A stretch of 64,000 nt of DNA, taken from positions 960,001 to 1,024,000 of the forward strand of contig CAWKNZ010000002.1 in NCBI GenBank assembly GCA_963851265.1. Reading direction: 5' to 3'. The translations under genes were made by a program, and so were the position numbers. This stretch comes from an uncultured Gemmatimonadales bacterium. Its GTDB lineage: Bacteria; Gemmatimonadota; Gemmatimonadetes; Gemmatimonadales; Gemmatimonadaceae. The first letter of the stretch is position 1, and the number at the start of each line of letters is the position of its first letter. This document shows positions 1-64,000 of this stretch, one piece after another. A model generated the notes under the pieces. It made no database searches and was not told the origin of the DNA. It saw only the letters and a list, made by a program, of their open reading frames with translations.

Positions 1-1756
1 CGCGGGCACGGTGCTCGCGGCGAGCGCGGCGACGAGCCCGGCACGACCGGCCGCGCGCCCCGCGCCCGCCCTCGCCAGCACCCAAGGGGACTACGACCTC
101 GTCGTCTACCCGCACAGCCTGTTCGGTGACGGGCGTGGGGCGAACAAGCCGTGGCTGCAGGAGCTGCCCGACCCGGTCAGCAAGATCTGCTGGCAGAGCT
201 GGGTCGAGGTCCACCCGACCACCGCGAAGAAGCTCGGCGTCGAGTCCGGCGACGTCCTCCGCGTCGAGACGGCCGCGGGCCGCATCGAAGCGCCGGCGTA
301 CGTCTACATGGGCGTCCGCCCCGACACCGTCGCGATCGCGTTAGGCCAGGGCCACACGGCGTACGGTCGCTACGCGAAGGACATCGGGACGAACGCGTAC
401 GCGCTGCTCGGCTCCGTGGACGACGCGGCCGGCGGTCTCGTGCTCACCTCGAGCCGGGCGCGCGTGACGAAGACCGGCGACCACCACGACCTCGTCACGA
501 CCGAGGGATCGGCGCGCCAGCACGGGCGCGGTATCGGTCAGGCGCTGCTCGTCGGCGACGTCGGCAAGCTGCAGGAAGCGCGCGGCGGGGAGAACGCGGG
601 TGGCCTCACGCCCGAAGGCGGCGGCCCCAACACGACGAGCGCCGGAACCGGCGTCGGCGCGAACGGCGGCGGCCCCACCACCGGCTCGACCGGCCCCGGC
701 GGGCAGGGGATGACGGGCACCGCGCCCGGCTCGTCCGCCCAGCCGGCGAAGCGCGAGCCGAACGGCGAACCCGCGGGGGGCCGTCGCGAAGCCGGGAACG
801 AGGAGCACATCCCCGGCGAGGCGAAGACCACGTTCCTCCCCGGCCTCCGCTCGCCGGTCGCGAACGACGCGCAGGGCAACTACGGCGACCCGTCGTCGAA
901 GGACCGCGGCCTCTACGATCCCAAGAACTCGCTCGGCGCCGCGAAGCGCCGCTGGGCGATGACAATCGACCTCGCGCGCTGCACGGGTTGCTCCGCGTGT
1001 GTGACCGCCTGCTACGCGGAGAACAACCTCCCGACCGTCGGCGCGCCGTGGCAGGGCCGCGCGCTCGCCCCGGGCGTCTGGGACACGAACCCGGGTGCCA
1101 ACATCATCAAGGGGCGCGAGATGAGCTGGATTCGTCTCGAGCGCTACTACGAAGGCGCGATGGACTCCGAGAACGCGTTCGACCCCGCGTTCGACGTGCG
1201 CTTCGTCCCGATGATGTGCCAGCACTGCGGCAACGCGCCGTGCGAGCCGGTGTGCCCCGTGTACGCGACGTACCACTCGCCGGACGGGCTGAACGTGCAG
1301 GTCTACAATCGGTGCGTCGGCACGCGGTACTGCAGTAACAACTGTCCCTACAAGGTTCGCTACTTCAACTGGTTCGGATACGGCGAGCCCGACCGTCGCC
1401 AGTACGCCTGGCCCGAGCCGATGAACTGGCAGCTCAACCCCGACGTGACGGTGCGCGGCAAGGGCGTCATGGAGAAGTGCACGTTCTGCGTGCACCGCAT
1501 CCGCGAGGCCGAGCATCGGGCCAAGCTCGAAGGGCGTGAGTTGCAGGCGGACGAGTTCACGACGGCGTGCTCGCAGGCGTGTCCGTCGCGCGCGATCACG
1601 TTCGGCGACGCGGCCGACCGCGAGTGGACGGTCGCACAGCTCGCGTACGACCGCCGCGCCTACCACGTGTTCGAAGAGCTCAACACCTATACGGCCGTGG
1701 TCTATCTGAAGAAGGTCATCCACCCGGCGCCGGGCACTGCCCCGGCCGTCGCCTGA
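1..1756 (+). CDS. actB: Alternative complex III subunit ActB (molybdopterin-oxidoreductase-like domain + Fe-S domain), 5'-truncated by window
   Basis: Molybdopterin-dinucleotide-binding-like C-terminal domain (WLQELPDPVSKICW..VEVHP), then Fe-S motifs CTGCSAC..C, CQHC..APC..VCP, CVGTRYCSNNCPY, CTFC..CSQACP; followed by NrfD-type gene. Confidence 0.9.
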   Translation, partial: AGTVLAASAATSPARPAARPAPALASTQGDYDLVVYPHSLFGDGRGANKPWLQELPDPVSKICWQSWVEVHPTTAKKLGVESGDVLRVETAAGRIEAPAYVYMGVRPDTVAIALGQGHTAYGRYAKDIGTNAYALLGSVDDAAGGLVLTSSRARVTKTGDHHDLVTTEGSARQHGRGIGQALLVGDVGKLQEARGGENAGGLTPEGGGPNTTSAGTGVGANGGGPTTGSTGPGGQGMTGTAPGSSAQPAKREPNGEPAGGRREAGNEEHIPGEAKTTFLPGLRSPVANDAQGNYGDPSSKDRGLYDPKNSLGAAKRRWAMTIDLARCTGCSACVTACYAENNLPTVGAPWQGRALAPGVWDTNPGANIIKGREMSWIRLERYYEGAMDSENAFDPAFDVRFVPMMCQHCGNAPCEPVCPVYATYHSPDGLNVQVYNRCVGTRYCSNNCPYKVRYFNWFGYGEPDRRQYAWPEPMNWQLNPDVTVRGKGVMEKCTFCVHRIREAEHRAKLEGRELQADEFTTACSQACPSRAITFGDAADREWTVAQLAYDRRAYHVFEELNTYTAVVYLKKVIHPAPGTAPAVA

Positions 1757-1775
1757 CGCGGAGGACGTAGTACCT

Positions 1776-3262
<1,487 letters not shown>

Positions 3263-3263
<1 letters not shown>

Positions 3264-3757
3264 TGCAGGGCGTCGTCGCCTCGTTCAAGGAACTCGACTC
3301 GACCGTGCACGCGGTCGAGGAGCTGCGGAAGGCTCGGCTGGGCGAGATCACGGTCTACACGCCCACGCCGCGCCACGAACTCGAAGACGCGCTCGGCGCG
3401 CCGAACTCGCCCGTGCGCCGCTTCACCCTCGTCGGCGGCCTCCTCGGCGTCACGTTCGGCTACTGGATCGCGATCTGGACGTCGACGTACTGGCCGCTCG
3501 TGACCGGCGGAAAGGCCATCGCGAGCTGGATCCCGTACACGATCATCGGCTTCGAGGTGATGGTCCTGATCGGCGCACTCTCGACGGTGTTCGGCATGTT
3601 CTACGTGAGCCGCATTCCGCGACTCACGATGACCGTCGGGTACGACCCGCGGTTCAGCCACGGCAGCTACGGCGTGTTCGTCGCGACCGACCAGACCGGG
3701 CGCGCGGAGCAGCTGTTGCTGCAGCACGGCGCGTCCGACGTCCGCGGGGAGCGCTGA
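3263..3757 (+). CDS. actD: ACIII subunit ActD (DUF3341-like)
   Basis: YTP.P.H motif, two TM helices, WPLVTGGK, FEVMVL, YDPRFS; start overlaps actC stop. Confidence 0.85.
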
Positions 3758-3761
3758 GCCC

Positions 3762-4736
3762 ATGCCGTCTCGCATCTTCATGACGCGCTCTTCGCTTCGC
3801 CTCGCGGCGGCGGTCGCCCTCCTGCCCACGCTCGGGGCCTGCGACTGGTTCACCGACTTCAAGAACCAGCCGAAGATCGAGCCGTGGGAGCCCGTGTCGC
3901 AGCTCGACAGCGACACGACCCACGCGCCGCGGCCGCAGCCGCAGAACTCGGTGCCCGTCTCGGGCACCTTCCTCGCCGCGTACCAGATCTCGTACAACCC
4001 GGTCCCTGGCGTCATCGACTCGATCGCCAATGCGGTCACGAACCCGACGCCCGTGAGCCAGGCGTCGCTGACGAACGGGCGGAAGTACTTCCAGATCAAC
4101 TGCGCGGTGTGCCACGGCGACCTCGCCCAGGGCAACGGCCCCGCGACGCTGTATGGCATGCCGGGCATCTCGCTCGTCAACGAGCGGGTGCGCGGGTTCA
4201 AGGACGGCTACATCTATGGCATGATGCGCAACGGGCGTGGGCTCATGCCCACGTACAACCGCATCGAGGAGATGGATCGCTGGGACGTGGTCAACTACGT
4301 CCGCGCGCTGCAGGGCATCGTGCCGAACACCGCGGGCACGGGTCCGGTCGGGTACCCCGGTCAGAATGGCGCCACCGTGCCGGGTTACTCGGCCACTGCG
4401 CCCAGCCTTCCCGCGCCGATGTGGCGTGAGCCGCGCGGCGCGGCGAGCGGTACGAACGTCGCGAACCACTTCAACGGTGGGGCGGGCGAGGTCCGGTCCC
4501 CGGCCATGGTGCTCGGCGAGCTCGGTCGCCCGATGCCGGCCGGCGTCAACGATTCCGGACCGGCCGCGCGTCGCACCGCCAACACCGCCCCGGTTCGCCC
4601 CGTTCCGCAGGCGCCGGCCGCCGCAGAGGCGACGCCAAGCCTGACTCACTCGACGCCCGGCACCGCGGTGCCGAGCAACGGCCGTCCGACGGGTACCGTC
4701 CGCGGCATCCAGACCACCCCGGGAGGCCGCCCGTGA
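3762..4736 (+). CDS. actE: ACIII monoheme cytochrome c lipoprotein ActE with long Pro/Ala-rich C-terminal tail
   Basis: Lipobox-like LGAC, single CAVCH heme motif, GRGLMP distal Met, DRWDVVNYVRALQ; start could be ATG 3780. Confidence 0.85.
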   Translation: MPSRIFMTRSSLRLAAAVALLPTLGACDWFTDFKNQPKIEPWEPVSQLDSDTTHAPRPQPQNSVPVSGTFLAAYQISYNPVPGVIDSIANAVTNPTPVSQASLTNGRKYFQINCAVCHGDLAQGNGPATLYGMPGISLVNERVRGFKDGYIYGMMRNGRGLMPTYNRIEEMDRWDVVNYVRALQGIVPNTAGTGPVGYPGQNGATVPGYSATAPSLPAPMWREPRGAASGTNVANHFNGGAGEVRSPAMVLGELGRPMPAGVNDSGPAARRTANTAPVRPVPQAPAAAEATPSLTHSTPGTAVPSNGRPTGTVRGIQTTPGGRP

Positions 4737-6061
4737 GCGCGCATGCCGCACCCGCGCTCACGCGCGAGGAACTCGTCCGCGTCATCGCGAACAAGCCGGT
4801 CAACCCCGCGCTCAAGCTCGCCGCGCTCGCGATCGGCGTGCTCGGGACGGTGCTGTTCGTCGTCGGCGCCGTGACGGGCAACGACCGCGCCTGGCTCGCG
4901 CTGCACTTCAACTGGCTCTTCTTTACGATTACCTCCTCCGCGGCCGTGACGTTCGCCGCGGTGCAGCGCCTCACGACGGCGCGCTGGTCGCGCTCGATCG
5001 TACGTATGCTCGAGGGGTTCGTAGCGTGGCTGCCGGTCGCGTTCATCATCCTGCTCGCCATCCTGTTCCCAGGCGCGTCGCACATCTTTGCGTGGGCCAA
5101 GGAGACGGTGCACGTGCACCAGAAGGCGATCTACCTCGATCCGACCTTCTTCCGGCTTCGCGGAATCCTGCTGTTCGGCGCGATGACGCTCGTCTCGCTC
5201 TGGTTCGTTTATTCGTCCGTCCGGCTCGACGTCGGGCTCGTGCCCGACGAGGGCGCGGGGTGGGCGGCCGGAATCCGCGCCGGCATGCGCCGTGGCTTCC
5301 AGGCGGAGCGCCGCGAGCTACACAGCACGCATTCGCTGCTCGGTAAGCTCGCCGTCGCCCTCTGCATGCTCTACGGCTACGGGTGGGTGATCCTCTCGTG
5401 GGATTACTCGATGTCGCTGTCGCTGCACTTCCAGAGCACGATGTACGGCTGGCAGGTGTTCATGGGCGCGTGGGTGGTCATGCTCATGGTGCTGTCGGTG
5501 CTGATGCGTCTGTGGCGGTCGCACCTGGGCGCGCAGTCGCTCATCACCGACAACCACTACCACGACGTCGGGAAGCTCTGCTTCGCGTTCACCGCGTTCT
5601 GGGGCTACGTCACGTTCAGCCAGTACCTCGTCATCTGGTACGGCAACCTTCCCGAGGAGACGCACTTCTTCCGGCTCCGGCTCATGAACCCGTGGGGATT
5701 CCTGACCACGGCGGCGTTCGTGATGATGTTCGTCGTTCCCTTCTTCACGCTCCTGAGCAAGTCGGCCAAGCTGTTCTCGCCCGTGATGGCGACGGTGGCG
5801 TTCACGTCGATCCTCGGTCTCTGGATCCACCGGTACATCGAGGTCTACCCGTCGGTGTTCGGCGAAGTGGCGAACATGCCGTTCGGCTTCTACGAGGTCG
5901 GCGTCGGCCTCGGGATGCTCGGCCTCTGGGGATTCTGCTACATGAGCTTCATGGATGCGTTTCCAAAGATGCGCGTGGCGTTCATGACCTCGCCGTACCG
6001 CGACGAGGTGCAGGTGCCCGTCGACGCGCGCACGATGGAACCGCTCCCCGCGCACGAGTAG
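4733..6061 (+). CDS. actF: ACIII membrane subunit ActF
   Basis: Polytopic; HFQSTMYG, HDVGKLCFAF..FWGYVTFSQYLVIWYGNLPEET; GTGA overlap with actE. Confidence 0.88.
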   Translation: MSAHAAPALTREELVRVIANKPVNPALKLAALAIGVLGTVLFVVGAVTGNDRAWLALHFNWLFFTITSSAAVTFAAVQRLTTARWSRSIVRMLEGFVAWLPVAFIILLAILFPGASHIFAWAKETVHVHQKAIYLDPTFFRLRGILLFGAMTLVSLWFVYSSVRLDVGLVPDEGAGWAAGIRAGMRRGFQAERRELHSTHSLLGKLAVALCMLYGYGWVILSWDYSMSLSLHFQSTMYGWQVFMGAWVVMLMVLSVLMRLWRSHLGAQSLITDNHYHDVGKLCFAFTAFWGYVTFSQYLVIWYGNLPEETHFFRLRLMNPWGFLTTAAFVMMFVVPFFTLLSKSAKLFSPVMATVAFTSILGLWIHRYIEVYPSVFGEVANMPFGFYEVGVGLGMLGLWGFCYMSFMDAFPKMRVAFMTSPYRDEVQVPVDARTMEPLPAHE

Positions 6062-6097
6062 CACGGCCGCAACCCCGGCGGATATATTGCGCCCGCC

Positions 6098-6170
6098 GGG
6101 GCGTTAGCTCAGCTGGGAGAGCACCTGCTTTGCAAGCAGGGGGTCAGGGGTTCGAGCCCCCTACGCTCCA
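6098..6170 (+). tRNA. tRNA-Ala(UGC), 3' CCA not encoded
   Basis: GGGGCGT acceptor pairs ACGCTCC with G3:U70; D arm GCTC/GAGC; anticodon stem CCTGC/GCAGG with TGC at 6131-6133; T loop TTCGAGC. Confidence 0.97.
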
Positions 6171-6180
6171 TGTACGAACA

Positions 6181-6210
6181 GGCCCGCAAGCACCACCGCT
6201 TGCGGGCTTT
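6181..6210 (+). terminator. Intrinsic terminator after tRNA-Ala
   Basis: GGCCCGCAAGC-accacc-GCTTGCGGGCT followed by short T run. Confidence 0.7.
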
Positions 6211-6276
6211 ATGCGTCGGGCCCGAGCCCTCGGGTCGCACGCCGACCAACGCGTTCCCTTCCACCCCCGCCGCGCC

Positions 6277-6756
6277 ATGGCCACCTCCGTCCCGCCGGCT
6301 ACGACGCCCGCCGTGGGAACCCCCGCCCCGGACTTCACGCTGTCGAGCACGAGCGGTGAGCCGGTCACGCTTTCGGCGCTGAGGGGGCAACGCGTGCTGA
6401 TCGCGTTCTTCCCGCTCGCGTTCACGAGCACGTGCACGGCCGAGATGTGCGCCTTCAGCGACGATTACGACGCGTTCGCACAAGAGGGGGTGACCGTGCT
6501 CCCCATCAGCGTCGACTCGATCCCGACGCTGACGGAGTTCCGGGCGAAGCACGGCCTCAAGTCGGCATTCCTGAGCGATTTCCGGCGCGACGTCTCGCGC
6601 GCGTACGGCGTCCTCCTGGAGCACACCTTCTTCTCGACGCGGGCGTACTTTCTCGTCGACGCGGACGGGCTGATCCGCTGGTCGCACGTCGAAGAGAACC
6701 CCGGGCTCCGTCGGGACGACGCGGAGTTGCTTGCCGCGATCCGAGCGAACGCGTGA
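6277..6756 (+). CDS. Peroxiredoxin (AhpE/BCP-like)
   Basis: APDFTL, FFPLAFTSTCTAEMC (PxxxTxxC), ISVDS, LSDF, RAYFLVD; real start is ATG 6277 inside the longer listed ORF. Confidence 0.9.
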   Translation: MATSVPPATTPAVGTPAPDFTLSSTSGEPVTLSALRGQRVLIAFFPLAFTSTCTAEMCAFSDDYDAFAQEGVTVLPISVDSIPTLTEFRAKHGLKSAFLSDFRRDVSRAYGVLLEHTFFSTRAYFLVDADGLIRWSHVEENPGLRRDDAELLAAIRANA

Positions 6757-6902
6757 GCAGCACGGCGGCCCGGGCGGGCCGGTAGCGTCTGTGCGACTCG
6801 CGCGGCCGCTTGCTTCGCGTGACCAGGCCCGTCGCGGTGCGTCGTGGGTGAGCGCAACCAGGTCCGCCCCTGCGCTGCGCCTCACCGCCTTCACCGCCTG
6901 AC

Positions 6903-8489
6903 GTGAACCCCGCCGCCGTCTCAAGCTCCTACCGCGCCATTGAGGCGCGGGCCGACGCGCTCCTCGCGCGAGTGGCCGCAGCCATCGCCGCGGCGCCCGA
7001 CCCGGATGACTTCGGGCCGGCCGTGCTCGACGCCATCGCCGATGCGGCCGGAGCCGTCGGCGCTGCCATTCTCGACGTGGGTGCGGGCGCGCCCCTCGCT
7101 CGCTGGCGCGTGACCCGCGAGGGAGCGCCGGAGGCGCCGCCCGCGGGCGGCTGCCTCCGTCCGGCGCGGTATGCGATAGGACACGCCGGGCCCGGAACGG
7201 CGCGGTGCGAGTTGGAGCTGATGTCGGCGGCCGAGTCGATCGACGAGGACGATCTGCGCCCGGCGCTCGCCCTCCTCGGGGCCGTGCTCGGCCCATCGGA
7301 TCGTGCGCGGGCCCTCGATGCCGACATGGAAGCGCACGCACGCGCGGCCGCGGACGAGCGCGACTTCGCGGCCGCCGTGATCGACGCACTTCCAGTCGGT
7401 GTCTACGTCACCGACCGCGAGCACCGCGTACGGCTCTGGAACCGAAAGCGCGAGGTCGACACCCTCGGCGTCGCGCGCGAGGCGGCGATCGGCCGCACGG
7501 TATTCGACGTGCTGCCGCGGCAGGACGCCGGGCTCGTCCGGCGCGAACTCGATGACGTGCTCGCGAACGGCGTCGTGCGACAGATCGACACCGAGAGCAC
7601 GGCTTCCGGCGAGGCTCGCATATACCGACTTTCCAAGATCCCCATGGCGTTCGGGGACGCGGAGCCGACTCACGTCATCACCCTCGGCGAGGACGTCACG
7701 GAATGGCGGTCCGCACTCGAGCGGTCTGCGCAATCCGAGAAGCTGGCTGCGGTCGGGCAGCTGGCTGCCGGTGTGATGCACGAGATCAACAACCCGCTCG
7801 GCACGATCGCGGCGTGCGCCGAAACGATGACGCTCGGCCTCAGCGAGTTGCCGCGCGAGCAGCAGCCGGCGGGCTTCGCCGAGTACCTTCGGATCGTCGA
7901 CCACGAGGTGCACCGGTGCCGCCGGATCGTCGACGGCCTCCTCAACTTCAGCCGCGCCCGCGAACTGCGGCGCGCGCGCGTGTCGCTCGATACCGTCGTC
8001 GAGCAGACACTCGGATTGCTGCGCCACCACGCGCGCTTCAAGCGGTGCTCGGTGCGCCTCGATCTCGCCGGATCGAGCGGCCCGCAGGCCGCCCCCGACG
8101 TGCTCGGCGATCCCGACCAGCTGACCCAGATCGCGATGGCCCTGCTGCTCAATGCTGCCGACGCCGTTGCTGAGGCGGAACGGGCCGACCACGGCGATCC
8201 CGAGCGTGCGGGGGCGCGGCGCGGCATTACGATCCGCACGCGCGCCGGGAACGTCGACGATGAACTCGCCGCGGCCGTCCTCGAGATCATCGACGAGGGA
8301 ACCGGGATGTCGCGCGACGTGGTCGCCCGCGTGTTCGATCCGTTCTTCACCACCAAGGCGCCCGGCGACGGCACCGGGCTCGGCCTCGCCATCTGCTACG
8401 GGCTCGTTCGCGACCTCAACGGCCGGATCGAGATCGACAGCTCGCCGGGCAACGGGTCGACCTTCCGCGTCGTCATACCTGCGGGGTAA
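6903..8489 (+). CDS. PAS-domain sensor histidine kinase (NtrB/AtoS-like)
   Basis: PAS (VIDALPVGVYVTD..WNR), SEKLAAVGQLAAGVMHEINNPL H-box, LLNAADA N-box, DEGTG, FDPFFTTK, GTGLGL. Confidence 0.92.
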   Translation: MNPAAVSSSYRAIEARADALLARVAAAIAAAPDPDDFGPAVLDAIADAAGAVGAAILDVGAGAPLARWRVTREGAPEAPPAGGCLRPARYAIGHAGPGTARCELELMSAAESIDEDDLRPALALLGAVLGPSDRARALDADMEAHARAAADERDFAAAVIDALPVGVYVTDREHRVRLWNRKREVDTLGVAREAAIGRTVFDVLPRQDAGLVRRELDDVLANGVVRQIDTESTASGEARIYRLSKIPMAFGDAEPTHVITLGEDVTEWRSALERSAQSEKLAAVGQLAAGVMHEINNPLGTIAACAETMTLGLSELPREQQPAGFAEYLRIVDHEVHRCRRIVDGLLNFSRARELRRARVSLDTVVEQTLGLLRHHARFKRCSVRLDLAGSSGPQAAPDVLGDPDQLTQIAMALLLNAADAVAEAERADHGDPERAGARRGITIRTRAGNVDDELAAAVLEIIDEGTGMSRDVVARVFDPFFTTKAPGDGTGLGLAICYGLVRDLNGRIEIDSSPGNGSTFRVVIPAG

Positions 8490-8516
8490 GATCTACTGCA
8501 TGCCGGGCGCTCATCA

Positions 8517-9032
8517 GTGACGGTCGCCGATTCGCAGGCTCACGCGCCCGGCCGTGTGCTCGTGGCCGAGGACGAGGAGCACCTCGGGGCGCTCCTCGCG
8601 CAATTTCTGCGCGGACGCGGGCTGGACGTGACCCTCGTCCGCGATGGCGCGGAAGCGGTGGCCGCGTTATCCAACGGCGCGTTCGACGCCGCGGTGATCG
8701 ACGTCCAGATGCCGGGCGCGGACGGGTTCGCGGTACTGGCCGCTTCGGCCGCGCTGGCTCGACCCGCCGAGGTCGTCATCGCGAGCGGCAACGGGACGCG
8801 CGAGACCGCGCTCGCCGCGCTGCGCGGCGGCGCGTACGGAACCGTGGCGAAGCCGTATCGGATGGCCGAGGTCGAACTCCTGGTGCAGCGCGCCATCGAG
8901 ACGCGACGACTGCGCGACGCGGTCGGCCGACTCGAACGCGAGTGCGCGTGGTTGCGCGCGAGTCTGCGGTCGGCACCCGTGACGCACGCGGGGCACGAAG
9001 GAACGATCGATGCGCGCGACGAGCCGGCATGA
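8517..9032 (+). CDS. Response regulator, receiver domain plus short coiled coil, no output domain
   Basis: VAEDEE, IDVQMPGADG, KPY motifs; 171 aa. Confidence 0.85.
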   Translation: MTVADSQAHAPGRVLVAEDEEHLGALLAQFLRGRGLDVTLVRDGAEAVAALSNGAFDAAVIDVQMPGADGFAVLAASAALARPAEVVIASGNGTRETALAALRGGAYGTVAKPYRMAEVELLVQRAIETRRLRDAVGRLERECAWLRASLRSAPVTHAGHEGTIDARDEPA

Positions 9033-9697
9033 AGCTGCTCGTGATCGAGGACGATCCCACCGTCGGGCAGTTCGTGAAGCGCGGGCTCGAGGAGCAGCGC
9101 TGGGGGGTGGAACTCGCCACGGACGGTGAGGCCGGCGAACGGCTCGCCGCCAGCGGCGCGTACGACCTCGTGATTCTCGACATGCGGCTGCCGGGCAAGT
9201 CCGGGCTCGACGTGCTCACCGCGTTACGCGCGCGCGGGTTCGAGCGGCCCGTCCTCGTCCTCACCGCGCAGGACGCCGTGGACGCGAAGGTGACCGCGCT
9301 GCGCGCCGGTGCCGACGACTACGTCACGAAGCCGTTCGCGTTCGAGGAGTTGTTGGCGCGGGTCGAGGCGCTCGCGCGGAGGCCGCGCGCGCTCGCGTCT
9401 CCGGTGCTTCGGGTCGCGGACCTCGAACTCGACCAGGCCACACGCGAGGTGACGCGGTCGGGCGAGCGGATCGACCTGACGCCGAAAGAGTACGCCGTCC
9501 TCGAGTACCTCATGCGGCACGCGGGCCGGGTTATGAGCCGCACGCTGATCACGGAGTACGCCTGGGGGTATCATTTCGACCCCGGCACGAACATCGTCGA
9601 CGTCGTGATCACCCATCTTCGGAAGAAGGTCGACGCGCGGCACGCGCGGAAGCTGATCCAGACGGTGCGCGGCGTCGGGTACACGCTCAAGACCTGA
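9029..9697 (+). CDS. OmpR/PhoB-family response regulator (CusR/CzcR-like)
   Basis: MKLLVIEDD, LDMRLPG, GADDYVTKPF, LTPKEY, TNIVDV..LRKK, IQTVRGVGY; ATGA overlap with upstream gene. Confidence 0.93.
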   Translation: MKLLVIEDDPTVGQFVKRGLEEQRWGVELATDGEAGERLAASGAYDLVILDMRLPGKSGLDVLTALRARGFERPVLVLTAQDAVDAKVTALRAGADDYVTKPFAFEELLARVEALARRPRALASPVLRVADLELDQATREVTRSGERIDLTPKEYAVLEYLMRHAGRVMSRTLITEYAWGYHFDPGTNIVDVVITHLRKKVDARHARKLIQTVRGVGYTLKT

Positions 9698-9721
9698 CCC
9701 GATCTTCAAGGCTCGCACCTC

Positions 9722-11344
9722 GTGGCCACCGTTCGCGCACGACTCGCTTCGGCGTACGCCCTCGCCCTCGGTGGAACGATCGTCGTACTCGCCGGCACGC
9801 TGTGGACCGCGCGTGGGGCCGCCGGTGACCGCGAGTTGCAGCGGTACGTGACGGAAGAGGCTGAGGTCGCGACGCGGCTGCTCCGGCAGGCCGCGGGGCC
9901 GGGGCTGCCGCTGACCGAGGTGACGGACCGGCCGATCGGCCCGCAGGTGGTGTCGCGCGTCGCGCTGCTGCTGGACGCGTTGCCCAACATCGTGATCGTC
10001 CTCGACAGCGCCGACCGGATGGTGTACCGATCGACCGACGCGCGGCTCTTGGACGTCGGCGAAGCGGACCGGATCGTCGACGCGTCGACGCTCCTGAGTC
10101 CCACCGTGTCGGGGAAACTGGACGTCGAGCGGGACACGACGGGCGCCGCGGGCGCGTACCTGCGCGCGCGCGGTCTGCCCGCACAGGAGGAAGTGCTCGT
10201 CGTGCGTCGTGACGCGCCGCGCGACCTCACGCCGATCCGGCGCATCGTGGTCGGCACGCCCACGCGCTCGGCCATCGACGCGCGGCGCGAGCTCTTCACG
10301 TCGATGCTCGCGGTCATGCCGCTCGTTCTCGTCGCGTCCGGGGGCGTCGGCTGGTGGCTCGCGGGCCGCGGCGTCCGCCCGCTCGAGCGCGTGATCGACG
10401 AGATGGAGGCGATCACGGACGGGCGCAGTCTGCACCGCCGCCTCGCCGCGGGCGAGGCGGCGCCCGAGGATGGCGACGAACTGACGCGCCTAACGACGAC
10501 GCTCAACGCCATGATCGGGCGCCTCGAGTCGTCGTTCGGCGCGCTGCGGCGGTTCACGGCCGACGCGAGCCACGAACTCAAGACGCCGCTGACGGTGCTG
10601 CGGGCGACCGTCGAGCGCGCCATGAGCGCACCGCCGCAGTCGAGCGAGCAGATGGTCGCCTTGGAGGAGGCGCTGCAGGAGGTCACGCGCATGGCGGCGC
10701 TCGTCGACAGCCTGCTCACGCTGGCGCGGTTCGACGAAGGGCGGTTCGACCTGCACCGCGAACCGGTCGCGCTCGAGCCGCTCGTCCACGACGTGCTGGA
10801 GACGGCAACGATCCTCGGCGAGGACGCGGGCCTGACGATCGAGCTGGCCGCGCTCGAGCCGGCGACGGTGCTCGGCGACGCGACGCGGCTCCGCCAGCTG
10901 TTCCTGAACCTGATCACCAACGCGATCAAGTACACGCCGCGCGGCGGGCTCGTGGAGTTGGCGCTGCGCCGCGGGGCCGGGCTGGCGAACGGCGCGGAGG
11001 GCGTGCAGCTCACGGTGCGCGACACCGGAATCGGCATCGCCGCGGCCGACCTGCCGTACATCTTCGACCGTTTCTGGCGGGCGGATCGCGCGCGGTCGCG
11101 GCGGAGTGCGCTGGGGACCGCGCTCGGCGCGACCGAGCGGGGCGGGTTCGGCCTCGGGCTCGCGATCAGTCAGTGGATCGCGCAGGCGCACGGCGGAACG
11201 ATCGCCGTCACGTCGCGGCTCACGCGCGGCACCACGTTCACCGTGACGCTGCCGACCGTCGTGGCCTCGGTCGATGCCGTCCGCGACCCGACGTTGGGCG
11301 ATGCCGAGCGCCCGGCCGGCGAACTGCGACCGGTGACGGCCTGA
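9722..11344 (+). CDS. Membrane HAMP sensor histidine kinase, likely cognate of the OmpR regulator
   Basis: Two TM segments, HAMP, FTADASHELKTPL, NLITNAIKY, DTGIG, GFGLGL. Confidence 0.92.
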   Translation: MATVRARLASAYALALGGTIVVLAGTLWTARGAAGDRELQRYVTEEAEVATRLLRQAAGPGLPLTEVTDRPIGPQVVSRVALLLDALPNIVIVLDSADRMVYRSTDARLLDVGEADRIVDASTLLSPTVSGKLDVERDTTGAAGAYLRARGLPAQEEVLVVRRDAPRDLTPIRRIVVGTPTRSAIDARRELFTSMLAVMPLVLVASGGVGWWLAGRGVRPLERVIDEMEAITDGRSLHRRLAAGEAAPEDGDELTRLTTTLNAMIGRLESSFGALRRFTADASHELKTPLTVLRATVERAMSAPPQSSEQMVALEEALQEVTRMAALVDSLLTLARFDEGRFDLHREPVALEPLVHDVLETATILGEDAGLTIELAALEPATVLGDATRLRQLFLNLITNAIKYTPRGGLVELALRRGAGLANGAEGVQLTVRDTGIGIAAADLPYIFDRFWRADRARSRRSALGTALGATERGGFGLGLAISQWIAQAHGGTIAVTSRLTRGTTFTVTLPTVVASVDAVRDPTLGDAERPAGELRPVTA

Positions 11345-11548
11345 GCGGTACGACCGCGCGGCCGGCTCCGATGTGACGCCGCGATGGTGACGTGCGTCCG
11401 CGCGCGTAATGGAATCCTAATCCGGTGTCCATCCCGCGTTCACGAACCTTGCGTAACATTGCGTTCGTGACGACCGGGCAACCGGCCGTTTCGTCGGGCC
11501 GTGAGTCGTCACGGTCCGCGCCCCAATCGCCGCTCGCCCCGCCGCCTC

Positions 11549-12271
11549 ATGTTCAACAACCTGATCGAGTCGAAGGCGAAGAGACAGCGCAGCCCGGCCG
11601 GCACGGCCATGAGCGTCATCATTCACGCGGCCCTGATCAGCGGGGCGGTCTACGCGACCGCGCACGCGACGATCGCCGCGGAGAAGCCGAAGGAAGAGAA
11701 GGTGACGCTCGTCGAGATGAAGAAGAACGATCCGCCGCCGCCGAAGGAGCCGCCGCCTCCGCCGCCCAAGAACGTCGTCGTCGCGCCCCCGGTCGCGAAG
11801 GGCTTCCAGGTCCTCACGCCGCCGATCAACATCCCGGACATCATCCCGAAGGTCGACCTCTCGAAGCGTGTCACGAGCGAGTCGGACTTCTCGGGTAAGG
11901 GTGTGGCCGGTGGTCGGGCCAACGGCGACCCGAACGTGAAGTCGGCGCCCACGATCCAAACGGACCAGCCGTACTTCGAGTTCCAGGTCGAGAAGCAGGC
12001 GGCCACGGTGCCGGGCTCGCTCACGGCGCAGTACCCGGAGGCACTCCGCTCGAGCGGTGGCGGCGACGGCAAGGTCACGGCGCAGTTCGTGGTCGACACC
12101 ACGGGGCGCGCAGATATGGGCACCTGGAAGATCCTCGAGTCGACGAACGACCTGTTCGCCTCGGCGGCCAAGGACGCCACACGCAAGGCGCGGTTTTACG
12201 CGGCCGAGATCGGCGGGCACAAGGTGAAGCAGCTCGTGCAGCTCCCCTTCTCGTTCAGCCTGACCAAGTAG
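11549..12271 (+). CDS. tonB: Energy transducer TonB
   Basis: TM with SxxxH (SVIIH), Pro-rich linker, C-terminal YPEAL..G.V.AQFVVDTTG; start taken at ATG 11549. Confidence 0.88.
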   Translation: MFNNLIESKAKRQRSPAGTAMSVIIHAALISGAVYATAHATIAAEKPKEEKVTLVEMKKNDPPPPKEPPPPPPKNVVVAPPVAKGFQVLTPPINIPDIIPKVDLSKRVTSESDFSGKGVAGGRANGDPNVKSAPTIQTDQPYFEFQVEKQAATVPGSLTAQYPEALRSSGGGDGKVTAQFVVDTTGRADMGTWKILESTNDLFASAAKDATRKARFYAAEIGGHKVKQLVQLPFSFSLTK

Positions 12272-12371
12272 TTCCGGCCACCGCCGGATCCGGGATTACC
12301 CGCGCCTTCGGGCGCATCCTCCGCGTCGCGCGTGTGCCGGCGCCTTCCACCCCTGCGGGAGATTGTAAGCG

Positions 12372-13103
12372 ATGAACATGGACCTGTTGAACCTGTGGTC
12401 GACGATGGGCGCCTTCGCCAAGTTCATCGTCATCACGCTCGCGATCATGTCGATCTGGTCGCTGACGATCATGTTCCAGAAGTTCTTCCAGATCCGCGCG
12501 GCGCAGGCCGAGACGCGCCGCTTCGCGCCGGAGTTCAGCCAGTTCCTCGACGAGGACAACCTCTCCGAGGCGATCAACCTCGCGCAGAACTACAAGAAGT
12601 CGCACGTCGCCCGCGTCCTCGGCAACTCGCTCGAAGACGTGAAGCCGCTCATCTCGGACGGCTCGGTCACGGTCGCCGACATCAACTCGGCCGAGCGCGC
12701 CGTCGAGCGTGAGATGCTGATGACGATCGTCGACCAGAAGCGCGGCCTCGGCGTGCTGGCGACGGTGGGCGCGACGGCCCCGTTCGTCGGGCTGCTGGGC
12801 ACCACGATGGGCATCGTGAACGCGTTCACCGGTATGGCCGCGTCGGGCTCCGGCGGTCTGTCGGCGATCTCGGCCGGTATCGCCGAGGCGCTCATCACGA
12901 CGGCGTTCGGCCTCATGGTCGCGATCCCGGCGGTGTGGATGTTCAACTACTTCTCGACCAAGATCGACAACCTCACGGCCGAGATGACGTACACGTCCAA
13001 GGAAATGATCGACTACCTGATCAAGGGCGTCTCGGGCGAGTTCGGCCGCTCGCGCTTCACGCGCGAGTTCAGCACCGGGTCGTCGGGCACGATCTCGCAG
13101 TAA
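12372..13103 (+). CDS. exbB: ExbB/TolQ/MotA proton-channel protein
   Basis: LATVGATAPFVGLLGT, GIAEALITTAFGLMVAIPA. Confidence 0.92.
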   Translation: MNMDLLNLWSTMGAFAKFIVITLAIMSIWSLTIMFQKFFQIRAAQAETRRFAPEFSQFLDEDNLSEAINLAQNYKKSHVARVLGNSLEDVKPLISDGSVTVADINSAERAVEREMLMTIVDQKRGLGVLATVGATAPFVGLLGTTMGIVNAFTGMAASGSGGLSAISAGIAEALITTAFGLMVAIPAVWMFNYFSTKIDNLTAEMTYTSKEMIDYLIKGVSGEFGRSRFTREFSTGSSGTISQ

Positions 13104-13121
13104 TCGCGGCCCGGCGCGCGA

Positions 13122-13149
13122 CGCCGGCCGGGATTACACCCGGCCGGCG
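13122..13149 (+). other. 11-bp hairpin in exbB-exbD spacer
   Basis: CGCCGGCCGGG-attaca-CCCGGCCGGCG, no U-tract. Confidence 0.6.
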
Positions 13150-13242
13150 GTCGCCTCGGGCGCGACGGCATGGCCACGGCGAGTCGCGCCGCGATCCGCG
13201 TCGGCAGTCGATCACTCGTTCACGGACACTAGGAGGGAGCAG

Positions 13243-13725
13243 ATGGCGATTTCCACCGGAGGCGGGGGCGGCGTAAAGGCCGAGCCCAACGTGACGCCGC
13301 TCGTCGACGTCATGCTCGTCCTCCTCATCATCTTCATGGTGATCATCCCGACGCTGACGTCGGGGTTGAACGCCACGCCGCCGCAGGGGATCAACCTCAA
13401 GAAGCACCCCGAGGAGAACGGCGACCAGTTGCTCGGCATCGACCGCAAGGGGCAGTACTACCTCAACCGGCAGCCGATCCCGAACAACAATCTCGAAGCG
13501 CAGCTGCGCAACATCTACGATAAGCGCACCGAGGACAAAATCCTCTACGTGCGCGCCGACCGGAACCTCGAGTACTCCAAGGTGCAGGACGCCGTCGACA
13601 TCGCCGGCAAGGCCGGCGTGCGCGTGACCGGCCTCATCTCGGAGCAGACGCCGGGATCGGAAGGCAAGTCGATCGACGCGGCTAGCGACTCCAAGGTCGG
13701 CAACGTGGGCGGAGGAAAGCAGTAA
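13243..13725 (+). CDS. exbD: ExbD/TolR protein (copy 1)
   Basis: EPNVTPLVDVMLVLLIIFMV, VRADRNLEY; AGGAGG RBS. Confidence 0.92.
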   Translation: MAISTGGGGGVKAEPNVTPLVDVMLVLLIIFMVIIPTLTSGLNATPPQGINLKKHPEENGDQLLGIDRKGQYYLNRQPIPNNNLEAQLRNIYDKRTEDKILYVRADRNLEYSKVQDAVDIAGKAGVRVTGLISEQTPGSEGKSIDAASDSKVGNVGGGKQ

Positions 13726-14141
13726 TGGCCATGTCTTCAGGCGGTGGGAGCGGCGGCCTCACGAACGAGCCGAACGTGACCCCGATGATCGACGTGCTCA
13801 TGGTGCTCCTGATCATCTTCATGGTGATCGTGCCCTCGAGCCGCAAGGCGATCGACGTACAGGTCCCCGACCCCAACCCGCCGCAGCAGACGACGCAGCA
13901 GGACAACACGTCGATCGTGCTCACGGTGCAGAAGGGCGGGAAGTACCTGATCAACAAGGAAGCGGCTGACCTCAACTCGCTCGGGCCCCGCCTCAAGTCG
14001 ATCTACGAACCGCGTCCCGACAAGGTCATCTTCATCAAGGGCGACCCGACCGCGACGTACCAGGACGTGATCCACGCGATGGACGTCGCGCGCGGCTCGG
14101 GCGTCAAGGTGATCGGCTTCACGCCGAAGGGCGCCACCTAA
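13725..14141 (+). CDS. exbD: ExbD/TolR protein (copy 2)
   Basis: EPNVTPMIDVLMVLLIIFMV, IKGD..ATYQDV; TAATG overlap. Confidence 0.92.
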   Translation: MAMSSGGGSGGLTNEPNVTPMIDVLMVLLIIFMVIVPSSRKAIDVQVPDPNPPQQTTQQDNTSIVLTVQKGGKYLINKEAADLNSLGPRLKSIYEPRPDKVIFIKGDPTATYQDVIHAMDVARGSGVKVIGFTPKGAT

Positions 14142-14313
14142 CCGGCGTTCGCTTTACACCGCTGCCGGCGTCATCGCCCCGGTGCGCGTGACGGCGGACG
14201 GGCCCTCGTGGCTCGTCCGCCGCTGTGTTGTGTACCACCGGTGTGTCTGACCGTCGCCGGCGCGCGCCGTCGCGCGCCATGCGCCCACGCTGCCGTCCCA
14301 CGCGCTACCCCGG

Positions 14314-15162
14314 ATGTCGTACGAGTCGCCCCCCGTTCCCGAACGGCCGAAGCTCCGGCCGCCCGTCGGCATCCCCGTCCCGGCTACGCCGCGCGTCCGA
14401 AGCGTGCTCGCGTCAGTCGGGATTCACGCGCTCATCATCGCGCTGCTCGTCGTCCCGTTCGCGGCTCCCGAGGTGATCCGCGTGATCACCGGGTCTGGCG
14501 GTCCGACGCCGGCCGGCGGTGGCGGCGGCGGCCTACGCGGGTCTGGAGGCGACCGCGGCGGGCCGCCGATCGTCGAGCGCTTGCGGTACGTCCAACTCGC
14601 CGCACCGCCGGTTCCGCCCCCCACCAAGGCGGCGGTCAGCGCGCCGGTCGTTACACCACCGCCGGTCGTGAAACCGCCGGTCGCACCGCCGGTCACGCCC
14701 CCCGTGTCGAAGCCCGCGCCTGCCGCGACCACGACGCCCGCCCCGGCGACGTCGAGCGTGACCGCGCCCGGCGCCGGCTCCGGCGGCGGTACGGGAGCGG
14801 ACGGGACGCTCGGATCGGGGCCCGGTACGGGCGGTGGCGTGGGAAGTGGCGCCGGAAGCGGTCGCGGAAGTGGCGTCGGGCCGGCCACTGGCGGCGGCAC
14901 GACGGCCAACCCGGCGCCCACGTTGGTCGAGATGTTCATTCCGCCGCCGGGCACGCCGAAGCGGGACAAGGGGAAAACCATCGTCGCGGTGTTCGACGTC
15001 GACAGCACGGGCCACGTCATCAAGGTCGACTTCACGCAGGTGAGCGACGGGGGCTACAACCGAAAACTGCGGGAAGCGTTCGAGTCGTTCCGGTTTCGGC
15101 CCGCCGTCCGTCCGGACGGCACGCCCATACGCGCCACGGCTTCGGTCGAGTACGTGCTCTGA
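14314..15162 (+). CDS. Second TonB/TolA-like protein, Gly/Pro-rich linker
   Basis: TM SVGIH (SxxxH), Pro and Gly repeats, C-terminal FDVDSTGHV..FRFRPAVRPDGTP. Confidence 0.7.
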   Translation: MSYESPPVPERPKLRPPVGIPVPATPRVRSVLASVGIHALIIALLVVPFAAPEVIRVITGSGGPTPAGGGGGGLRGSGGDRGGPPIVERLRYVQLAAPPVPPPTKAAVSAPVVTPPPVVKPPVAPPVTPPVSKPAPAATTTPAPATSSVTAPGAGSGGGTGADGTLGSGPGTGGGVGSGAGSGRGSGVGPATGGGTTANPAPTLVEMFIPPPGTPKRDKGKTIVAVFDVDSTGHVIKVDFTQVSDGGYNRKLREAFESFRFRPAVRPDGTPIRATASVEYVL

Positions 15163-15192
15163 AGCGCCCGCGAAGTTCGCGGGCGCTTTTTC
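15162..15192 (+). terminator. Intrinsic terminator
   Basis: AAGCGCCCGCGAA-g-TTCGCGGGCGCTT plus T run. Confidence 0.8.
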
Positions 15193-15337
15193 GTGATGAC
15201 GCGTGGTGGGGCGCGACGCCGGTTCGGCTGGCACTCGTTCGTACCGGACCCTATGTTGCCGCGCTGTTGCCCGGGCCGAGCGCGCACGCGTCTCAGTCGC
15301 GGTCGCCGCCCTTGACCCCAGCCCCGAGCGAGCGCGC

Positions 15338-16909
15338 ATGTCCAGCGTGGTCGACGCGTCATCCGCGCGCCCGTCCCAGGTCGCTGTGCCACATGCGGAT
15401 GGCGCGGCGGACGACGACGGCTCCGACGAATTCGTCAAGGCGCTGACGCTGACCGACGCGACGATGCTCGTGGCCGGCTCGATGATCGGGTCGGGGATCT
15501 TCATCGTTTCGGCCGACATCGCGCGCACCGTCGGCTCGCCCGCCGTCCTCCTCGCGGCGTGGGGACTGACGGGAGTCATCACGTTGCTCGGCGCGCTCGC
15601 GTATGGCGAGCTCGCCGCGATGTATCCGCGGGCCGGCGGCCAGTACGTGTTCCTGCGCGAGGCGATGGGCCCGGTGATGGGCTTCCTCTACGGCTGGACA
15701 CTCTTCGTCGTGATCCAGACCGGCACGATCGCCGCGGTCGCGGTCGCGTTCGGCAAGTTCCTCGGCGTACTCGTGCCGTCGATCACCGCGGATCGGTACG
15801 CGTGGTTCCCGCGGGCCGATGTCTGCGTGGCGTTTCTCGGTTGTCGCGACGCGTCGACGCAGGCGATTCAGCTCGGGCTCACGCCGCAGCGCCTCGTCGG
15901 GCTGGCGAGCGTCTGGGTGCTCACGCTCGTGAACCTTCGGGGGGTGCGCGAGGGCAAGCTCGTCCAAACGACACTCACCGTGCTCAAGGCCGGCGCGCTC
16001 GCCGTGCTCATACTGCTCGGGCTCACGTTAGGCCGAAACGCGACGGCGCTCGCGGCGAACTTCGGCCCCGGGCGGTTTTCCCACCCGGTCGAGTACGCGG
16101 CCCCGTTCGCGCTCGTGTTCGGCTCCGCGCTGGTCGGCTCGCTGTTCTCGAGCGACGCGTGGAACAACGTCACGTTCGCGGCCGCCGAGGTGCGCAACCC
16201 GCGTCGGAATCTGCCGCTCGCGCTCGTGCTCGGCACCGGCCTCGTCACCCTGCTGTACGTGCTCGCGAACGTCGCCTACCTCAACGTGCTGCCGATGTCG
16301 GGCGTAGCCGAGGGCGCGACGGCGCTCGCGCGCGGCGTGTCGCACGCCACGCAGGACCGCGTCGCGACGGCGGTGGCGGAGGTGATCTTCGGCACGGCGG
16401 GCGTGACGATCATGGCGGTCGCGATCCTCGTGTCCACCTTCGGCTGCAACAACGGCCTCGTCCTCGCCGGGGCGCGCGTCTACTGGGCGATGGCGCGCGA
16501 CGGCGTGTTCTTTCGCAAGGCGGGCGAGTTGAACGCGAAGGGCGTTCCCGCGTTCGCCCTGTTCGCGCAAGCGGTGTGGACGACGCTGCTCTGCCTGACC
16601 GGCACGTACGGGCAGCTACTGGATTACGTGATCTTCGCGGCGCTCGTGTTCTACGCGTTCACGACCATCGGGCTGTTCGTGCTCCGCCGCACCCGCGCGG
16701 ACGCGGAGCGGCCGTACCGCGCGATCGGCTACCCGTTCCTGCCGGCGCTCTACATCTGTCTGAGCGCCGGCGTGGCGGTGTTACTCCTCCTCGCCGAGAA
16801 GACGCGCACGCAGGCCGTGTCGGGTCTCGTGCTCGTGCTCATCGGCCTGCCTGTGTACTGGCTCTGGCGCGCCCGCGGCGGCACGCCGGACCGCATCGCG
16901 GCCCGCTGA
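15338..16909 (+). CDS. APC-family amino acid permease (LAT-like)
   Basis: GSMIGSGIF, YGELAAMYPRAGGQY, AEVRNPRRNLP, about 12 TM; start at ATG 15338. Confidence 0.9.
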   Translation: MSSVVDASSARPSQVAVPHADGAADDDGSDEFVKALTLTDATMLVAGSMIGSGIFIVSADIARTVGSPAVLLAAWGLTGVITLLGALAYGELAAMYPRAGGQYVFLREAMGPVMGFLYGWTLFVVIQTGTIAAVAVAFGKFLGVLVPSITADRYAWFPRADVCVAFLGCRDASTQAIQLGLTPQRLVGLASVWVLTLVNLRGVREGKLVQTTLTVLKAGALAVLILLGLTLGRNATALAANFGPGRFSHPVEYAAPFALVFGSALVGSLFSSDAWNNVTFAAAEVRNPRRNLPLALVLGTGLVTLLYVLANVAYLNVLPMSGVAEGATALARGVSHATQDRVATAVAEVIFGTAGVTIMAVAILVSTFGCNNGLVLAGARVYWAMARDGVFFRKAGELNAKGVPAFALFAQAVWTTLLCLTGTYGQLLDYVIFAALVFYAFTTIGLFVLRRTRADAERPYRAIGYPFLPALYICLSAGVAVLLLLAEKTRTQAVSGLVLVLIGLPVYWLWRARGGTPDRIAAR

Positions 16910-16972
16910 TCGACGATCCTCCCGTCGTCAGGTCGGACCGCGCGTCGTCCCATCACCCCAGCCGCCTCGTAC

Positions 16973-19144
16973 ATGGATCCCTCGCAGTCCACGCTCGTCG
17001 TTCTCGTCCTCGCCGCGAGCGGCATCGCGCTCGTCGCGGCGGTGTTGCTCGCCCGTTGGGTGCTCGCCCTCAGCCGGGGCGAGCCCGCGATGCAGCGGAT
17101 CTCGAACGCGATCCAGGAGGGCGCCGAAGCGTACCTCGCGCGGCAGTACAAGACGATCGGCGTGCTGTCCGTCGTCGTCGCGGCACTCATATACATCGGC
17201 TACGCGTTCTTCCGCCCGGCCGAGACCGGCGCGAACGCGCTCTCGGCCGGCACGCTGGCCGGCTACACCACGATCTCGTTCCTGTTAGGCGCGGTGTGTT
17301 CGGGGATCGCGGGCTACATGGGGATGTGGGTCTCGATCCGCACGAACATCCGCGTCGCGGCGGCGGCGCGGACCTCGCTCAACGCCGCGCTCCAGGCGGC
17401 GCTGCGGGGCGGGGCAGTGTCGGGGCTCTTCACCGTGGCGATGTCGCTGATCGGCGTGTCGGGGCTCTTCGCGGCGTTGCACGCGATCGCCCCGGCGGGC
17501 GTGTCGTCCGACGAGTGGACGCGGCGCATCCCGTTTCTGATCGTTGGATTCGGCTTCGGGGCGTCGTTCGTGGCGCTGTTCGCGCAACTCGGTGGCGGCA
17601 TCTACACCAAGGCCGCCGACGTCGGCGCCGACTTGGTCGGTAAGGTCGAGGCCGGCATCCCGGAGGACGATCCGCGCAACCCCGCGGTGATCGCCGACCT
17701 GGTCGGCGACAACGTCGGCGACTGCGCCGGCCGCGGCGCGGACCTGTTCGAGTCGACCGCCGCCGAGAACATCGGCGCGATGATCCTCGGGGTGCTGCTC
17801 TATCCGTTCTTCGGCGTCCGGGGCGTGTTGTTTCCGCTCGTCGTCGGCGCCGTCGGGTTGCTCGCGTCGATCGTCGGCGTGGTGGTCGTGCGCACGAGCG
17901 GCGACGAGGACCCGATGAGCGCGCTCAACCGCGGCTTCTACGTGACGTCCGCGATCGTCGCGGTCGCGCTGTTCTTCCTCTGCCGCGGCCTGCTCGGGAC
18001 GTCGAGCGCGCCCGACGCGTGGTGGCACTACTTCGCCTGCGGGATGGTCGGCCTCGCGACGGCGTTCGCGTTCGTCTACATCACGCAGTACTACACCGAG
18101 TACCGCTACCGCCCGGTACTGTCGATCGCCGAGGCGAGCCAGACCGGCCCGGCCACCAACATCATCGCCGGCCTCGCGGTCGGGATGGAGTCGACCGTGC
18201 TGCCGGTGATCACGGTCGCCATTGCGATCGTGGCGAGCTACTACCTCGGGCGCACGAGCGGGCTCGTCGACGGCTCGGGGCAGCCCGTCGGCGGGCTGTT
18301 CGGCACGGCGGTCGCGACGATGGGCATGCTCGGGACCGCCGGATACATCCTCGCGATGGACGTGTTCGGACCGATCACCGACAACGCGGGCGGCATCGTC
18401 GAGATGAGCGAGCAGCCGGAGTCGATCCGCGACAAGACGGACCGGCTGGACGCGGTCGGCAACACGACGAAGGCGCTCACGAAGGGGTACGCGATCGGGT
18501 CGGCGTCGCTCGCGGCGTTCCTGCTCTTCTCGGCGTACCTCGACGAGGTGCGCGGGCTGACCGGGCAGGAGCTGTCGGTGAACCTCGCGAAGCCGCAGGT
18601 CTTCGTCGCGGGGCTGCTCGGCGCGATGCTCGTGTTCTGGTTCTCATCGCTCGCGATGACCGCGGTGCGGAAGGCGGCGCAGAGCGTGATCACCGAGGTG
18701 CGGCGCCAGTTCCAGGAAATGCCTGGAATCATGCAGGGCACGCAGCAGCCGGACTACGGACGGTGCGTGGACATCGTCACGCTCGGGGCGCTCAAGGCGA
18801 TGGTCGTGCCGGGTGCGCTCGTGGTGTTCTTCCCGATCGTCGTCGGCCTGCTGTTCAAACTCGTCGGGCTGGGCGCTGAGGCGGTGGGCGCGTTCCTGAT
18901 GGTGGCGACCATCACCGGCATCCTCATGGCCGTGTTTCTCAACAACGGCGGCGGCGCGTGGGACAACGCCAAGAAGTACATCGAAACCGGCCACTACGGC
19001 GGGAAGCGGTCGGAGGCGCACAAGGCGGCGGTCGTCGGCGACACCGTGGGTGATCCGTTCAAGGACACGGCCGGCCCCTCGCTGCACGTGCTGATCAAGC
19101 TGCTCGCGACCATCACGCTGGTGCTCGCGCCGCTGTTCATCTGA
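16973..19144 (+). CDS. hppA: Membrane-bound H+-translocating pyrophosphatase
   Basis: GGGIYTKAADVGADLVGKVE, IADLVGDNVGD, GNTTKA, GGAWDNAKK, GDTVGDPFKDT. Confidence 0.96.
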   Translation: MDPSQSTLVVLVLAASGIALVAAVLLARWVLALSRGEPAMQRISNAIQEGAEAYLARQYKTIGVLSVVVAALIYIGYAFFRPAETGANALSAGTLAGYTTISFLLGAVCSGIAGYMGMWVSIRTNIRVAAAARTSLNAALQAALRGGAVSGLFTVAMSLIGVSGLFAALHAIAPAGVSSDEWTRRIPFLIVGFGFGASFVALFAQLGGGIYTKAADVGADLVGKVEAGIPEDDPRNPAVIADLVGDNVGDCAGRGADLFESTAAENIGAMILGVLLYPFFGVRGVLFPLVVGAVGLLASIVGVVVVRTSGDEDPMSALNRGFYVTSAIVAVALFFLCRGLLGTSSAPDAWWHYFACGMVGLATAFAFVYITQYYTEYRYRPVLSIAEASQTGPATNIIAGLAVGMESTVLPVITVAIAIVASYYLGRTSGLVDGSGQPVGGLFGTAVATMGMLGTAGYILAMDVFGPITDNAGGIVEMSEQPESIRDKTDRLDAVGNTTKALTKGYAIGSASLAAFLLFSAYLDEVRGLTGQELSVNLAKPQVFVAGLLGAMLVFWFSSLAMTAVRKAAQSVITEVRRQFQEMPGIMQGTQQPDYGRCVDIVTLGALKAMVVPGALVVFFPIVVGLLFKLVGLGAEAVGAFLMVATITGILMAVFLNNGGGAWDNAKKYIETGHYGGKRSEAHKAAVVGDTVGDPFKDTAGPSLHVLIKLLATITLVLAPLFI

Positions 19145-19178
19145 CCTGACGCCATCGCCCCGCCACGTCACGCCTGCC

Positions 19179-20690
19179 GTGCCCTCGCTCTTTTCGCGCA
19201 AGCCGATCGCCGATCACATCACCGACGAGCACGACCCGAACGCGCTCCGGCGCTCGCTCGGGGCGGGCGACCTGATCATGCTCGCGATCGGGGCGGTGAT
19301 CGGGGCGGGGATCTTCGGCTCGATCGGGTCGGCCGCGGCGGGGCAGCTCGACGCGGCCGGGCACGTCGTCCGCGTCGGCGCGGGGCCCGCGCTGGTCCTG
19401 TCGTTTCTGTTGCTCGGGGCCGCGTGCGCGCTGGCGGGACTCTGCTATGCGGAGCTCGCGTCGATGATCCCGCAGGCCGGCAGTGCGTACGCGTACTCGT
19501 ACGCGACGCTCGGCGAGATCGTCGCCTGGATCATCGGGTGGGACCTGATTCTCGAGTACGCGGTCGGGAACGTCGCGGTCGCGATCAGTTGGGGGGACTA
19601 TTTCAAGTCGCTGTTCGGCGGCGCGTTCACGATCCCGGCGTGGCTCAGCACGGGCTACCGGACGGCGCTGCTCTCGAACGACCCCGCGGTGCACGGGCTG
19701 CTCGACAGCGCGCCGCGGCTCTTCGGATTCCCGGTGCTCGTGAACGTCCCCGCGTTCGCGATCGTCGCCGCCATCACGGTCCTCCTGCTGCGCGGCGCGC
19801 GCGAGAGCGCGCGGGCGAACAACGTGATGGTGGTCGTCAAGCTCATCGTGCTCGCGCTGTTCGTCGTGGTCGGCGCGACCCACATCCACCCGCAGAACTA
19901 CCACCCGTTCGCGCCCAACGGCTTCCGCGGCGTCCACCAGGGCGCCGCGATCGTCTTCTTCGCGTACATCGGCTTCGACGCGATCTCGACGGCGGGCGAG
20001 GAGACGCGGAACCCGCAGCGCAACCTCCCGATCGGCATCCTCGGCGGCCTGGCGATCTGCACGGTGATCTACATCATCATCGGCGCGGTGCTCACGGGGA
20101 TGGTGCCGTACACCGAGTTGGGCAAGGCGGCCGACCCGCTCGCCTACGCGCTCAACGTCTCGGGGCTGACGTGGGTCTCGAAGGTCGTCGCACTCGGCGC
20201 GGTGTTCTCGATGGCGGCGGTGCTCCTCGTCTTCCAGTACGGGCAGCCGCGCATCTTCTTCGCGATGGCGCGGGACGGGCTGCTTCCGCAGTGGGCGGCG
20301 AAGGTGCACCCCGTGCACCGCACGCCGTGGGTGACGACGATGCTCACCGGCGCGTTCGTCTCGCTGTGGTCACTGATCGGCGACGCCAACGAGACCTACG
20401 ACCTGACCAACATCGGGACGCTCTTCGCGTTCACGCTCGTGTGCATCGGCGTGATCGTCCTGCGTCACACCGACCCGGACCGGCACCGGCCCTTCCGCGT
20501 GCCTGCGGTGCACTTCGTCGGGATCGCCGGCGCTGCACTCTGCGTGTTCGTGATGCGCGGACTGCCGCCGATGGCGTGGGAGCGGTTCGGCTACTGGCTG
20601 CTGATCGGGCTGGTGCTGTACTTCGTGTACGGATACCGCAACTCGAGGCTGCGCCGCCCCGGCGCGCTCGCCGCGTCCAGCGGTCGCTGA
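19179..20690 (+). CDS. APC-family (CAT-like) amino acid permease
   Basis: GAVIGAGIF, CYAELASMIPQAGSAY, FFAYIGFD, EETRNPQR, MARDGLLP. Confidence 0.92.
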   Translation: MPSLFSRKPIADHITDEHDPNALRRSLGAGDLIMLAIGAVIGAGIFGSIGSAAAGQLDAAGHVVRVGAGPALVLSFLLLGAACALAGLCYAELASMIPQAGSAYAYSYATLGEIVAWIIGWDLILEYAVGNVAVAISWGDYFKSLFGGAFTIPAWLSTGYRTALLSNDPAVHGLLDSAPRLFGFPVLVNVPAFAIVAAITVLLLRGARESARANNVMVVVKLIVLALFVVVGATHIHPQNYHPFAPNGFRGVHQGAAIVFFAYIGFDAISTAGEETRNPQRNLPIGILGGLAICTVIYIIIGAVLTGMVPYTELGKAADPLAYALNVSGLTWVSKVVALGAVFSMAAVLLVFQYGQPRIFFAMARDGLLPQWAAKVHPVHRTPWVTTMLTGAFVSLWSLIGDANETYDLTNIGTLFAFTLVCIGVIVLRHTDPDRHRPFRVPAVHFVGIAGAALCVFVMRGLPPMAWERFGYWLLIGLVLYFVYGYRNSRLRRPGALAASSGR

Positions 20691-20693
20691 CGC

Positions 20694-22043
20694 GTGAACG
20701 AGCGGTCGAACGCACGCGCGACCGCCGGCGCGCCGACGCGGCGCCGTGGGATCGGGCGCGTGACGCTCACGCAGTGGATCGTCGTCAGCATGGTCGTCGG
20801 CGTCCTGATCGGCGTCGTCGCGCCCGCGGCCGCGGTCCAGCTCAAGCCGTTGTCGAACATCTTCCTGCGGATGATCAAGTCGCTGATCGTCCCGCTGCTG
20901 TTCAGCACGCTGGTGATCGGCATCGCAGGACACGGCGACGACATGAAGCGGGTCGGCCGACTGGCGCTGCGCTCGATCATCTACTTCGAGCTCGTGACGA
21001 CTGCGGCGCTCGCCGTCGGGCTCACCGCCGTGAACCTCGTGAAGCCGGGGGTCGGCATCACGCTGCCGGCAGAGGCGGGCAAGGACATCGCCGACCTCGC
21101 GACCAAGCAGCCGACGTTAGGCGGCGTCCTGGAGCACACCGTTCCGCAGAGTTTCTTCGAGGCGGCGGCGAACAACGAGGTGCTCCAGGTCGTCTTCTTC
21201 GCGATCCTCTTCGCGGTCGCGCTCGCGCGCGTGGAGGGGCGGCCGAAGCAGTTCTTCCTGGAGTTCTGCGATTCGCTCTCGCAGATCATGTTCAAGTTCG
21301 TCGGCCTCGTGATGGCGTTCGCGCCCGTCGGGATCGGGGCTGCGATCGCCGTGACGGTCGGGAAGAGCGGAATCGGTGTGCTCAAGAATCTCGCGCTGCT
21401 CGTCGGCACACTGTACGGCGCGCTCGTCGTGTTCCTCGTGTGCGTGCTCGTTCCCGTCGCGCTCGCCTTCCGCATCCCGCTCGCGCGCTTCGTCCGCACC
21501 GTGCGCGAGCCGGCGCTGATCGCGTTCTCGACCGCGAGCTCCGAGGCCGCGCTGCCGCGAGCGATTCAGGCGATGGAGGCGTTCGGCGTTCCGCGGCGGA
21601 TCGTCGCCTTCGTCATCCCGACGGGCTACTCGTTCAACCTTGATGGCAGCACGCTGTATCTCGCGCTCGCCTCCGTGTTCGCGGCGCAGGCGGGTGGGAT
21701 TGCGATGCCGATCGGCACGCAGATCCTCATGATGATCACGCTGATGCTGACGAGTAAGGGCGTCGCTGCCGTGCCGCGCGCGTCGCTCGTCATCCTGAGC
21801 GGTGCGCTGACGCAGTTCGGGCTACCGCTTGGCGCGATCGCCGTGATCCTTGGCGTCGACGCACTGATGGACATGGCGCGCACGTCGGTCAACCTGATCG
21901 GCAACTGCCTGGCGACGGCGGTGATGGCGCGCTGGGAGGGCGAGCTAGGCGCCGAGCCGGCGCTCGCGACTGCGCAGGGCGCTGAGCTGGCGAGGCAGGA
22001 ACGGCCGGCGGCCGATCCGGACCTCCTTACCGCTCGTAGATGA
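20694..22043 (+). CDS. Dicarboxylate/amino acid:cation symporter (GltP-like)
   Basis: FSTASSEAALP, GYSFNLDGST, LTSKGVA, DMARTSVN. Confidence 0.93.
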   Translation: MNERSNARATAGAPTRRRGIGRVTLTQWIVVSMVVGVLIGVVAPAAAVQLKPLSNIFLRMIKSLIVPLLFSTLVIGIAGHGDDMKRVGRLALRSIIYFELVTTAALAVGLTAVNLVKPGVGITLPAEAGKDIADLATKQPTLGGVLEHTVPQSFFEAAANNEVLQVVFFAILFAVALARVEGRPKQFFLEFCDSLSQIMFKFVGLVMAFAPVGIGAAIAVTVGKSGIGVLKNLALLVGTLYGALVVFLVCVLVPVALAFRIPLARFVRTVREPALIAFSTASSEAALPRAIQAMEAFGVPRRIVAFVIPTGYSFNLDGSTLYLALASVFAAQAGGIAMPIGTQILMMITLMLTSKGVAAVPRASLVILSGALTQFGLPLGAIAVILGVDALMDMARTSVNLIGNCLATAVMARWEGELGAEPALATAQGAELARQERPAADPDLLTARR

Positions 22044-22560
22044 CGATCTCGCGTTCCTTGTACGTGGTGCGCGCGACCGGGCGATAGCCGCACTTGTCGG
22101 CGACGCGGATCGACGCTCCGTTCTCGGGCGTGATGATGCAGGCCGTGCGCGCCGGGCGGGGCAGCCGGTCGTCGCCCCACGCGAGTGCGGCGGCGACGGC
22201 TTCGGTCGCGAACCCGCGCCCGTGCGCGCGAGCGCAGAGCGCCCATCCGACCTCGGGCGTTCCATCGAGCGGTGGCGTGAGGGCCCGCCGGAAGTCGGCG
22301 AACCCGACCTCGCCCACGAACGCGTCGGTCGCGGTCTCCCGCACGATCCAGTACCCGTAGCCGAGGAGCGACCAGAGACCGGCGTACCGGAGGAGACGTG
22401 ACCAGGTCTCCTCTTCGGTCGCGCGATGCCCGCCAATGTGGCGCGTGACGACCGGGTCGGCCCACATCGCGGCCGAGTCGGCCAGATCCTCCGGAACGTG
22501 CGCTCGGAGCGTCAGGCGAGCGGTCTCGATGACGGGGGCACAATCGCGTGAGATGGGCAT
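22027..22560 (-). CDS. GNAT RimJ/RimL-like acetyltransferase
   Basis: IETARLTLR, HGRGFATEA, ENGASIRVADKCG; 17-nt convergent overlap with symporter. Confidence 0.88.
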   Translation of the reverse strand: MPISRDCAPVIETARLTLRAHVPEDLADSAAMWADPVVTRHIGGHRATEEETWSRLLRYAGLWSLLGYGYWIVRETATDAFVGEVGFADFRRALTPPLDGTPEVGWALCARAHGRGFATEAVAAALAWGDDRLPRPARTACIITPENGASIRVADKCGYRPVARTTYKEREIVIYER

Positions 22561-22692
22561 GAGACCAGGCTAGCGAAGCGCGGCGCGAGCCGGAATGCGC
22601 TGAAGAGTTCGCGAGCACGAGGAGATCCGGGACGGTGGCATCACCCGTGCTCGGTGAGGCGCCGTACACTCCTTCTACGCTCTGAGGATCCC

Positions 22693-23274
22693 ATGGCGAC
22701 TGCCACAATCGACACCGAGTCGAAGTCCGGCTCCAAGCAGGACAACAAGGCTGGAAAGAACGACGCGAACGGCAAGGCGCCGTCCCGCCCGGTCGAGCCG
22801 ACGCGGAACGATCTCCCGGCGGAGACGCGCGGCGAGATGATCCAGCTGTGCAACATGCGCCTGGCTGATTGCATCGACCTACAGACGCAGACGAAGCAGG
22901 CACACTGGAACGTCCGCGGTCCGCACTTCTGGGGCTTGCACAAGCTGTTCGACAAGATCAACGAGGCGGTCGAGGAGTACGTCGACCTGATCGCGGAACG
23001 CGCCGCTCAACTCGGGGGCGAGGTCGAGGGTACCGCGCGTATGGTCGCGTCGCGCTCGACGCTCCCCGAGTTCCCGAAGGGGATCCACGGCGGCATGGAC
23101 AGCGTCAAGGCGCTCTCCACCGCGCTGTCGTCGTTCGGAAAGGTTGCCCGCGAGGCGATCGACACGGCGGACGAGGCGAACGACGCCGACACGTCCGACA
23201 TGTTCACGGAGATCTCGCGCGGCATCGACCAGTGGCTGTGGTTCGTCGAGGCTCACCTGCAGGCCGACAACTGA
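22693..23274 (+). CDS. dps: Dps ferritin-like DNA protection protein with Lys-rich N-terminus
   Basis: KQAHWNVRGPHFWGLHKLFD, DLIAERA, LWFVEAH; GAGG RBS before ATG 22693. Confidence 0.94.
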   Translation: MATATIDTESKSGSKQDNKAGKNDANGKAPSRPVEPTRNDLPAETRGEMIQLCNMRLADCIDLQTQTKQAHWNVRGPHFWGLHKLFDKINEAVEEYVDLIAERAAQLGGEVEGTARMVASRSTLPEFPKGIHGGMDSVKALSTALSSFGKVAREAIDTADEANDADTSDMFTEISRGIDQWLWFVEAHLQADN

Positions 23275-23296
23275 CGGCTCGGCCGGCACGCGCGTG

Positions 23297-23329
23297 AACG
23301 GGGCGGCCCCAAAGGGCCGCCCCGTTTTT
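23297..23329 (+). terminator. Intrinsic terminator after dps, possibly bidirectional
   Basis: AACGGGGCGGCCC-caaa-GGGCCGCCCCGTT-TTT between convergent genes. Confidence 0.85.
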
Positions 23330-23385
23330 GCGAGCTTTGTTCGGCGCGTGACCGTGCCAGGAGCGCGTTGAGGAGCCGCCCGCCA

Positions 23386-24501
23386 CTACGACGGGGCGAG
23401 CTCGATCCCAAGCATCCGGAGCGCGCCCCGGACGGCGCCGCGCGCCGGTTCCACGTCGGCTTGACGCAGCTGCGCACCGGGGACGGCCGTCTTGAGCCGG
23501 TGTTCGAGCCGCCGCCGAAGCGCGCCGCGCACGAGGAGGCCGCCCGCGAACGCGAGCGGGACCGCCGCGCGCTCGTCCACGAACAGTGCGCGCGCGAGCG
23601 TCCGCACGTGGAGGACGAGTTCCTCGACGCCCAGGGCCAGCAGGGCGTTGGCCCGCAGATCTCCGTCGCTCGCGACGCGGACGACCACGGGTGCGAGCGT
23701 CGCGAAGTCGGCCGGCGTCGCGCGCGCCGCCCACGCGATCATCGCGCTCGGGTGGTCGCCGTCGATCGCGCCGAGCAGGGCGGGGACGAGGGCGGTCTCG
23801 GGCTCGCGTCCGTCAGCGGCCGCGGCGGCGATGTTGAGCGCGCGACGACCGAGCCAAGCGCCGCCACCCTCGTCGCCGATGACGGGCCCCCACCCGCCGC
23901 ACCGCTCGAACCGACCGTCCGGCGCGCGGCCGTACGCGATCGAGCCGGTGCCCGCGATGAGGAGGATGCCAGGACCCTCGCCGAACGCGTCGTCCAGCGC
24001 GATCGCCGCGTCGGTCGTGACGTCAACGGCCGCTGCGAGCGCGCGCGCGGTGAGCGCGTCGGCGAGGGCATCGCGTTCCGCCTCGCGCCCGACGCCGGCG
24101 ACACCCACGACTAGCGCGGCAGGGCGCGTGAGTTCGTCTCCGGCGGCGCGAAGCGCGTCGCGCACGCAGGCCGCGATCACGTCGGCTGCGTGCGGCACGC
24201 CGCCCGGACGGACCGCCGAGGCCGGACCGTCCGCCGTACCGAGGACCGTGCCGTCAACGCGCGCGACGACGGCGCACGTCTTCGACCCACCGCCATCCAC
24301 GCCGACCACGATGCGTTCCGCACGCGCCGGTTCGGCCAGCCCCGGTTCGGCGAGCCCCGGTTCGCGCGCTTCGGCGTGCGGCGCGTCTTCAGCAGGGACG
24401 GAGTCGCGCGTGAACTCACGCGGTGCGTTCGGGCCGGAGTCGGACTCGTCGCCCGTGTCGCTGACCGAAGTTTCCGGCGCGATCTCGCGCGGATCGCTCA
24501 T
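23386..24501 (-). CDS. BadF/BadG/BcrA/BcrD-type sugar kinase (GlcNAc/MurNAc kinase-like)
   Basis: GVDGGGSKT, IAGTGSI, GGWGPVIGDEGGG; ATG 24501 overlaps the symporter stop (ATGA). Confidence 0.88.
   Translation of the reverse strand: MSDPREIAPETSVSDTGDESDSGPNAPREFTRDSVPAEDAPHAEAREPGLAEPGLAEPARAERIVVGVDGGGSKTCAVVARVDGTVLGTADGPASAVRPGGVPHAADVIAACVRDALRAAGDELTRPAALVVGVAGVGREAERDALADALTARALAAAVDVTTDAAIALDDAFGEGPGILLIAGTGSIAYGRAPDGRFERCGGWGPVIGDEGGGAWLGRRALNIAAAAADGREPETALVPALLGAIDGDHPSAMIAWAARATPADFATLAPVVVRVASDGDLRANALLALGVEELVLHVRTLARALFVDERAAVPLAFAGGLLVRGALRRRLEHRLKTAVPGAQLRQADVEPARGAVRGALRMLGIELAPS
24327..24364. repeat. 15-bp tandem repeat (about 2.5 copies) encoding EPGLA in kinase N-terminal extension
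   Basis: ccggttcggccagcc ccggttcggcgagcc ccggttcg. Confidence 0.75.
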
Positions 24502-26039
24502 GCCGGCTGAGGGCGCGCTACGTCCGGCGCCGGGTGCGTGAATGACGACACGACTCCAGTCGTGAGGGTGAGGGCCGTGCCGATCAGCACGAACCACGGC
24601 CAGGCGATGCGCGCGAACGGCGCGAGCGGTTGCGCGAGGGACGGGACTACCGCCCCGATCTGTTTCGCGAACACGATGAACGCCATCGCCGCGATCCCGA
24701 CGCTCATGCCGAGGAGCGCATCGCGCTGCACGGCGCGGGGCCAGAACACGCCGAGGAAGAACCCGCCGAGCAGGCCGCCATAGGTGAACGACGCGATGCC
24801 GAGGGCGACCACCACGACCGGCGTCCCGTTGTCGCGAAACAGCAGCGCACCGGCCGTGAGCGCGACGCCCCACGCGAGCGCGAACAGCTTCCCCGCGCGC
24901 AGCGTCCCGGGATCGTCGGCGCGGCGCCCGGTGAGCGGGAGGTAGAGGTCGTGGGTGGTCGCCGCGGCGAGCGAGTTGATGGCGCCAGAGTGCGTGCTCA
25001 TCGTCGCCGCGACGATCGCCGCGACGATCAAGCCGACGAGGCCGGCCGGCATGTGGTCGACGATGAACGACGGGAAAATCGCATCCGTCGCGGCGAACGC
25101 TCGGCCACGGTAATACGCCCAGAGGCCGAGTCCGATGAAGAGGAACAGCGTGAACTGCGCAAACACCGCGAAGCCGCTGCCCACGACGGCACGTTGCGCG
25201 TCGCGCAGCGAACGCGCGGAGAGCAGTCGCTGCACGATGAGTTGATCGGTGCCGTGCGACGCCATCGCGAGGAATGCGCCGCCGAGCAGACCGGCCCAGA
25301 GAGTCTGCGCGCGGTCGAGACCGGCGTAGGTGTCGATCACCCGCAGCTTTCCCGCGGCGCCGACCGTGTGCACGATCGCGCCCCAGCCGCCGGGCACGGC
25401 GCGACCGAGGAGGACGAGCGCGCACAGGCCCCCGAACACGTACACGGCCGCCTGCACGAGCTCCGTCCACACGACCGCCTTCATGCCGCCCTTGTACGTG
25501 TAGACGACGGTGAGCGCGCCGAGGGCGAGAATCGCCGCGGGCATCACGCGCGACGAATCGCGAACGGTCGGGCTGATGATGAGGGCGATCGGGATCGCCG
25601 TCGCGAACACGCGTACCGAGTCGGCGAGCGCCCGCGTGATCATGAAGACGATCGACGCGAACCGTCGCGTCGCGATCCCGAACCGCCGCTCGAGGAGCGT
25701 GTAGGCCGTGACGAGTTCGCCCTGGAAGTAGCGCGGCAGCAGGACTCGCGCGACCACGACGCGACCGACGATGTAGCCGGCCACGATCTGGAGGAAGCCG
25801 AGGTCGCCCGCGCCGGGCTTGGCGCCGTACGCGAGTCCGGGCGTGCTGATGAAGGTGAGCGCGCTCGTTTCGCTCGCCACGATGGAGAAGAGCACGGCCC
25901 ACCACGGAATCGCACGGTCCGCGACGAAGTAGTCCGTCGCATTCTGCTGCCGCCGACCGAGCCAGATACCGAGTCCCGTGGTGCCCGCGAGGTAGGCCAC
26001 GAGCACGAGCGCATCGAGCGCGGTGAATCGCGTGCTCAC
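24498..26039 (-). CDS. Sodium:solute symporter (SSS family)
   Basis: DYFVADRAIPWWAV.FSIVASETSALTFIS, GGMKAVVWT, GTDQLIVQRLL; GTG start 26039. Confidence 0.9.
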   Translation of the reverse strand: MSTRFTALDALVLVAYLAGTTGLGIWLGRRQQNATDYFVADRAIPWWAVLFSIVASETSALTFISTPGLAYGAKPGAGDLGFLQIVAGYIVGRVVVARVLLPRYFQGELVTAYTLLERRFGIATRRFASIVFMITRALADSVRVFATAIPIALIISPTVRDSSRVMPAAILALGALTVVYTYKGGMKAVVWTELVQAAVYVFGGLCALVLLGRAVPGGWGAIVHTVGAAGKLRVIDTYAGLDRAQTLWAGLLGGAFLAMASHGTDQLIVQRLLSARSLRDAQRAVVGSGFAVFAQFTLFLFIGLGLWAYYRGRAFAATDAIFPSFIVDHMPAGLVGLIVAAIVAATMSTHSGAINSLAAATTHDLYLPLTGRRADDPGTLRAGKLFALAWGVALTAGALLFRDNGTPVVVVALGIASFTYGGLLGGFFLGVFWPRAVQRDALLGMSVGIAAMAFIVFAKQIGAVVPSLAQPLAPFARIAWPWFVLIGTALTLTTGVVSSFTHPAPDVARPQPA

Positions 26040-26073
26040 GCGTCGGGGCGCGCGGTTGGGACTGCGCCGCGCC

Positions 26074-26115
26074 AAAGCGCGAAGGCCCGCGGTCCGAGTG
26101 GACCGCGGGCCTTCG
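26074..26115 (-). terminator. 16-bp hairpin/terminator downstream of erpA
   Basis: CGAAGGCCCGCGGTCC-gagt-GGACCGCGGGCCTTCG, short T run a few nt downstream on minus strand. Confidence 0.65.
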
Positions 26116-26160
26116 GGTCGAGCGCGGCGCCGGGTGGGGCGCCGGTCGAGCGAGACGCCA

Positions 26161-26517
26161 TCAGGCCGAGAACGAGCTGCCGCAGCCGCAGCCGCCGGTC
26201 GCGTTCGGGTTCTTGAACGTGAAGCCGGAGCCCTGCATCGACGAGACGTAGTCGATCGTCACGCCGCTGATGTACTGCGCGGAGAACGGGTCGATGAAGA
26301 CCTTGAACTCGCCCTGATCGAGCACGAGATCGTCCTCGGCCGGCTGGTCCTCGATGAGGAGTCCGTACTTGAACCCGCTGCACCCGCCGGGCTGAACGCT
26401 CACGCGCAGGCCGCCCTGATCGTAGGCGACGCCCTCGGCGTCCATGAACTTCTTGACCTCAACGCCGGCCGTCGGGGTAACCGATAGGGCCAGCTCGGGC
26501 TGACTTGCAATGCTCAT
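26161..26517 (-). CDS. erpA: A-type Fe-S carrier protein (ErpA/IscA/HesB)
   Basis: GGCSGFKY and NPNATGGCGCGSSF; GGAGG RBS. Confidence 0.93.
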   Translation of the reverse strand: MSIASQPELALSVTPTAGVEVKKFMDAEGVAYDQGGLRVSVQPGGCSGFKYGLLIEDQPAEDDLVLDQGEFKVFIDPFSAQYISGVTIDYVSSMQGSGFTFKNPNATGGCGCGSSFSA

Positions 26518-26626
26518 CCGAACCTCCGGTGAGAGTCGCGCGCGAGCACATCCCGCGCGTGGTAGCTGCCGCGCAATCTACGGGCGGCATTTCTGCAGAG
26601 CTATACCCGCGCCGTGCCCGCCCGGT

Positions 26627-28495
<1,869 letters not shown>

Positions 28496-28497
28496 CG

Positions 28498-29769
28498 TCA
28501 GCGCGCGGTGAGGGGCGTGGGGGAGGACACGGTCGGGGACGCGCCGAGCGCGCGCATGACCGCGTCCGTGAGCGCGACCCGCACGCCCCCGATCTTGGTG
28601 TTCATGCGCGTCGGGTTGACGCGGTTGGTGAGCAGAATGATGTACGTGCGGCGCGCCGGGTCGATCCAAATCGACGTCCCGGTGAATCCGGTGTGCCCGA
28701 ATGCGCGCCGCGAGAGGTAGTGCCCGGCCGAATTGCCGCCGGTCGGCGTCTCCCACCCGATCGCGCGGCGAGAGACGGTGGTGTCCTGCGCGCGGGTGAA
28801 CAGGGCGACCGTCGCCGAATCGAACACGCGGCGGCCGTCGACCGCGCCGCCGTTGAGGTACGCGCGCGCGAGCCGCCCGAGGTCGGCGCCGGTCGAGAAC
28901 AGCCCCGCGTGCCCCGACACGCCGCCTAACGCCGCGGCGTTCTCGTCGTGCACCTCGCCCCGCAACTTGCGCTGGCGCCACGGGTCGAACTCGGTGGGCG
29001 CGATCCGCGCGAGCTCGGCGGCCGGCGGCAGGTAGCGCGTGTCGCGCATGCCGAGCGGGCCGAACACGTGCCGCTGCAGGTACGCGTCGAGCGGCTCGCC
29101 CGTGACCCGGGCGACGAGCGCGCCGAGCGTGATGAAGTTGAGGTCGCTGTAGACGTAGCGGACGCCGGGCCCGGTATCCGGCTTGGTCGCGAGCGCGAGG
29201 GCGAGCGCGGAGGCGGGGTCGGTCGCCTCCTTGTACAGCGGCCGCCACGGCGGCAGCCCCGAGCTGTGCGTCATGAGTTGGCGCACGGTGATTCGCGCCT
29301 TGCCGGGGGCGTCGGAGGGGGCGAACGCGGGGAGGTAGCGGACGACCGGACTGTCGAGCGCGACCCGGCCCGACGCCACGAGTTGCAGCATCGCCGACGT
29401 CGTGCCGACGACCTTCGTCAGCGAGGCGAGGTCCCAGAGCGTCGTCGAGTCCGGCCGCGGCGCCGTCGGGCTCCAGTCGATCCGCCCGGCGCCGAAGCCG
29501 ACCGTCTCACCCTGCGCGTCGCCGACGACCGCGTACGCGCCCGGGAAGGCGCTGTCCGCGACGGCGCGTGCGAGGACGGCGCGCATACTGTCGAGCACCG
29601 CGCCGCGCGTGCGCTCGCTCGCGAGCGCCGGCGTGTGGACCCGCTGCGCGCCCGCCCGCCCGGCGAGAAGCGCTGCCGCCGTCGTGATCGCGGCCGCGAT
29701 CGCCAGCGCGCGTGCGCGCGTCCCGTACGCCGCCCGCGGTCGCGGCCAGCGCGTTCCAGACCGCGTCAT
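28498..29769 (-). CDS. Exported beta-lactamase-family serine hydrolase (AmiE-like)
   Basis: SxxK (LASLTK), YSD, GEVHDENA, GHAGLFST, GHTGFTGTSIWIDP; signal-like N-terminus; ATGA overlap with nagZ. Confidence 0.88.
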   Translation of the reverse strand: MTRSGTRWPRPRAAYGTRARALAIAAAITTAAALLAGRAGAQRVHTPALASERTRGAVLDSMRAVLARAVADSAFPGAYAVVGDAQGETVGFGAGRIDWSPTAPRPDSTTLWDLASLTKVVGTTSAMLQLVASGRVALDSPVVRYLPAFAPSDAPGKARITVRQLMTHSSGLPPWRPLYKEATDPASALALALATKPDTGPGVRYVYSDLNFITLGALVARVTGEPLDAYLQRHVFGPLGMRDTRYLPPAAELARIAPTEFDPWRQRKLRGEVHDENAAALGGVSGHAGLFSTGADLGRLARAYLNGGAVDGRRVFDSATVALFTRAQDTTVSRRAIGWETPTGGNSAGHYLSRRAFGHTGFTGTSIWIDPARRTYIILLTNRVNPTRMNTKIGGVRVALTDAVMRALGASPTVSSPTPLTAR

Positions 29770-31754
29770 TCGCGGGCTCCTCCGGGCGCGGCTGCCGCCG
29801 CCGTGGCCGTCATCGCCTCGCGGGCGATCCCGTCGCCCCGTGCGAAGTACCCGGGCAACGAGACCGGCGCGTGCCCGGTGATCGCCGCACGTCCCAGCAC
29901 GGCCCGCGCGGATGCACGTTCGAGCGCATCGCCGCGCCCGTAGGTCACGAGGTACGTGCCGACGTGCGGAAACTGCCGGATCACGTACGGGTTGCCGCCC
30001 GCGACGACGATGACGCGCCGCGTGGCCTCGGCCTGGCGGTCGATCCACGCCGCCACGTGCGCGGGGATCGCGAGCCGGCCGTTCCCCTCGAACGTCCGCG
30101 TGTAGGTCATCACGACCAGCCGATCCGAGGCGCGCGCCGCCGCGCCGATGCTGTCCAGCGCCGCGGGCGACGAGCGCGGCGAGATCCGGTACGTGCGGAC
30201 GCGCGCCGCGCCGGCTCCGAGTTCGGCGAGGAAGCTCTGTCCGGCCGTGATCTCGTTGTCGGGCGCGTACACGACGGCCGTGATCGCGCGCACTCCCCGG
30301 GCCGGCACGAGTTGCGCCGTGTCGCGCAGGAGCGTGACCGCGCGCGCGGCGATCTCGCGCGCAATCGCCCAGTGCGCCGGCGCTCCCACGACGTCCCGCA
30401 GCGCCTCTAGATCCGTGATCGGCTCCGCGAGCGCGCCGGTGCGCGCCTTCAACGTCAGGAGCCGCCGAAGCGCCGCGTCGATGCGGGCCGGCGCGATCGT
30501 CCCGCGGTCGACGGCGGCGACGACGCCGTCTACGCAGCGCGGGACGTCGGTCGGCATCAGCAGGATATCGTCGCCCGCAGCGACGGCGAGCGCGCACGCG
30601 CGGTCGACCGGGTAGCCCTGTCCGATCCCTTCCATCGTCAGGGCGTCCGTCACCGTGAGGCCGGCGAAGTGCAGCGTATCGCGGAGCAGCCCGGTCATCA
30701 CACGTGGCGAGAGTGTGGCAGGGACGTAATTCAGGCGCCCGGTGTCGCCCTGAACCGCCGGAAGCGCGAGGTGTGCCGTCATCACGCCGGCCACGCCGGC
30801 GGCGATTGCGGCGCGGAAGGGCACGAACTCGACGCTGTCGAGTCGCGCGCGGTCGCTGCGGACGACGGGCAGCGCGACGTGCGAGTCCGCGTCGGTGTCG
30901 CCGTGCCCCGGAAAATGCTTCGCCACGGCCGCGACGCCCTCGCCCTGCAGCCCGCGCACGAATGCGGCCGTCATGCGCGCGACGGCCTGCGGCTCCTCGC
31001 CGAACGCGCGCACGTTGATGACCGGGTTCGCCGGATTGTTGTTCACGTCCGCGTCCGGGGCGAACACCACCTGGACGCCGGCGGCGCGCGCTTCCTTCCC
31101 GATCACGCGCCCGACGGACTCGGCGTCCTCGGGGCGCTCCGTCGCGCCGACGGCCATGTTCGTCGGCAACACGGTCGCCGTACCCGCGCTCCACAGCTGG
31201 GGGGTGAACACGCCGCCTTCGAAGCGGCCGAGTCCCGGTTCGAGGTCGCTCGAGACGAGCAGTGGGATGCGAGACGGGGTCGCGAGCGCCAGGCGCTGCA
31301 TCGCATTCACCTTGGCCGCCACCTCCAGGGGCGACCCGAGCGACATGATGACGCCCCCGACGTGATCCGCGCCGATCCAGCGGCGGATCTGGACGAAGCT
31401 CGGATCGTCGCGGTTCACGTAGTCGCCGAGCACCCAGACCGTGACCAGCTGCGCGACGCGGTCGCGGAGCGGGAGCGCCGCGATCGTACTGTCGACCCAG
31501 CGCGCTTCGGCCGGTGACAACGGACGTGCGAGCGCGCCCCGTGCGGGCCCGCGCCGTCCCGGCGCGCCGGCGAGCGCGCTCGCGGACGGTTGCGGATCGG
31601 CGCCGACCGGCCCGCGCACGGCCGTTACCGGCGCGGGCGGTCGCGCGCCGGCCCCGGACGACGCGCAGGCCGCGCCCGCGAGCGGCGCGGCGAGGGCGGC
31701 AACACGGGCCACGCGGGGCAGCGCCGGGCGCGGCGGACGAGAGGGGAGCGGCAT
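29766..31754 (-). CDS. nagZ: GH3 beta-N-acetylglucosaminidase, predicted lipoprotein
   Basis: KHFPGHGDTDADSH signature, NPANPVINVRAF, VTDALTMEG, C-terminal GH3 domain; lipobox-like LAGAAC. Confidence 0.9.
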   Translation of the reverse strand: MPLPSRPPRPALPRVARVAALAAPLAGAACASSGAGARPPAPVTAVRGPVGADPQPSASALAGAPGRRGPARGALARPLSPAEARWVDSTIAALPLRDRVAQLVTVWVLGDYVNRDDPSFVQIRRWIGADHVGGVIMSLGSPLEVAAKVNAMQRLALATPSRIPLLVSSDLEPGLGRFEGGVFTPQLWSAGTATVLPTNMAVGATERPEDAESVGRVIGKEARAAGVQVVFAPDADVNNNPANPVINVRAFGEEPQAVARMTAAFVRGLQGEGVAAVAKHFPGHGDTDADSHVALPVVRSDRARLDSVEFVPFRAAIAAGVAGVMTAHLALPAVQGDTGRLNYVPATLSPRVMTGLLRDTLHFAGLTVTDALTMEGIGQGYPVDRACALAVAAGDDILLMPTDVPRCVDGVVAAVDRGTIAPARIDAALRRLLTLKARTGALAEPITDLEALRDVVGAPAHWAIAREIAARAVTLLRDTAQLVPARGVRAITAVVYAPDNEITAGQSFLAELGAGAARVRTYRISPRSSPAALDSIGAAARASDRLVVMTYTRTFEGNGRLAIPAHVAAWIDRQAEATRRVIVVAGGNPYVIRQFPHVGTYLVTYGRGDALERASARAVLGRAAITGHAPVSLPGYFARGDGIAREAMTATAAAAAPGGARE

Positions 31755-31885
31755 GCAGGCGGGGCGAAGAGGTGGGGACGGCAGTATACGGGCGGCGCAC
31801 AGCTCTTGCACCCGCCGCGCTCGCCTCGCGTGACGGCGCGCGCCTGCTCCGGCCCGTCCTTTCGTACGTTCTCTCGCTCGCTTCG

Positions 31886-32251
31886 ATGCCTCTCTTTCGC
31901 TCGCGTCGCGCCGCGACGCTCGTCGGCGCACTCGCCATCGGCGCTGCGGTTCTCCCCGGCACGGCCTGCGCGCCGCGCGCGATCCAAGTGTCGGGCGCGC
32001 AGGAACCGCCGGCGGCCGGACTCTCGTTCACAAACGGTTTGCGAACGGCGGTGAACGTGTACGTCCGCCCGGCGAGCGGCACCGAGATGTTCGTTCGCCA
32101 GGTGCCCGCGGGCGCGACGGAGGCGCTGGTCGTGCGCGGCGTGAGTCCGGGCGCGCTCGTCTCGCTTCGCGCCGCGCCGGTCGACGGCGGGGCCACCTAC
32201 AACCGCGACAACGTCGCGCTCGGCACGGGTGCGGCCTGGAGCATTCCCTGA
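31886..32251 (+). CDS. Hypothetical small lipoprotein
   Basis: Basic N-terminus, hydrophobic stretch, GTAC lipobox-like site, beta-rich mature part. Confidence 0.6.
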   Translation: MPLFRSRRAATLVGALAIGAAVLPGTACAPRAIQVSGAQEPPAAGLSFTNGLRTAVNVYVRPASGTEMFVRQVPAGATEALVVRGVSPGALVSLRAAPVDGGATYNRDNVALGTGAAWSIP

Positions 32252-32483
32252 TCCGCACTCGCGCGAGCGCAGGATCCGCCGCGGCGCGTCCGGGCGCCTC
32301 GGCCGGCCTGCGGTTGCTCCGCGCCCGAACGCACGGCTAGCTTGGCGGGACCGGCGTACGGTCCGTACGCCGGCCCCACTCGCGTCCGCCCCGCTCCGTC
32401 GTCCGCCCGCTCATCGAGCGCCCCGCGCGGGGCGCCCGCGCGCCGGTCATGGGTGGGGCGGACGCGCGTACACCGTGGTGGAC

Positions 32484-33206
32484 ATGCACCAGTCCTGGGA
32501 ATGGATCAAAACCGTTTACCTGCGGATCATTGATCCACTCGCGGCCTGGCTCGTGCGGCACCGCGTCGGTCCGAACACGATCACGACGATCGGGACGCTC
32601 ACGTACATCGTCGGCGGCGCGATCTACGCGAGCGGGCACATCCGGACCGCGGGCTGGTGGGTGGGCCTCACGGCGATGTTCGACGTCCTCGACGGTAAGG
32701 TCGCGCGCGCGAGCGGCCGCAGCACGGTGTTCGGCGCGTTCTACGATTCGACGCTCGACCGCGTCGCGGACGGTGCCGTGCTCGGAGGACTTGCCGTGTT
32801 CTTCGCCCGCAACAGCACGCTGCACGAGTTGCCGCACTGGGCCGGCACGCCGATGGTCACGGTCACCATCCTCGGGATCATCGGAACGTTTCTCACGTCA
32901 TACACCCGGGCCCGCGCGGAATCGCTCGGTCTGGACGCGAAGGTCGGCCTCATGCAGCGGCCGGAGCGCGTCGTGCTCCTGTCCGCGCCGCAGGCGTTCT
33001 TCGGGCTGGCGCTGGACGGCTACGTGCTGATGGGCATCGTCGCGCTCCTGTGCGTCACGGCGTGGATCACGGCCGTACAGCGGGTGGCGTACGTTCACCG
33101 GGTGACGCGCGCGATCGACCGCGCGGTCGCCGCGGGAGAGCCGTCGCCGGTGCCCGTACCGCCGGCGCTCGCGGTCGCGCCGCGCGGTCCCGGGCAGCGG
33201 GCGTGA
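32484..33206 (+). CDS. CDP-alcohol phosphatidyltransferase (PIP-synthase-like)
   Basis: PNTIT, DVLDGKVAR..FGAFYDSTLDRVAD signature, SYTRARAESLG, QRPER; adjacent to ino1. Confidence 0.88.
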   Translation: MHQSWEWIKTVYLRIIDPLAAWLVRHRVGPNTITTIGTLTYIVGGAIYASGHIRTAGWWVGLTAMFDVLDGKVARASGRSTVFGAFYDSTLDRVADGAVLGGLAVFFARNSTLHELPHWAGTPMVTVTILGIIGTFLTSYTRARAESLGLDAKVGLMQRPERVVLLSAPQAFFGLALDGYVLMGIVALLCVTAWITAVQRVAYVHRVTRAIDRAVAAGEPSPVPVPPALAVAPRGPGQRA

Positions 33207-33275
33207 TCGACCGCTGCACCTGACGGACGACCGCCGACGCATCTACTTCTCCACACTTTCGCCGGTTCTCATACA

Positions 33276-34602
<1,327 letters not shown>

Positions 34603-34625
<23 letters not shown>

Positions 34626-35064
34626 GCGCCGCGCGGCGGCGCTCGCCCTCGGCGCCGTCACGGTGTTAGGCGCCGCGGCCGCCTGCGGTCCCTCGGGGCC
34701 GCCGGCGCTCCGCGCGTGGACGGACGCGTACGAGTTCCGCATCACCGCGGACCCGTCGCCGCCGCACGCGCGCGAGGCGACGCTCTACCACATCGTCGTG
34801 CTCGACAAGAAGTCGCACCAGGTGATCGACCGCGGCGAGGGCCAGATCTTCGCCACCAGCCAGGACCACGCGAACGTGTACGACTCGTTCACCCCCGCCC
34901 CGGAAGCGGGGACGTACACGGCGCGCCTGAACTTCATCACCGCCGGCGACTGGCACGAGGCCGTCCGGTTCCGCCGCGACTCGACCGCGAAGCTCGAGAA
35001 GACCGACGACTGGGTGCAGACCGTCTACGGCGCGCGCCCGATCGGCGAGCGCCCGATCCAGTAG
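34603..35064 (+). CDS. Hypothetical lipoprotein, possible YtkA/FixH-like Ig fold
   Basis: Lipobox-like AAAC; GTYTARLNFITAGDW motif; overlaps ino1 end by 23 nt. Confidence 0.6.
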
Positions 35065-35101
35065 GCCGGCACCACCGACCCGCCAATTTCGTTTCAGCGT
35101 C

Positions 35102-35395
35102 ATGCGCCATTTCCACCGCACGAGCGGGCCGCCGGACGGCGTTCTTCGGAACGCCGACGCGTTCTTTGCGGCGCTCGGCCTGTCCGCCACGAACGTCGCA
35201 CCGCGCGGTCGCGACTACGCCGGCCCACTCGGCGCGATGCGCATCGCGGTGCGGATGGAGGGCGGACACTACACGCTGGTCGAGGTCTACACCGACCAGA
35301 TGGGGGAGAGCCGGCTCGACAAGAACGTGAAGAAGTTCTTCGTCTCGCTCCACCGCGCTGCGGACGCGCGGCACGCGCTCAAGTCGGGCTTCTGA
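35102..35395 (+). CDS. Hypothetical protein
   Basis: 97 aa, normal amino-acid composition, fits co-directional gap. Confidence 0.65.
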   Translation: MRHFHRTSGPPDGVLRNADAFFAALGLSATNVAPRGRDYAGPLGAMRIAVRMEGGHYTLVEVYTDQMGESRLDKNVKKFFVSLHRAADARHALKSGF

Positions 35396-35403
35396 CCGGG
35401 CCC

Positions 35404-36600
35404 GTGGCGACGCGTACCCGACCGCGCGCGGCCCGACGCGCGCAGACCGACGAGGCAGTGCCCGCGCCGGCGGCCGAGCCGTCCGCGGCGCTCTCGCGCG
35501 CGCAGCTGGTCGAGCTGTATTACTGGATGCGCCTCACGCGCACGCTCGAGGAGCGGCTCGTGGCCCTCTACCGCCAGACCAAAGTCGTCGGCGGGCTATT
35601 CCGCTCGTTGGGCCAGGAAGCCGACGCCGTGGGCAGCTGCTTCGCGCTCGAGCGGCGTGACATCATGTCGCCGCTCATACGCAATCTCGGCGCGATGCTC
35701 GTCAAGGGCGCGACGCCGGTCGAGGTACTCAAGCAGTACATGGCGAAGGCCGACTCGCCGACGCGCGGGCGTGAGCTGAACATCCACTTCGGCGACCTCG
35801 AGCGCGGGTTCGTCGGCCAGATCTCGCCGCTCGGCGACATGGTCCCCGTCATGGCCGGGGTCACGCTCAGCTTCAAGGTTCGGGGCGAGCCGCGCGTGGG
35901 GCTCGTCTACGTGGGCGACGGCGCGACGTCGACGGGCGCGTTCCACGAAGGGATCAACTTCGCGGCCGTGCAGGGCTGCCCGCTCGTCGTGATCGTCGAG
36001 AACAACGGGTATGCCTACTCCACGCCGACGAACAAGCAGACGCGGGCCGAGCGCTTCGTCGACAAAGCCGTCGGCTACGGCGTGCCAGGTGAGCGCGCCG
36101 ACGGCAACGACGTACTCGCCGTCTACTCCGCGACGAAACGCGCGGTCGACCGGGCGCGCGCCGGCGGTGGCGTTACGCTCGTCGAGCTCCTGACGTACCG
36201 CCGCAAGGGGCACGCCGAACACGACAACCAGAGCTACGTCCCGGCGGGGGAGATCGAGCGCTGGGCCGCGGACAACGATCCGATCGATCGCTACCGCGTC
36301 CGACTCACCGGCGAATTCGGGTTCGCGCCGACCGTGGTCGACGACGTGGACGCGCGCGTCCGCGTCGAGGTGGACGCCGCGACCGAGGTGGCCGAGGCCT
36401 CGCCATTTCCCGAGGCGCTCGACTGCCTGACCGGCATCTACGCCGAGCCCGCGGCCGAGCGACCGCTCTGGTTTCGCGAGGGTGTCGAGCGCGCGGTGGA
36501 ACGCAACGAGCGCGCGGACGGCTGGGGCACCTACGCGGGCGCACCGGCGGTCACCAACGGCCGCGCGCCGGAAACGCGCGTCGCGGCCGGCAACGATTGA
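35404..36600 (+). CDS. 2-oxoacid dehydrogenase E1 alpha (branched-chain or pyruvate)
   Basis: TPP motif GDGATSTGAFHEG..ENNGYAYST; YRRKGHAEHD. Confidence 0.92.
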   Translation: MATRTRPRAARRAQTDEAVPAPAAEPSAALSRAQLVELYYWMRLTRTLEERLVALYRQTKVVGGLFRSLGQEADAVGSCFALERRDIMSPLIRNLGAMLVKGATPVEVLKQYMAKADSPTRGRELNIHFGDLERGFVGQISPLGDMVPVMAGVTLSFKVRGEPRVGLVYVGDGATSTGAFHEGINFAAVQGCPLVVIVENNGYAYSTPTNKQTRAERFVDKAVGYGVPGERADGNDVLAVYSATKRAVDRARAGGGVTLVELLTYRRKGHAEHDNQSYVPAGEIERWAADNDPIDRYRVRLTGEFGFAPTVVDDVDARVRVEVDAATEVAEASPFPEALDCLTGIYAEPAAERPLWFREGVERAVERNERADGWGTYAGAPAVTNGRAPETRVAAGND

Positions 36601-37589
36601 TGTCAGCGCCCGCCGCCGAGATCACGTACCTCGAAGCGATCCGCGAGGCCCTGTTCGAGGAGATGGCGCGCGACGCCGACGTGCTCTGCTTGGGTGAGGA
36701 TATCGGGGCGTTCGGCGGCGCGTTCAAGGTCACCGAGGGCCTCCTCGCGCGATTCGGGGAATCGCGCGTGATCGACACGCCGATTTCGGAAATCGGCATC
36801 GTCGGCGCGGCCGCGGGCGCGGCGCACATGGGGATGCGTCCCGTGGTGGAGATGCAGTTCATCGACTTCATCGCCAACGCGTACGACATGCTCACCAACT
36901 ACGTCGCGACGGCACGCTACCGTGCGTTCCTGCCGTGCCCGATGGTGGTCCGCGGACCGAGCGGCGGGTACGTGCGCGGCGGCCCGTTCCATTCGCAGAA
37001 TCCGGAGGCGGGGTTCGTCCACACGCCCGGACTCAAGGTCGTCTATCCAGCGACCGCGGAAGACGCAAAGGGGCTGATGAAGGCGGCAATTCGCGACGAC
37101 GACTGCGTGCTGTTTTTCGAGCACAAGTACCTGTACCGTCGCGTCAAGGCCGTGATGCCCGCGGGCGATCACGTGGTGCCGATCGGCCGCGCGCGCGTCG
37201 CCCGCGAGGGGACGGACCTCTCGATCATCACCTACGCGGCGACGGTGTGGAAGGCCCTCGACGCGGCCGAGCAGCTGGAGCGCGAGGACGGGCTGTCGAT
37301 CGAGGTGCTTGATCTACGCACGCTTGCGCCGCTCGACGACGCAGCGATCCAGGCGACGGTGCGGAAGACGAACCGCGTGCTCGTGGTGCACGAGGACACG
37401 CGCACCGGCGGACTCGCGGGCGAGATCACGGCGCGCATCAGCGAGACGTGCTTCGAGTGGCTCGACGCGCCGGTGCTGCGCGTGACCGCGCACGACGTGC
37501 CGCTCCCGTACGCGCCGGCGCTCGAGGACTTCGTGCTGCCGCAGACCGCCGACCTCGTCCGGGCCGCGCGGCGGCTCGCCGCGTACTGA
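36600..37589 (+). CDS. 2-oxoacid dehydrogenase E1 beta
   Basis: GEDIG..GGAF, DTPISE, EMQFIDF, FHSQ, DLRTLAPLD; TGATG overlap. Confidence 0.93.
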   Translation: MSAPAAEITYLEAIREALFEEMARDADVLCLGEDIGAFGGAFKVTEGLLARFGESRVIDTPISEIGIVGAAAGAAHMGMRPVVEMQFIDFIANAYDMLTNYVATARYRAFLPCPMVVRGPSGGYVRGGPFHSQNPEAGFVHTPGLKVVYPATAEDAKGLMKAAIRDDDCVLFFEHKYLYRRVKAVMPAGDHVVPIGRARVAREGTDLSIITYAATVWKALDAAEQLEREDGLSIEVLDLRTLAPLDDAAIQATVRKTNRVLVVHEDTRTGGLAGEITARISETCFEWLDAPVLRVTAHDVPLPYAPALEDFVLPQTADLVRAARRLAAY

Positions 37590-37596
37590 GCGGCGC

Positions 37597-37896
37597 ATGG
37601 CCCGAAACCCCGATGTGAAGCGCAACGCGGCAATCGGCTGCTTCGTCACGCCGTTAGGCTTCTTCAGCGGCGCGATGATCGGCGTCCTGCTCTCGATGGT
37701 CGCGGCGTACTTCACCCGCGCCCCAGGCTGCTCGGAGCTGCCCAGCTGCAACTGGTACGTGTACGCCGGCTACGGCGGGCTACTCGGCGCGGTTTCGCTC
37801 CCGTTCCTCGTGCTGCGGCAGCTGCTGCGGCCACCCGCCGACCCGTCGCGACGCGACGAGCCCGCGTCGGCCCCCGACGCCAACTCGTCGTTCTGA
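37597..37896 (+). CDS. Small two-TM membrane protein
   Basis: Two hydrophobic segments flanking a CSELPSC loop. Confidence 0.65.
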   Translation: MARNPDVKRNAAIGCFVTPLGFFSGAMIGVLLSMVAAYFTRAPGCSELPSCNWYVYAGYGGLLGAVSLPFLVLRQLLRPPADPSRRDEPASAPDANSSF

Positions 37897-37938
37897 CCGC
37901 GCGGCGGCCGTTCGACTCCCTTACGTGAGGTTCCCGCA

Positions 37939-39381
37939 GTGGCACGCATAGACGTCATCATGCCCCAGATGGGCGAGTCGATCGCCGAGGGCACGCTCTC
38001 CCGGTGGCTCAAGAAGGTCGGCGACGAGGTGAAGCGCGACGAGGCGATGTTCGAGATCTCGACCGACAAGGTCGACGCCGAGATCCCGTCACCCTCGGCG
38101 GGGATCCTCGCCGAAGTGAGCGTGATCGAAGGGCAGACGGTCGCCGTCGGGACGGTCGTCGCGCGGATCGAGAGCGACAAGGCGGCGTACGTTCCGGGCG
38201 GGGCGGCGCCCGCTGCCGTGGGCGCCGCGGGCGCGGGGCTCGCGGCGACACCGGCCGCGGCGAGCGCGGACGCGGGCGCCGGCGGAGCCGCGGTGTGGAG
38301 CGGCGTCCCGGACGCAGCGGCGCCAGCATCAAACGGGAATTCGTTCGAGGACCGCGTGCGCACCAAGAGTTCGCCGCTGGTACGCAAGATGGCCGCGGAG
38401 CACGGAATCGAGCTCGGGGGGCTTCAGGGCACCGGTATCGCCGGGCGCGTGACGAAGCGCGACCTCGTCGGCCTGCTGGAGAGCGGCGCGGCGATGACGA
38501 CGGCGGCGCCCGGAACCTCGCCGGCAGCGGCCTCGGCAGCGCCCGAGGTGCCGGCGCAAGCCGCCGTCGCGAGCGCCGCGGTCACCGGCAAGGGCGCGAA
38601 CGGCGCCGCGGTACCGGCTGGCGCCGGCGCGCTCGCCGGAGACCTGCACGCGCCCGCGGTCGAATCGATGCCGGGCGACGTGGTCGAGCCGATGAGCCGC
38701 ATCCGCCAGCTCACCGCGGAGCACATGGTGCTCTCGCGCCGCTGGAACGCGCACGTCACGAGCTTCTTCGAGGTCGATCTGACCCGTGTCGCCCGCATCC
38801 GCGCCAAGCAGCGCAACGAGTTCGAACGGGCGACGGGCGAGAAGCTCACCTTCCTGCCGTTCATCATCAAGGCGGTCGTCGACGGTCTCAAGCAGTTCCC
38901 GACGATGAACGCCGCCGTGCGCGGCAACGAGATCGTGCTTCGCAAGCAGTACAACGTCGGCATCGCCGTGGCGCTCGACTGGGGGCTGATCGTGCCGGTG
39001 ATCAAGAACGCCGACGATCTCTCGCTCACCGGACTCACGCGCAACCTCAACGACCTCGCGAACCGGGCGCGGTCGAAGAAGCTGCAGCCGAACGAGGTGC
39101 AGGGCGCGACGTTCACGATCACCAATCCGGGCGTGTTCGGCTCCCTCATGGGCACGCCAATCATCCCAGTGCCCACGTCGGGAATCATGGGCGTCGGTGC
39201 GATCGAGAAGCGCCCGAAGGTCATCACCGGCCCGGATGGCGAGGACACGATCGCGGTGCGCACGTGCAGCTACTTCTCCAACTCGTTCGACCACCGGATC
39301 GTCGACGGCGCGGACGCCGACAAGTTCATGGCGTACGTGAAGAAGTCGCTCGAGACGTTCCCCGAAACCGGTCTCTTCTAG
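37939..39381 (+). CDS. Dihydrolipoamide acyltransferase E2
   Basis: Lipoyl domain (STDKVD), E3-binding SPLVRKMA..GTGIAGRVTK, catalytic DHRIVDG. Confidence 0.94.
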   Translation: MARIDVIMPQMGESIAEGTLSRWLKKVGDEVKRDEAMFEISTDKVDAEIPSPSAGILAEVSVIEGQTVAVGTVVARIESDKAAYVPGGAAPAAVGAAGAGLAATPAAASADAGAGGAAVWSGVPDAAAPASNGNSFEDRVRTKSSPLVRKMAAEHGIELGGLQGTGIAGRVTKRDLVGLLESGAAMTTAAPGTSPAAASAAPEVPAQAAVASAAVTGKGANGAAVPAGAGALAGDLHAPAVESMPGDVVEPMSRIRQLTAEHMVLSRRWNAHVTSFFEVDLTRVARIRAKQRNEFERATGEKLTFLPFIIKAVVDGLKQFPTMNAAVRGNEIVLRKQYNVGIAVALDWGLIVPVIKNADDLSLTGLTRNLNDLANRARSKKLQPNEVQGATFTITNPGVFGSLMGTPIIPVPTSGIMGVGAIEKRPKVITGPDGEDTIAVRTCSYFSNSFDHRIVDGADADKFMAYVKKSLETFPETGLF

Positions 39382-39399
39382 GCTCCGAGGGCGCTGCGA

Positions 39400-39729
39400 A
39401 TGCCGATCCGCACGATCACCGTGGGCGGGCGCGCCTGGCGCGTCCTGCCGTCCGGCTTCACGACCGCCAACGGCGACGACGAGCACGGCGTCCTGTTCAT
39501 CAACGGCGAGGGCGAGGCGCGCGAGGTGCGCGTGAGTCGCTTCTCGCCACAGGGCGTCCGCTCGCGCGAGCGCGCGCTCGCGGGGCTGAGCGACGCGTAC
39601 CTCGCGCAACTCCTGGCCGAGTCGCAGCCGAGCGCGACGGCTCCGGAGACGGGCTACCGCAAGAGTCCGCCGAATTCCGCCGCAGGCTCCACGCCGGGCG
39701 CCCCGCCCGGGACTCCGCCGCGCACGTGA
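39400..39729 (+). CDS. Hypothetical protein
   Basis: 109 aa; stop overlaps next GTG start. Confidence 0.6.
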   Translation: MPIRTITVGGRAWRVLPSGFTTANGDDEHGVLFINGEGEAREVRVSRFSPQGVRSRERALAGLSDAYLAQLLAESQPSATAPETGYRKSPPNSAAGSTPGAPPGTPPRT

Positions 39730-40616
39730 GCGACGCGTCTCCTTCCGCGGCCGACGCCGCGGCGCCGGTCGACGACGTCGCGGGCACGGTCGACCTGCAT
39801 ACGCACTCGACCGCGTCCGACGGCGTGCTCCCGCCGGAGGCTGTGGTGTCCGCCGCGCACGCGGCGGGACTCGCCGCGATGGCGCTCACCGACCACGACT
39901 CGGTCGCCGGGGTCGCCGAGGCGCGCGCGGCCGGTGCGCGGCTCGGCGTCGACGTGGTCGCCGGGGTGGAGCTGTCCGCGCACCTCGGCGGCGACGAAAT
40001 CCATCTGCTCGCGCTGCATCTGTCCGACGTGAGCACGATCGCCGGCGAGCTCGCGCGCTTCCGTGACGACCGCGTCTCGCGCGCCGAACGAATGGTCGCG
40101 CGGCTCAACACCCTGGGCGTCCCCGTCACGATGGACGACGTGCTGCGGGAAGCGGGCAACGGCGCGGTCGGTCGCCCGCACGTCGCGCGCGCGGTGGTCG
40201 CGCGCGGCGGCGCGCTTGATGTGCGCGACGCGTTCGACCGATTCCTCGGGGACGGCCGCCCTGCGGCGGTCGAGAAACCCCGCCTGGACGTGCGCGACGC
40301 AATCGCACTCGCTCACGCCGCGGGGGGGATCGCGGTATGGGCGCACCCCGGCTCGGCCGGCCGCCGTGATCGCGTCGAGCCGCTGGTCGCCGCCGGGCTG
40401 GACGGGCTCGAGGTGCTCCACCCGCGGCACTCCGGTGAGGATCGGCTGCGCCTCAACGCACTCGTCGACTTCTTCGGCCTGGTCACCTCGGGTGGTTCCG
40501 ACTGGCACGGGCCGACGGACTCGTGGCGCACGCTCGGCATGATGCGCGTGCAGCCGTCGGTGCTCGAGGCACAGCGCGAGCGGGTCGCCCGGCGCACGAC
40601 GGCGCGCGCCGCCTAA
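39726..40616 (+). CDS. PHP-domain phosphoesterase (YciV/TrpH-like)
   Basis: DLHTHSTASDG, LTDHD, GVELS, GRPH, AHP, GGSDWHG. Confidence 0.9.
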   Translation: MSDASPSAADAAAPVDDVAGTVDLHTHSTASDGVLPPEAVVSAAHAAGLAAMALTDHDSVAGVAEARAAGARLGVDVVAGVELSAHLGGDEIHLLALHLSDVSTIAGELARFRDDRVSRAERMVARLNTLGVPVTMDDVLREAGNGAVGRPHVARAVVARGGALDVRDAFDRFLGDGRPAAVEKPRLDVRDAIALAHAAGGIAVWAHPGSAGRRDRVEPLVAAGLDGLEVLHPRHSGEDRLRLNALVDFFGLVTSGGSDWHGPTDSWRTLGMMRVQPSVLEAQRERVARRTTARAA

Positions 40617-40633
40617 CGGTCGCACACCCGCAC

Positions 40634-41362
40634 ATGGAACTGGCCGGACGGGTCGCGCTGGTCACCGGGGCCGGCCATCGCGTCGGCCGCGCACTTGCCG
40701 TCGCGCTCGGCGCGCGCGCGATGCGGGTGGCCGTCCACTACCGGAGCGATCCCGTCGAGGCCGCCGAAACGTGTCGCCTGGTCGAAGCGGCGGGCGGTCG
40801 CGCGGAGCCGTTTTCGGGCGACCTCGCCGAGCCGGCCGTACCGGGAACGCTGATCGCGGCCGTCGTCTCGCACTTCGGCGCTCTCGACGTGCTCGTCAAC
40901 TCGGCCGGTGTGATGGAGCGAACGCCCGTGGGAGAGGTCACGCCCGCGGCGTGGGACGCAATGTTCGCCGTGAACCTGCGCGCGCCGTTCTTCTGCGCGC
41001 AGGCCGCCGCGGCCGTGATGCCCGACGGCGGCGCGATCGTGAACATCGCCGATCTCGCGGCGCTCGAGACGTGGCCCGCGTACGTGCCGCACGGTATCAG
41101 CAAGGCCGGCGTGGTGCAGATGACGCGCGGACTCGCACGCGCACTCGCGCCGCGAATCCGGGTGAACGCCATCGCCCCTGGTACCGTCCTCCTCCCGGCG
41201 GGATGGGACGAGTCGAGCGGCGAGCGGCTGCGCGACACGACCCCGCTCCAGCGCAACGGCACCCCCGACGATGTCGCGCGCGCGATGCTCTACCTGCTCG
41301 ACGCCGACTTCGTGACCGGCGACCTGCTCGTCGTCGACGGCGGGCGGCACGTTCGCGTGTAA
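40634..41362 (+). CDS. SDR oxidoreductase, pteridine reductase/FolM-like
   Basis: TGAGHRVG (TGxxxRxG), VHYR, RVNAIAPG, VDGGR. Confidence 0.82.
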   Translation: MELAGRVALVTGAGHRVGRALAVALGARAMRVAVHYRSDPVEAAETCRLVEAAGGRAEPFSGDLAEPAVPGTLIAAVVSHFGALDVLVNSAGVMERTPVGEVTPAAWDAMFAVNLRAPFFCAQAAAAVMPDGGAIVNIADLAALETWPAYVPHGISKAGVVQMTRGLARALAPRIRVNAIAPGTVLLPAGWDESSGERLRDTTPLQRNGTPDDVARAMLYLLDADFVTGDLLVVDGGRHVRV

Positions 41363-41570
41363 CGCAGCCCGCGTTCGAGTGGGCGGTGTCCAGCCGCGCG
41401 AGAACTGATTCGTAACGGATGCGTCAGTGCGGATGACGCCGCATCAAGAGCGCTGGCGCGAGCGCCGCAGACGGCGCATCTTCGCGCGCACGTGACGTTC
41501 CGGGCGGCTCGTGGCTCCGGTGGCCTACGCCGCCGGTCAGCCGTTTCTCAACCGTCGAGAGGGTTCAACG

Positions 41571-42338
41571 ATGGCAGGCTCCACGCCCATGCGGATGTGC
41601 GCGACCGTCGCATTGCTGATTGCGGGCTCCGCGGCGACGGCACGCGCCCAGGAGTATGAGCTGATCATGCAGGGCGCGCTGGACGGACGCTCGGGGATCA
41701 TGTCGGGCGGCACGATGACGCCGCTCTCGGGTTCGACGGAGTTCACGATCGAGGCGTTCTTCGATCGCGCGGGCCGGAACCTCGTCGCACCGGTCGGCAT
41801 GCCCGGGTTCGTCGCGTACACGCCCAGCTCGATCTTCCTAACGATGGGCGGTCGCACGTACACGGTCGACGCCTACGACGCGACGCATCCGACAGGCTTC
41901 TCGGTCGCGGTCTTCGACGGCACCACGCCGTTCGGGCCGCCCGGCCACTACGCCGTTGGAGTGATTCAGAATCCCCTCGCCGACGGGGCGGGGATCGTAG
42001 CAGACTACGTCGGCGCGTCGCCCGCGTTCATTCTCGGGTCGACCGGGGTGGTCCCGGCGACCTTCACCGGGTACTTCGGCGTCGGACTGCAGAGCGGCGT
42101 GTGCACGCAGGGTTCGGGCGGTAACTGCCAGGAGAACGCGGTCACTCCGGTTCCACTGACGTGGTCGGGCCAGAGCTTCGGCCTCGTCCTCGGCAACTAC
42201 GACGAGGACGCGTCGCCGACGACGCCGACGTACACCGCGAGCATCCAGGCCGTACCCGAGCCGGGTGCCGTCGCCCTCGTCGCTGCCGGGCTGCCCGCGG
42301 TGATCATGCTGGCGCGGCGGCGGTCACGGCGCGGCTGA
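41571..42338 (+). CDS. PEP-CTERM sorting-signal surface protein
   Basis: Signal peptide ending ARA-Q; C-terminal VPEP + TM + RRRSRR. Confidence 0.85.
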   Translation: MAGSTPMRMCATVALLIAGSAATARAQEYELIMQGALDGRSGIMSGGTMTPLSGSTEFTIEAFFDRAGRNLVAPVGMPGFVAYTPSSIFLTMGGRTYTVDAYDATHPTGFSVAVFDGTTPFGPPGHYAVGVIQNPLADGAGIVADYVGASPAFILGSTGVVPATFTGYFGVGLQSGVCTQGSGGNCQENAVTPVPLTWSGQSFGLVLGNYDEDASPTTPTYTASIQAVPEPGAVALVAAGLPAVIMLARRRSRRG

Positions 42339-42375
42339 GCGGTTCGCGCCGGCGCGACCAGACCGGCGCGTGACG

Positions 42376-42415
42376 GCGCGCGCGGCGGCCCGCATGAGGG
42401 GGCCGCCGCGCGCGC
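42376..42415. terminator. 16-bp GC hairpin after PEP-CTERM gene
   Basis: GCGCGCGCGGCGGCCC-N8-GGGCCGCCGCGCGCGC; no U-tract. Confidence 0.5.
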
Positions 42416-42545
42416 GTGGTCGACTCGATGTCGTGAACTGCTCTCGGCCGCGCGATGGGATCTCCGCGCACTTTCGGGCCTAGATTACGGGCAGCAACGC
42501 GGCCGCCCCGCTGTTACAGCCCGGCCGCCCACGACAGGAGATCCA

Positions 42546-43574
42546 GTGGCGACAACGCACGAGTACGAGGTAGTGGTCGTCGGCGCCGGCCCGGCCGGCA
42601 TGACGGCGGCCATGTACGCCGGCCGCTCCATGCTCAAGAGCGTGATCATCGAGAGTGGCGAGCCCGGCGGCGAGCTGCTCAAGACCGAGGTGATCGAGGA
42701 CTATCCGGGTTTCGAGCACGTGCTCGGCCGCGACCTGGCCGAGAAGTTCGCGAGCCACGCGAAGAAGTTCGGATGCGAGTTCCACGAGTTCACCGACGTG
42801 CTCCACGTGCGGCGGATGGCCGACGGCTCGTTCGAGACGACGGCGCAGAGCAAGATCACTGAGGAACTGCACGTCTATCGGTCACCCACGGTGATCGTCA
42901 CGGCGGGCGGCACGCCCGTGTACCTCAACGTGCCGGGCGAGAGCGAGTACGCGGGGAAGGGCGTCAGCTACTGCGCCATCTGCGACGGCGCGTTCTTCCG
43001 CGGGCAGACGATCGCCGTCGTCGGCGGCGGCGACGCCGCCGTCGAGGAGGCCGATTTCCTCACGCGCTACGCCGAGAAGGTGTACCTCGTGCACCGCCGC
43101 GGGGAGCTGCGCGCCTCGAAGATCCTGCAGCAGCGCCTGTTCGAGAACCCGAAGATCGAGATGGTCTGGAACAAGGCCGTCGACGAGATCGCCGGCGAAC
43201 TTCCCGATGGCGTCAAGTCGCTGCGGCTGCGCGACACGGTCACCGGCGAGAAGAGCACGCTCGACGTCACCGGCGTGTTCATCTTCGTCGGCTTCAAGCC
43301 CAACACGGGCGTGATCGACATGCACTACGATCACGACGAGATGGGCTACGTGAGGACCGACGTGAACATGATGGCGTCGGTACCGGGCCTCTTCGCGGCC
43401 GGCGACCTGCGCTCGCAGCTCGTCCGGCAGGTGACGACGGCGGTCGGCGACGCGACGACCGCGGCGATCGCCGCCGAGAAGTACCTGAAGGCGTTGGAGG
43501 ACACGCACGGCGACACCGAGCAGGCCGCGCACGAGCCGCAGGTCGTCGTCGGCACCGGCGGGTACGCGGTCTGA
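42546..43574 (+). CDS. trxB: Thioredoxin-disulfide reductase
   Basis: GAGPAG, GVSYCAICDG, GGGDAAVEEA, HRR, FAAGD. Confidence 0.95.
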   Translation: MATTHEYEVVVVGAGPAGMTAAMYAGRSMLKSVIIESGEPGGELLKTEVIEDYPGFEHVLGRDLAEKFASHAKKFGCEFHEFTDVLHVRRMADGSFETTAQSKITEELHVYRSPTVIVTAGGTPVYLNVPGESEYAGKGVSYCAICDGAFFRGQTIAVVGGGDAAVEEADFLTRYAEKVYLVHRRGELRASKILQQRLFENPKIEMVWNKAVDEIAGELPDGVKSLRLRDTVTGEKSTLDVTGVFIFVGFKPNTGVIDMHYDHDEMGYVRTDVNMMASVPGLFAAGDLRSQLVRQVTTAVGDATTAAIAAEKYLKALEDTHGDTEQAAHEPQVVVGTGGYAV

Positions 43575-43588
43575 CGGCCCCGGCGACC

Positions 43589-44248
43589 GTGACACCGCGC
43601 GTCGAGTCCTGGGTACTCGGCGCGTTCCAGGAGAACGGCTACCTCGTTTCGGACCCCTCGACCGGGGCGGCCGTGCTCGTCGACCCGGGCGACGACGGCG
43701 AGCGCCTCGTCGCGGCCGTGCGCGCATCGCTCCGGGCGCACGACCTGCGGCTCGAGGGGGTGTGGCTCACGCACGCGCACCTCGACCACGTCGGCGCGCT
43801 CGCGGACGTCAAGCGGGCGTTCGACGTGCCCGTGCACCTGCACCCGCTGGACCGACCGACGTTCGACTATGCGCCGCGCGCGGCCGCGATGTACGGACTT
43901 CCGTGGACGCCCCAACCCGCCCCCGACCAGGACTTCACCGAGGGCCAGGAGCTCGCGCTCGGCGACCTGCGCTTCCACGTGATGCACGCGCCGGGGCACG
44001 CGCCCGGGCACGTCGTGATCCACGGTCATGGCATCGTGCTCGGTGGCGACGTGCTGTTCCAGGGCTCCGTGGGGCGCGTCGACCTGCCCGGCGCGGACCC
44101 GCGGGCGTTCTCGCGCACGCTCGAACGCGTGGCCGCGCTGCCGCCCGAGACGGTCGTTTACCCGGGGCACGGGCCGCCGACGGCGATCGGCCGCGAGCTC
44201 GCGTCCAACCCGTTCCTGAACGGCGGCGCGCGCGTCCGCGGCGGATGA
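43589..44248 (+). CDS. MBL-fold metallohydrolase (glyoxalase II/YcbL-like)
   Basis: THAHLDHVG, PGHAPGH, GDVLF..SVGR.D, PGHG. Confidence 0.9.
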   Translation: MTPRVESWVLGAFQENGYLVSDPSTGAAVLVDPGDDGERLVAAVRASLRAHDLRLEGVWLTHAHLDHVGALADVKRAFDVPVHLHPLDRPTFDYAPRAAAMYGLPWTPQPAPDQDFTEGQELALGDLRFHVMHAPGHAPGHVVIHGHGIVLGGDVLFQGSVGRVDLPGADPRAFSRTLERVAALPPETVVYPGHGPPTAIGRELASNPFLNGGARVRGG

Positions 44249-44742
44249 CGACCGCTGCGTCCGCGACGGCCCCGGTCGGCCGACTCATGCTGTCCGGCAC
44301 GGTGCTCGCGCTATGGCTCGGCGCGGCGCTGCTCACGGCCGCGGTGGTTGCCCCGGCGGCTTTCGCCGTGCTGCCCACGCGGGCACTTGCCGGCGCGCTC
44401 GTTGGGCGCGTGCTGCCGACGATATTCGTCGGCGGCGTTGTCGTCGGGATCGCGGGCGCCGTGCTCGCGGCGGGGGCGGGGGGCGCGTACGCCCGCGGCC
44501 GCATCGCGTTGCCCGCGCTCTGCGCGGTTCTCTGCGGCGCGGCCCAGTTCGGCGTGACGCCCCGCATTCAGACGCTCCGCGCGCAGATGGGGCCCGACAT
44601 CGAAGCGCTGCCCAGGGACGACCCGCGCCGCGCGGAGTTCGGCAAGCTGCACGGCGTGTCGGTGCTCTTCATGGGGGCCGCCGGGCTCGCCGCCGGCGCG
44701 GCGATCATGCTCACGGCCGTCGCCGCGACGCGCGACCCGTGA
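44245..44742 (+). CDS. DUF4149-like membrane protein
   Basis: Four TM, VVAPAAF..LP, FGKLHGVS; ATGA overlap. Confidence 0.72.
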   Translation: MTTAASATAPVGRLMLSGTVLALWLGAALLTAAVVAPAAFAVLPTRALAGALVGRVLPTIFVGGVVVGIAGAVLAAGAGGAYARGRIALPALCAVLCGAAQFGVTPRIQTLRAQMGPDIEALPRDDPRRAEFGKLHGVSVLFMGAAGLAAGAAIMLTAVAATRDP

Positions 44743-44924
44743 CGCGCGAGCCGTGACGCTGCGCGGCTGACGACACGCACCTCGTCATCGGTCGCCGCGC
44801 GTCGATTGAAGGATCGCCTCCCGGCGAACGCGCGCCCGGCGCCGCGTTTGCGGGAGGTTCGCGAGCGGCGCCGACCCGCAGCCGCGCTCGGGACGACCGC
44901 TCGTACTCCACACACCTCCGCATC

Positions 44925-46358
44925 ATGACGACCACGACTGCCACCCGCACCGAAAAGGACCCCCTCGGCGAGCTGCAGGTGCCGGCCGACGCGCTATACG
45001 GCGTTCAGACGCTGCGCGCCCGCCAGAACTTTCCGATCAGCGGACTCCAGCCCCTCTGGCCGTTCGTGCAGGCGCAGGTGTGGATCAAAAAGGCAGCGGC
45101 ACTCACCCACAAGGAAACGGGGCGCCTCGACGCGGAGCGCGCCGACGCGATCGTGCGCGCGGCCGACGAGGTGCTCGCGCATCAGTGGGACGACCAGTTC
45201 GTCGTCGACCCGTACCAGGCGGGCGCGGGCACGTCGCACAACATGAACGTGAACGAGGTGCTCGCGAATCGCGCGAACGAGTTGTTAGGCGGCGAGCGCG
45301 GGACGTACAAGCCCGTGCACCCCAACGACCACGTCAACATGGCGCAGTCGACCAACGACACGATCCCGACCAACATCCGGTTGGCCGCGCTGTCGCAGCT
45401 CGGAGGGCTCGTCGGGGCGTTCGAGGCGCTGCGCGACGCGCTCGCGGACAAGGGGCGCGAGTTCGACCACGTCGTCAAGGCCGGTCGTACCCACCTGCAG
45501 GACGCCATGCCGATCCGCCTCGGGCAGGAGTTCACCGCGTACGCCGGATCGATCGACCGCGCGCTGCGCCGCGCGGTACAGGCGGCAGACTATCTGCGCG
45601 ACCTCGGCATCGGCGGATCGGCCGTCGGGACCGGAGTCACGGTCGAGGAGCAGTACCCGGCGCTGATGAATCGATATCTGCGCGAGATCACCGGACTCGA
45701 ACTTCGCGTCGGCGAGGATCGCATCCAGTTGATGCAGAGCATGGGCGACGCCGCCGCGTTCAGCGCAACCCTGCGCGGGCTCGCCATCGACCTGTCCAAG
45801 ATCGTGAGCGACCTGCGCCTCATGGTGATGGGCCCGCGCACCGGAATCGACGAGATCAAGCTTCCCGCCGTTCAGCCGGGCAGTTCGATCATGCCGGGGA
45901 AGATCAATCCGTCGATCCCCGAAATGGTCAACCAGGTGTGCTTCCAGGTGATCGGGTGCGACACGACCGTCGCGGTGGCCAGCGAGCACGGGCAACTCGA
46001 GCTGAACGTGATGATGCCGGTCATCGCGCACAACCTGCTGCTCAGCATGCGGATCCTGACGAACGCGGCCGCGGTGCTCACCGAACGCACGGTTCGCGGG
46101 ATCGAGGCGAACGAGGACATGTGCGCGTACTGGGTCGAGCGATCGGCCGCGCTCGCGACCGCGCTCATGCCGCACATCGGTTATGCCCGCGCGGCGGAAC
46201 TCAGCAAGCAGTCGGTCAAGGAGGGCGTGCTCATCCGCGAGATGGTCAAGCGCGATCGGATACTGCCCGACGCCCAAGCGGACGACGTGCTCGACCTTCG
46301 CAAGATGACCGAAATCGGCGTCCCCGGGGGTGCGCACGGCATGGTCGCCGGCGGTTGA
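44925..46358 (+). CDS. aspA: Aspartate ammonia-lyase (class II fumarase/aspartase family)
   Basis: GAGTSHNMN, HPNDHVN..QSTND, GRTHLQDA, GSSIMPGKINP, GQLELNVM; fumC not excluded. Confidence 0.8.
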   Translation: MTTTTATRTEKDPLGELQVPADALYGVQTLRARQNFPISGLQPLWPFVQAQVWIKKAAALTHKETGRLDAERADAIVRAADEVLAHQWDDQFVVDPYQAGAGTSHNMNVNEVLANRANELLGGERGTYKPVHPNDHVNMAQSTNDTIPTNIRLAALSQLGGLVGAFEALRDALADKGREFDHVVKAGRTHLQDAMPIRLGQEFTAYAGSIDRALRRAVQAADYLRDLGIGGSAVGTGVTVEEQYPALMNRYLREITGLELRVGEDRIQLMQSMGDAAAFSATLRGLAIDLSKIVSDLRLMVMGPRTGIDEIKLPAVQPGSSIMPGKINPSIPEMVNQVCFQVIGCDTTVAVASEHGQLELNVMMPVIAHNLLLSMRILTNAAAVLTERTVRGIEANEDMCAYWVERSAALATALMPHIGYARAAELSKQSVKEGVLIREMVKRDRILPDAQADDVLDLRKMTEIGVPGGAHGMVAGG

Positions 46359-46559
46359 CGCGCTCCGTGGACACCGTCCGTCCGGAAGTTGGGACGGGCC
46401 GGGCGACGCGGTTCCGGCGTTGAGCCCGTAACTCCGCGTAGCCGTTGGAGTTCGCCGGCCGCCGGGGCGGCGCCCGGCCCGGGTATGGACGGTGCGAGTG
46501 GTAGGACCGTGGGCCGAAGCCTTGGCCCTCGGTCGTCCCTCACAGCCCCGGAGTTTCCC

Positions 46560-46970
46560 ATGCGTGCTCGCGCGTATCTCTCCCTACTCTCCCTCGCCGC
46601 CGCGGCGTCGACCGCCGCCGCGTCGGTCGCGGCGGCGCAGCCCGGCCGCTCCGCATTCGTCTGCCGCGATGGCGCGCGTGTTTTCGGCCGCAACCCGAGC
46701 GCGTGCGCTGGACACCACGGGTTCGACGCGCGCGCCACGCAGGCGCTCCGCGACGGGGTGTTACGTCGTGACGCCGGTTATCAAGCCGGGCGCTACCCGG
46801 ACGGCCAGCGGACGGACGGCGTGTACGATCAGCGCCGCACCGACGTCGACTCTCGCGGCCGCGATGCGCGTCGCGACGAGACCCGTCGCGACGATCGCCG
46901 CGATGCGCGCCGCGACGACCGGCACGATGACCGCCAAAACAACCGGCACGAACGCGACGGCCGGCCGTAG
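46560..46970 (+). CDS. Secreted small protein with DUF3761-like Cys/His motif and Arg/Asp repeat tail
   Basis: Signal peptide; CRDG..ACAGHHG; RRDETRRDDRRDARRDD tail. Confidence 0.6.
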   Translation: MRARAYLSLLSLAAAASTAAASVAAAQPGRSAFVCRDGARVFGRNPSACAGHHGFDARATQALRDGVLRRDAGYQAGRYPDGQRTDGVYDQRRTDVDSRGRDARRDETRRDDRRDARRDDRHDDRQNNRHERDGRP

Positions 46971-47058
46971 CTCCGCGGCGGTGCACTCGGGGTGATCTGT
47001 GCCCGCTCGACCGCGTCGGGGGCTGACCCACGTGTCGCCGGGCGTCTACCTTGAACGG

Positions 47059-47586
47059 GTGCGCATCACCACCTGGGCCGAATACGGACTGATCTGTGCT
47101 CTCCACCTCGCGCGCCGGGCCGACGACGGCCCGGTGACCGGGCGCGACATCGCGGCGAAGGAGCGGCTGCCGGCGGACTACGTCGAGCAGATTCTGCTTC
47201 GGCTCCGACGCGCCGAGATCGTCCGCAGCACGCGGGGCGCGCGAGGCGGCTACGCCCTCGCGCGCCCCGCGGACGAGGTCACCGTTCGCGAGATCATCCA
47301 GGCAAGCGAACTCTCGACGTTCGACCTGCACTGCGTGTCGAATCCGGTCGAGGAAGGGCGCTGCGCCGAGTCGCACAGCTGCAGCATCCGCCCAGTCTGG
47401 CAGATGCTCCAGCGGCGCATCGACGACGTTCTCGAGTCGGTCCGCCTCTCAGACCTGCTCATGGAGGAGGCGGCGGTCCGCGAGCGCGTCGGCCTTCCAC
47501 CGCGGGTCGCCGTGCCCGACCTGGCGGGCGTCTCCGGCGGCGTCGACGCTGAGGATCCACGCCGGCTCCCGGTGCTCCAACGCTGA
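47059..47586 (+). CDS. Rrf2-family regulator (IscR-like)
   Basis: RITTWAEYGL, YVEQIL..LRRA, STRGARGGY, C-x9-C-x5-C; GTG start 47059. Confidence 0.88.
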   Translation: MRITTWAEYGLICALHLARRADDGPVTGRDIAAKERLPADYVEQILLRLRRAEIVRSTRGARGGYALARPADEVTVREIIQASELSTFDLHCVSNPVEEGRCAESHSCSIRPVWQMLQRRIDDVLESVRLSDLLMEEAAVRERVGLPPRVAVPDLAGVSGGVDAEDPRRLPVLQR

Positions 47587-47663
47587 CGCCCCGCCGCGGC
47601 GATCAGGCGCGCGGGGCGCGGGCGTTCGTCGCGGGCGCGTTCGCCGAGCCGGACGAGTCGGAC

Positions 47664-48089
47664 GTGCAGCAGCTCGCCGAGCTGGCGACGCGCGGCGATG
47701 TGGATCACGCGCGGTGGGAGCTCCGCTACGCGAGCCGCGCGCTGGCGGTGCTGGTGGCCGAGCGCCGCGGCCACGACGATCGAACACCGTCGCTCGTGGC
47801 TGCGGCGGTCCACGACGCCTTCGTGATCGATCCGCGCGTTGCCGCGGATGCGCGCCCGCTCGCCGAGCGCCAGTTCAACGACAGGCTCGCGGCGTACCGC
47901 GACGAGTTCAGAGCGCGGACGCGTGAGCCGGCCGCCACCCGCCTCGCGCGCGTGCTCCTCGTGTTCGCCGGCGCGGTGCGCGTGGCGCGCGGGCAGGGGC
48001 TCGCCACCATCTCCGGTCTCATGGCGCGGCTGCTCGACCACACCGCCGCGGAGTTCGATCGGACGCTCGGCGTCTCGGCGAACGCGTAG
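47664..48089 (+). CDS. Hypothetical protein; true start may be CTG at 47583
   Basis: Helical-looking 141-aa ORF; frame open upstream to 47553. Confidence 0.6.
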   Translation: MQQLAELATRGDVDHARWELRYASRALAVLVAERRGHDDRTPSLVAAAVHDAFVIDPRVAADARPLAERQFNDRLAAYRDEFRARTREPAATRLARVLLVFAGAVRVARGQGLATISGLMARLLDHTAAEFDRTLGVSANA

Positions 48090-48110
48090 CCGCAGCAGCG
48101 CGCGGCGTCG

Positions 48111-48154
48111 AAAACGTCGACGAGGGGCGCACCGCTATGGCGCGCCCCTCGTCG
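48111..48154 (-). terminator. Terminator downstream of tRNA-Leu
   Basis: CGACGAGGGGCGC-N11-GCGCCCCTCGTCG, then ACGTTTT on minus strand. Confidence 0.7.
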
Positions 48155-48158
48155 TCAG

Positions 48159-48242
48159 TGCTCGGGGGGGGACTTGAACCCCCACGTCGTCTCCGACACA
48201 GGCTTCTGAGACCTGCGTGTCTACCAGTTCCACCACCCGAGC
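48159..48242 (-). tRNA. tRNA-Leu(CAG), 3' CCA not encoded
   Basis: Reverse complement GCTCGGGTGGTGGAACTGGTAGACACGCAGGTCTCAGAAGCCTG..GGTTCAAGTCC..CCCGAGCA; long variable arm. Confidence 0.96.
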
Positions 48243-48433
48243 GGCGGTCGCCGCGCGTGACTTCGCCGACGAGCTCCGTGGCGGGTCGCGATGCACCGGG
48301 CCGCGGAGAGCGGGGTAACGTAGTCGCGGCCGTTCGGAGCGTCAACGGAACCGCCGCGGCCCCACTCGATGTAGCTTCGCCGTAACGCGGCCGCGGTCGC
48401 GTCAGCTTCCCTCGTAATCGTCCGAACGTTCTC

Positions 48434-48931
48434 ATGGCCAAGTCGTCGCCCGCGGGCAAGACCGCCGCCGACAAGGCGCGCGCACAAGACGGCCCGATCG
48501 CGCGCCACAAGCGGGCGCGGTTCGACTATCACGTCGTCGAGACGTGGGAGGCGGGCATCGTGCTGACCGGCACGGAGGTCAAGGCGCTCCGAGCCGGCAA
48601 GGCGACGCTCACCGACGCGTTCGGCATCGTCAAGGACGGCGAGGTGTTCCTGCTCAACCTGCACATCGGGCAGTACGAGCAGGGGAACGTGTTCAACCAC
48701 GAGCCCACGCGCACGCGCAAGCTGCTCCTGCACCAGAAGGAGATCCGCCGCATGATCGGCGCCGTCGAGCGCGAGGGGCTCACGCTCGTCCCGCTCGACC
48801 TCTACCTGAAGGGGGGGCGCGTCAAGGTCACGCTGGCCCTCGCGAAGGGTAAGAAGCAGCACGACAAGCGCGAGGACCTCCGCCGCAAGGACGACGAGCG
48901 CGAGATGGCGCGCGTCGCCCGCGCCCGTTAG
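48434..48931 (+). CDS. smpB: SsrA-binding protein
   Basis: KRARFDY, EAGIVLTGTEVK, RTRKLLLH, GKKQHDKRE. Confidence 0.97.
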   Translation: MAKSSPAGKTAADKARAQDGPIARHKRARFDYHVVETWEAGIVLTGTEVKALRAGKATLTDAFGIVKDGEVFLLNLHIGQYEQGNVFNHEPTRTRKLLLHQKEIRRMIGAVEREGLTLVPLDLYLKGGRVKVTLALAKGKKQHDKREDLRRKDDEREMARVARAR

Positions 48932-48935
48932 GCAC

Positions 48936-50348
48936 GTGGCGCGCGCGGGGCGCGTACGGGGGTGTGGCGCCGCGTTCGCAGTCGTGGCGCTCGCGGCGGC
49001 GGCGCCGCGCGCGCGCGCGCAGACGACGCCCGACCTCGTCGTGCGCACGCCCGCCGGCGCAGAGCGGCGCGTACCGGTCGTGAGCGTCGAGACGGCGGCC
49101 GGACCGCGCGACTTCGTTCGGCTCGACGCGTTCGCGACGGCCGTCGGCGCGCAGGTCACGCTGCGCGCTGATGGCGAGAGCGCGCGCTTCGAGTTCGGCG
49201 GCGCGGCCGTCGAGGTGCGTGATGGTCTGCCGTACGTCCGTGCGGGGACGACCGAGTTGCCGCTCGCCGCGGCGCCGACGCGTGACGCGCGTGGCCTGCT
49301 CGTCCCGACGCAGTTCGCCGTCGACCTCGTGCCGCGGCTCGTCCGGTCGGTCGCCTATGACGCGTCCACGCGTACGCTCGCGCCGGTCCGGATCGCCGCG
49401 CGCGCGACGGCGCGGGGCGCGCGCTCGGGCGCGCGCACGCCGACGGTCGCGGCCGCACCAACGCATGCCGCCGAGAGCGCGGCCGACTCGACCGCCCCAG
49501 TGGCGGCGGCCGTGCGCCTCGCGTCACCGCCACCCCGCGCGCGCCCCGCCGCGGACGCGAGCACGGCCGTGACCGCGGACGCGACCGCCGACGCACGACT
49601 CGACGCCGTCGGCGACGCCTCGGCGCGCGCGCATCGCATCGTAGCGGTGGACGCCGGGCACGGCGGTCCGGACGCCGGCATGCGTGGCGTGCTCGTCGAC
49701 GGCACACCGCTCGTCGAGAAGGACGTCACGCTCGGCGTCGCGCGCGCACTGCGTGGCGCGCTCATGGCGCGCGGCATCGGCGTGGTGATGACTCGCACGA
49801 CCGATACCCTCATCTCGCTCGGCGACCGGGGTCGAATTGCGAACGCACGGCACGCCGACCTGTTCGTCTCCGTGCACGTGAACGCGGCGAACCCGGGCTG
49901 GCGCGACCCGTCGGCCGCGCGCGGCTTCGAGACGTATTTCCTGTCGGAGGCGCGCACCGAAGAGGCCCGCCAAGTCGCGGACCGGGAAAACGCCTCGACG
50001 CGCTTCGAGACGGGGCTGGCTCCCAACGGCGTTGCCGACCCGCTGCGGTTCGTGATGAGCGACCTCGCGTCGAACGCGCACTTACGCGAATCCAGCCGAC
50101 TCGCCGCGGACGTGCAGACGCAACTCGAGCGCGTGCATCCGGGCCCCAACCGACGCGTCCATCAGGCCGGCTTCAAGGTGCTCGTGACCGCCGCGATGCC
50201 CGCGGTGCTCGTCGAGGTCGGGTTCGGCTCCAACCCGGAGGATGCCGCGTACCTCGCCAGCGTGCGCGGCCGCCGCGAGCTCGCCGAGGCGATCGCGAGC
50301 GCGGTCAGCGACTTCCTCGTCCGGTACGTCCGGAAGCCCGCTGAATGA
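48936..50348 (+). CDS. N-acetylmuramoyl-L-alanine amidase (Amidase_3)
   Basis: Signal peptide; DAGHGG, EK, SVHVNA, VLVEVGF. Confidence 0.9.
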   Translation: MARAGRVRGCGAAFAVVALAAAAPRARAQTTPDLVVRTPAGAERRVPVVSVETAAGPRDFVRLDAFATAVGAQVTLRADGESARFEFGGAAVEVRDGLPYVRAGTTELPLAAAPTRDARGLLVPTQFAVDLVPRLVRSVAYDASTRTLAPVRIAARATARGARSGARTPTVAAAPTHAAESAADSTAPVAAAVRLASPPPRARPAADASTAVTADATADARLDAVGDASARAHRIVAVDAGHGGPDAGMRGVLVDGTPLVEKDVTLGVARALRGALMARGIGVVMTRTTDTLISLGDRGRIANARHADLFVSVHVNAANPGWRDPSAARGFETYFLSEARTEEARQVADRENASTRFETGLAPNGVADPLRFVMSDLASNAHLRESSRLAADVQTQLERVHPGPNRRVHQAGFKVLVTAAMPAVLVEVGFGSNPEDAAYLASVRGRRELAEAIASAVSDFLVRYVRKPAE

Positions 50349-51292
50349 CGACGTCGTCCGACGCACGCCTCCGCGTCAGCGCGGCCGGACTCGAATTCCG
50401 AAACCCGATCGTCCTGGCCTCGGGAACGGCCGGCTACGGGCACGAACTTGCCGACGTCATGGACTTCGCGCGGCTCGGCGGTATCGCGACCAAGGCGGTC
50501 AGCGTGGCCCCACGCGCCGGAAACGCCGCGCCGCGCGTCGCGGAGTTTCCGGGCGGTATGCTCAACGCCGTCGGACTGGCAAATCCCGGCCTCGACCGGG
50601 TGCGCGCCGAGCACTTGCCGCGGCTCGCGGCGTGTCGCGCCGGCATGCGCGTTCTGGTCAACGTCGTCGGATTTGCCGTTTCGGATTTCGCGACGGTCGT
50701 GTCCGGGCTCGACGGCGTGGGCGCCGTGGACGCGTTCGAGCTGAACGTGAGCTGCCCGAACGTGAAGGCGGGTGGTCTCGAGTTCGGGGCCGACCCGACC
50801 GCCCTCGCGCAGGTGGTTCGGAGCGCGCGCGAGGTGACGCGACGACCGATCTTCGTCAAGCTCTCGCCCACGCTTCCCGACGTCGCGCGTGCCGCGCTCA
50901 CGGCGGCCGAGGCCGGGGCGAACGGAGTCACCCTGGTCAATACGATGCCTGGTCTCGTCATCGACACCACACGCCGGCGTCCGGCGCTCGGGTATGGAAG
51001 CGGCGGCGCGAGCGGGGCGGGGCTCCTGCCGGCCGGCGTGCTCGCCACGTGGCGAGTTCGCCGCGCGACCGAGGGACGGCTGCCGATCGTTGGGCTCGGG
51101 GGTGTTCGTTCGGCGGACGATGCGCTGCAGTACCTGCTGGCCGGCGCCGCGCTGGTCGGCGTTGGCACGGCGTCGATGCAGGACCCCCGCGCGCCGGAGC
51201 GAATCGCCCGCGGGCTCGAGGCGTGGGCCGAACGGGAGGGGGTTCGGTCGATCGCGGACGTGGTCGGGACCGTCGAGTGGCCGACGTCGTGA
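50345..51292 (+). CDS. pyrD: Dihydroorotate dehydrogenase, family 1
   Basis: NPIVLASGT, NAVGLANPG, ELNVSCPN, VKLSP. Confidence 0.92.
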   Translation: MTTSSDARLRVSAAGLEFRNPIVLASGTAGYGHELADVMDFARLGGIATKAVSVAPRAGNAAPRVAEFPGGMLNAVGLANPGLDRVRAEHLPRLAACRAGMRVLVNVVGFAVSDFATVVSGLDGVGAVDAFELNVSCPNVKAGGLEFGADPTALAQVVRSAREVTRRPIFVKLSPTLPDVARAALTAAEAGANGVTLVNTMPGLVIDTTRRRPALGYGSGGASGAGLLPAGVLATWRVRRATEGRLPIVGLGGVRSADDALQYLLAGAALVGVGTASMQDPRAPERIARGLEAWAEREGVRSIADVVGTVEWPTS

Positions 51293-52017
51293 CCGAGCGC
51301 GCGTCCCCGGTCGACTTGATCGTCGCGCTGGACCGGCCGACGCTGGCCGGCGCCCTCGAGATCGTCGACGCGCTCGGCGACGCGTGCCGGTTCTACAAGG
51401 TCGGACTCGAGCTGTTCACCGCGAGCGGGCCGAGCGCGGTCGACGCCGTGCGGGCGCGTGGAGCGGAGGTGTTCCTCGACCTCAAGCTGCACGACATTCC
51501 CGCGACGGTGCGTGGCGCGGCGGCGCGCGCGGCCGCGCTTGGCGCACGGCTTCTGACCGTGCATGCGAGCGGCGGGACCGCGATGGTCCGCGCCGCCGTC
51601 GATGGCTCGGCGTCGGAAGGCGGCGCGTGTGACATTCTCGCGGTCACGGTCCTGACGTCGCTCGACGGGCCCGCGCTGGCGACGGCTTGGGGCCGGCCGG
51701 ATGTGCAACCGCCCGCTGAGGTCGTGCGACTCGCGGGGCTAACGGCCGAGGCTGGTGCGCACGGCGTCGTGTGTTCCGGGGCGGAGGTCGCCGGCGTGCG
51801 GGCCGCCGTGCCGGGCCTCGCGACGCTCGTTCCCGGGCTTCGGATGCCGGGGGATGCGGCGAACGACCAGGCGCGGGTCGTCACGCCAGCGGCGGCGTTC
51901 GCGTCGGGTGCTCGGTACCTGGTGCTGGGGCGGGCGGTCACGGCGGCGGCCGAACCACGCGCGGCGATGGCGCGGGTGCGGGCGTCGTTGGGGGCGAGCG
52001 CTCCCGCGACAATTTGA
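51289..52017 (+). CDS. pyrF: Orotidine-5'-phosphate decarboxylase
   Basis: LIVALD, KVG, DLKLHDIP.TV, VTVLTS, DQARV. Confidence 0.94.
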   Translation: MTERASPVDLIVALDRPTLAGALEIVDALGDACRFYKVGLELFTASGPSAVDAVRARGAEVFLDLKLHDIPATVRGAAARAAALGARLLTVHASGGTAMVRAAVDGSASEGGACDILAVTVLTSLDGPALATAWGRPDVQPPAEVVRLAGLTAEAGAHGVVCSGAEVAGVRAAVPGLATLVPGLRMPGDAANDQARVVTPAAAFASGARYLVLGRAVTAAAEPRAAMARVRASLGASAPATI

Positions 52018-52029
52018 CGCGCCGGCCCC

Positions 52030-52059
52030 TTGCATGTGGGGCCTAACTCCCGTTAATTG
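52030..52059 (+). promoter_or_regulatory. Putative sigma70-type promoter for rpmJ-alpha cluster
   Basis: TTGCAT followed 16-18 nt later by AT-rich GTTAATTG in an otherwise GC-rich gap. Confidence 0.4.
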
Positions 52060-52103
52060 CGGGACTTGGCCGCAAATCTCCCTCGCATGGACGGAGCGTT
52101 ACT

Positions 52104-52220
52104 GTGAAAGTCCGCAGCAGCGTGAAGCCGATCTGCGAGCACTGCAAGGTCGTGAAGCGCGACGGCGTGACTCGCATCATCTGCTCTCGTAATCCCAAGC
52201 ACAAGCAGCGTCAGGGCTGA
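52104..52220 (+). CDS. rpmJ: 50S ribosomal protein L36 (Zn-ribbon form; absent from ORF track)
   Basis: GTG start, [45 protein letters not shown]. Confidence 0.96.
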
Positions 52221-52225
52221 CTGGA

Positions 52226-52603
52226 ATGGCTCGTATCGCAGGCGTCGATCTCCCTCGTGACAAGAAGGTCGAGATCGGGCTCACTTACATTTTCGGCATC
52301 GGCCGCACTACGGCGCTCAAGATCCTCGAAGGTTCGGGGGTGAGTGCCGACCAGCGCGTGCGTGACCTGAGCGACGCGGACGTCGCCCGCCTGCGCGCCG
52401 AGATTGAGCGCAGCCACAAGGTCGAGGGGGCGCTTCGGACCGAGGTGTCCATGAACGTCAAGCGGCTCATGGACATTGGGTCGTATCGCGGCATCCGCCA
52501 CCGTCGCGGGCTGCCGGTGCGCGGCCAGCGGACGCACACGAACGCCCGGACGAAGCGTGGCCCGCGCCGCGCCATCGCCGGCAAGAAGAAGGTCACGAAG
52601 TAA
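52226..52603 (+). CDS. rpsM: 30S ribosomal protein S13
   Basis: [26 protein letters not shown]. Confidence 0.98.
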
Positions 52604-52605
52604 CC

Positions 52606-52983
52606 ATGGCTACCGCGAAGAAGACCAAGAAGGTCGTCGAGGCGGAGGGCGTCGCCCACATTCAGGCGACGTTCAACAACACGACGATCACCATCACCGA
52701 CCCGCGTGGCAACACCGTGTCGTGGGGCTCCTCGGGGAAGGCCGGCTTCAAGGGCTCGAAGAAGAGCACGCCGTTCGCCGCGACCGTCGCCTCCGAGCAG
52801 GCCGCGAAGGAAGCGATGACGGCCGGCGTTCGCCGCGTGCACGTGCGCGTGCAGGGTCCGGGCTCGGGCCGCGAGAGCGCCGTGCAGGCGCTCGCGGCGG
52901 CCGGACTCACGGTCAAGTCCATCAAGGACGTGACGCCGATCGCGCACAACGGTTGCCGGCCGCCCAAGCGGCGGAGGGTCTGA
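52606..52983 (+). CDS. rpsK: 30S ribosomal protein S11
   Basis: [31 protein letters not shown]. Confidence 0.98.
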
Positions 52984-52986
52984 CCG

Positions 52987-53619
52987 ATGCGTTACACGGG
53001 TCCCAGCTGCCGGCAGTGCCGGCGTGAAGGCACCAAGCTGTTTCTGAAAGGGACGAAGTGCTTCACCGAGAAGTGCCCGGTCGAGCGTCGTCCCTACGCT
53101 CCCGGCCAGCACGGCCAGGCGACCGCTCGCCGTCGTAAGGTGAGCGAGTACGCCAAGCAGCTGCGCGAGAAGCAGAAGATCAAGCGCATCTACGGGCTGT
53201 CCGAGCTGCAGTTCCGCAACACGTTCGAACGGGTCGCGACGCAGCAGGGCATCACGGGCCACAACCTGTTGGCCGCGCTCGAGAGCCGGCTCGACAACGT
53301 GATCTACCGCATGGGCTTCGCGCCGAGCCGAAAGGCGGCGCGTCAGCTGATCCGGCACGGGCACGTGGACGTGAAGCAGCGCCGCATGGACGTGCCGAGC
53401 TATCAGGTACGCCCGGGTGAGGAGATCCGCGTGCGCGAGTCGGCGCGTGAGATGCCGCTCGTCGTCGGCGCGATGGACCAATCGTCGCGCGGGGCGCCGC
53501 TCGCCTGGATCGCGGTCGACAAGGAGTCGTTCTCGGGGCGGATGCTCGAGAAGCCGCAGCGCCAGAGCATCCCGATCGCCGCGCAGGAGCAACTGGTCGT
53601 CGAATTGTACAGCAAGTAA
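52987..53619 (+). CDS. rpsD: 30S ribosomal protein S4 (Cys-containing form)
   Basis: CRQCRRE..KC..KC, QLREKQK, LESRLDN, VELYSK. Confidence 0.98.
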   Translation: MRYTGPSCRQCRREGTKLFLKGTKCFTEKCPVERRPYAPGQHGQATARRRKVSEYAKQLREKQKIKRIYGLSELQFRNTFERVATQQGITGHNLLAALESRLDNVIYRMGFAPSRKAARQLIRHGHVDVKQRRMDVPSYQVRPGEEIRVRESAREMPLVVGAMDQSSRGAPLAWIAVDKESFSGRMLEKPQRQSIPIAAQEQLVVELYSK

Positions 53620-53929
53620 CGGCCGTTGCAGGGCTGCGCTCCGGAATGTCGTTCCGAGGGCATGCAGCGACCGAAGGATCGCTGTCCCTGCACGCAGTTC
53701 CGCGCGGCGTCGTCCGTGCCGGCGCTGTGAGCCCGGGCAGCGATCCTTCGCTGCGATCGGGGCGAGGGGTTTCAGAAGCACACATTACGCACGACCGTCG
53801 GACTGCACGACCGTAGTACCTGATTCACAGGTCGGGACCTTCACTCCCCAACGAGCCTGCCGCGCGTGAAGGGCGGGGCAGGGCGTCGCCTGGTCGTACA
53901 GACCGGGTGAGACCAATCCACGAGACATC
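53620..53929 (+). ncRNA. Candidate structured RNA in rpsD-rpoA spacer (family not recognised)
   Basis: 310-nt gap with several long helices (53672-53687/53735-53750; 53799-53812/53892-53905) and a loop-mediated pairing 53838-53844/53866-53872. Confidence 0.5.
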
Positions 53930-54991
53930 ATGGCAGCAATCGATCTTCGCGGGCTCGTTCGCCCGCAACTCGTCGAATCGACGAAGCGCGACGACCAGCC
54001 CAACGTGGCCGAGTTCCGACTGCAGCCGCTCGAGCGCGGCTTCGGTCACACGCTCGGTAACGCCATGCGGCGGCTCCTGCTGTCGTCGCTGCGCGGCGCC
54101 GCCGTGTGGGGCTTCCGCATCGACGGCGTCCTCCACGAGCACCAGACCATTCCGGGCGTCGTCGAGGACGTGCACCAGATCATCGGTCAGCTCAAGACGC
54201 TCGTGCTCGCGCTCGACGCCGACGTTGACACGTCGGTGCTGCGCATCCGCAAGACCGAATCGGGTCCGGTCACGGGCGCGGACATCCAGCAGGCGCCGGG
54301 CGTGCGGGTCGTCGACCCGTCGCACCACATCCTGACCCTGCAGGAGGACCGCGAGCTCAACGTCGAGCTCTACGTCAACAAGGGCCGCGGCTACGTCGAG
54401 AGCGACCAGCACCCGGTCGACCGCGGACTGCCGGTCGACCTCGTGCGCATCGACGCGATCTACAACCCCGTGCGCCGCGCCAATTTCTCGGTTGCCGAGA
54501 CTCGCGTGGGGCAGCGGACCGACTACGACCGCCTGACGCTCACCGTCGAGACGAACGGCACGCTCTCGCCCGAGGAGGCCGTGAGCTACGCCGCCGCCCT
54601 GGCGCAGACGCATTTCCAGTACTTCGCGAGCTTCGGCCCGCACGGCGGGAGCAGCAACGGGACCGCGCTCGAGGGCGGCGACGCCCGCCGGACGGCCGAG
54701 CTGCTGCGCACGCCGATCGACGACCTCGAGTTGTCCGTGCGGAGTGTGAACTCGCTCAAGAACTCGAGCGTCCGTACGCTCGGGGACCTGGTTCGTCTCA
54801 ACGAGAGCCAGATTTTGCAGGTCAAGAACTTCGGCAAGAAGTCCCTCCAGGAGATCGCCGACCTCCTCGAGCGCGAGGGACTCAACTTTGGCATGCGCTA
54901 CGAGGAGACCGGCGAAGGCGTGCGGATCACCGATTGGGGAACCGCACCGAGCCGCGCCGCCGCGAACGCGCCTGAAGACGACGAGGATTAG
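53930..54991 (+). CDS. rpoA: RNA polymerase alpha subunit
   Basis: [42 protein letters not shown]. Confidence 0.98.
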
Positions 54992-54999
54992 GAACCACC

Positions 55000-55353
55000 A
55001 TGCGTCACCGGAAGGCCGGACGGCAGCTCCGCCGCACGAGTGAGCAGCGCCTCGCGCTGCTCCGCAACCTCGCGACCTCGCTCATCGAGCAGGGCGCCAT
55101 CGAGACCACCGAGGCCAAGGCCAAGGAGCTCCGTCCCTTCGTCGAGAAGCTCGTGACGAAGGCGCGGCGCGGTACCCTGCACGCGCGCCGCCTCGCGGGC
55201 CGCCACGTGCAGAAGCGCGAGGCCGCGGACAAGCTGTTCCAGGAGTGGGGCCCGAAGTTCGCGGCCCGGCCGGGCGGCTACACCCGCATCCTCAAGACCG
55301 GCCACCGTCGCGGCGACGGGGCCGAGATGGCGCGGATCGAGTTCGTCAGCTGA
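55000..55353 (+). CDS. rplQ: 50S ribosomal protein L17
   Basis: [30 protein letters not shown]. Confidence 0.98.
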
Positions 55354-55368
55354 CCGGAGACGCATTCC

Positions 55369-56659
<1,291 letters not shown>

Positions 56660-56666
56660 GGACCGC

Positions 56667-57614
56667 GTGACGCGCTCGGCGCTCGTGACGGGCGCTGCGG
56701 GGTTCGTCGGCACGCGGCTCGTTCGCGCGTTGTGTGCGGCGGGGTGGCGCGTCACGGGGACGGCGCAGGGCACCGATCAGATCGCCGTTCGCGATCCGGA
56801 CGTGGAGTGGTTGACGGGCGACGTGCGGGACGTCGCGCACCTGGGGACCGCGTTGGACGTGGCGTCTCCGGACGCCGTATTCCACCTCGCGGGCGTGTCG
56901 TTCGTACCGGCGGCCGCGGCCGACCCGGGATACGCGGCCGAGGTCAACGCGGTGGCCGCAGCGCGGCTGGTCGGGCTCGTCGCCCAACGGCGGCGCGCGG
57001 GGACGCTGGACCCCGTCGTGGTCGTCGTCGGGAGTGGCGAGCAGTACGGCCGGCACGATCCTGCCGAGTTTCCGCTGACCGAGTCGGCGGAGCAACGGCC
57101 GCACACGGTGTACGCGGCCACCAAGGTGGCGCAGGAGACGCTCGCGATGCAGGCGTGGCGGGGCGAAGGCGTGCGAGTGGTCGCGACGCGGAGCTTCAAC
57201 CACAGCGGTCCGGGCCAGGCGTTCCGCTTCCTTCTCCCCGGCCTCGTCGGGCGAACGCGCGCGCTCCGCGCGCAGCCGCTAGGCGCGCCGCTCGTGTTGG
57301 GCAATCAGACGACCGTCCGCGACTTCCTTCACGTGGACGATGTCGTTGCGGCCTATATTGCGCTCGCCGAACGCGGCCGGCCCGGTGAGGCGTACAACGT
57401 TGCGAGCGGGGCCGGCCACTCCGTCGTCGACCTTGCGCGACGCGTTCTGGCGCGTGCCGGGACCGACGCCGACCTCCGGAGCGATCCGACGCTCGTCCGG
57501 CCGGCCGAAGTTCCAGCGCTCGTCGGGAGCGCGGCGAAGCTCGCCGCAGACACCGGTTGGGCGCCCCGCCGCACGCTCGACGACCTCATCGATGACCTGA
57601 TCGCGGCGGCGTGA
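56667..57614 (+). CDS. Extended SDR, probable GDP-4-keto-6-deoxy-D-mannose reductase (Rmd-like)
   Basis: TGAAGFVG, GSGEQYG, YAATK, RSFNHSGPGQ, RDFLHVDD; directly after gmd. Confidence 0.75.
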   Translation: MTRSALVTGAAGFVGTRLVRALCAAGWRVTGTAQGTDQIAVRDPDVEWLTGDVRDVAHLGTALDVASPDAVFHLAGVSFVPAAAADPGYAAEVNAVAAARLVGLVAQRRRAGTLDPVVVVVGSGEQYGRHDPAEFPLTESAEQRPHTVYAATKVAQETLAMQAWRGEGVRVVATRSFNHSGPGQAFRFLLPGLVGRTRALRAQPLGAPLVLGNQTTVRDFLHVDDVVAAYIALAERGRPGEAYNVASGAGHSVVDLARRVLARAGTDADLRSDPTLVRPAEVPALVGSAAKLAADTGWAPRRTLDDLIDDLIAAA

Positions 57615-57650
57615 CGACGCCGCGGTCGTGTACCGCGCCCAGAAACCGCT

Positions 57651-60600
57651 ATGCCCCGCCGCACCGACCTGCACCGCATCCTCGTCATTGGCTCCGGCCC
57701 GATCGTCATCGGACAGGGTGCCGAATTCGACTACTCGGGGACGCAGGCCGTGAAGGCGCTGCGCGAAGAGGGATACGAAGTCGTCCTGGTGAACTCGAAT
57801 CCGGCGACGATCATGACCGACCCCGAGATCGCCGACCGGACGTACATCGAACCCGTCACGCCCGATTTCGTCGAGCGGATCATCGCGCGCGAGCGTCCCG
57901 ACGCCCTGTTACCGACGATGGGCGGCCAAACGGCGCTCAACGTCGCGATGACGCTTGCCGAGCGCGGAGTGCTCGCGCAGTACGAGTGCGAGCTGATCGG
58001 TGCGAACGCGCGCGCGATCAAGATGGCCGAGGATCGGCAGGAGTTCGATCACGCGATGCGCAGGATCGGGCTGCGGACGCCGGCGGGTCGGATCGCGACC
58101 ACGTGGGACGAGGCGGCCGCGATCGCGGAGTGGGCGGGCTTTCCGGCGATCGTGCGTCCGTCGTTCACGCTCGGCGGTTCGGGCGGCGGCATCGCATACA
58201 ACCGAGACGAGTACGAGCAGATCGTCCGCCGCGGACTCGATCTCTCGCCGGTGTCCCAGGTTCTCATCGAGCGGTCGCTGATCGGCTGGAAGGAGTTCGA
58301 GCTCGAGGTCATGCGCGACTCGGCGGACAACGTCGTGATCGTCTGCTCGATCGAGAACTTCGACCCGATGGGCGTGCATACGGGCGACTCGATCACCGTC
58401 GCGCCGGCGATGACGCTGACCGACCGCGAGTACCAGACCATGCGCGATGCGGCCGTGGCGATCATCCGGGAGATCGGCGTCGACGCCGGCGGGTGCAACA
58501 TCCAGTTCGCGGTGAATCCCGCGGACGGCGAGCTGGTGGTGATCGAGATGAACCCGCGCGTGTCGCGATCGTCCGCGCTCGCGTCCAAGGCGACCGGCTT
58601 CCCGATCGCGCGCATCGGCGCGAAGCTCGCGGTCGGGTACCGCCTCGACGAGATCCCGAACGACATCACCCGCACGACCCCGGCATCGTTCGAGCCGGTG
58701 CTCGATTACGTGATCGTGAAGTGCCCGCGATTCGCGTTCGAGAAGTTCCCGGGCGCCGACGCGCGGCTCACGACGCAGATGCACAGCGTCGGCGAGAGTA
58801 TGGCCATCGGGCGCACGTTCAAGGAAGCGTTTCAGAAGGCGCTCCGCGCGCTCGAAAACGGGCGCTCCGGCTGGACCACTGGCGAGACGTTGGGCGACGA
58901 TCGCCTAGCGGATGCCGAGCCGGCGACGCTGCGGTCGGCGCTCCGGCAGCCGACCCCTGAGCGCGTGTATCAGCTCAAGCGCGCGTTCCTCGCGGGGATG
59001 ACCGTCGAGGAAATCGCCGAGCTGACCGGCATCGACCCGTGGTTTCTCGCGCAGCTCGACGAGATCGTCGCGGCCGAGCGCGCATACGCGGCGTCCGACT
59101 CGGCCGCTGCCACGAGCGCGGCGACGCTCCGGCGGATGAAGCGGCTCGGTTTCTCCGACCGGCAGCTCGCCGCGTTGAGTGGGACCAGCGAGGACGCAGT
59201 GCGCGCCGCGCGCCACGCGGCCGGCGTGCGGCCGGCGTACAAGATGGTCGACACGTGCGCGGGCGAGTTCCCGTCGGCCACGCCGTACCTGTACGGCAGC
59301 TACGACGAAGAGGGCGAGGCGCCCCGCTCCGAGCGCGCGTCGGTGGTGATCCTCGGCTCCGGGCCCAACCGCATCGGACAGGGCGTCGAGTTCGACTACT
59401 GCTGCGTGCGCGCGGCGCTCGCACTTCGCGACGCGGGCTACGAGACGATCATGGTCAACTCGAACCCCGAGACCGTCTCGACCGACTTCGACACGTCGGA
59501 CAAGCTGTACTTCGAGCCGCTCACCCTCGAGGACGTGCTCGAGATCGTCGAACGCGAGCGGCCGCTCGGCGTGATCGTGCAGCTCGGCGGGCAGACGCCG
59601 CTCAAGCTCACGCGCGCGCTCGAGCGCGCGGGCGTCCGCATTCTGGGCACGCCGCCCGACGCAATCGACATTGCGGAGGACCGCCGCCGCTTCGACGCGG
59701 TCGCCCGCGAGCTCGGGCTGGAGCAGCCCCCCAACGGCACGGCGACGAGCGTCGAGGAGGCGGTCGGCGTCGCGGAGCGCGTCGGGTACCCCGCGCTCGT
59801 CAGGCCGTCGTACGTGCTCGGCGGGCGCGCGATGGAAATCGTGTACGACGAGCCCTCGTTGCGCGACTACTTCGTGCGCGCGGTGCGGGTGAGCGAGGAT
59901 CGCCCGGTGCTGATCGACCGCTTCCTCGAGGACGCGGTGGAGGTCGACGTCGACGCGATCGCGGACGGGCACGACGTCGTGATCGGGGCCGTGATGCAGC
60001 ACGTCGAGGAAGCCGGGATCCACTCCGGCGACTCGGCGTGCGTGCTCCCGCCGCCGACCATCGAGCCCGCCGTGCTCGACCGCATGCGCGAGCAGACGGT
60101 CGCGCTCGCGCGCCGGCTCGGCGTCGTGGGGCTGATGAACGTGCAGTACGCGGTCCGCGACAACCGCGTCTACGTGCTCGAAGCGAACCCGCGGGCCAGC
60201 CGCACGATCCCGTTCGTCAGCAAGGCGATCGGCGTCCCGCTCGCGGCCCTCGCCGCGCGCGTCATGCTCGGCGAACGGCTCGCCGACCTGGGCCTCGCGC
60301 ATGAAATCGTTCCGCCGTACGTGAGCGTCAAGGAGGCGGTCTTCCCCTTCAACAAGTTCCGCGCGTTCGACCCCGTGCTGGGCCCCGAGATGCGGTCGAC
60401 CGGTGAGGTGATGGGTGTCGCGGCGACGTTCGGCGCGGCGTTCTGGAAGTCGCAGCTCGCAGCCGACAACCGGCTGCCGTCGCGTGGCGCCGTGTTCATC
60501 TCGGTGAACGACCGCGACAAGGGGAACGTGGTCGCGGTAGCGCGCCGGTTCCACGACATGGGCTTCGTGCTCCACGCGACCGAAGGGACCGGCGCCGCGC

Positions 60601-60914
60601 TGGCGAGGGCCGGCGTGCCGAGCGAACGCGTGTACAAGTTGAGTGAGGGGCGGCCGAACGGGATCGACCTGCTCGTCAACGGCACGGTGGGGCTGCTGGT
60701 GAATACGCCGCGCGGGAAGTCGGCCCAGGAGGACGACCTCTCGCTCCGTCAGGCCGCCGTCTCGCGACGTGTCGCGTACACGACGACGCTGGCAGCCGCG
60801 ATGGCGGTCGCCGACGGGATCGAGGCGTCGCGGGCCGACGCCGTCGACGTGCGGTCGCTGCAGGAGTGGCACGCGGGACTCGGCGCGGTCGCGCCGGCCG
60901 AGGCCACGGCATGA
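57651..60914 (+). CDS. carB: Carbamoyl-phosphate synthase large subunit
   Basis: [23 protein letters not shown], duplicated ATP-grasp halves, [16 protein letters not shown]-terminal MGS-like domain. Confidence 0.97.
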
Positions 60915-61564
60915 GCGCGGCGCCGGAGAGTCCGGACGTGCACCCGACGGCGTGGGTGCACCCGTCGAGCTACGTCGATGCGGGAGCGCGAGTGGGCGCG
61001 CGATCGAAGGTGTGGCACTTCTGCCACCTCATGCCAGGGTCCGAGGTCGGCGAGGACTGCTCGTTGGGCCAGAACGTGGTCGTGATGTCGGGCGTGCGCG
61101 TTGGGCGCAACGCGAAGATCCAGAACAATGTCAGCCTCTACGAGGGCGTCGAACTCGAAGCAGACGTGTTCTGCGGCCCGTCGATGGTGTTCACGAACGT
61201 GCACAACCCGCGAAGCCACGTCTCGCGGAAACACGAATACCGACGCACGCTCGTAGAACGCGGCGCGTCGATCGGCGCGAACGCGACCGTCGTGTGCGGC
61301 AACTCGATTGGTGCCTACGCGCTCGTGGGTGCCGGCGCCGTCGTCACGCGCGACGTGCCGGCGTACGCGGTCGTCGCGGGCGTGCCGGCGCGACAACGCG
61401 GCTGGGCGTGCGCATGCGGCGAACTGCTCGATGCGCCGCTCGCGGCGGTGGACTCGGAGCTGGCCGTCGTGTGTCCGGCGTGCGGTGAGCGGTACCTCCT
61501 GGTCGGCGACGTGCTCCGCCCCGTCGCGCCCGACGTACCGCGCGACGTCGGGGTGGCCGCGTGA
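60911..61564 (+). CDS. Hexapeptide-repeat N-acetyltransferase (WbpD/WlbB-like)
   Basis: [36 protein letters not shown]-terminal CACG..CPAC; ATGA overlap with carB. Confidence 0.88.
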
Positions 61565-62613
61565 CGCCGCTCGCTCACGACGCCGTCGTGCGCGTCGGCC
61601 TCGTCGGCTGCGGACGGATCAGCCGCAACCACGTCGATGCGATCGCCAAAGTCGACGGGCTCGAACTCGCGGCGGTGAGCGACATGGTCGAGGCCCGGGC
61701 GCGTGAGGTTGGCGCCGCGAACGGTGTTCCGTCGTACACGTCCCTCGACGCGATGCTCACGGGCACGCCGTTCGACCTGCTCGCGGTGTGCACGCCTTCG
61801 GGGTTGCACCCGGCGCACGGGACGGCCGGAGCCCGCGCGGGCAAGCACGTGTTGAGCGAGAAGCCGATGGCGATCTCGCTGGCCGGCGCGGACGCGCTCG
61901 TCCGCGCGTGTGACGACGCCGGCGTGCAGCTGTTCGTCGTCAAGCAGAACCGGCTCAACCCGGCCGTGCAGCTGCTCAAGCGCGCGATCGACAAGGGGCG
62001 GTTCGGGCGGCTCTTTCTCGCCAACTCGACCGTGCGTTGGACCCGCCCCCAGGACTACTACGACCAGGCGCCGTGGCGTGGCACGTGGGAGTTCGACGGC
62101 GGCGCGTTCATGAACCAGGCATCGCACTACGTCGATCTCGTGCAGTGGCTCATGGGTCCGGTCGAGAGCGTGGTCGCGAAGACCGCGACGCTCGCGCGGC
62201 GCATCGAGGCCGAGGACGTCGGGGCCGCGGTGATGCGCTTCCGGAATGGCGCGCTCGGCGTGATGGAGGTTTCGATGTTGACGTACCCGCGCAACCTCGA
62301 AGGCTCGGTCACGTTGATGGGTGAACGCGGCACGGCGAAGGTCGGCGGGACCGCCGTCAACAAGATCGAGACCTGGCAGTTCGCAGACTACGACGACGAC
62401 GACAAGCTCGTCGACGCGACCGCGACGAATCCGCCGACCGTCTACGGCTTCGGTCACGAGGCGTATTACCGCAACGTGCTCGCGGTGCTCCGAGGTGAGG
62501 CACCGGCCGAAACCGACGGGCGCGCCGGGAGGAAGTCGCTCGAATTGATCCTGGGCATCTACGAGAGCGCGCGCACCGGGCGCGAGGTGCCGCTGCCGTT
62601 GCGAACGGGCTGA
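61561..62613 (+). CDS. Gfo/Idh/MocA oxidoreductase (WbpB/WlbA-like)
   Basis: GCGRI, EKPMA, VVKQNRLN, WRGTWEFDGGAFMNQASH. Confidence 0.88.
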   Translation: MTPLAHDAVVRVGLVGCGRISRNHVDAIAKVDGLELAAVSDMVEARAREVGAANGVPSYTSLDAMLTGTPFDLLAVCTPSGLHPAHGTAGARAGKHVLSEKPMAISLAGADALVRACDDAGVQLFVVKQNRLNPAVQLLKRAIDKGRFGRLFLANSTVRWTRPQDYYDQAPWRGTWEFDGGAFMNQASHYVDLVQWLMGPVESVVAKTATLARRIEAEDVGAAVMRFRNGALGVMEVSMLTYPRNLEGSVTLMGERGTAKVGGTAVNKIETWQFADYDDDDKLVDATATNPPTVYGFGHEAYYRNVLAVLRGEAPAETDGRAGRKSLELILGIYESARTGREVPLPLRTG

Positions 62614-62707
62614 GCGTCGGCGTCGCGTTGACATGATCTCGGGGCGGGCGCAGCTTTGGGGGTTCCGGCGCGGTGGCGCGCCGGCGACCCGCCTCGACCC
62701 TCCCCGT

Positions 62708-63820
62708 ATGGCCGTTCCCCTCCTCGACCTCCGCGCGCAGCACGCGACCATCCGCGACGCCGTTGTCGCCGCGCTCATGCGCGTGGTCGACGATCAGGCC
62801 TTCATTCTCGGCGAGCCAGTGGCGCAGCTCGAGGCCGAGGTCGCGGCGCTCTCGCACGCCGCCCACGCCGTGGGCTGCGCGAACGGCACCGACGCGATTC
62901 TGCTCGCGCTGCGCGCGCTCGATGTCGGCCGTGGCGACCGCGTCATCACCACGCCGTTCACGTTCTTCGCGACCGCGGGCACGATCCACAACGTGGGGGC
63001 GACGCCCGTGTTCGTCGACATCGACCCCGACACGTTCAACATCGCGCCCGACGCGATCGCGGCCGCACTCGCCCCCGACGTGCGTGCGGTGGTGCCGGTC
63101 GATCTGTTCGGCCAGATGGCGGCGATCGAGCGCGTGGAAGCGGCCGCGCCGGGGGTCCCGATCATCGAGGACGCCGCGCAGTCGATCGGCGCGCGGCGCT
63201 TCATCGACGGCGCGTGGCGCATGGCCGGCGAGGCCGCGACCATCGGCACGTTCAGCTTCTTCCCGTCCAAGAACCTTGGCGGGTATGGCGACGGTGGGAT
63301 GCTCGTGACGCAGGACGCGGCACTCAATGAGCGCCTGCTCCGGCTGCGCACGCACGGATCACGCAAGACGTACTACCACGAGGAAGTGGGGTACAACAGC
63401 CGGCTCGACGCGTTGCAGGCGGCGGTGCTTCGCGCGAAGCTGCCAAACCTCGCCGCGTGGAGCGAGCGGCGACGCGAGAACGCCGCGTATTACGACGCGG
63501 CGTTCGCCGACATGGCCGACGTCCGCACGCCGACCATCGATCCGGCCAACGAGTCGATCTACAACCAGTACACGCTACGGGCCGAGCGGCGGGATGCGTT
63601 GCAGGCGCACCTCAAGCAGTCTGGCATCGGCACGTCGGTGTACTACCCGCTCCCGCTGCATCTGCAGCCGTGCTTCGCTTATCTCGGGTATCGCGAAGGG
63701 CAGTGTCCCGAGGCCGAGCGCGCGGCGCGCGAGGTGCTTTCGTTGCCGGTGTTCCCGGAGCTCACTCGCGATCAGCTGGACGAGGTCGTCGGGGCCGTGC
63801 GCACGTTCTACGGACGCTGA
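62708..63820 (+). CDS. DegT/DnrJ/EryC1 aminotransferase (WbpE/WlbC-like)
   Basis: NGTDA, EDAAQS, SFFPSKNLGGYGDGG, NSRLDALQAA. Confidence 0.9.
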   Translation: MAVPLLDLRAQHATIRDAVVAALMRVVDDQAFILGEPVAQLEAEVAALSHAAHAVGCANGTDAILLALRALDVGRGDRVITTPFTFFATAGTIHNVGATPVFVDIDPDTFNIAPDAIAAALAPDVRAVVPVDLFGQMAAIERVEAAAPGVPIIEDAAQSIGARRFIDGAWRMAGEAATIGTFSFFPSKNLGGYGDGGMLVTQDAALNERLLRLRTHGSRKTYYHEEVGYNSRLDALQAAVLRAKLPNLAAWSERRRENAAYYDAAFADMADVRTPTIDPANESIYNQYTLRAERRDALQAHLKQSGIGTSVYYPLPLHLQPCFAYLGYREGQCPEAERAAREVLSLPVFPELTRDQLDEVVGAVRTFYGR

Positions 63821-63905
63821 CCGACCGATGTGCGCCGGCGCGTCGGCGCCGCGGACCTCCCAATCCCTCGTACCACCCGCGCGGCCCACACCACGCCGCG
63901 ATTGC

Positions 63906-64000
63906 ATGAAAGATCAGTTGCTCAATCGGATCGCCGGCCGTACGGCCACGGTCGCGGTCGTCGGACTCGGCTACGTGGGGCTCCCGCTCGCGATCGAGTT
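63906..64000 (+). CDS. Nucleotide-sugar dehydrogenase (WbpA/WecC-like), 3'-truncated by window
   Basis: MKDQLLNRIAGRTATVAVVGLGYVGLPLAIE Rossmann start. Confidence 0.8.
   Translation, partial: MKDQLLNRIAGRTATVAVVGLGYVGLPLAIE

Follow-up and report, generated by a model that had tools for sequence, protein, structure and literature searches.

A structured RNA element of about 85 bases lies directly upstream of rpoA in Gemmatimonadaceae, where it folds into four helices (P0 to P3) with the P1 and P2 loops paired to each other over 7 bp (window 53830-53914). This fold, including its loop-loop pseudoknot, is a genuine and strongly supported structured RNA. Positions refer to the window, the whole stretch of DNA analysed: 64,000 nt of contig CAWKNZ010000002.1 (assembly GCA_963851265.1, positions 960,001 to 1,024,000, forward strand) from an uncultured Gemmatimonadales bacterium of the family Gemmatimonadaceae. 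The element, probably a cis-regulatory leader in a ribosomal protein/RNA polymerase operon, is of a known kind; what is new is this RNA family, its placement ahead of rpoA and the way it is built. The Gemmatimonadota thereby gain a well-supported structured RNA family with a 7-bp loop-loop contact proven by covariation, and the 90-sequence alignment suits an Rfam entry as well as binding and structure work. How rpoA is set apart from the surrounding ribosomal protein genes is unresolved even in E. coli (PMC10931766, partial text), and a conserved RNA fold inserted family-wide exactly at the rpsD/rpoA boundary is a defined, mutable handle on that question.

Locus and fold of the element

The gene cluster on the + strand, identified with Pfam, runs rpmJ, rpsM, rpsK, rpsD, rpoA, rplQ and rpmB (Table 1). 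The spacer between rpsD and rpoA measures 310 nt, while the remaining gaps are 5, 2 and 3 nt within rpmJ-rpsM-rpsK-rpsD and 8 and 15 nt within rpoA-rplQ-rpmB, as an earlier sequence-only reading of this DNA had pointed out; the last two gaps are compatible with translational coupling. That reading was also right to see no clear Shine-Dalgarno sequence before the rpoA start codon, which is preceded by a weak GAGA only.

When the 90 nt from 53828 to 53917 were folded in isolation, the minimum free energy structure reached -48.4 kcal/mol (z = -4.27), a value that 0 of 200 shuffles equalled, and it contained the four helices. P3 is the variable part of the fold: its length and loop differ among relatives, and it is missing altogether at three loci (L017, L021 and L024). 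The CGC/GCG segment at the apex of P2 may form a 3-bp helix or may instead provide two conserved 4-nt linkers.

Table 1. Genes of the cluster and parts of the spacer and element, in window coordinates (MFE, minimum free energy)
Feature	Position	Strand	Basis
rpmJ	52104-52220	+	Pfam
rpsD (ribosomal protein S4), 5′ neighbour of the spacer	52987-53619	+	Pfam Ribosomal_S4 (E 9.8e-33), S4 (E 4.6e-16)
Variable 5′ part of the spacer, outside the conserved element	53620-53829	+	Conservation limited to the genus
P0 closing helix, GGTC/GACC	53830-53833/53911-53914	+	MFE of the isolated element; 96.6% of cells paired, 4/4 pairs compensatory (90 sequences)
P1 hairpin (53834-53848), GGGA/TCCC	53834-53837/53845-53848	+	100% of cells paired, 4/4 pairs covary
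Loop L1, 7 nt, CCTTCAC, closed by P1	53838-53844	+	Part of the P1 hairpin
P2 long hairpin	53851-53886	+	99.6% of cells paired, 7/12 pairs covary
P2 base, ACG/CGT	53851-53853/53884-53886	+	Part of P2
P2 internal loop, AG opposite G	53854-53855/53883	+	Part of P2
P2a, CCTGCC/GGCAGG	53856-53861/53877-53882	+	Part of P2
P2 G-G	G53862 opposite G53876	+	Part of P2
P2 apical segment, invariant, CGC/GCG	53863-53865/53873-53875	+	Without variation, pairing neither supported nor refuted
Loop L2, GTGAAGG	53866-53872	+	Part of P2
Loop-loop pseudoknot L1 x L2, 7 bp (53838-53872)	53838-53844/53866-53872	+	99.5% of cells paired, 5/7 pairs covary
P3 variable hairpin, 9 bp here, loop GTACA (53896-53900)	53887-53895/53901-53909	+	MFE; 94.4% paired, 5/5 counted pairs covary
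A-rich unstructured ribosome-binding region and rpoA start (ATG 53930)	53915-53932	+	Start position in relatives
rpoA (RNA polymerase alpha subunit)	53930-54991	+	Pfam RNA_pol_A_bac, RNA_pol_A_CTD, RNA_pol_L
rplQ (L17), 8 nt past rpoA	55000-55353	+	Pfam Ribosomal_L17 (E 2e-37)
rpmB (L28), 15 nt past rplQ	55369-55590	+	Pfam Ribosomal_L28 (E 1.7e-20)

The variable 5′ part of the spacer holds a long, near-perfect hairpin at about 53673-53749 in the MFE fold. Similar stretches occur at several other sites in a congener (G004); in the window's own genome the hairpin is single-copy, and its identification as a dispersed repeat was rejected. Many relatives carry an additional strong hairpin or a palindromic repeat between rpsD and the element.

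Conservation, taxonomic range and transcript context

A BLAST comparison of the spacer with 61 related genomes showed that conservation beyond the genus is confined to its last ~100 nt. Thirty rpsD-rpoA spacers were extracted and 29 of them contain the core; the one lacking it is 10 nt long. In a MAFFT alignment of 28 spacers, from which the locus of the unpublished genome G011 was left out, paired bases fill 94.4% of the pair cells, and compensatory changes occur in 22 of the 32 pairs. None of 500 column shuffles reached so high a value, and sliding the partners by 1-3 columns left 37-48% paired. G011 is one genome in the BLAST, order-sample and rpmB tallies, and no conclusion depends on it.

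We then used a covariance model, R1, that was built without the pseudoknot; 100 matches were aligned, 90 of them distinct. Across these 90 sequences 98.5% of the pair cells hold a base pair, and 25 of the 32 pairs covary. Pairs kept by compensatory changes beyond shuffled and slid controls, as in the MAFFT alignment, are characteristic of a conserved structured RNA. Because R1 does not contain the loop-loop helix, the alignment does not favour loop-loop pairing. The kissing contact is nonetheless kept throughout its 7 bp (Table 1) by 14 distinct L1/L2 combinations, and its central pair is A-U in 43 of the 90 sequences, G-C in 28, C-G in 16 and U-A in 2. G-U cells outnumber A-C cells by 54 to 12, which identifies the + strand as the functional one.

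The few invariant bases sit in P2, within its internal loops and its apical part (G53855, G53883, G53862, G53876 and CGC/GCG), while the helices drift freely in sequence; about 20 near-invariant bases are kept across more than 60 genera. In three genera P0 and P3 are both absent and the rpoA start region stands directly 3′ of P2. Consequently, the constant unit is P1/P2 with the pseudoknot, adjoining the ribosome-binding site.

These results bear out the sequence-only reading in part. It had drawn a pseudoknot-like multi-stem RNA whose hairpin CCTGCC/GGCAGG proves to be real, with compensatory changes in relatives, and it had noticed that GTGAAGG in the loop of this hairpin is exactly complementary to CCTTCAC upstream, a pairing that compensatory changes preserve. 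The architecture is partly a different one, since CCTTCAC is the 7-nt loop of the covarying 4-bp P1 and the pairing is therefore a kissing contact. The 14-bp helix that was proposed to close the structure (53799-53812/53892-53905) contains two mismatches (A53802/A53902 and C53806/A53898), is absent from the MFE folds and is unconserved in sequence even among congeners; its 3′ arm really belongs to P3, and the conserved closing helix is P0. The sequence GCACGACCGT does occur at both 53789 and 53805, a repeat restricted to the genus, and the register shift that it was thought to allow falls with it; both the 14-bp helix and this repeat were rejected as unconserved. A hairpin ACCTG/CAGGT exists as described, at the genus level only. 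The reading had set two checks for itself in advance: the spacer's conservation and covariation in relatives, where the 3′ part is conserved and covaries strongly throughout the family, and a comparison with Rfam, in which no family matches. What stands of the interpretation is a lineage-specific structured cis-element before rpoA-rplQ-rpmB, without the closing helix and the register shift.

The range of the element coincides with one family. In the window's own genome R1 finds one copy (92.5 bits). In an even sample of the order, R1 matched 61 of 62 Gemmatimonadaceae genomes and 0 of 88 genomes in two sister families; across the phylum, the counts were 30 of 31 in Gemmatimonadaceae and 0 of 119 in eleven other families. 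The positive genomes of the order sample have one copy each, except G122, which has two on separate contigs. An exact-pattern scan of the genomes of 185,579 species gave at least 120 matches, and among the 80 matches listed by title, 79 name Gemmatimonadaceae, Gemmatimonas, Gemmatimonadales or Gemmatimonadota/Gemmatimonadetes and one an 'uncultured bacterium'. In the sister families, where the element is absent, rpsD is separated from rpoA by 3-13 nt (5 of 5 genomes), and the element is therefore a Gemmatimonadaceae-specific insertion that breaks a tight rpsD-rpoA coupling. The one negative member of the family, the genus represented by G030, has an unrelated hairpin in a spacer of ~130 nt and keeps rpoA-rplQ-rpmB, and the element is therefore dispensable.

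The position relative to rpoA is fixed. All 90 distinct copies lie directly upstream of this gene, with the RpoA N-terminus encoded within 260 nt downstream, and the rpoA start codon comes 8-31 nt past the end of the model match in 86 of the 90, those with a called start. GAGGA or AGGA is often found between the element and the rpoA start, some copies have no Shine-Dalgarno sequence at all, and the Shine-Dalgarno region and the start codon lie outside every conserved helix. The distance from the rpsD stop codon varies, with a median of 73 nt among the 77 sequences in which the stop was located and at most 12 nt in 11 of them. Downstream, rplQ follows rpoA wherever it was located (the window and 32 of 32 sampled Gemmatimonadaceae), and rpmB lies on the same strand 1.43-1.70 kb from the element in 46 of 46 genomes (45 of 45 without G011). 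This is the position of a ribosomal protein leader (r-leader), a conserved context within a ribosomal protein operon, with rpoA rather than a ribosomal protein gene as the first gene downstream.

Among the RNA libraries, 24 runs share only 0.05-0.08 of sampled words with the query. Contigs from soil metatranscriptomes (4 of these runs, from 4 studies, at least 85% likeness, derived from relatives) cover 53810-53917, and one X1 contig joins 53619 to 53830; they give a weak indication that the element is transcribed. These contigs leave 53702-53809 uncovered, where gaps prove nothing, and transcript ends and co-transcription lie beyond what they can tell. A stable conserved fold covered by RNA-library contigs would also suit an independent small RNA gene inside the spacer. 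Such a gene should bring its own promoter and terminator, and simple consensus scans, a weak test, returned no terminator-like site in 53400-54000 and no promoter-like site in the spacer; the 90 upstream regions also show no position-specific A/T or promoter signal at a fixed distance. In addition, the element has the same strand as the operon, adjoins the rpoA start in every genome and in some of them also the rpsD stop, and we give a separate small RNA gene only a very slim chance. Since the element can follow the rpsD stop within 12 nt and a promoter signal is absent, the simplest view is that it forms an intercistronic part of a polycistronic mRNA.

A candidate operator and its rivals

From the fold, covariation, strand, copy number, taxonomic range and fixed position, all of them direct observations, we infer a regulatory role, a protein ligand and the identity of that protein. 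We tentatively prefer to read the element as a translational operator that lies between cistrons, controls rpoA-rplQ-rpmB and is the target of a protein made by the operon itself, with L17 and L28 as the most plausible candidates. By this mechanism, L17 or L28 in excess over rRNA would bind the rigid core formed by the P1/P2 loop-loop contact, the bound protein would hinder the 30S subunit at the rpoA start directly downstream, and the resulting repression of rpoA would, by translational coupling, also bring down rplQ and rpmB.

Copy number, confinement to one gene context and close placement against the start codon are in line with an operator. The combination of invariant bases in the internal loops and apex of P2 with drifting helices is, in our judgement, seen more often where a protein binds than in a metabolite pocket. 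It is common for ribosomal protein repressors to act on a unit's first cistron and to be encoded second to fifth themselves, a pattern into which L17 or L28 acting at rpoA would fit. Precedents exist in the intercistronic site of uS7 and the pseudoknot bound by uS4 (PMC10931766, partial text) and in the L17 leader (PMC7247131, partial text). Among the functions that the sequence-only reading had offered, a ribosomal protein leader thus appears to fit best, and a small RNA or a riboswitch finds little support.

The choice of ligand is less clear. According to the 'closest r-protein' rule for guessing the ligand of such leaders (PMC7247131, Table 1, partial text), L17 would be the default candidate, and it is also the predicted r-leader ligand in other lineages (same source). 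The co-occurrence of rpmB with the range of the element suggests L28, as a lead and not as evidence. In Gemmatimonadaceae rpmB stands directly after rplQ on the same strand (32 of 32 sampled). Family f2 has it convergent in 66 of 69 genomes, with one genome co-directional (G134) and two carrying it on another contig; f3 likewise shows the convergent arrangement (4 of 4); in f4 to f6 it is co-directional at a distance of 555-760 nt in 8 of 8, as it is in 7 of 16 genomes of f7; and in f10 to f12 it lies on other contigs in 18 of 18. This co-occurrence amounts to a single family-level event with two exceptions, G134 of f2, in which rpmB is co-directional without the element, and G030, in which the element was lost and rpmB kept; it therefore does not decide between L17 and L28. 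To our knowledge, rpmB-rpmG of E. coli is not autoregulated through its own leader, which counts against the operator reading.

Other observations weigh against an operator. With filters off, the best match of R1 to the genome's own 23S and 16S rRNA scored 16.5 bits (E 0.022), at about nt 604-681 of 23S and with P1 and L2 deleted. Six unrelated loci reach 15 bits, and we accordingly treated the 23S match as chance. A likeness to the rRNA site of the bound protein is frequent in r-leaders but optional. R1 thus finds nothing above background in the 16S and 23S rRNA, and mimicry of a ribosomal binding site is unsupported. The first gene downstream is rpoA; for a regulator responding to L17 or L28, a place ahead of rplQ or rpmB would be simpler, like that of the published L17 leader (PMC7247131, partial text). 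Because the Shine-Dalgarno region is outside the conserved helices, repression would have to be steric or work by entrapment. The dispensability that follows from the loss in G030 also counts against the operator reading.

We ranked the rival readings in the order of ligand-free element, S4 operator, riboswitch, alpha or RNA polymerase autoregulation, and small RNA gene. The first of these, possible if rather unlikely, holds that the element acts by its structure alone: it would insulate or uncouple rpoA from the translation of rpsD, setting a lower fixed ratio of alpha to S4, or it would serve as a processing or stability site that separates the rpmJ-rpsM-rpsK-rpsD part of the transcript from the rpoA-rplQ-rpmB part. 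Given that sister families couple the two genes at 3-13 nt, the insertion necessarily breaks that coupling. The open ribosome-binding site, the further hairpins or palindromic repeats upstream of the element in many relatives, the lack of any ligand in our results and the exchange of the element for an unrelated hairpin in G030 are all in keeping with a ligand-free role. An insulator or stabiliser, however, would need neither ~20 near-invariant bases nor an invariant CGC/GCG with its G-G flanks across more than 60 genera, and a precisely kept 7-bp loop-loop contact would be superfluous to it.

A quite unlikely alternative is that S4, made from rpsD just upstream, binds the pseudoknot and represses rpoA-rplQ-rpmB in an echo of E. 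coli. In the alpha operon the established regulator is S4, acting by entrapment at a pseudoknot located at the ribosome-binding site (PMC10931766, partial text), and the element comes directly after rpsD, within 12 nt in 11 of the 77 sequences. Such an arrangement would nevertheless provide no feedback on S4's own cistron. The Rfam models Alpha_RBS and S4 leader are unmatched, and the best match of R1 inside the 16S gene reaches 9.1 bits, below the background of unrelated DNA. In E. coli, moreover, the alpha cistron escapes S4 (PMC10931766, partial text).

A further reading is that of a riboswitch, whose ligand, a small molecule such as a signal of growth rate or of the stringent response, would tune the synthesis of alpha and two ribosomal proteins. 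A compact multi-helix junction with a tertiary loop-loop lock directly before a start codon does resemble translational aptamers. Against this, riboswitches usually occur in several copies or contexts tied to the pathway of a single metabolite, and the element is single-copy and confined to one gene context; the downstream genes point to no metabolite, and invariant unpaired positions are few. No expression platform is apparent either, as no conserved helix covers the Shine-Dalgarno region or the start and the scan of 53400-54000 gave no terminator-like site. We regard a riboswitch as decidedly improbable.

The constant neighbour of the element, in 90 of 90 copies, is the rpoA start, and this would be expected if free alpha or an assembly intermediate of RNA polymerase bound its own mRNA leader. 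We know of no such RNA-binding activity of alpha, which counts against autoregulation and makes it, in our estimate, very unlikely. In its favour, the regulation of alpha in E. coli does not depend on S4 and follows a route yet to be defined (PMC10931766, partial text). A broader conjecture, which we also consider unlikely, is that the element is a dedicated post-transcriptional sensor of alpha-subunit synthesis in Gemmatimonadaceae, read by free alpha or RNA polymerase or by a small growth-rate signal. If true, the 'independent' regulation of rpoA within the alpha operon would thereby receive its first defined mechanism.

Relation to known RNAs

At gathering threshold, Rfam 15 identified two tRNAs in the whole window and nothing else. 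Within 53550-54000, a search at E≤10 brought up nothing but miRNA, serC and snoRNA matches of chance level, far below their gathering scores, and seven loci from other genera that carry the motif gave no match inside it at E≤1. The element therefore matches no Rfam 15 family, including Alpha_RBS (the S4 operator in E. coli's alpha operon, which we take to be RF00140), the S4 leaders, the L17 leader and L17DE. Our literature search found no paper joining Gemmatimonas with a structured RNA, or Gemmatimonadetes with an rpoA leader or pseudoknot.

The closest general class is that of the r-leaders. The survey of Eckert and Weinberg (2020) describes 20 candidates, among them an L17 leader before rplQ in Actinobacteria and Proteobacteria; S4 leaders are given before rpsD or rpsM and nothing is given before rpoA in the accessible portion, and its main text has 0 occurrences of 'Gemmatimon' (PMC7247131, partial text). 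Like these r-leaders, the element is lineage-restricted, single-copy and covarying, and it sits next to a cistron start in a ribosomal protein operon with rplQ downstream. It differs in matching no Rfam 15 model, in preceding rpoA and not rplQ, in belonging to Gemmatimonadaceae, in its kissing-loop pseudoknot and in having a ligand that is putative (compared with PMC7247131, partial text).

Two known operators offer a mechanistic comparison (both from PMC10931766, partial text). In E. coli the binding site of uS4 is a pseudoknot at the start of rpsM, where the protein traps the 30S subunit; the alpha cistron escapes this control and is regulated independently by an unknown route. Our element shares with this operator a pseudoknotted mRNA in the same conserved cluster, close to a ribosome-binding site, for which entrapment is a plausible model. 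The E. coli site, however, belongs to the first cistron, rpsM, and exerts no control over rpoA, whereas ours comes after rpsD and before rpoA, gives no match to the Alpha_RBS model and has the topology of a four-helix junction with a loop-loop contact. The second operator is bound by uS7 in the rpsL-rpsG intercistronic region of the str operon, and it resembles the element as a structured intercistronic region in a polycistronic ribosomal protein mRNA that controls the next cistron. The genes are different, and the S7 site resembles its own rRNA site, unlike the element, in which our comparison found no rRNA resemblance.

In architecture, certain aptamers offer a comparison. Purine and lysine riboswitch aptamers contain intramolecular kissing loops, in which neighbouring junction arms are tied by pairing of their terminal loops, and the element likewise ties two neighbouring junction arms in this way. 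Unlike them, it occurs in one gene context without a candidate metabolite, its loops are complementary at all 7 bases and its arms are very unequal.

This inequality poses a puzzle of geometry. P1 has 4 bp and P2 about 13 stacked layers, the bases of the two helices are 2 nt apart, and their loops pair over 7 bp. For such unequal arms to kiss, P2 would have to bend sharply, with its conserved internal loops as the probable site; another possibility is that the invariant CGC/GCG provides flexible linkers instead of a helix.

Natural loss and natural minimal versions of the element

The element, a pseudoknotted RNA of ~85 bases that lies between rpsD and rpoA (53830-53914), has been lost or replaced in one related Gemmatimonadaceae genus. 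In this genome (G030; locus L190, 1780-1908), the rpsD-rpoA spacer is ~130 nt long, holds no copy of the element and has an unrelated GC hairpin instead; rpoA-rplQ-rpmB itself shows no change. The genome is useful as an element-free comparison. Three further genera (L017, L021 and L024) carry natural minimal versions of the element, in which helices P1 and P2 and the 7-bp contact between their loops are kept, helices P0 and P3 are absent, and the start of rpoA is reached within about 17-25 nt.

Apparent palindromic inserts between rpsD and the element

Within the window's own spacer, there is a second structure, a long hairpin that is separate from the element; at full length, the spacer has a folding energy of -156.4 kcal/mol (z = -3.27). 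The hairpin is single-copy in the window's own genome, and stretches resembling it are present at several further sites in a congener. This hairpin appears to be a REP-like palindromic insert; it accounts for the spacer being 310 nt long instead of about 110-230 nt.

In many relatives (loci L005, L012, L015, L019, L021, L024, L032, L082, L106 and others), the stretch from the rpsD stop to the element holds unrelated, strong GC hairpins or short repeats, tandem or inverted, with repeat units such as GGGAATC and GGGAAC. It appears that this junction is a hot spot of palindromic insertion, with some terminator-like inserts.

Gene neighbourhood and rpmB placement

The alpha-type cluster begins with rpmJ, after a gap of 86 nt (52018-52103), and is preceded by pyrD-like and pyrF-like genes, not by the spc cluster. 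Across the whole window, nothing except two tRNA genes matched Rfam at gathering score.

Features of the window around the alpha-type cluster, with Rfam matches
Feature	Position	Strand	Basis or remark
tRNA gene	6098-6170	+	Rfam, gathering score
tRNA gene	48159-48242	-	Rfam, gathering score
pyrD-like	50345-51292		DHO_dh; precedes rpmJ
pyrF-like	about 51292-52017		OMPdecase; precedes rpmJ
rpmJ (L36)	52104-52220		first gene of cluster
Long hairpin	about 53673-53749, within 53620-53800		very stable, near-perfect; 5' two-thirds of spacer
GDP-mannose 4,6-dehydratase-like	55607-56659	same as rpmB	16-nt gap after rpmB
NAD-dependent epimerase	56667-57614	same as rpmB	7-nt gap after preceding gene

Phylum-wide, the position of rpmB relative to rplQ flips from lineage to lineage. 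It is co-directional and directly after rplQ in Gemmatimonadaceae, convergent in two sister families (with G134 as the single exception), and co-directional but 555-760 nt away in other orders of that class; outside the class, rpmB and rplQ are unlinked.
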